Part shown: positions 1-24,898 of the stretch, one piece after another | How the letters are laid out: every line of letters begins with the position of its first letter | Numbering within the stretch: the first letter of the stretch is position 1 | Source: a virus | Taxonomy: Duplodnaviria; Heunggongvirae; Uroviricota; Caudoviricetes | Virus record (IMG/VR): IMGVR_UViG_2718218305_000013 | DNA: 24,898 bases | Direction: 5' to 3' (one strand) | The notes under the pieces: generated by a model | What the model saw: the letters and a program-made list of their open reading frames with translations, nothing else | Databases searched by the model: none | What the model was told of the DNA's origin: nothing | Translations under genes and position numbers: made by a program

Positions 1-126
1 ATGTCTGCACCTGCATTGCCTGATGTCAGAACAGTGTTTTGATTAATTGCCAGGGTTACAATGGCACAAATGCGGCACAGGAGGAAACGTGGTGTATTTA
101 AATATGGGGTAACTACTTGATTTAAA

Positions 127-145
127 TGGTGCGATAATAGGAACC
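127..145 (-). repeat. Degenerate att-like copy of the tRNA-Thr 3' end; possible left boundary of the satellite
   Basis: tggtgcgataataggaacc matches the first 18 nt of the 13013-13058 tRNA-Thr fragment (tggtgccgataatagga) at 17/18 with a 1-nt gap; lies in an AT-rich non-coding leader. Confidence 0.3.
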
Positions 146-355
146 AATAATCGCCACCAACACAATGATTTTAATACATAAATTAAAATAGAAGATTTAA
201 ACTACACACACCCCTATACACATTGGTGAAGGCGTTCGCTTTCCGCGCATTCTCAAGGCAGAAAAAACTTTTTTTGGGGGAAAACTGTTCATACTACTCA
301 TTGTGTTTTTTTTCATTAATATTCAAAAAGATATGAAATTAACGATTGATAAGAA

Positions 356-376
356 GTGAACACTTTACTGTTCACC
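356..376. repeat. Inverted pair of P4 type I iteron-like octamers (GTGAACA...TGTTCACC), candidate alpha-binding site
   Basis: gtgaacactttactgttcacc read directly; TGTTCACC is, as I recall it, the iteron bound by P4 alpha in ori/crr. Confidence 0.35.
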
Positions 377-675
377 TTGACTGATTAATAAGTGCATAAA
401 AACCTAATTTTTGAGCACGGAAGGTATTTGTTCCTTACCCCATTTTTTCTCTTTAGTCCAGTACAACAAAAAATGCGCCCAACAGAAAACTGTTTTGAAT
501 TTAAATGCAATCGCTTTGTAGTGATTGTAACGTAAGTTGATTTGATGGGTGCGATTTTGTTTAGCGATAATGGTATGTTGTAAAAATCATTTCGTTGCAA
601 TAAAATTGCATCGCTACATTTTATAGACAATATCAATTAAATTTTAATACTCATTATTAATTTTGAGGCTAACAA

Positions 676-1632
676 GTGACTAGTTATTCAAACTTTTCCA
701 ATCAAATAAAAGAAACCATCAATAATAAATTCGATCATGAAATTCATGATTGGGACATTATAAAAAACTCAATCACAACTTTAATAAATAAAAATATCCA
801 TGGTGCAGGTAGAAATATCGTTGATTTTATAGATTTAGGTAACTGGGATTTTATTTCAAACTTTTCCTTTGATGACTCTACAAGAAGACTTGAATTAGAG
901 TGGCACCCCAATGATAAATTCCATATATATATTGAGTCCGTTGTGTTTGTCGAGTTTAATGACACTATATATGCTTTCTTAAAGGGATACTATCACAATC
1001 AGTTATCTCTAAATAGAATATATAATACAAAATGCTCTTCATGTTCATTTGAAAACTCAGGTTCTTATATGGTAGACGTTTATAGAACGGTTAAAAGAGT
1101 AAATGAGACAATCCAGACCCCAAATATAAATTGCTATACTACATGTATTTTAACAAGGCCCGCAAATGGTCATGTTACATCTACAGGCTTCTCACGAAAC
1201 CTCATGGATGCGATAAATATTTCATTAGCAGAGCACAAAATAGCCTCTTTACATAATGAAGTCATGAGTATTGAGGAATATGATCGTGATTCTTTACAAG
1301 AGAAAGGAAATACTGCCAGGAGATATTTAGAATATATTCTCATGCTTGTTAATATTCGTATAATGCATTTAAACAACGTTCAATACCAAGAGCAAATGCT
1401 AGGTAGTTTAGTTTCTGTTATTGAGGCTCTGGACTATGAACCATTAATGAAAAATGATGTTGAAATTACAAAGGACATCCTTAATGCTTGCAGCCACCAC
1501 GGGGGGGTTAGAATTGAAAAGAAAGATGTAATTTTTTCTTTGGAAGTTATTGAAAACTTAATTAAAGCCATAAAGAAAACCGACATAAATAAATTACAAC
1601 TCGATGGGATGTTTAAATCAATTCAAAAATAA
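676..1632 (+). CDS. Hypothetical protein, 318 aa, AT-rich cargo gene with no motif I recognise
   Basis: Uninterrupted ORF with GTG start and GAGG about 8 nt upstream; much lower GC than the adjacent alpha gene; convergent with alpha. Confidence 0.55.
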   Translation: MTSYSNFSNQIKETINNKFDHEIHDWDIIKNSITTLINKNIHGAGRNIVDFIDLGNWDFISNFSFDDSTRRLELEWHPNDKFHIYIESVVFVEFNDTIYAFLKGYYHNQLSLNRIYNTKCSSCSFENSGSYMVDVYRTVKRVNETIQTPNINCYTTCILTRPANGHVTSTGFSRNLMDAINISLAEHKIASLHNEVMSIEEYDRDSLQEKGNTARRYLEYILMLVNIRIMHLNNVQYQEQMLGSLVSVIEALDYEPLMKNDVEITKDILNACSHHGGVRIEKKDVIFSLEVIENLIKAIKKTDINKLQLDGMFKSIQK

Positions 1633-1735
1633 ACATCATCTAACAATGAATTAGATGCATTTTCCGCTGACGCCTTAGCATATAACTTTTAAATTTTATC
1701 GATATATATTTTGAGATAATTTCCTGTAGCGGATT

Positions 1736-1758
1736 TAAGACCGGCACAGCCGGTCTTA
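1736..1758. terminator. Hairpin between the convergent orf318 and alpha genes, possible bidirectional terminator
   Basis: 9-bp perfect inverted repeat taagaccgg/ccggtctta with 5-nt loop; T-rich tract on the plus side is weak. Confidence 0.35.
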
Positions 1759-1764
1759 GGTCAG

Positions 1765-4098
1765 TTATTTCGCTGCAAACTCATCGCATTTTGGCAACCA
1801 GTCAGCATTGCTTTCCTCTCTTAGGGCCAGATTAGTCTGCATTCCTTGATTGGTCCGTCGTTTCTCATACTGCAGCCCATATTCCTTGAGCATTAACGGT
1901 AGCCCCTTGCCAAACATGGTCAGACTGAGCGTATTTTTATAGCCGTTAGCCTCCATGTAGACCAGATAGGCATGGTAGAGGTAAGTTCGAGGCTGACGTG
2001 GAACAATATTAGCGTTCCCCATAAACATGCCCGTGGTGTCAGGTAGGACCTCAAGGTAGCCGCAAAAATCAAAAGCTGAATCAGCATCACGTTTGATGGT
2101 GAGCGCTTCATCGGAGTTCTGCTGTGACTGAAGCAATGTCCTGGCACTCATTGGGTCGCTGAAACGCTGCATAAGCTGGCGAACAATCACCGCTAGCTCA
2201 CTGGCAATTTTCTCTTTGAGCTGGGTATCGCGTTCCTCCGGGGCTATCTGGTCGGGGAAATGCAGGATCACCCTTCGGCGTGAAACTCCACCACTACGAT
2301 CAGTGAAGCGCATCGGATTATTGTTCACAGCCAGGATGACCGCCGGGATGTGGGTTGAATAGGCGTTCTGATATTTGGGATCAACGGATACCGCATCGCC
2401 GCCAGTGATGGCTTTTAGTCCGGCCCCGTCACCGCTCCACTTTTCCTGGTCGGGAAGTCGAATCAGTGAAAAACCTATTAACGCAGCTCGTTCTCTTGGC
2501 GACTCAAGCATTTCAATGGTTGCCGAGGTCGCGTTATCTTCACCCGCCAGCATGGTTGCTATTTCAGCAAGAATACTCTTTCCACTTCCGCCAGGGCCAG
2601 TGACCTCCAGAAACAGCTGCCAGTCATAACGGTTAGCCAGCACCATAAACAATGCAGCCAGAATAATGTCCCGTTTTTCAGGATTAAAACCTGCGGCACG
2701 ATCCAGCCAGCGCCAGAATGCCGGGGCATGGGTTTCCAGTGACTCACCGTCAACGGGCTGCGTGTAATCCACCTCGCACAGCGTACGTAACCAGTGCTTC
2801 TTATCGTGCGGGCTGAACAATCCTGTCCGGGTATCGAGCACACCGTTGCGAAATCCGATAAGTTGCCGCGCCGGATTCTGCTGTTGCGGAACGATCAGTT
2901 TGAGGGTTTCCACGAGAGACGCAATTTTCGCGGATGAAAAAGGTGCGTCGAGGCGCTGAAACAGCGCAGCGACATCACGGGCAAAATCGGCGTAATAGAT
3001 AACTTTCCAGGCCCCCGCCTCATAGCGTGAAAGGAGCTGCCCGTTCGGGTCTACTGCCAGTGAATTTTTATAGTGATCCACTACCCTCTGCGCTTTTTCG
3101 CTGACGCTCAGCGCGGTAAATTCAGCTTCGCTCATTGTGTCGAAGGGGCTGGCAACAGCTGGTTTTATTACTTCATGAATTGCATGCCGGGTGGCTTCTT
3201 CGCCGTTTTGCGTGAATGCATCGTTCCAGTCACCAAACACAGGCGGGAGCGCCATTGTGCAATTGCAGGCCCCGGTAACAGCTGCGCCCCTTGTTTGCCC
3301 CGCACCGTTGAGATCGCGGTCAGCAGCAATAATTATCTGGTGCGTTGGGTACTCACTGCAGGCAATGCTCGCCAGGGAAAGGAAATTGACGGACGAAAAG
3401 GCCACCATGACAGCATCGCCAGTCAGATAGTTGATAGTAAGTGCGGTGGCATATCCTTCCGCTATCCAGAGCCGTTTGGCTGCTTTGGCAGTACCTTCAA
3501 CCAGGTAAAAGGCATTCTTAACCTGACCGCCTTTAAGGAAGCATTTGCCCCCATTAGCGTTGATTAACTGCAGATTTACCAGCTCTCCATCTGCATACAA
3601 TGGAACGACAAGATCTCCCGCGCGAAATGCCACACCACCGACTTTATGCATAGCGGTTAATTCCCGGCAAGGCAGTGCAGGAAACCCTTTACTCGTCAGA
3701 TAGGCATTGCCAGTGGTCTGGCGGGACTTATCAAACAAACGGGCAGCCAGCACTGCTGCAGCTTTTCTCCCGTCCTCTTTTTCAGGAGAACCAGATTCAA
3801 GCATTCCCTGAGATACTGGCAGCAGGTTTCCGATAATGCCGTTTATTCTGTCTGCCGCTTCACTAATGCCTACATCCAGTACTTTACTTACAAGCGCCAG
3901 GCCATCACCTGCCCCGCACTGGTTACAGAACCACGTTCCCCGCCCTTCCTGGTCATCAAATCGAAAGCGGTCTTTCCCGGCACAGACCGGGCAGGGCTGG
4001 TGCCGATTTTTCAGTACATTTACGCCCAGCGCAGGTAAAATTCTTGACCAGTGACCCCGAGCTGCTTTCTCAGCCTGGCTAACTTTCATTCCTGACAT
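1765..4098 (-). CDS. alpha: P4 alpha-like primase/helicase (replication protein), 777 aa
   Basis: Start taken at internal ATG 4098 (MSGMKVSQ...), 13 nt downstream of the preceding gene; CPVCAGKDRFRF...CNQCG zinc-binding motif; Walker A GPGGSGKS; length and gene context match P4 alpha. Confidence 0.9.
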   Translation of the reverse strand: MSGMKVSQAEKAARGHWSRILPALGVNVLKNRHQPCPVCAGKDRFRFDDQEGRGTWFCNQCGAGDGLALVSKVLDVGISEAADRINGIIGNLLPVSQGMLESGSPEKEDGRKAAAVLAARLFDKSRQTTGNAYLTSKGFPALPCRELTAMHKVGGVAFRAGDLVVPLYADGELVNLQLINANGGKCFLKGGQVKNAFYLVEGTAKAAKRLWIAEGYATALTINYLTGDAVMVAFSSVNFLSLASIACSEYPTHQIIIAADRDLNGAGQTRGAAVTGACNCTMALPPVFGDWNDAFTQNGEEATRHAIHEVIKPAVASPFDTMSEAEFTALSVSEKAQRVVDHYKNSLAVDPNGQLLSRYEAGAWKVIYYADFARDVAALFQRLDAPFSSAKIASLVETLKLIVPQQQNPARQLIGFRNGVLDTRTGLFSPHDKKHWLRTLCEVDYTQPVDGESLETHAPAFWRWLDRAAGFNPEKRDIILAALFMVLANRYDWQLFLEVTGPGGSGKSILAEIATMLAGEDNATSATIEMLESPRERAALIGFSLIRLPDQEKWSGDGAGLKAITGGDAVSVDPKYQNAYSTHIPAVILAVNNNPMRFTDRSGGVSRRRVILHFPDQIAPEERDTQLKEKIASELAVIVRQLMQRFSDPMSARTLLQSQQNSDEALTIKRDADSAFDFCGYLEVLPDTTGMFMGNANIVPRQPRTYLYHAYLVYMEANGYKNTLSLTMFGKGLPLMLKEYGLQYEKRRTNQGMQTNLALREESNADWLPKCDEFAAK

Positions 4099-4111
4099 TG
4101 TGCGGCCCTCC

Positions 4112-4435
4112 TTAGTGCAGCGCTGGTTTGTTGAGGTGACGGGAACAAAGTTCATCCATGACCGTCATTCCGAGCAGTGAGAGAACCGGACAGGCTTTAA
4201 GCGGCCCCGACTCCATCAGATCCGAAAGCAACGCGCAGGCAATTTCCAGCCCTCTTTGCTGCCCATGCTGGCGCAGATAGAACCCTTCCAGCTCGCGGGC
4301 TATGGCATCTTCAAGTTCAGCGAGCGTCAGGCCGGAATAACGTTCCTGATGATTGCTTAGAGCCAGCCAGGCACAGGCAACGGCACGGCGATACAGAGCG
4401 GCACGAAGTGCCAGAAGAGATTCACAGCATATCAT
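4112..4435 (-). CDS. Hypothetical P4-like early-operon protein, 107 aa
   Basis: ATG at 4435 overlaps the upstream stop (TGATG); in an operon with alpha. Confidence 0.5.
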
Positions 4436-4656
4436 CAGGCCACCTCCGCATTCATCAGGTCGTCATGGCAGCGTTGCACCACTCCATCCAGTTGCTCTGT
4501 CATCAGATAAATGAGGGAAACCAGTTGTTCGCATTGGGCACCTGCTGGCTTTTCATAACAGTCCTGCAGGACTGCCATGCCAGTTACATACTCACCCACA
4601 TTGCGTAAATGTTTCAGCCTTACAACATCGTCGTAGGAAATCTCAAACTGGTTCAT
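4435..4656 (-). CDS. Hypothetical small protein, 73 aa
   Basis: ATG at 4656 overlaps the upstream gene's stop (ATGA); translationally coupled chain leading to alpha. Confidence 0.5.
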
Positions 4657-4847
4657 AGCGTCACCTCCCCGGCAGGCAGCCGTGCAGAAAGGGAGAGTAC
4701 ATAATCTCGGACTAGCAAACGGCGCGCGGAACGCTCATCGCAGGAGACAGTGCGAAGCATACAGATGCGGGGGTGAGTGTCAGCACGGCGGATTGCGGCA
4801 AACACAAAGACATATTGCGGGTGTGACGGGGTGAGGATTGTAGCCAT
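4653..4847 (-). CDS. Hypothetical small protein, 64 aa (only the 3' part of the 185-codon ORF 4653..5210)
   Basis: ATG verified at 4847 ([11 protein letters not shown]...); the upstream 120 codons of the long ORF look non-coding (GC-rich hairpins). Confidence 0.45.
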
Positions 4848-5206
4848 GATGGCAGCCTCCAATAAGTAGCGGTTATTGCTACCACCGGAAACGCCAATTT
4901 CACTGGTGGCAGCCCGAACGGGGTTGGCGTAACCGGCCTTATTGGAAACCGGCCAGCCCGAAGGCTGCCCCGCCCGGACTACCATTATCTCGATAGAACC
5001 ATGGTGTAAGCATAAACACCACAGCCCTGAAAATGGTTGTGCCTGAGCTACGACGTAAAAAAAGACGCAAGGGGCGTCAATTGTCGCCAATAAGTTATAC
5101 GGAACGCCAATTCCGGCTGCCGATTTTGCGACAGCGGAAAAACTATACCTGGAAATGACGACAGTAAGCAAGCCAGAATAAAGGTATTTAATGTATGCAG
5201 GTATCA

Positions 5207-5467
5207 TCATGCATCACATCCCCGCCCACGGGCGCTGATGCGGTCCGCCATCCATGCGCTGACCTCAGACTGTGCCCAGGCGACATTTTTACCGCCAAGC
5301 GGGATCTGCTTCGGAAACGCATCGCGGCTGATCAGGTCGTAAACGGTCGAACGGGACAACCCGCATAAGTGCATCACCTCAGGCAGGCGTAAAAATCGCT
5401 CATGATGGTTCGATACAGGAAATAATGGCGCAGCAGGAGCTGGCGCAGACACAGAAATATTACGCAT
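5207..5467 (-). CDS. alpA: AlpA-family (phage AlpA/Vis-like) HTH transcriptional regulator
   Basis: ERFLRLPEV...[11 protein letters not shown]...FPKQI motif typical of AlpA; ATG at 5467; sits at the head of the alpha operon. Confidence 0.75.
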
Positions 5468-6020
5468 TTATCTACCCTCTTTAATTTCCACAACAGTCCG
5501 GATGAATTTATCCGGGTTCAGGTAGTTCCTTATTATGTGTATATAAACCACCTGCGCACGCATTTTTTATTTAGCGTCACATATTGATTTTATGGAATTT
5601 AAAGCCCGATTAAACCATATAAAATGACATAATAAATACCATGCCTGCGGACTATAAATACAGGAGCATTAATAGGAACTACCATTCACCCAGGGTTTAC
5701 TATCCTATGGGTCATTGCACCTGATAGTGCTAACCCCACCGCCAATACAGCAAGGCAGTACAACTTCTACACGAGGCCTTGCATTGCAGGCCCCAATTTC
5801 CGGGCATATTTTTGAATCGCATCCAACTTATAAACATTGGGCCTGCATAAAAACCTTGATATTAAATAACATCACCTTAAATCGTAAAATATATCCGAAT
5901 GAATCCATAAAGAACCGGACAGATCTAGTTTTATAAAAATCAGTATGAAATGCAACACCATGGCCAGAGGCGAAAATGTTATTCCCCGGCAAAAACATGC
6001 AGTCTATTTATGTGCCTGTT

Positions 6021-6234
6021 GAATACTCCTGAATAAGGGTGAATAGTGGTGAGGAGCAAAAAACAAATAGCTACGAGGAATAAAAAAACCACCCATTATG
6101 AAAAAATACCATAAATAATTTTATTCCCATGTGAACAGTTATGAACAGTCGATGAATACTGCCATGCCAACCCTTCACCTTATAACCTTCTGTATTACCT
6201 ATTTTTTTTACCTAAGTGAATAGTAGTGAATAGT
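6021..6234. repeat. Cluster of at least 8 degenerate TGAA(T/C)A(G/C)T repeats, three containing GTGAACA; candidate satellite ori/crr
   Basis: Copies read near 6021, 6031, 6040, 6131, 6142, 6153, 6217 and 6226; non-coding region between the alpA operon and the sid operon. Confidence 0.4.
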
Positions 6235-6312
6235 TAAGGTAAGTCTGAAACAGCCTTAGTTAAACGAGGCCTTTTCTGGCTAGCCAAAAGAGGTCCGGGG
6301 CGGTTCAGTCTT

Positions 6313-6330
6313 TGTCTTGTCGCTCGCACA
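6313..6330 (+). promoter_or_regulatory. P2/P4-type late promoter activator site (TGT-N12-ACA) upstream of the sid operon
   Basis: tgtcttgtcgctcgcaca, about 70-90 nt upstream of the sid ATG at 6401; this dyad is the Ogr/Delta-dependent late-promoter element. Confidence 0.5.
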
Positions 6331-6400
6331 ATGGCGTTCAATGGCAGCTTTGTATGCATCACAGCACAATTGACACCACGACAAACCACTAGGTGCTGAC

Positions 6401-7153
6401 ATGACAATCCCAGAACAGAACAATAACCCGATCGTTGAAATTTCTATCCCTGTTTCGACGCAACAGGCGCTTGAGAAAGTGAATGCCACCAAATCTGCAT
6501 GGCTTGAAGCACGTCGTCAGCAAAAAGCGGCAGCGGATAATATTGCGACAATCCGCCAGCGCCGCGCTGAAATGGAAGCCACGACGAACGCCCTGAATGA
6601 GGAGTGGCGCACGCTATTTCGTGAAAGTCAGGGCGTAGTCTCAAAGGAAATGAAAAAACTGCGCACGGAAATTGCGCTGGGACGAGAAACGCTTGAGGAT
6701 TTTGATGAGCTGCTGGCGGCTCAGGAAAGCGAAAATGCACTTTTGCCGCAGGAGGCTGCGGAATTAGCCGGAAAGTATATCCACGCGCACGACACCCTTG
6801 TGGGTATTCGCGCAAAACAAATCTGGGAAGATTTTATGCAGTCGCATGGAAAAGCACTAATCCAGACACTAAGCCTGCTCAAATCAACAATGGGCAGGGA
6901 AGCCAGCGCAGTTGTCGGTGTGGTGCATTCAGTTAATGACCCGGACACACTGCTGAAAGATTTTATTCATAAACATATCACCAGACCGGCTCTGACTAAC
7001 GATGCGATGCCCGAACAGGACCCCGTGTTTAAACTGGCGGGAGTTGCCCCGGATTATGCGGCCCGTCTGGATTTCAGTAATAAACTCTCTCCAGCAGCTA
7101 TGCATAAAATGAAGGTTCGTCAGGAACGTGCTGAGAAGGAGAAAGCAGTATGA
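6401..7153 (+). CDS. sid: Sid-like capsid size-determination protein (putative), 250 aa
   Basis: First gene of the late operon, ATGA overlap with the next gene; size and position as P4 sid; shares KSAWLEARRQ / EDFMQSHGKAL-type segments with the Psu-like protein. Confidence 0.5.
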   Translation: MTIPEQNNNPIVEISIPVSTQQALEKVNATKSAWLEARRQQKAAADNIATIRQRRAEMEATTNALNEEWRTLFRESQGVVSKEMKKLRTEIALGRETLEDFDELLAAQESENALLPQEAAELAGKYIHAHDTLVGIRAKQIWEDFMQSHGKALIQTLSLLKSTMGREASAVVGVVHSVNDPDTLLKDFIHKHITRPALTNDAMPEQDPVFKLAGVAPDYAARLDFSNKLSPAAMHKMKVRQERAEKEKAV

Positions 7154-7701
7154 TGGCCCGAGTCACTCCAGACCAAGCGCTTATCAGTTTTAGAAATGCC
7201 CGTATTCTGTGGGCTGGACATAGTGAGAGCCGAAAAGCCGTTGAACAACAGATAGAATCACTCCTCACTGCCATGGAAAAACCAGCAGATTATGCTCGAC
7301 AGCTCGAATTACAGCGGGAACATCTGGATGTGCTGAAATGGCAAATTAACTGTGCTGCGCGCGAATGCATTTACTCGCAGCATCAACTGATGGAGGCCTG
7401 CACAGAAGACGCTCTCAGCAATTTTATGCAGGCGAATGGAGCAGCCCTGACATCTGCACTGGCTCCGTTCCTGAAGGGGCGCGGAGGGGTTGACGTTGCG
7501 TCCCGTATATTACGCAATGCTCTGGTTCGCCAGCTGGCAATAACACCGCCTGAAATTGCCGGGGATTATCGTATGATTCTGGATGAATCCGGTGTGATGC
7601 CTGACCCCATGATGGTTCGTGATTGCCAGAGCTCTTACACCCCTGCACAACAACTGCGCTTTCAGCAACGTCTGGATTACATTAACGGCATGCAGGAGTA
7701 A
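7150..7701 (+). CDS. psu: Psu-like polarity-suppression / capsid-decoration protein, 183 aa
   Basis: Segments KWQINCAA, FMQANGAALTSALAPFL and YTPAQQ resemble P4 Psu as I remember it; size matches. Confidence 0.65.
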   Translation: MMARVTPDQALISFRNARILWAGHSESRKAVEQQIESLLTAMEKPADYARQLELQREHLDVLKWQINCAARECIYSQHQLMEACTEDALSNFMQANGAALTSALAPFLKGRGGVDVASRILRNALVRQLAITPPEIAGDYRMILDESGVMPDPMMVRDCQSSYTPAQQLRFQQRLDYINGMQE

Positions 7702-7706
7702 TATTA

Positions 7707-7979
7707 ATGGCACTTAAATGTCCCGAATGCGGTACGACGGCACACGCCAGAACCTCCGCCTATGAAGCACCATCGGTTAAACGCTCATGGTATCAGTGCC
7801 AGAATCTTGAATGTTCCTACACATTTACCGCACTGGAAAGTGTGGATACGATAATCATGAAGCCCCGGCGCAATGAACAGGAATCAGAGAAAGCACAAAT
7901 GCCGGAAAAACAACAGCAAACTCTCAATCGCTATGGCTCCGCGTCAAAGCTGTCAAGCCGTCAGCAAATTCCTGTCTGA
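7707..7979 (+). CDS. delta: Ogr/Delta-family zinc-finger late-gene transcriptional activator, 90 aa
   Basis: MALKCPECGTTAHARTS...YQCQNLECSYTFTALESV is the classic Ogr/Delta Cys4 motif. Confidence 0.85.
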   Translation: MALKCPECGTTAHARTSAYEAPSVKRSWYQCQNLECSYTFTALESVDTIIMKPRRNEQESEKAQMPEKQQQTLNRYGSASKLSSRQQIPV

Positions 7980-8000
7980 TTAGCAAAAAAAGCCCACGTA

Positions 8001-8027
8001 ATCCCGGTCCAGTACTGGGATTTTTTA
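8001..8027 (+). terminator. Rho-independent terminator of the sid-psu-delta operon
   Basis: GC-rich hairpin (atcccggtccagtactgggat) followed by T6, 22 nt after the delta stop. Confidence 0.6.
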
Positions 8028-8332
8028 CGCCTTTTCCCTGGCTGGCCTGAGAGCGCATGAGTGCATGTCTATAGCGCATGAAAACGCATGATTCTCATGC
8101 ACCATTTTTGACGCGAAAGCCCTTGTGTGGTGGCTTCTGAGACGATTTGCGGAATGCATGAAAACCAGTCTGTTAAGCGAAGCGAGCAGGCGTGGGGGGC
8201 TGCGCGCGCTAAGGGGTTAGATTATAAAATATCAAACGCCGGTGAGATCCATTATTGTGGAACCACCCGAAGGAAGTGTAGAGGCGAAAGTACCCAAAAT
8301 AATTTTGCAAATTATTTAGAAATGAACTGAGC

Positions 8333-8358
8333 GCTCGAAACGAAATATAATTTCGAGC
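8333..8358 (-). terminator. Hairpin downstream of the cassette's last gene, candidate terminator
   Basis: 8-bp perfect stem gctcgaaa/tttcgagc about 30 nt beyond the stop at 8389; only a modest U-rich tail on the minus strand. Confidence 0.35.
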
Positions 8359-8388
8359 ACCCCAATTAGCAGTTATATTTTTAATGTA

Positions 8389-8955
8389 TTAAACAGGATA
8401 AAAACCAGAGCTTCCATTCTTATTTAAGTTATGGATTTTATTTGCATCATTAATTTTTATTTGGAACGTCGGACCTTTATTCTCAAGAATTACAATCTGG
8501 AAATTATAGTCCCTTTTGATTAATGCGTGATAAAATGAATCACTGAGACTGACGCTATTAACATCCGATAGAGAACCCCCTCTATCTTTATCAAAGTGCG
8601 TCACTAATGGACTATCAAGCACAACAAATCCAATGAATGGATTCCCTTTTCTTGATAAAAATTCCGCAAAGCAAATGGTAAATATAGCATGCATTACTGC
8701 ACGGGTACCTTTACCAAACATTCCTCGGCGTTTCCCATTGATATTAAAGTCATATGTATCTTCGTCAAATCGCACTTTGTTATCTTTAGAATTTTCAAAA
8801 TTTATATCATTCAAAAAGTCTTGCATCGCTATTTCTATATCATACAAATCAGCTACTGTTAAGGAGTCAAAGTCCTCGGCGGAGTATTTAAGTTCGTCAA
8901 CATCATCTTCTTTATCTTGTAATGAAGATAGAATGCTATGTTTTGTGTGATCCAT
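8389..8955 (-). CDS. Cassette gene F: C-terminal ABC/SMC-like ATPase head (Walker B region), 188 aa
   Basis: FIGFVVLDSPLVTHFD (Walker B-like hhhhDsP plus D-loop) preceded by a GKGTRAVMHAIF signature-like segment; ATG overlaps the E stop (TAATG); very AT-rich. Confidence 0.6.
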   Translation of the reverse strand: MDHTKHSILSSLQDKEDDVDELKYSAEDFDSLTVADLYDIEIAMQDFLNDINFENSKDNKVRFDEDTYDFNINGKRRGMFGKGTRAVMHAIFTICFAEFLSRKGNPFIGFVVLDSPLVTHFDKDRGGSLSDVNSVSLSDSFYHALIKRDYNFQIVILENKGPTFQIKINDANKIHNLNKNGSSGFYPV

Positions 8956-9545
8956 TAAAAGATTGTCTTTATATTCATAAAGTGATTCAAGAGATGAATG
9001 TATTGTTTTATATTTTTATCTTCTAACGTCTTAAAATCACTTTTTTCTGATTGATAAATTTCATTAACATCATTTTTTCTTAACATAATTAATTCATGTT
9101 CGCGAACATTAGATCCGATTGATTCAATTAATCCTTTCAGCTGGCTTTTGATTTTCAATTTTTCTGCATTACACGACAAAAAACAATCATCATATGATAT
9201 TTCATTTTCTTTTTTTTGCGGTGTATTACAGAACTCACAATAAATATCTGCAAAATTATTTAAATAGAAATTCGCCTGTGATACAACATCTATTCTTTGT
9301 AGATCTATAAAGTATTGGTCTTTAAGAAGACTAAATCTTTCAATGAGTAATGATAAGTATTTTTCCCTGTCACTGATTGAATATAATTCATCACTTAACT
9401 CTTTTAATAATTGCTTCTTATCATCAAGTGCATCAACAATACCTTTCAATATATCTTTCGATGATTCAATATCTTGCTCTACTTTCTCAAGTTCTCTTGA
9501 AACAATGACTTGATCATATTCAGGATAAATTAATTGCGCTTTCAA
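8955..9545 (-). CDS. Cassette gene E: coiled-coil segment of the SMC-like ATPase; in frame with D across a single TAA
   Basis: Heptad-rich, charged sequence; the track start is TTG with no usable RBS; the D frame continues into E across one in-frame TAA at 9576-9578. Confidence 0.5.
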   Translation of the reverse strand: MKAQLIYPEYDQVIVSRELEKVEQDIESSKDILKGIVDALDDKKQLLKELSDELYSISDREKYLSLLIERFSLLKDQYFIDLQRIDVVSQANFYLNNFADIYCEFCNTPQKKENEISYDDCFLSCNAEKLKIKSQLKGLIESIGSNVREHELIMLRKNDVNEIYQSEKSDFKTLEDKNIKQYIHLLNHFMNIKTIF

Positions 9546-9575
9546 TTCCTCATAAATATTTGCAATTTGATTTTT

Positions 9576-18234: not shown

Positions 18235-19028
18235 TATTTAGCCCTCACCAGAAAGTTAAATGCAATATTTCGCGGTCTGACTGCAACAAAATTCACACCA
18301 TCACCCACAGAGTTACTGGTGAAATTAAATCGTGAAAATCCTGGCTGATTTCCGGCGATGCCATCATGAAAGTTAATTGCGTGTCCCGCACCTTCGCCTA
18401 TATTCCCGGCAAACTGAGAAAAGTTTGTAGCTGCCTGCCAGCTTAATAATTCGCGACCACCGTCTGCACCTCGCCCGTCATCCCAGATACGAATGAAATC
18501 ACCGCGGGCTTCAGGTAATACCAGCGAAGGAAACACTTTCGCCAGCACAGGATAATCAGTGGCAGAGAATTTCGCGCCGTTGAACTTCAAAAACACCATA
18601 CAGGACCAGCTGTCGATTACAGTATTTGGCATTGCAGCGGACGGCCAGAAGAACGGAACGCCAATAGCTGGAGCACCTTCTCCCAAACCAAGGTTTTGAA
18701 GAGCCGTTTTCACCGTGCCGTCCGATTTGATATCGCCAAACGGATTCTTGCGGCTCAGGTATTCAACAGCAAACCCCGATCCCAGCAATTCAACAAAACC
18801 GGGCAGATCACCATTATCAAGCACATCCCGTTGCGTTTTATCACTTACAAACTGGGCCAGAGCTGCAGCAATAAAGCTGGCCTGCCGAATAACCTTATTG
18901 ACTTGCGCACTGGATGCTTTCCCTGCTGTAAATCCGGATATAAGCGCAGGCAACGCTTCCCATTCCTCCTGCGACATAACATTGGCATTTCGATCAGTTG
19001 CAAACGCTTTAAAGTCATTTTTCGCCAT
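18234..19028 (-). CDS. stf: Tail fibre protein (constant N-terminal part plus current variable C-terminal part), 264 aa from ATG 19028
   Basis: MAKNDFKAF... start overlaps the upstream stop (TGATG); crossover site in frame; followed by tfa. Confidence 0.7.
18677..18696. repeat. Right inversion crossover site inside stf (constant/variable boundary)
   Basis: cttctcccaaaccaaggttt; inverted partner of 16827-16846; encodes the NLGLGE segment of Stf. Confidence 0.6.
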
Positions 19029-19339
19029 CAGAGTAATACTCCCCATGCCCCTACATCAAAACCACTGATGAATTCGTTATCCATATCAAAACCAAAAAAT
19101 TTAGAGCCTTCCGATGGAGTTTCCACCGAAGGTGTTTCAATGCCCCCCGCCCATACCCCGGCGGCTTTTACTGTTAGATACCCCTGTTTAATTGCCGCAA
19201 TTAACTCACGCGATACATCTGAAATATCAGTATCAGGAAAGACCCAGACCGATATCGTCATGTCCTGGTTATCGATGTTGGCGATCCGACGCATCTGCTC
19301 ACGGTCAAAGTTAACCATCTGTGCGGCGATGTTTTTCAT
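19028..19339 (-). pseudogene. P: Chimeric ORF: first 21 codons of lambda P fused in frame to the C-terminal 82 codons of an unidentified (presumably tail/baseplate) gene
   Basis: MKNIAAQMVNFDREQMRRIAN is the lambda P N-terminus; sequence diverges after codon 21 at about 19276/19277, where the plus strand reads ATCGAT. Confidence 0.75.
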
Positions 19340-20258
19340 AAATCCACCCCGTAAATCCAGTCAGTGTTTGTCAGGTCGAGTTTTGGTTTGCTGGCTGTCA
19401 CGCCTGCCTGTTGCTTGTTACGGTTGATTTCGAGCTGGGTCCACTTGTCGCGGAGTTTGGCCGGACTCAGCACGTTACCGGACCAGAAGTTGTCCTGGCA
19501 GGCCCAGCGGAAAAGCACACACATATCGCGGTGGTTACGTCCGTCACGTTCACGCATCAGGCGGATATCGTTAGCCCACCCAGCAAAATTCGGTTTTCTG
19601 GCTGATGGCGCGATGGTCTTCACCATGTCAAACATCCACTCTGCGGCGGTCAGGTCTTCTGCTGTTCCCCACTTGCTGCCGCTCTGAATTGCAGCATCCG
19701 GTTTAACCACAGAAAGATCGTTTTCTGGCTGGTCAGAGGATTCGCCAGAATTCTCGGACGAATAATCTTTTCTTTTTTCTTTTGTAATAGTGTCTTTTGT
19801 GTCCCCCTGTTTTGAGGGATAGCAATCCCCCAATTTGAGGGATAGCAATCCCCCAATTTGAGGGATGTTTTATCCCTCGTTTTAGGGGATTTTCCCTCGT
19901 TTTGAGGGATACACCATTCTGAGATGTTTTTATTTGGTCCAAACATGCCGCCTTGCTGCTTGATAATATTCATTCTGACGAGTTCTAACTTGGCTTCATT
20001 GCACCGTTTGACAGGTAACTTTGTAATCTCGCTAAGTTGAGAATCGGTGATTCTGTCCATTGGTTTATTCCACCCATAGGTTTTACGCAGAATGGCAAGC
20101 AGCACTTTAAACTGTCGCTTGGTCAGATCTGCGCCCGAATAAGCCTCAAGCAGCATATTTGATAGTCTGGCGTAACCATCATCGAGATCTGCCACATTAC
20201 GCTCCTGTCCGGCAAAGTTACCTCTGCCGAAGTTGAGTATTTTTGCTGTATTTGTCAT
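19336..20258 (-). pseudogene. O: Lambda O replication initiator gene, frameshifted by a 23-bp tandem duplication in the iteron region
   Basis: ORF 19650..20258 = O residues 1-141 then out-of-frame tail; ORF 19336..19848 = remaining 158 residues; 141+158 = 299 = lambda O length; SLKLGDCYPS is encoded twice, 23 nt apart. Confidence 0.85.
19806..19912 (-). repeat. ori lambda iterons inside O, five copies here (one 23-bp unit duplicated)
   Basis: Minus-strand repeats tccctcaaaacgaggga / atcccctaaaacgaggga / atccctcaaattgggggattgct (twice) / atccctcaaaacaggggga. Confidence 0.8.
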
Positions 20259-20290
20259 AATGACTCCTGTTGATAGATCCAGTAATGACC

Positions 20291-20584
20291 TCAGAACTCC
20301 ATCTGGATTTGTTCAGAACGCTCGGTTGCCGCCGGGCGTTTTTTATTGGTGAGAATCGCAGCAACTTGTCGCGCCAATCGAGCCATGTCGTCGTCAACGC
20401 CCCCCCATTCAAGAACAGCAAGCAGCATTGAGAACTTTGGAATCCAGTCTCTCTTCCACCTGCTGATCTGCGACTTATCAACTCCCACAGCTTCCGCTGT
20501 CTTCTCAGTTCCAAGCATTGCGATTTTGTTAAGCAACGCACTCTCGATTCGTAGAGCCTCGTTGCGTTTGTTTGCACGAACCAT
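20291..20584 (-). CDS. cII: Lambda cII transcriptional activator, 97 aa
   Basis: MVRANKRNEALRIESALLNKIAMLGTEKTAEAVGVDKSQISRWKRDWIPKF... from ATG 20584. Confidence 0.9.
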   Translation of the reverse strand: MVRANKRNEALRIESALLNKIAMLGTEKTAEAVGVDKSQISRWKRDWIPKFSMLLAVLEWGGVDDDMARLARQVAAILTNKKRPAATERSEQIQMEF

Positions 20585-20663
20585 ATGTAAGTATTTCCTT
20601 AGATAACAATTGATTGAATGTATGCAAATAAATGCATACACCATAGGTGTGGTTTAATTGGAT

Positions 20664-20696
20664 GCCCTTTTTCAGGGCTGGAATGTGTAAGAGCGG
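20664..20696 (-). promoter_or_regulatory. nutR (boxA gtaagagcg and boxB gccctgaaaaagggc) between cro and cII
   Basis: boxB hairpin at 20664-20678 and boxA at 20688-20696, read on the minus strand. Confidence 0.7.
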
Positions 20697-20702
20697 GGTT
20701 AT

Positions 20703-20912
<210 letters not shown>

Positions 20913-20929
20913 TTAGTACATGCAACCAT

Positions 20930-20993
20930 TATCACCGCCAGAGGTAAAGTAGTCAACACGCGCGGTGTTAGATATTTATCCCTTGCGGTGATA
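20930..20993. promoter_or_regulatory. OR1-OR2-OR3 operators with divergent PR/PRM promoters
   Basis: tatcaccgccagaggta (OR1), caacacgcgcggtgtta (OR2), tatcccttgcggtgata (OR3), between the cro and cI starts. Confidence 0.85.
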
Positions 20994-21000
20994 GATTTAA

Positions 21001-21717
<717 letters not shown>

Positions 21718-21775
21718 TAGGAAGTAAGTTTTATGTTGACGGCACAGTCAACTTGGCATAGATTAATTAAACCAA

Positions 21776-21835
21776 GCCCAGCCCCGTTCGCAGACAATTG
21801 TTAATATCTGCATAACGGCTCTGGGCTATTTTTTT
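21776..21835 (+). terminator. Long GC-rich hairpin followed by T7, strong rho-independent terminator after cI
   Basis: gcccagccccgtt...aacggctctgggc stem with nested gcaga/tctgc stem, then tattttttt; ends 10 nt before the next ORF's ATG. Confidence 0.6.
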
Positions 21836-21844
21836 GGGACTCTT

Positions 21845-22196
21845 ATGAAGAAAGCAGCAATTTTAATTGATGCGGGTTTTTTCATGCAGCGTGTTCATGC
21901 TACGCATCGTAAACACTTCGCCGAGCATGAACTGACTGCGCAATGCATAATGAAAGTAATATGGTCAATGGTTCTTTCCCATCTTAATGGAAAACGTCAA
22001 TCACAAGAACGTAGGGAACCGCTTGAGCTTTATAGAATTTACTTCTATGACTGTCCACCACTCGACATTCAAACACGCCTTCCACTTCCTGAGCCTGGCA
22101 ATAAGACGCCTGGTCGCAAGAATTTCAAACTCGAAAAATCATATATTCTGAGAACGGAGCTGCATGAAGAGTTAAGAAAAACTCGAAAAACAGCCT
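21845..22196 (+). pseudogene. 5' fragment (117 codons) of an unknown gene in the rexAB position, interrupted by IS insertion; possible NYN/PIN-like N-terminus
   Basis: MKKAAILIDAGFF... start fits the first strand of NYN/PIN-like domains (weak); reading frame runs into the IS left end at 22197; not RexA by sequence. Confidence 0.5.
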
Positions 22197-22238
22197 TGAA
22201 CCGCCCCGGGTTTCCTGGAGAGTGTTTTATCTGTGAAC

Positions 22239-23129
22239 TCAGGCTGCCAGATCATCGTTTCCGATGGAAGCATAATAAGCTTTTTCTGCTTCTGCCGGAG
22301 GAGTATGGCCCAGCCTTCCCAGCAATCGTCGATTGTTATACCAGTCCACCCACGTTAGTGTGGCCAGTTCCACTTCTGCACGGTTTTTCCAGCTCTTACG
22401 GTGTATTACCTCCGCTTTGTAAAGACCATTGATGCTCTCAGCCATCGCGTTGTCATACGAGTCGCCTGTACTCCCTGTTGATGCCAGTAATCCGGCTTCT
22501 TTTAGTCGCTCCGTATAGGCCAGTGACACATACTGAGAGCCTTTATCGCTGTGATGGATGGTGCCAGACGGACGACGGGCCCACAACGCCTGCTCCAGCG
22601 CATCCAGCACGAATGTCGTTTCCATAGACGATGAGACCCGCCACCCCACGATGTATCCGGCAAACACATCAATGATAAACGCCACATAGACGAAGCCCTG
22701 CCATGTGCTGACGTAAGTAAAATCAGCCACCCACAGCTGGTCAGGTCGTTCTGCCACGAACTGACGGTTTACGCGGTCGCCTGCGGCAACGGCTTTCCGG
22801 CTGATGGTCGTACGGACCTTTTTACCCCGGAGAACACCGGCAAGTCCCATAACCGCCATGAGACGTGCCACTGTACATCTGGCCACCCTGATTCCTTCCC
22901 GTAACAACTGACGCCAGACTTTACGCACACCGTACACCTGATGATTTTCATCGTATACGCGCTGTATCTCTCTCTTCAGCCAGTCGTCGTGCTGCGCACG
23001 GGCACTGCGTTTATCCGGATGATGTCGCTGTTGCTGACAATGGTAATACGTTGACGGGGCAATATGCAGTTCGCTGCATACCGGTCCGACCCCGTACTGC
23101 TCACGCAGCTTATCCAGCAGTGGCATCAT
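22239..23129 (-). CDS. IS3-family transposase OrfB (DDE catalytic domain), 296 aa
   Basis: DDE-type integrase core (WVADFTYV...HHSDKGSQY...[20 protein letters not shown]); -1 frame relative to orfA. Confidence 0.85.
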
Positions 23130-23452
23130 TTTTTCCAGAGGCGGTCGAACTCCGCCTTCGCAAAATAAGCGGAAGCCTGGCGAAGGATATCGTTACTGCG
23201 GCGCAGTTCACGATTTTCACGTTCCAGCTCTTTCAGACGCTGACGTTCAGCGCTGGTGAGCCCACCATCACCGCCCCCGGTATCCCGCTCATGCTGGCGA
23301 ACCCAGACACGCAGAGTCTCCGGCGTACAGCCAATCTTTGGGGCAATGGAACAAATTGCCGCCCACTGTGAGTCATATTCATCCTGACTTTCCAGAACCA
23401 TACGAATCGCCCGCTGACGGACTTCGGGGGAAAAACGAGTATTTTTAGTCAT
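23126..23452 (-). CDS. IS3-family transposase OrfA (HTH/leucine-zipper part), 108 aa
   Basis: [22 protein letters not shown]...[33 protein letters not shown] is the typical IS629/IS3 OrfA; ends in AAAAAATGA, overlapping the orfB start. Confidence 0.85.
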
Positions 23453-23628
23453 CCTGTTTACCTCTTTCTCAGGGAGTTTAGTCTCCAGGAAACCCGGGGC
23501 GGTTCACCAATTGTATTTATTTTAAAATTAATAGGTGCAACTCACTAAACAACGCAATTCTGATCTCTCGATCACCTCCCAAGCCACACAACCCTGCAAA
23601 AAATAAATCTATATAAAAAACATACAGA

Positions 23629-23700
23629 TAACCATCTGCGGTGATAAATTATCTCTGGCGGTGTTGACACAAATACCACTAGCGGTGATACTAAGCACAT
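23629..23700 (+). promoter_or_regulatory. Lambda OL3-OL2-OL1 operators and PL promoter (-35 ttgaca, -10 gatact)
   Basis: aaccatctgcggtgata, tatctctggcggtgttg and taccactagcggtgata read directly; promoter drives rightward (plus) transcription toward N. Confidence 0.85.
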
Positions 23701-23732
23701 CAGCAGGACGCACTAACCACCATGAAGGTGAT

Positions 23733-23762
23733 GCTCTTAAAAATTAAGCCCTGAAGAAGGGC
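23733..23762 (+). promoter_or_regulatory. nutL (boxA-like tgctcttaaaaattaa and boxB gccctgaagaagggc)
   Basis: boxB hairpin at 23748-23762; boxA reads TGCTCTTA rather than the CGCTCTTA I remember for lambda. Confidence 0.65.
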
Positions 23763-23919
23763 AGCATTCAAAGCAGAAGGCTTTGGTGTGTGTGATACGA
23801 AACGAAGCATTGGCCGGAAGTGCGAATCCGGATTAGCAGCCAATGTGCCATTGCGGGGTGTTTTCGTTCAGGACTACGACTCCCACACACAACCAAAGCT
23901 AACTAACAGGAGAATCCAG

Positions 23920-24033
23920 ATGGATGCACAAACACGCCGCCGCGAACGTCGCGCAGAGAAACAGGCTCAATGGAAAGCAGATCGGATTCTGGCTTCAACA
24001 TTTCGCAGGAATGCAACTAAGAGACATTACTGA
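23920..24033 (+). pseudogene. N: Truncated lambda N: first 20 codons ([20 protein letters not shown]) then foreign out-of-frame sequence
   Basis: N start with GGAG RBS; after codon 20 the sequence continues into integrase coding sequence, giving a 37-codon ORF. Confidence 0.8.
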
Positions 24034-24898
24034 ATCAAAAATTTATTCAGCAATGCAGAAAATGACGAACCGGCGTCATGAGGAAAACTGGAAACTCAGG
24101 GCAGAAGCATGCAGAAAAAAAGGGAAACCTGTTCCAGAATACACGCCAAAACCAGCGTCCGTTGCAACGAAGGCTACGCATCTTTCATTTATAAAGGCCC
24201 TGCTAAGAGCCGCAGAGCGTGAATGGAAAATGCTCGATAAGGCACCAATTATTAAAGTGCCTCAACCAAAGAATAAACGGCTCCGCTGGCTGGAGCCCCA
24301 TGAAGCACAAAGGCTGATTGATGAATGTCCGGAGCCATTAAAGTCTGTTGTTGAATTTGCACTGGCAACAGGCTTAAGACGCTCGAACATCATCAACCTT
24401 GAATGGCAACAAATAGATATGCAGCGCCGGGTGGCATGGATAAACCCGGAAGAGAGTAAATCAAACCGCGCAATTGGCGTTGCGCTGAATGATACTGCAT
24501 GTCGCGTATTGAAAAAACAAATCGGTAATCATCACCGTTGGGTATTTGTGTACAAGGAAAGCTGTACCAAACCAGACGGAACGAAAGCGCCAACAGTAAG
24601 GAAGATGCGGTATGACGCAAACACAGCCTGGAAAGCGGCGCTGAGACGGGCTGGTATTGATGATTTCAGATTTCACGACTTGAGACACACCTGGGCAAGT
24701 TGGCTGGTTCAAGCCGGAGTCCCGTTGTCAGTGTTACAGGAAATGGGAGGCTGGGAGTCTATCGAAATGGTTCGTCGATATGCTCACCTTGCACCTAATC
24801 ACCTTACCGAACACGCACGGCAAATAGACTCGATCCTGAACCCATCGGTCCCAAATTTGTCCCAGTCAAAAAATAAGGAAGGTACTAATGATGTGTAA
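23981..24898 (+). pseudogene. int: C-terminal approximately 305 codons of a lambdoid tyrosine integrase (DLP12 IntD-like), N-terminally truncated and joined to N'
   Basis: [22 protein letters not shown]...[17 protein letters not shown]...VRRYAHL catalytic region resembles IntD from about residue 95 onward; stop at 24896-24898; the only upstream ATG in frame lies inside N'. Confidence 0.75.

Follow-up and report, generated by a model that had tools for sequence, protein, structure and literature searches.

ECs_0304, exchangeable cargo of the P4-like satellite Sp2 of Escherichia coli O157:H7, encodes a stand-alone protein with a predicted HEPN-fold domain and is a candidate abortive-infection ribonuclease

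Mutagenesis has established that the anticodon-nuclease activity of PrrC requires each of the residues Arg320, Glu324 and His356, and that of RloC each of Arg692, Glu696 and His737, the RloC motif being Arg-X3-Glu-X36-52-His with a His that is often preceded by Ser. Survey work on the HEPN superfamily indicates that families without the full motif can be non-catalytic, and predicts activity for families that have lost the Arg and keep the His together with another conserved basic residue. In ApeA, a ligand pocket involving the N-terminal domain switches on anticodon cleavage, and the HEPN region of Ec2ApeA ends near residue 583; the activator of HepS is the tail-tip protein J, and homologues longer than 250 aa were left out of the HepS family. 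In P4-like satellites, the slot between alpha and att constitutes the "primase-att" minor defense hotspot (Moura de Sousa et al., NAR 2026), and P4 cargo acts on helpers and competing phages. Here we analyze ECs_0304, a gene of E. coli O157:H7 Sakai located within the P4-like element Sp2, in a window that comprises the whole 24,898-nucleotide stretch of the virus record. The gene and its ribosome-binding site are as follows:

676 to 1632, plus strand: ECs_0304 (product WP_000205213.1), 318 aa, RefSeq-annotated and under purifying selection.
665 to 668, plus strand: Shine-Dalgarno sequence GAGG, 7 nt 5′ of the ECs_0304 GTG, identified from the sequence.

A prior sequence-only reading of this DNA had described an orphan, strongly AT-rich frame of 318 codons with a GTG start and a good ribosome-binding site, convergent with alpha. 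Every element of this description except the first is borne out: the GTG is the first start codon past the upstream stop in the ORF listing, the GAGG lies 7 nt before it, the GC content of the ORF is 0.313 (31%) where alpha has 0.523 (52%) and the window overall 0.441, and alpha runs on the minus strand. The gene is not an orphan, since its homologues group into 36 clusters when 90% identity is applied, and 152 representatives are obtained at 50% identity (E ≤ 1e-3). A Citrobacter homologue likewise carries TTGAGGC ahead of its ATG, and homologue starts, mostly ATG, align with the position of the ECs_0304 GTG. Given the base composition of the gene, 318 codons would run free of a stop with a probability of about 2e-12, and ORFs in the other frames overlapping 676-1632 reach at most 73 aa. 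Comparison with the Citrobacter homologue, which is 80% identical, yields a pN of 0.12 versus a pS of 0.71 (dN/dS of about 0.06), and across the family dN/dS is about 0.06-0.2. ECs_0304 is a real, conserved coding gene under strong purifying selection.

The satellite sequences that frame the gene are the following:

127 to 143, no strand assigned: left att core of Sp2, which copies in reverse complement 17 nt of the tRNA-Thr thrW 3′ end, TGGTGCGATAATAGGAA, located by its match to the thrW flank.
203 to 224, plus strand: arm-type direct repeat (family D6) with its partner at 12881-12902 (86% identity), conserved in sister satellites.
257 to 378, plus strand: single crr-like unit in which a poly-A/T tract precedes TGTTCA... 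and GTGAACA...TGTTCACC octamers, defined by comparison with P4 4291-4410.
379 to 675, plus strand: AT-rich, non-coding upstream part of the cargo module; homology to sister satellites stops at about 378.
1732 to 1762, no strand assigned: GC-rich hairpin equivalent to P4 t-alpha, conserved with P4 4604-4628.
1765 to 4098 (or 4155), minus strand: alpha primase-helicase gene, the conserved right border of the cargo slot.
13013 to 13029: right att core of Sp2, the second copy of the tRNA-Thr thrW 3′ end.

The two att cores coincide exactly with the curated limits of Sp2 in Sakai (323514 and 310628) and, because they enclose 676-1632, ECs_0304 lies inside the element. Its placement between alpha and the left att-like repeat, as originally proposed, is upheld, with alpha as its convergent neighbor; a location outside the element was rejected, there being no att-like sequence between 1632 and 1765. 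What had been taken for the left att-like repeat is probably the repeat at 203-224. This repeat and its partner were ruled out as att sites, given that the thrW comparison and the Sakai annotation put the cores elsewhere; lying inside those cores, they probably represent an integrase arm site, and comparable arm repeats are annotated in P4 attP. The accompanying statement that P4 carries int at this location has to be amended. In P4 the interval from attP to alpha holds crr repeats and t-alpha, and int lies on the opposite side of attP, which becomes the far end upon integration; the Sp2 int (11669-12850) is likewise at the far end of the integrated element. The thrW flank of 3673 E. coli genomes matches window positions 1-142, and the 3873/5426 window-matching genomes were rejected as a measure of satellite spread, most of them matching this flank. 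The Lamassu system of the same element is fragmented, with a decayed LmuB neighboring the gene.

The unit at 257-378, a homologue of the 120-bp P4 crr repeat, is the last conserved satellite sequence ahead of the cargo. On the other side, homology to other satellites begins within about 20 nt of the alpha stop codon, and the hairpin, 100 nt past the ECs_0304 stop and 3 nt past that of alpha, is probably a terminator common to the two convergent genes.

Remote-homology searches and structure prediction, which had been suggested as a check on the gene, gave different outcomes. Searches of the ECs_0304 protein against Pfam, PADLOC, PHROGs, NCBIfam and PDB (phmmer) returned nothing above threshold, with 0 families of PADLOC-DB v2 matched, and the protein is not recognized by PADLOC as a known defense system. 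A profile of the C-terminal domain produced coiled-coil noise only against PDB sequences, and in a second, word-indexed protein search it recovered only fragments of the ECs_0304 family. Foldseek comparison with viral structures (BFVD) gave no match with E ≤ 1e-3, and no mention of ECs0304 or WP_000205213 was found in the literature searched. The earlier remark that no motif could be recognized is understandable, the HEPN domain being revealed by structure prediction alone. The AlphaFold2 model (pLDDT 88.6, pTM 0.84) resolves two domains, within which the family alignment delimits two motifs:

676 to 1170, plus strand: N-terminal domain, residues 1-165, with two helices and about ten beta strands in a YojF/HemS-ChuX/PH-like fold.
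1183 to 1629, plus strand: C-terminal HEPN-fold domain, residues 170-318.
1309 to 1344, plus strand: helix-2 motif N212-T-A-R215-R-Y-L-E219-Y-I-L-M223, with an invariant Arg-x3-Glu.
1480 to 1506, plus strand: end-of-helix-3 motif L269-N270-A-C-S273-H274-H-G-G277, at the HEPN Rx4-6H position.

The C-terminal domain belongs to the HEPN superfamily at the level of fold. The YojF/PH-like N-terminal domain, in which G45, D50, F51, D53, W57 and D58 are conserved, is a putative sensor or regulatory domain. In 20 longer family members, which extend further at the N or C terminus, a Pfam scan identified no informative fused domain, only a faint DUF3775.

Conservation within the HEPN-fold domain concentrates on a few residues. 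R215 is kept in 135/136 relatives and E219 in 134/136, the latter supplying the acidic residue of HEPN helix 2, which typically takes the form Ex3[KR]; position 223 completes this form with Lys in 97 of the 136 relatives and is Met in the O157 clade. H274, present in all 127 relatives compared, falls where the HEPN motif is expected, in the loop that follows the end of the helix at 261-273, and is accompanied by S273 (121 relatives) and N270 (124). The pattern R-x3-E-x48-70-H is found in 127/127 members covering the region, at pairwise identities down to about 17-25%, and the exact form R-x3-E...N-x2-S-H in 117 of them. The spacing from Glu to His (48-70, mode 53-54) overlaps the 36-52 range of RloC and mostly falls just beyond it. 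The residue correspondence with PrrC and RloC is drawn from the motif, its position on the helices and one sub-threshold AAA_13 alignment, in which the C-terminal domain of a family member weakly matches AAA_13 positions 628-688 of 713, from R-x3-E through S-H (18 bits at best, versus a cut-off of 36). Among 43 members, weak Pfam matches were obtained to AAA_13 in four and to DUF4145 in two, and the Pfam scan of the O157 protein itself gave no AAA_13 match. On this sequence pattern, R215, E219 and the S273-H274 pair are likely to be the catalytic residues of ECs_0304.

The domain departs from a canonical catalytic site in one respect, the Arg of Rx4-6H being replaced by Leu or Ala, with no R/K at positions -4 to -6 in 122/127 members, so that the His and a polar Asn are kept and the Arg is gone. 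Such a family-wide replacement would be expected if the HEPN domain were non-catalytic and the protein an RNA- or ligand-binding regulator, as has been proposed for MtlR-type and nucleotidyltransferase-fused HEPN domains, dedicated to host or element regulation and not to killing. The surveyed motif-less families that can lack catalysis, and the resemblance of the N-terminal domain to the ligand-binding HemS/ChuX and PH folds, are consistent with this explanation. We nonetheless consider it unlikely: an Arg, a Glu and a His remain invariant in 127 very divergent sequences in a PrrC/RloC-like pattern, the R-less HEPN families that retain the His and another basic residue are predicted to be active, and the mobile, patchy and island-borne spread of the family is unlike that of a regulator.

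This spread is illustrated by the loci of the homologues. None of the approximately 150 family clusters (50% identity) carries an annotation, and the family is nearly missing from the phage and plasmid collections searched, a point against a defense role. The gene stays AT-rich across all Enterobacterales hosts examined, including a Serratia in which the locus has 61.5% GC, and DNA homology with its nearest relative ends at the boundaries of the coding sequence, nothing outside it being conserved. Some homologues reside in an ICE, adjoining ArdC, a methylase and a type I R-M system; others adjoin an MmeI-type R-M system, or a thrW integrase and the PADLOC candidate system PDC-M60; further settings are a prophage, an AlpA/integrase island and a group of TA modules. 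Some occupy ordinary chromosomal islets or a polysaccharide locus, which likewise counts against a defense role. No neighbor is shared across 13 flanking ORFs from nine homologue loci, and the ECs_0304 product is a stand-alone protein with no conserved partner gene.

The constant association of the family with mobile or variable DNA, the occurrence of one homologue among ParE and MNT-HepT modules, and a fold shared with the HEPN toxin HepT could all be accommodated by a selfish function, in which an RNase toxin with a built-in inhibitory N-terminal domain stabilizes the mobile elements that carry it instead of acting against phages. We regard this, too, as improbable. Antitoxin-like neighbors are not conserved, a single polypeptide cannot provide the differential stability on which addiction relies, and the slot and its neighbors are enriched in defense genes and not in TA pairs. 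Addiction and defense roles are in any case not mutually exclusive.

It could also be argued that ECs_0304 is silent or decaying cargo, intact in frame yet unexpressed (e.g. as AT-rich DNA silenced by H-NS) and devoid of current function in O157:H7. The promoter of ECs_0304 presumably lies within 379-675, where promoter-like hexamers occur at 542-571, 578-606 and 624-651; a promoter scan of this AT-rich DNA returned seven sites versus 9.5 expected by chance from shuffled sequence, and is uninformative. The same region contains a third thrW-att-like sequence (537-575), the att-like pattern being found only at 117-135 and 537-555. The GC content of 31%, the GTG start, this unexceptional number of promoter-like sites, the fragmented Lamassu of the element and a 99%-identical satellite copy (L117), in which several indels break the ECs_0304 counterpart, all speak for silent cargo. 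Set against them are the strong purifying selection on the family and the preservation of the gene in its own lineage, where 305/307 E. coli records with ECs_0304 match at ≥99% identity across O157:H7/O55:H7 while the neighboring LmuB decayed, and we deem this account very unlikely.

Comparison with related satellites establishes the nature of the locus. Together with about 300 nt of upstream sequence, ECs_0304 makes up an insertion of 1.35 kb (379-1731) that separates the crr-like unit from the alpha terminator, elements that in P4 are only 13 nt apart. The suggestion that this slot should be inspected for different genes in related elements proved productive: in sister satellites at the same chromosomal site it holds a SIR2-like gene or nothing, and downstream of alpha in 80 alpha-bearing loci of other species we find 98 ORFs in 77 clusters. 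These include known defense genes (NsnB, OLD/AriA/Gabija-type ATPases, PtuA, defense RTs, TIR and Mrr). The ECs_0304 ORF is present in 306 genomes and alpha-like DNA in 375. The proposal of horizontally acquired cargo is thereby shown directly, by the insertion itself, the swapping of slot content, the loss of homology at the ends of the coding sequence and the AT-richness in all hosts; ECs_0304 is exchangeable cargo in a variable satellite slot. A role in the satellite life cycle, by which Sp2 would exploit or interfere with a P2-like helper, for instance by degrading helper transcripts, draws on the location of the gene inside a satellite and next to the replication gene alpha, and on the known action of P4 cargo on helpers and competing phages, but it is the least probable explanation, given that 0 of the 80 other alpha-bearing loci have a family member in the slot, that the gene is missing from sister satellites whose alpha DNA is 92% identical, and that all other family members examined, bar the near-identical L117, lie outside P4-like satellites.

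The reading that we favor, with somewhat more confidence than doubt, is that ECs_0304 is a stand-alone, two-domain cargo effector, a sensor-gated HEPN RNase of the PrrC/RloC type that causes abortive infection. The idea of a single-gene abortive-infection or defense factor, initially put forward on composition and position, is plausible and much better founded now because of the HEPN fold, the invariant triad, the absence of a recurring partner and the published hotspot in which the gene resides. We infer the RNase activity and its substrate, the gating by the N-terminal domain and the anti-phage role. In the proposed mechanism, the YojF/PH-like domain would occupy the place of the ABC-ATPase of PrrC and RloC and restrain the RNase until it detects a sign of infection, which could be a phage protein or a small molecule. 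The activated RNase would then cleave cellular RNA, with tRNA anticodon loops the most likely target, as for PrrC, RloC, ApeA and HepS, so that translation would stop and the infection be aborted, protecting the lysogen population and the satellite.

A more specific version of this reading, which we advance only tentatively and hold to be rather doubtful in its entirety, is that ECs_0304 founds an ATPase-less family of anticodon nucleases ("mini-PrrC") in which the active-site Arg has moved from Rx4-6H to helix 2 and the PH/YojF-like domain itself recognizes a protein or metabolite of phage origin. It would then constitute a previously unrecognized single-gene abortive-infection system in O157:H7, scattered in mobile elements of Enterobacterales. 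Were the predicted anti-phage role to hold, a gene that all O157:H7 genomes since 2001 have listed as "hypothetical" would turn out to encode a new anti-phage RNase acting on its own, in which a HEPN active site of unusual layout is joined to a sensor domain new to defense systems, widening the known means of gating HEPN RNases. It would also furnish a concrete, uncharacterized example for the primase-att hotspot, which is sparsely populated in P4-like satellites, and could affect the susceptibility of O157:H7 to therapeutic or biocontrol phages.

Among known systems, PrrC and RloC resemble ECs_0304 in a C-terminal HEPN fold with a proposed catalytic signature of Arg-x3-Glu, some 50 residues and (Ser)-His, and in a latent RNase restrained by an N-terminal module, as proposed for ECs_0304. 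Some ECs_0304 relatives also adjoin R-M systems and ArdC. PrrC and RloC, however, combine an ABC-ATPase with the HEPN anticodon nuclease (Pfam AAA_13), whereas ECs_0304, at 318 aa, has no ABC-ATPase, Walker motif or zinc hook, carries instead a 165-aa YojF/PH-like beta domain at its N terminus and shows no type I R-M linkage in O157. According to the HEPN survey, moreover, PrrC and RloC keep the Rx4-6H Arg that the ECs_0304 family has lost. Parep1/8 and c2405 (DUF4145-like group) offer a parallel in this regard, keeping the His without the Arg, with another conserved basic residue proposed to compensate; yet c2405 has an AbiTii domain at its N terminus, Parep1/8 comes from archaea, and ECs_0304 has neither that domain nor a significant match to either.

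ApeA is similar in joining an N-terminal region of no known family to a C-terminal HEPN domain in one polypeptide. It differs in being mostly alpha-helical, with an N + Mid + split-HEPN arrangement, R502 as canonical active-site Arg and doughnut-shaped oligomers, unlike the beta-rich N-terminal domain of ECs_0304. HepS, the "HEPN solo" abortive-infection anticodon nuclease of the Gifsy-1 prophage, which is grouped with Tha, consists of a single HEPN domain with R100-x4-H105, whereas ECs_0304 has an extra N-terminal domain and lacks the canonical Arg; no sequence relationship between the two was detected. ECs_0304 shares neither whole architecture nor sequence homology with ApeA or HepS, and the PADLOC scan gave no match. 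In contrast to the MNT-HEPN pair HepT/MntA, it has no adjacent or fused nucleotidyltransferase antitoxin: between 1632 and alpha there is no ORF of at least 40 aa, and those upstream, two in all with 47 and 83 aa (385-636), are in sequence not common to the locus of the nearest homologue. By the architectures given in the main text of Moura de Sousa et al. (NAR 2026), ECs_0304 also differs from the systems tested there (Crouga, Bandua, Aernus, Toga, Reve and Hailong). With the cargo of the P4 primase-att hotspot it nevertheless shares its location between alpha and att, in a variable slot that elsewhere holds known defense genes.

The open reading frame at 676-1632 corresponds to ECs_0304 of E. 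coli O157:H7 strain Sakai (NP_308331.1, annotated 'hypothetical protein') and lies inside the element curated there as 'prophage Sp2, P4-like phage'; many O157:H7 chromosomes are identical to the window. In Sakai, Sp2 and the lambda-like remnant Sp1 form a tandem downstream of the tRNA-Thr gene thrW, and the limits of Sp2 coincide exactly with both att cores. Positions 1-142 match 3673 E. coli genomes at the thrW flank, and the window contains no intact tRNA. The gene order of Sp2 is that of P4:

127-143: left att core, TGGTGCGATAATAGGAA
203-224 and 12881-12902: repeat pair inside the att cores, conserved in sister satellites
257-378: crr-like unit in one copy, homologue of the P4 crr repeat (120 bp)
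676-1632, plus strand: ECs_0304, 318 aa
1732-1762: terminator-like hairpin, counterpart of P4 t-alpha
1765-4098, minus strand: alpha primase
between alpha and sid: DUF5375 gene, Icd-like genes and HTH regulator
6401-7979, plus strand: sid, psu and delta
8389-11665, minus strand: cargo block
11669-12850, minus strand: integrase
13013-13029: right att core, followed by the 47-nt 3′ half of tRNA-Thr

The position of the repeat pair inside the cores and its conservation in sister satellites point to a probable integrase arm site. The same tRNA-Thr half marks the Sp2/Sp1 junction (13013-13060), beyond which the Sp1 remnant (13030 to about 23600) carries CI/Cro/CII, broken O/P, tail-fibre genes, the pinE invertase and a GIY-YIG protein, thrW serving as integration site for both tandem elements. 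A third thrW-att-like sequence (537-575, AGTTGATTTGATGGGTGCGATTTT...GATAATGG) is part of the cargo module, some 100 nt ahead of the ORF, and resembles the left att flank and core at 115-143. The pattern occurs at only these two places in the window, and two matches were obtained in none of 100 shuffles; 537-575 may have been left behind by recombination between elements integrated in tandem at thrW.

The sequence-only reading had described an AT-rich, GTG-initiated ORF of 318 codons with a good ribosome-binding site, convergent with alpha, and this description holds: the GTG, preceded by GAGG at a distance of 7 nt, is the first start codon past the upstream stop, and GC content is 0.313 for ECs_0304 versus 0.523 for alpha. 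The hairpin at 1732-1762, between the two genes, is the only terminator-like one. The chance of a 318-codon open frame at the ORF's own base composition is approximately 2e-12, and comparison with an 80%-identical Citrobacter homologue yields pN 0.12, pS 0.71 and dN/dS of about 0.06; judged from this open frame and substitution pattern, ECs_0304 is therefore a genuine protein-coding gene.

That reading had also placed int of P4 in this slot, which is incorrect, since P4 has crr there and int beyond attP. Its proposal of horizontally acquired cargo is borne out by the distance from crr to t-alpha, 13 nt in P4 versus 1.35 kb (379-1731, ORF included) in Sp2, and by the variability of the slot, which holds different genes in related elements. 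At the same chromosomal site, two satellites of E. coli whose alpha DNA shares 92% and about 79% identity with that of Sp2 carry in the att-alpha slot a 365-aa SIR2-like gene on the other strand (3789-4886 in both loci, L019 and L021; PADLOC SIR2 match, E 4e-9; no Pfam match), and in a third satellite the slot is empty, crr running directly into the terminator. The main hotspot of L019 and L021 holds a different system (SIR2-family or Drt3b), so that these satellites have two cargo loci each. Across 80 alpha loci from other species, the 98 ORFs up to 2 kb downstream of alpha form 77 clusters, none including a relative of ECs_0304. They include NsnB, OLD/AriA/Gabija-type ATPases, PtuA, defence reverse transcriptases, TIR, SIR2_2, Mrr and Fic; integrases from adjacent elements and housekeeping genes of the flanks are also among them. 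ECs_0304 is thus shown to be cargo of the satellite. Judged by main-text architectures, it resembles none of the systems tested in the study describing the 'primase-att' minor defence hotspot of P4 (Moura de Sousa et al., NAR 2026).

Of 5426 complete E. coli genomes, 306 carry ECs_0304 DNA; these belong essentially to the O157:H7/O55:H7 lineage, and identity is 99% or more in 305 of 307 matching records. Two E. coli genomes have length variants, an in-frame 930-nt allele, 27 nt shorter and 97.2% identical (NZ_CP034808.1, 999300-1000229), and a 956-nt form with a possible 1-nt frameshift (NZ_CP015853.1, 2373711-2374666). At 90% identity its protein relatives fall into 36 clusters, with sequences of Citrobacter, Providencia, Pantoea, Pectobacterium, Proteus, Aeromonas, Enterobacter, Serratia, Salmonella, Klebsiella and Buttiauxella; at 50% identity there are 152 representatives, mostly rare metagenomic sequences. 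Collections of phages and plasmids contain hardly any member of the family. DNA homology to the closest relative is confined to the coding sequence (674-1626), and gene GC is 29-35% in every Enterobacterales host examined, the Serratia locus itself having 61.5%.

The genomic contexts of family members are mobile or variable: an ICE, adjoining a methylase, ArdC and a type I R-M system; a Pantoea prophage; a position directly past a thrW integrase, beside the PADLOC candidate PDC-M60; the vicinity of an MmeI-type R-M system; an AlpA/integrase island; a site amid ParE and MNT-HepT modules; and lone islets or a polysaccharide locus. No neighbour gene recurs across the homologue loci examined. In two other E. 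coli thrW loci (L010, 6715-14327; L116, 4718-6948), a P4-type integrase 63% identical to that of Sp2 is immediately followed by a 45%-identical member, which faces a cluster of three genes (Y4jQ-domain, 1091 aa; receiver-like, 149 aa; 387 aa), the last matching PDC-M60.

Searches of Pfam, PADLOC, PHROGs, NCBIfam and PDB with ECs_0304 were all negative. The AlphaFold2 model (34 homologues) is confident (pLDDT 88.6, pTM 0.84) and predicts two domains. According to the HEPN survey, Rx4-6H closes helix 3, usually followed by N, D or H, and adjoins an acidic helix-2 residue (Ex3[KR]). Modelled helix 3 of ECs_0304 (261-273) ends in L269-N270-A-C-S273-H274, where the His and a polar Asn are kept and the Arg is replaced by Leu or Ala family-wide (no R or K at -4 to -6 in 122 of 127 sequences). 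Helix 2 carries R215 (135/136) and E219 (134/136), followed in most members by K223, and R-x3-E-x48-70-(S)H is found in all 127 sequences. The survey offers precedents in Parep1/8 and c2405, which keep the His without the Arg, a basic residue elsewhere compensating. One family C-domain aligns weakly with Pfam AAA_13, the model for PrrC and RloC, over positions 628-688 of 713 (E 0.0013; 18 bits, cut-off 36), the sub-threshold alignment spanning R-x3-E through S-H. Among 43 members, profile matches were to AAA_13 (four), DUF4145 (two) and HEPN_AbiA_CTD (one), which are hints rather than proof.

We propose that the ECs_0304 product is an HEPN RNase kept latent by a sensor domain at its own N terminus; infection would activate it to cleave RNA, probably tRNA, and the ensuing translation arrest would result in abortive infection, steps that we infer. 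Alternatively, the protein could be a selfish toxin or serve a satellite function directed at the helper. A non-catalytic HEPN is disfavoured by the invariance of the triad (R215-x3-E219 with S273-H274) and by purifying selection, and both also disfavour silent or decaying cargo.

The other cargo of Sp2, the Lamassu system (LmuA, LmuC, LmuB; PADLOC) of the int-psu main hotspot (8389-11665, minus strand), appears decayed, whereas ECs_0304 is intact: LmuB is broken up into three ORFs (9576-10208, 8955-9545 and 8389-8955; model positions 3-199, 231-412 and 428-608), LmuA (10659-11276) covers model positions 141-333 only, and ECs_0293 is a pseudogene in the Sakai annotation. This is notable given that pseudogenes are reported as rare in P4 hotspots. 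A 99%-identical copy of Sp2 with a different left flank (L117, 905-1853; IMG/VR UViG_2923272612_000005) has an intact alpha (99.7% aa) and an ECs_0304 homologue with at least eight indels, including a 4-nt deletion within the EKGNTARR motif, and none in the 575 nt upstream; the indels reflect either pseudogenisation of this copy or a sequencing artefact.

ECs_0304 is best described as a well-supported putative defence gene. Its architecture is new, single-protein HEPN RNase defence candidates being already known as a class. The closest parallels are PrrC, whose anticodon-nuclease activity requires each of Arg320, Glu324 and His356, and RloC, with 'Arg-X3-Glu-X36-52-His (where Ser often precedes His)', all three residues being essential; both have an Arg-x3-Glu...(Ser)His arrangement to which the motif of the ECs_0304 family may correspond, its spacing being x48-70 versus x36-52 in RloC. 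The proposed gating follows the logic of PrrC and RloC, where the gate is an ATPase, of ApeA, where deoxydinucleotides act through a pocket, and of HepS, which the tail-tip protein opens.

Follow-up and report, generated by a model that had tools for sequence, protein, structure and literature searches.

The nearest described relative of the locus considered here is the locus itself, since the O and P pseudogenes of the cryptic prophage Sp1 (CP-933H) of Escherichia coli O157:H7, annotated in strain Sakai as ECs_0277 and ECs_0279, are identical to it. At the annotation level the O/P lesion has been known, as a partial gene or a pseudogene, since the first O157 genomes (EDL933, Sakai); the database names at the locus include "Partial O replication protein for prophage CP-933H," and RefSeq labels the duplicated gene "replication protein, frameshifted." In our literature search we found described neither the nature of this lesion as an iteron duplication nor its polymorphism among strains. 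According to Asadulghani et al. (2009; PMC2669165), Sp1 has a repressor and an antirepressor, is defective in integration, lacks excision, and is scored as defective ("D") in replication, all its remaining functions being scored as absent; in microarrays, moreover, mitomycin C induced the Sp1 early genes without DNA amplification, which induction was qualified as of "significance unknown" (PMC2669165). Landstorfer et al. (2014; PMC4048457), for their part, found that antibiotics raised the expression of the CP-933H tail-fiber genes ~32- to 64-fold (log2 fold change 5.3–6.0), which genes lie downstream of the truncated O and P.

Four other systems invite comparison. The Stx phages 933W and P27 have six iterons, also as the result of a duplication inside the O coding sequence (PMC7466680); but whereas that insert—39 bp with two iterons, in frame, adding 13 amino acids at the ITN1/2 end—leaves O working (PMC7466680), Sp1 has gained 23 bp with a single iteron, which stands between ITN3 and ITN4 at the opposite end of the array, is out of frame, and breaks O. 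The RK- mutants of an engineered cryptic lambda are non-excisable imm-rep fragments whose initiation was lost by mutation of O, P, or ori (PMC3349717); by analogy, Sp1 looks like a natural counterpart of those prophages, although the RK- mutants were laboratory-selected by thermal induction, whereas Sp1 lacks P independently of the O lesion. As in contingency loci, the copy number of a tandem repeat in Sp1 toggles a reading frame and changes recurrently among close relatives; in contrast to those loci, the unit is of 23 bp, only two copies occur, no phenotype is attached, and the prophage is dead. Finally, from the inhibition element composed of oop and iterons, Sp1 retains pO-oop-tO and ITN3–4 intact, but lacks the multicopy state.

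The DNA that we analyzed—hereafter the window, at its full length of 24,898 nucleotides (IMG/VR record IMGVR_UViG_2718218305_000013)—derives from the thrW region of E. coli O157:H7 and contains Sp1 in reverse orientation (Table 1). In alignments the window and the thrW region of Sakai, which run in opposite orientations, shared 99.99% identity, the sole large difference being a 1312-bp IS629/IS1203 at 22193–23504; and the 1001 nt around the duplication were 100% identical to the window in at least 40 genomes, Sakai and EDL933 included. In the annotation of Sakai, Sp1 is a "lambda-like phage" remnant of ~10.6 kb with the order int (pseudogene), cI, cro, cII, O (pseudogene), and P (pseudogene), beyond which last gene come tail-fiber genes and the Pin invertase and then the P4-like prophage Sp2; ren, nin, Q, and the lysis and head genes are missing. 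The IS629/IS1203 of the window, of the IS3 family, comprises orfA (23126–23452) and orfB (22239–23129), with an ALIL frameshift pseudoknot at 23055–23171. Sp2 occupies positions 1–13058 and contains Rfam matches to the C4 antisense RNA (4902–4989) and to isrK (5058–5135); 46 nt repeating the 3' end of thrW (13013–13058) mark its junction with Sp1. The tail-fiber segment at ~16822–18695, beside the Pin gene, occurs in both orientations among genomes and is an invertible host-range segment, active or recently active; the prophage around that segment contains no other virion genes. As an ancestor, the O157:H7 ancestor-like strain O55:H7 CB9615 was rejected: its thrW holds a different, apparently complete lambdoid prophage with an intact 900-nt O, an intact 702-nt P, and a different repressor, whose similarity to Sp1 is limited to cII-O-P' (96%).

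Table 1. Features of the Sp1 immunity and replication region, with coordinates as positions in the window.
Feature	Coordinates	Strand	Source
P'::DUF2612 in-frame fusion ORF, 103 aa (Sakai ECs_0279)	19028..19339	-	
P remnant, first 64 nt, identical to lambda and phage 21	19276..19339	-	
O pseudogene, 923 nt (900 + 23) (Sakai ECs_0277)	19336..20258	-	
Native C-terminal 158 codons of O (P-interacting part) plus stop; own start signal not expected	19336..19848	-	
202-aa product of the frameshifted O (native for 141 residues, out of frame for the last 61)	19650..20258	-	
AT-rich unwinding region of ori lambda, 41 nt, lambda-identical	19761..19801	-	
ITN4, exact lambda match	19803..19820	-	
Tandem array: 23-nt unit in two exact copies, followed by 10 nt of a third (iteron 3 + spacer doubled)	19811..19866	-	Tandem Repeats Finder
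ITN3, copy two (extra, fifth iteron)	19826..19843	-	
ITN3, copy one in the O sense	19849..19866	-	
ITN2, exact lambda match	19873..19890	-	
ITN1 (ATCCCTCAAAACGAGGGA), exact lambda match	19893..19910	-	
pO promoter of oop	20233-20261		
oop antisense RNA, 77 nt, 100% lambda identity	20269..20345	+	Sequence match
cII, 97 aa	20291..20584	-	ORF list and annotation
tO terminator of oop	20315-20342		
cro, 66 aa	20703..20903	-	ORF list and annotation
pR-like promoter (TTGACT-17-GATAAT), driving cro-cII-O'	20928..20956	-	
cI repressor, 237 aa; HTH_3 and Peptidase_S24 (self-cleavage) domains both complete	21004..21717	+	Domain search

A preliminary description of this DNA, made from the sequence alone, had claimed that a 23-bp tandem duplication inside ori lambda created a fifth iteron and frameshifted O, all three of which points were borne out by alignment and by the mapping of the iterons onto the annotated lambda iterons. 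The unit TTTGAGGGATAGCAATCCCCCAA occurs at only two places in the window, 19811 and 19834, in tandem (19811–19833 and 19834–19856 in the phase originally described), and Tandem Repeats Finder assigned the array a period of 23, 2.4 copies, 100% matches, and a score of 112. The 0.4 extra copy is a 10-nt continuation of the repeat, ATCCCTCAAA in the O sense, which continuation renders the endpoints of the duplication ambiguous within 10 nt. The duplicated unit is iteron 3 plus the 5-nt spacer; and the five resulting iterons—ITN1, ITN2, ITN3 twice, and ITN4—preserve the lambda-type organization, with 18-bp inverted-repeat O-binding sites within O and the AT-rich region right after the last of them. 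In the alignment with lambda, phage 21, and the Stx phage P27, one 23-nt insertion is the sole change in the window. The proposed one-copy progenitor agreed with the references, in that both lambda and phage 21 have a single copy, which in lambda is accompanied by an intact 299-aa O. Since the native iterons are mutually different, while the two 23-mers are identical, a chance origin of the duplicate copies is excluded. The single-stranded ori region exhibited a strong iteron-hairpin folding (z = -6.8), which folding is compatible with slippage.

Because 23 is not divisible by three, the insertion between lambda-identical iterons shifts the frame of O after codon 141, so that the initiator gene is broken inside its own origin, as had been proposed; and the two parts of the reading frame do add up to the expected 299 codons (141 + 158) upon removal of one copy. 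With one copy deleted in silico, we obtained a 900-nt O having 100% nucleotide identity with phage 21 O, whose 299-aa product was 100% lambda O at the protein level, with 15 synonymous differences from lambda; apart from the 23-bp duplication, then, no change has accumulated in O. The uninterrupted 299-codon frame, including the P-interacting C-terminus, is not present in the window, but is found in the 13 single-copy strains described below. In the 202-aa product, the Phage_rep_O domain (PF04492) is complete (residues 22–115, E = 1.9e-36, profile positions 2–95 of 95), whereas the 61-aa out-of-frame tail gave no conservation signal; a comparison by sequence of the O fragment with solved structures yielded no match. 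Recoding around the frameshift was considered and dropped, no recognized slippery-site motif having been seen by eye. P, for its part, was indeed truncated, as previously stated: homology with lambda P stops after 64 nt, at a deletion junction between positions 19275 and 19276, with P being gone from codon 22 onward. At that junction the frame continues from P codon 21 into the final ~82 codons of a gene for a DUF2612 tail or baseplate protein, 226 aa long elsewhere in E. coli. One illegitimate deletion or join ties the lambda immunity-replication block to an unrelated tail-fiber/invertase module.

The suggestion that the N-terminal domain of O could still be made is plausible, inasmuch as the domain is complete and the pR, cro, cII, and O start are intact. 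Given the cI with its S24 domain, the intact pR, cro, and cII, and the induction already published, the O fragment is very probably transcribed upon SOS induction. In an Rfam scan of the window, the oop family was not matched. The description of the prophage as replication-dead agrees with the published lack of Sp1 amplification (PMC2669165).

For the counting of the alleles, plain BLAST identity and coverage were unsuitable, in that single-copy and duplicated alleles match each other in two pieces. The duplication was therefore counted with a 61-nt query across the ITN3–ITN3 junction at a strict E-value, and the single-copy allele with a query containing only 20 nt of upstream flank, so that duplicated targets lose coverage. 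In a survey of 5,426 complete E. coli genomes, the duplication junction was found in 190 genomes (191 records), the strains being O157:H7-type throughout among the matches listed. The Sp1-specific P'/DUF2612 junction appeared in 204 records, comprising 191 duplicated copies (94%) and 13 single-copy ones with an intact O (~6%), which two numbers add up exactly to the total. The single-copy strains are 272, JEONG-1266, Rafaela_II, SS52, ECP19-798, 3-5-1, Al Ain, 08-3918, Z1812, 26_141088, UTME-4, PNUSAE151637, and 7386WT; in all 13, RefSeq has an intact 900-nt "replication protein" beside the same truncated P, and over 3.5 kb the single-copy Sp1 of CP073591 differs from the window in the 23 nt alone, with 0 mismatches. 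The main text of the O157 structural-variation paper does not mention Z1812. By the junction queries, the median number of Sp1 and duplication places per genome was one; two genomes had two places each for both junctions, which doubling may reflect the segmental duplication of Sp1. A 46.9-kb record bearing the label of a plasmid holds one copy of Sp1; examples of such unusual records are NZ_CP089270.1 and NZ_CP044147.1. The duplication junction was found in none of 50,697 phage records, nor in the GTDB species representatives, nor in metagenome contigs. In IMG/VR, seven contigs contained the duplication, six of them being Sp1 and the other a hybrid (L005) to be discussed below. In the assembly collection, 476 index blocks include contigs that encode the exact 202-aa product; in the 24 blocks with the longest contigs, those encoding this product or the P' fusion were all Sp1, the single-copy CP073591 among them.

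The split between the two alleles was tested on local markers, namely the IS629 insertions plus the SNPs and indels in the 3.7 kb around ori. Three distinct IS629 insertions (IS-A, IS-B, and IS-C) lie between cI and int, and both alleles occurred on the IS-less, IS-A, and IS-B backgrounds. Among the IS-less strains, Sakai and EDL933 are duplicated, whereas UTME-4, ECP19-798, Al Ain, JEONG-1266, 26_141088, and PNUSAE151637 are single-copy; with IS-A, EC4115, SS17, 2009C-3378, and 7386Nal are duplicated and SS52, 272, 08-3918, 3-5-1, Rafaela_II, and 7386WT single-copy; with IS-B, the duplicated allele is present in this window and two others, and the single copy in Z1812. Each local SNP haplotype group likewise holds both alleles. 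The copy number is accordingly homoplastic; and, because both alleles occur on each IS or haplotype background, that number would, if no recombination intervened, have changed at least about five times, which figure is of the same order as the roughly ten point or indel variants in those 3.7 kb. Most economically, the pattern can be read as that of an ancestral duplication repeatedly lost through its 33-nt direct repeat, a direction—loss instead of repeated gain—that we infer from general knowledge of the instability of tandem repeats. Since the single-copy alleles keep the Sp1-type flanking SNPs, a conversion from the O of another prophage seems unlikely, and a simple repeat loss is favored.

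Certain individual strains deserve separate mention. Within the lettuce isolate 7386, the 7386WT sequence is single-copy, whereas 7386Nal and F7386 are duplicated, and the 170 nt downstream in 7386WT include three private mismatches; its single copy reflects either a true reversion during laboratory passage of the lineage or a fault of the assembly, such that at least this one of the single-copy calls may be erroneous. The small gene between cI and int has received at least three independent IS insertions in O157, IS-B being that of the window. Three IS-less strains carry IS-A-lineage markers plus an additional C at the point where IS-A inserts, which nucleotide may be the footprint of an excision.

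In draft sequences, we also encountered hybrids. The contig L005 (IMGVR_UViG_2541047164_000016), at 11985–13112, has the backbone of an Stx2 phage but an ori patch of the Sp1 type, along with private errors, among them an extra A at codon 3, and its sequence ends 145 nt upstream of O; four draft-genome proteins (P0010, P0005, P0002, and P0004) join an Stx-phage-type O—one six-iteron type included—to the 23-bp duplication of Sp1. The draft genomes that encode hybrid O proteins include O157:H7 K5418. No match to the L005 O region at 99% identity or above was found in complete genomes, and no hybrid of an Stx-type O with the Sp1 duplication was found among complete genomes or phage records; the counts, moreover, leave no room for extra copies beyond the two double-place genomes. 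L005 and the hybrid draft proteins are probably collapsed-repeat assembly chimeras, although they may alternatively have arisen by gene conversion into Stx prophages.

We consider it highly probable that the lesion originated as a slipped-strand (or unequal-exchange) duplication of 23 bp within the ori lambda of the degraded Sp1/CP-933H at thrW. The 10-nt sequence ATCCCTCAAA would provide the substrate, opening as it does both ITN3 and ITN4 of lambda, 23 nt apart; misalignment of those repeats during replication, or an unequal exchange between them, would generate precisely a 23-bp duplication, and a misalignment between the 10-nt starts of the two iterons would account for the circumstance that the repeat runs 10 nt past two full units. 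Slippage, as had been presumed in the preliminary description, is accordingly the natural mechanism to propose for a segment bordered by the 10-nt direct repeat of the left halves of ITN3 and ITN4. The hallmarks of a slippage-type duplication are present: perfect head-to-tail copies, a short direct repeat in the single-copy allele, and a single-copy allele in otherwise identical DNA (the phage 21 O and the Sp1 of CP073591). The added 23 bp would then have cost O its frame in a prophage that either was, or became, replication-dead anyway, with P and all the late genes deleted and int a pseudogene, for which reason the lesion would be a mutation in a pseudogene with no demonstrated function. The duplicated state, with its 33-nt direct repeat, would be unstable; within O157:H7 it has disappeared on several occasions (or, with less likelihood, arisen anew), with the loss of one copy leaving the O frame intact again in ~6% of the complete genomes.

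Alternative explanations were weighed against this slippage in a dead prophage. The repeat might be an error of sequencing or of assembly, an idea encouraged by the repetitive nature of an origin made of iterons and by the occurrence of chimeric O genes in draft assemblies (L005; P0010 and P0005); but the presence of the 61-nt junction in 191 complete-genome records from many laboratories and platforms, the identity over 1001 nt in at least 40 genomes including Sakai and EDL933, and the 476 assembly-collection blocks with contigs for the exact 202-aa product make an artefact scarcely credible, and the concern voiced on this point in the preliminary description can be put aside. A selective origin may also be envisaged: a working O, with P supplied by co-resident lambda-type prophages, would fire a non-excisable chromosomal ori, so that the duplication could be a natural RK- survivor mutation that spared the cell from the firing of the trapped origin. 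Although its int is a pseudogene, Sp1 retains pR, a complete ori, and a cI that is SOS-cleavable; its early genes are induced by mitomycin C, and a lambda-type P is encoded by other O157 prophages (PMC2669165); replicative killing, with RK- survivors mutated in ori-lambda initiation, is known for a non-excisable cryptic lambda prophage (PMC3349717); and the duplicated allele predominates (191 vs 13). Nevertheless, with P deleted in cis, O alone cannot load DnaB; cells having P from other prophages lyse anyway, which outcome would make selection for inactivation weak; the 13 strains with an intact O are viable isolates; and ancestry explains the predominance of the duplicated allele equally well. 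We therefore view selected inactivation as unlikely.

A retained function is still harder to sustain. The truncated O, or else the five-iteron ori together with oop, might hinder the replication of lambda-type phages—be they superinfecting phages or the resident Stx prophages—through origin occupation or titration, in favor of which notion one could cite the complete Phage_rep_O domain in the 202-aa product, the SOS-inducible transcription (PMC2669165, PMC4048457), the iteron type shared by the O proteins of co-resident prophages, and the integrity of oop, pO, tO, and ITN3–4, the elements that a plasmid needed in order to inhibit rep-lambda phages in the work of Hayes et al. (2012; PMC3349717). 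That inhibition, however, was obtained with high-copy plasmids, whereas Sp1 is present in one chromosomal copy; Hayes et al. (2012; PMC3349717) concluded that handcuffing or titration of iterons cannot explain the phenotype; and in Sakai, itself a five-iteron strain, the replication of Sp5 and Sp15 is good (PMC2669165). In view of these three considerations, a single chromosomal Sp1 copy is unlikely to be a sink for O. The proposal of the preliminary description that Sp1 might titrate O-binding sites also runs against the finding that multicopy O/ori plasmids devoid of oop did not inhibit lambda (PMC3349717). Maintenance by selection is further opposed by the unconserved 61-aa tail and by the free reversion of the allele, all of which leaves a functional remnant highly improbable. 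Only marginally less remote, to our mind, is the notion that the 23-bp repeat reversibly turns ON and OFF the initiator of a lambda origin that is trapped and SOS-inducible. If that were true, ON cells, with one copy and an intact O, could borrow P from co-resident lambda-type prophages and would fire ori in situ, with regional amplification or replicative killing as the consequence, whereas in OFF cells the O fragment, able to bind origins, could damp the replication of the resident Stx1-type prophages with the same iterons; the copy number would then tune prophage cross-talk, and possibly the Shiga toxin output, in O157:H7 populations.

Returning to the slippage duplication, we consider that the observation in the preliminary description was accurate and its interpretation essentially right, and that the feature itself is an ordinary one, a duplication by slippage located in a pseudogene, the cryptic prophage around it being already well described. 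What is new here is the repeated reversion of that duplication within O157:H7. The analysis furnishes an explanation at the base-pair level for the "partial" O of a well-known cryptic prophage, along with a natural instance of iteron gain by slippage in ori lambda, which process, when in frame, plausibly gave rise to the six-iteron origins of the Stx phages. Because of the repeated reversion, the duplication serves poorly as a phylogenetic marker and counsels caution in typing schemes and in the calling of pseudogenes; and some 6% of the O157:H7 strains possess an intact, inducible O beside a complete origin in a non-excisable element.

Follow-up and report, generated by a model that had tools for sequence, protein, structure and literature searches.

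In phage lambda, rexA and rexB are co-transcribed with cI. The window analysed here, a 24,898-nucleotide stretch of Caudoviricetes DNA, carries a cI repressor gene of the lambda immunity type (21004–21717, + strand; a 237-aa ORF with HTH_3 and Peptidase_S24 domains), and the question that it raises is what stands in the rexAB position downstream of this gene and what has happened to it there. The initial annotation had proposed a different gene behind a strong terminator, disrupted by an insertion sequence. Alignment with lambda shows that lambda 38300–37223 corresponds to window positions 20644–21721 (cro–cI) at 97.8% identity, and since the match runs to 21721, similarity to lambda ends 4 nt past the cI stop codon, in agreement with the divergence that had been described. 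The next lambda match past cI, with none earlier, is at 23506–23980 (lambda 35771–35300), and no DNA similarity to the rexAB interval between them (lambda 37222 to 35772) was found in the window. The resumed lambda backbone comprises the tIMM-to-OL region, the OL operators and PL (23507–23692, + strand; PL boxes TTGACA at 23664 and GATACT at 23687–23692), while the tIMM terminator itself, which elsewhere lies 3' of the intact version of the gene described below, is missing.

The slot does hold a different gene, of which a 5' remnant is left: codons 1–117 of a 285-codon gene for an NYN-domain protein (21845–22195, + strand), beginning MKKAAILIDAGFF with its ATG at 21845. Its open frame continues into the insertion sequence as far as 22432. 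Intact 285-aa ORFs exist elsewhere, and in two loci (L001 and L002) the intact gene is 100% identical to the remnant over its 117 codons. The fragment alone gives no Pfam match at E≤1; the intact homologue matches PF01936 (36.8 bits, cut-off 24.2) and phrog_5783 (E 1.5e-119), and in fold searches it has a PIN-like alpha/beta fold matching NYN structures, so that the earlier guess of an NYN/PIN-like protein was correct. A PDB search by sequence returned noise only. The protein belongs to a distinct and large subfamily (7035 database matches) of ~285 aa which, when compared with the NYN/LabA-like (PF01936) PIN-like nucleases VPA0982 (PDB 2qip) and Marf1 NYN (PDB 5yaa), differs by a ~90-residue insertion and by a C-terminal tail that is basic. 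Seven aspartates (D9, D69, D164, D170, D189, D191 and D224) are invariant across 49 homologues. The intact product is probably a metal-dependent nuclease of the NYN (PIN-like) type, and would act as an RNase. The window copy, which ends at residue 117, keeps only D9 and D69 and so has an incomplete acidic active-site set; with codons 118–285 and the downstream terminator lost and IS629 at the joint, the encoded protein is inactive.

In lambda-immunity phages the intact cassette replaces rexA–rexB exactly, from the cI stop to tIMM. It shares slot, direction and lambda-immunity prophage setting with the lambda genes, but has no sequence or domain similarity to RexA or RexB, consists of one gene where lambda has two, and, unlike rexAB, is preceded by a promoter-like site of its own and by a leader hairpin at which read-through from PRM would be stopped. 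Carriers of the intact cassette include 48 deposited Stx2a-converting phages and many prophages of APEC, STEC and commensal E. coli. We consider that the window locus is probably the wreck of such a self-contained accessory ("moron") cassette in an E. coli O157-type prophage remnant.

The positions taken by the NYN gene in other genomes bear on what it does. In lambda-like and P22-like phages it follows cI or a LexA-like repressor gene. It adjoins the integrase gene in the P2-like phage phiE202, in Streptococcus Javan85 and in a P. syringae prophage, and is also found between Q and the lysis genes, beside toxin–antitoxin pairs and beside glmS. Judged from position only, a role of the cassette in defence is plausible. 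A nuclease that processes RNA or regulates it outside defence, to the advantage of the element or the host, for example by tuning transcripts of the prophage or the host, and that is autoregulated in the ordinary way via its 5' UTR, is a less probable reading that a number of observations would accommodate: phrog_5783 carries no function, the RefSeq name (only "NYN domain-containing protein") refers to the domain alone, and some copies are chromosomal and lie by housekeeping genes, as in Proteus, where those by glmS occupy an integration hot spot with no obvious mobile genes around. This reading would also accommodate the result with the defence models of PADLOC-DB v2, which gave weak partial matches only, both short, to HEC-09 (19 bits, E 2e-4, residues 155–200) and to an NYN model (16 bits, E 1.4e-3). 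Against a role outside defence, the gene recurs in the classic exclusion slots (rex, the integrase side, Q-to-lysis, toxin–antitoxin pairs), and its distribution is patchy and mobile. A literature search found no published test of a defence role for this NYN family, and in the literature on NYN proteins with prophages or anti-phage activity, on rexAB and lambdoid loci, on RNA motifs and in EHEC sRNA catalogues, no account of either gene or RNA was found.

We now turn to the sequence between cI and the NYN gene, which is untouched in the window despite the truncation of the gene. A promoter-like site at 21735–21764 (+ strand) consists of TTGACG (21736–21741), a 17-nt spacer and TAGATT (21759–21764), with 9/12 matches to consensus, and is overlapped by the inverted repeat GTTGAC-n6-GTCAAC (21735–21752); it is a putative promoter. 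Between the end of its -10 box and the base of a hairpin there are 10 nt. The hairpin is part of a structured, intrinsic-terminator-like leader RNA (21769–21835, + strand), defined by its fold and by a covariance model, R2, and lies 57 nt past the cI stop. It consists of stem P1 (21775–21781 paired with 21821–21827), P1b (CCGTT/AACGG), P2 (GCAGA/TCTGC) and a 12-nt loop, followed by an A and then T7 at 21829–21835 (U7 in the RNA). As the initial annotation had noted, a T7-tailed hairpin thus stands just ahead of the ORF, the gap from U-run to ATG being 9 nt. The fold energy of -25.9 kcal/mol (z = -3.64) was equalled by 2 of 200 shuffles, and the stable GC-rich stem directly before a U-tract is the form of an intrinsic terminator. 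A terminator scanner did not report the hairpin, as it allows loops of up to 8 nt only. Rfam 15 gave nothing between 20500 and 24898 at E≤1 but the pseudoknot of the insertion sequence, and no match at the leader motif in 10 diverse loci.

NYN homologues are preceded by the same arrangement of hairpin and U-run in a P22-like phage of Proteus, in Pantoea, in a Q-slot prophage and in a Pseudomonas island, and in almost every one of 80 genomes spanning many phyla; homologues without cI nearby still have it. Its helices co-vary. In an alignment of 13 gammaproteobacterial loci (A2), 9 of 16 pairs show compensatory changes, with 97% of the cells paired, and in a further alignment (A4) double changes affect 15 of 16 pairs; the observed values were reached in none of 500 shuffles, and shifted registers collapse. 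A covariance model of the major class of this RNA (R1), when searched against 557 kb, gave 61 matches at E≤1, of which 49 had E<0.003, and nearly all are on the NYN strand, no more than ~100 nt ahead of where NYN starts. Within the major class, the internal loop CAGUA(C/A)/CGANC is conserved to a degree that exceeds that of the helices. The U-tract is kept as well, the first six positions of the tail each being T in 30–43 of 49 sequences. Of 66 homologous loci, 30 have a promoter match of 9/12 or better in the geometry where the -10 box ends 3–13 nt before P1, as against 0.2% of 458 control positions.

The enterobacterial leader variant present in the window does not have the CAGUA/CGANC loop that the major class has, and R1 does not detect it; a separate model, R2, was built. 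R2 matches the window leader with 81.6 bits (E 5e-18) and finds nothing else in the window except that this hairpin, being palindromic, echoes on the reverse strand with 28.3 bits. In the reverse test, an NYN gene lies downstream in 40 of 41 viral contigs that have the window-type hairpin. Since a loose DNA pattern for the major class gave mostly chance matches in viral contigs, only the 15 confirmed by R1 were used; 5 of these 15 strong matches have no recognisable intact NYN gene downstream. A hairpin identical to that of the window is also found in phage contig L142 at the position of tR', between Q and a tRNA-Arg gene, with no NYN. As the RNA also occurs without NYN in these cases, the hairpin may be a portable terminator module. 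On these comparisons we assign the hairpin to the NYN cassette and not to cI.

The leader resembles intrinsic terminators and 5'-leader attenuators in its GC-rich stem and U-run, in being promoter-proximal and in standing before a nuclease gene. It differs from the usual ones in that it is long (~53 nt) and multi-tiered, has internal or terminal loops that are conserved across phyla and matches no Rfam family. A 5' UTR hairpin containing an internal loop can serve an RNase for autoregulation, as in the rne leader. We propose, as a working model, that the intact cassette comprises its own sigma-70 promoter, a ~65-nt structured leader ending in a U-run and a 285-aa NYN nuclease, with the leader RNA beginning within a few nt of the transcription start. 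Most transcripts would terminate at the leader, so that NYN would be made from read-through only. The conserved leader loops would bind a trans-acting factor, most probably NYN itself, and this binding would keep a potentially toxic RNase low in lysogens. The RNase would then serve competition among prophages and mobile elements (phage exclusion). What the analysis establishes is the anatomy of the locus, the family of the gene and its truncation, the conservation and covariation of the RNA, the placement of the promoter-like site and the occurrence in cargo slots of mobile elements; termination in vivo and autoregulation of this kind are inferred, like the RNase activity and the defence role.

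A more far-reaching view of the same parts is that the leader and NYN form an undescribed two-component RNA–protein module, carried on phages, prophages and islands across many phyla, in which a promoter-proximal, terminator-ending sRNA with a sarcin-ricin/loop-E-like internal loop (CAGUA/GAN) senses or neutralises the NYN ribonuclease, making it a new class of type III-like toxin–antitoxin or abortive-infection system. The terminated leader would accumulate, bind NYN via the conserved loop and neutralise it, and phage-induced loss of the labile RNA would free the RNase. The cassette has the same order of promoter, structured non-coding RNA, terminator-like U-run and nuclease gene as ToxIN, CptIN, TenpIN and AbiF–RCd22, and like them occurs on mobile elements; there is no conserved protein partner, the loop is conserved, and the gene occupies slots in prophage lysogeny modules and adjoins toxin–antitoxin pairs. 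A precedent is AbiF, a prophage Abi toxin that is neutralised by the non-repeat RNA RCd22 (doi 10.1101/2025.04.15.648962). The cassette is unlike those systems in being without tandem RNA repeats (no tandem or direct repeats were found in 21650–22250) and in encoding a protein with an NYN fold instead of ToxN/AbiQ or Abi_2; moreover, the toxicity of the protein is putative and the RNA is sometimes found without NYN. We regard this system, both as a mechanism and as a new class, as unlikely.

The working model of an attenuated NYN gene concerns the intact cassette; what became of the window copy is recorded at its junction with the insertion sequence. The 1310-bp IS3-family element that had been reported is IS629/IS1203 (22197–23506, - strand), recognised by its inverted repeats, domains and frameshift pseudoknot. 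The 25-nt inverted repeats, of the TG...CA type (22197–22221 and 23482–23506), are 100% complementary, where 0 such repeats are expected in shuffles. On the - strand lie orfA (23452–23126) and orfB (23129–22239), with HTH_Tnp_1 and rve domains (DDE transposase); the signal for -1 frameshifting is the ALIL pseudoknot at 23171–23055 (RF01497, 121.5 bits). Compared with the copy in TW14359, annotated as IS1203, the element is 99.8% identical and in reverse orientation, and it differs at 23491–23493, which makes its inverted repeats perfect. This perfect-inverted-repeat subtype occurs elsewhere too, including on pO157. With CCT at its left flank and CCA at its right, the window element has no 3-bp target duplication, as had been observed, whereas the TW14359 allele, in the opposite orientation, has a TAA/TAA duplication. 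Comparison with the intact locus L002 shows that bases 4481–5051 of the latter are absent, a total of 571 bp made up of the last 505 bp of the gene, tIMM and the spacer.

At least six junction alleles are found in O157. In 60 other O157 genomes the element is reversed, has an intact TAA duplication and stands 4 bp to the right of the deletion joint, the sequence reading CAGCC, the joint, ATAA, the IS and then TAACCAATTG. Deleted alleles free of the element read CCATAACCAA (at least 5 genomes), CCAA, and the same minus G, and their joints have 2–3 nt of microhomology. O157:H7 strain DEC4E keeps codons 1–256 and has a distinct 156-bp deletion with CAA microhomology, the right end of which falls inside the same 7 nt as the other joints. 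An independent origin of the O157 alleles was rejected, as the right ends of all joints fall within ATAACCAATTG. Origin of the window allele by in-place inversion of the element between its inverted repeats was also rejected: the flanks differ (ATAA/TAA as against T/none), the orfA-side repeat has the triplet of the other repeat, which neither crossover position predicts, and the window subtype of the element is found elsewhere.

It had been proposed that the element probably also mediated a deletion of the rest of the gene. In its one-step form, this would be a transposase-mediated adjacent deletion by this IS629 copy, running from an insertion inside the gene. The missing target duplication, and flanks that both read as the intact locus (CAGCCT on the left, CCAATTG on the right), would agree with such an event, but the reversed element with its duplication and offset joint in 60 genomes, the alleles free of the element, the separate DEC4E deletion ending within the same 7 nt and the occurrence of the perfect-repeat subtype in other places make it quite improbable. 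Recurrent IS629/IEE microhomology events fit better, IEE having microhomology-mediated end-joining activity (PMC9943667). The junction shares with the known IS629/IS1203 polymorphism and IEE-promoted excision in O157 a 1310-bp IS3-family element with the ALIL signal at a polymorphic site; it departs from the usual polymorphism in that the same site holds the element in both orientations in different lineages, and in that the window copy has no target duplication and perfect inverted repeats. We conclude that an IS629/IEE-associated rearrangement likely lies behind the junction, not a single adjacent deletion by the window copy; the proposal that the element mediated loss of the gene oversimplifies this history.

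The simplest account of the hairpin, as a mere terminator of the cI (PRM/PRE) transcript with no specific link to an independently expressed gene, can appeal to its intrinsic-terminator form 57 nt past cI, to the identical hairpin of L142, which indicates that it can act as a stand-alone terminator in the place of tR', and to the fact that a hairpin here would necessarily also halt PRM read-through, but is very unlikely because the structure precedes NYN homologues whose upstream gene is unrelated or on the opposite strand, because the hairpin co-varies, has conserved loops that are superfluous for termination and is abutted by a promoter, and because the gap to the ATG leaves no room for a promoter in between. 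Termination of cI transcripts as the sole function of the hairpin is largely refuted. Of the strong terminator placed behind cI by the initial annotation, the terminator form is therefore retained, and its reading as merely a cI/PRM terminator is given up, since the hairpin belongs, as a conserved component, to the NYN cassette.

The window copy, a defunct remnant from a pathogen lineage that has been studied well, is itself ordinary; the interest lies in the RNA–NYN module. Its junction is a compact case of repeated IS629/IEE-type rearrangement at one site, and the O157 lineages offer a natural knock-out series, from the intact gene through one minus its C-terminal tail to 117-codon stubs with or without the element. 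The intact cassette holds the slot of the classic exclusion system of phage biology. Its leader RNA, co-varying, conserved in its loops and with no Rfam match, is a candidate for a new class of cis-regulatory or antitoxin RNA, and NYN is a candidate prophage-encoded RNase effector. Should the two-component reading be true, a set of lambdoid and Stx2a phages would have a type III-like system in place of rexAB.

The lambda-immunity region of the window runs in reverse map order, with cI at 21004-21717 on the plus strand encoding HTH_3 and Peptidase_S24 domains. Similarity to lambda (window 20644-21721, lambda 38300-37223, 97.8%) ends 4 nt past the cI stop codon and returns only at 23506-23980 (lambda 35771-35300), bearing out the initial annotation that a different gene holds the rexAB position. 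Between the two lambda-like stretches lie a long hairpin, an ORF starting at 21845 on the plus strand and a 1310-bp IS3-family element, so that the anatomy first described was accurate in every feature. In L002, a locus with an intact copy of the gene, lambda homology restarts at the rexB stop codon and includes tIMM, the terminator that follows rexB, which there begins 7 nt past the NYN stop codon. The cassette therefore replaces rexA-rexB precisely.

The 479 bp 3' of cI are 100% identical in 58 phage records and 274 E. coli genomes, and the search of relatives for the intact gene recovered a 285-aa ORF in phages EC.P3, ev099 and E212, in 48 Stx2a-converting phages and in many E. coli chromosomes. 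The intact protein matches Pfam NYN (PF01936) at 36.8 bits, above the cut-off of 24.2, in agreement with the early guess of an NYN/PIN-like protein. It also matches phrog_5783, a family with no assigned function, while PADLOC gave weak partial matches only. The family of this protein is large, with 7035 database matches, and extends over many phyla; seven aspartates (D9, D69, D164, D170, D189, D191 and D224) are invariant in 49 homologues. The window copy had been described as disrupted with 117 codons left; it does end at residue 117, where the IS follows, and because only two of the invariant aspartates are kept it must, judged from its sequence, be inactive. PGAP divides the intact ORF in L002 (4128-4985) and in many RefSeq genomes into a C-terminally incomplete 'PIN domain-containing' pseudogene and a separate 117-aa 'NYN domain-containing protein'; the reading frame is nevertheless uninterrupted, and the split is probably an artefact of annotation.

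The hairpin has an outer stem (21775-21781 paired with 21821-21827), two inner stems, a 12-nt loop and an A followed by T7 ending at 21835, with a fold energy of -25.9 kcal/mol (z = -3.64). The T7-tailed structure noted behind cI is thus present, but it is part of the NYN cassette and does not belong to cI, since it also stands 5' of homologues with no repressor nearby. Brookers, a Proteus P22-like phage, encodes an NYN protein 74% identical to this one, also just 3' of a LexA-like repressor, and has the same hairpin with a compensatory change from GCAGA/UCUGC to GUAGA/UCUAC. The hairpin likewise precedes NYN homologues in three unrelated settings: a Pantoea locus lacking a nearby repressor, a Pseudomonas island adjoining higBA, and a prophage that carries the gene, on the opposite strand, in the interval from Q to the lysis genes. 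An alignment of 13 gammaproteobacterial hairpins has 97% of cells paired and double (compensatory) changes in 9 of 16 pairs; none of 500 shuffles reached the observed values, and shifted registers collapse. A covariance model of this window-type RNA (R2) found one locus in the 24.9-kb window (21769-21835, 81.6 bits), with a reverse-strand echo of 28.3 bits over the same palindromic hairpin, and had no match in lambda.

Across 80 further genomes from Gamma-, Beta- and Alphaproteobacteria, Bacteroidota, Acidobacteriota, Bacillota, Treponema, Verrucomicrobiota and Elusimicrobiota, a hairpin and U-run lie 10-40 nt before the start codon of almost every NYN homologue. Most fall in one major class, composed of P1 (GCCCnnGG/CCnnGGGC), an asymmetric internal loop (5'-CAGUA(C/A) / 5'-CGANC), a variable P2 and a U-tract. 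Searching 557 kb with a covariance model of this class (R1) gave 61 matches at E<=1, nearly all directly 5' of an NYN ORF on the same strand. Its alignment has compensatory changes in 15 of 16 pairs and 87.8% of cells paired, compared with 70.4% in shuffles, and conservation is higher in the loop nucleotides than in the helices. AGUA opposite GAN would resemble the bulged-G (sarcin-ricin/loop E) module, often a protein-binding platform; the window's variant is without this loop. Neither RNA type matched any family in Rfam 15.

A promoter-like sequence, TTGACG-17-TAGATT (21736-21764), ends 10 nt before P1 in the window. Sigma-70 matches of at least 9/12, with the -10 box ending 3-13 nt before P1, occur at 30 of 66 loci, as against 0.2% of 458 control positions. 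Only 9 nt separate the U-run from the ATG, so that no promoter can lie 3' of the hairpin. With a predicted promoter abutting on the other side, transcripts should begin at the hairpin; those ending at the U-run would be RNAs of about 65 nt, and the others would continue into NYN. An inverted repeat, GTTGAC-n6-GTCAAC (21735-21752), overlaps the -35 box and may be an operator; the Proteus phage and the Q-slot prophage both have comparable repeats around a TTGAC box.

In viral contigs, NYN lies 3' of the window-type hairpin at 40 of 41 loci. The exception, in contig L142 (3555-3626), is a hairpin alone (72 nt, 94% identical to the window-type leader, R2 81.8 bits), with no NYN gene and no cassette promoter; it lies 3' of a Q-like antiterminator gene and a long leader, directly 5' of a tRNA-Arg followed by lysis genes, which is the tR' position. 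For the major class, NYN lies 3' of 10 of 15 strong R1 matches, and the remainder adjoin other cargo or are remnants. Three contigs carry the RNA at 53-63 bits without NYN: in L169 (9254-9316) it adjoins an integrase and overlaps, on the opposite strand, a fragment judged by eye to be ToxN/AbiQ-like; in L152 (9217-9281) it lies beside a cI-like repressor, 250 nt 5' of an ORF that by eye is RelA/SpoT-like; and in L191 (3144-3211) it directly precedes a 101-aa ORF resembling, again by eye, the RpoA C-terminal domain. The RNA is thus able to occur on its own, as a module independent of NYN, which supports real terminator activity and weakens any claim that the RNA is specific to NYN.

The IS3-family element (22197-23506; transposase frames on the minus strand) carries an ALIL frameshift pseudoknot and, as had been noted, intact 25-nt inverted repeats; these are perfectly complementary owing to GGGTTTCC in place of GGAAATCC in the repeat on the orfA side. 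This perfect-repeat subtype is present in 219 records, among them pO157 from a strain that has the window allele. The flanks read CCT and CCA, and the reported absence of a target duplication holds. Comparison with L002 showed 571 bp to be absent from the window: the last 505 bp of the gene, then tIMM, then the spacer up to ...ATAA/CCAATTG.

The initial annotation held that the IS had probably mediated the loss. The window lies in the prophage remnant adjoining thrW/proA of O157:H7, and this junction has at least six alleles in O157. The window type (CAGCCT-IS-CCAATTG, transposase on the minus strand) occurs in 35 genomes. The TW14359 type, in 60 genomes, reads CAGCCATAA-IS-TAACCAATTG; its IS has the opposite orientation and an imperfect inverted repeat on the left, and TAA is duplicated. 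IS-free alleles read CAGCCATAACCAATTG (at least five genomes), CAGCCAATTG (strain 26_141088) and CACCAATTG (ATCC 35150 and EDL933-like stocks). O157:H7 DEC4E (L196 2300-3175, same thrW prophage site) keeps NYN codons 1-256, a 156-bp deletion with CAA microhomology (GG/CAATTG) having removed the basic tail of NYN and tIMM. The right-hand ends of all alleles fall within ATAACCAATTG, the IS629 target, which makes the site a hot spot for rearrangement. The deletion joint of the TW14359 allele and its IS, whose duplication is intact, are 4 bp apart, and the IS-free CAGCCATAACCAATTG allele shares that joint. It follows that the 571-bp deletion and the TW14359-type insertion happened separately.

IS629 occupies the same chromosomal site in opposite orientations in the window (22197-23506) and in a further locus, L003 (4483-5792), and the window IS differs from the TW14359-type copy in orientation, flanks and a 3-nt change. 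The simplest reading of the window allele is excision followed by re-insertion of another copy, or another secondary event. In O157, events of this sort are promoted by IEE, a polymerase capable of microhomology-mediated end joining (PMC9943667). The lone T at 22196 could come from the intact gene or be part of an imperfect CCT/CCA duplication. As an O157 polymorphism the IS disruption is ordinary, although its series of alleles is unusually rich.

Elsewhere, too, the prophage is heavily decayed. In window 23921-24898, lambda N is cut after codon 20, with lambda similarity ending at 23980, and is joined to a tyrosine integrase gene whose N-terminus is missing according to RefSeq annotation, so that the whole PL arm from N to int has been deleted; in related genomes tRNA-Thr (thrW) and proA come next after the integrase gene. 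The lambda-type replication gene O (19336-20258, minus strand) is split into two overlapping frames of 202 and 170 aa, in agreement with O157 genome annotations, which list a 'frameshifted' replication protein and, abutting tail-fibre genes, a partial P.

NYN is a solitary cargo gene in several slot types: 3' of the repressor in lambda-like and P22-like phages, between a repressor or TA pair and the integrase (Streptococcus Javan85, Burkholderia phiE202), beside the integrase at one end of a prophage (P. syringae), in the interval from Q to the lysis genes, adjoining TA pairs, and beside glmS in Proteus. This distribution, although circumstantial, is that expected of exclusion, defence or addiction cargo. 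Our literature search on this family of NYN proteins found no experimental paper. We propose that the intact cassette is a promoter-proximal attenuator controlling the NYN RNase, in which most transcription would end at the leader and a minority would make NYN. The conserved loops would be a binding site, most likely for NYN itself, mediating negative feedback or, less likely, type III-like neutralisation, and the RNase would serve phages or mobile elements in competing with one another. Placed behind cI, the hairpin would necessarily also end PRM/PRE transcripts and so uncouple NYN from cI, whereas rexAB of lambda, in the same slot, is co-transcribed with cI.

Our confidence is high in the cassette anatomy, the NYN family assignment and the leader RNA as a conserved cassette component; for the regulatory and defence roles it is moderate to low. 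Prophage cargo genes and leader-attenuated or RNA-partnered nucleases are known kinds of locus; the novelty lies in the conserved leader RNA and in its being coupled to a nuclease that is widespread as cargo and takes the place of rexAB.
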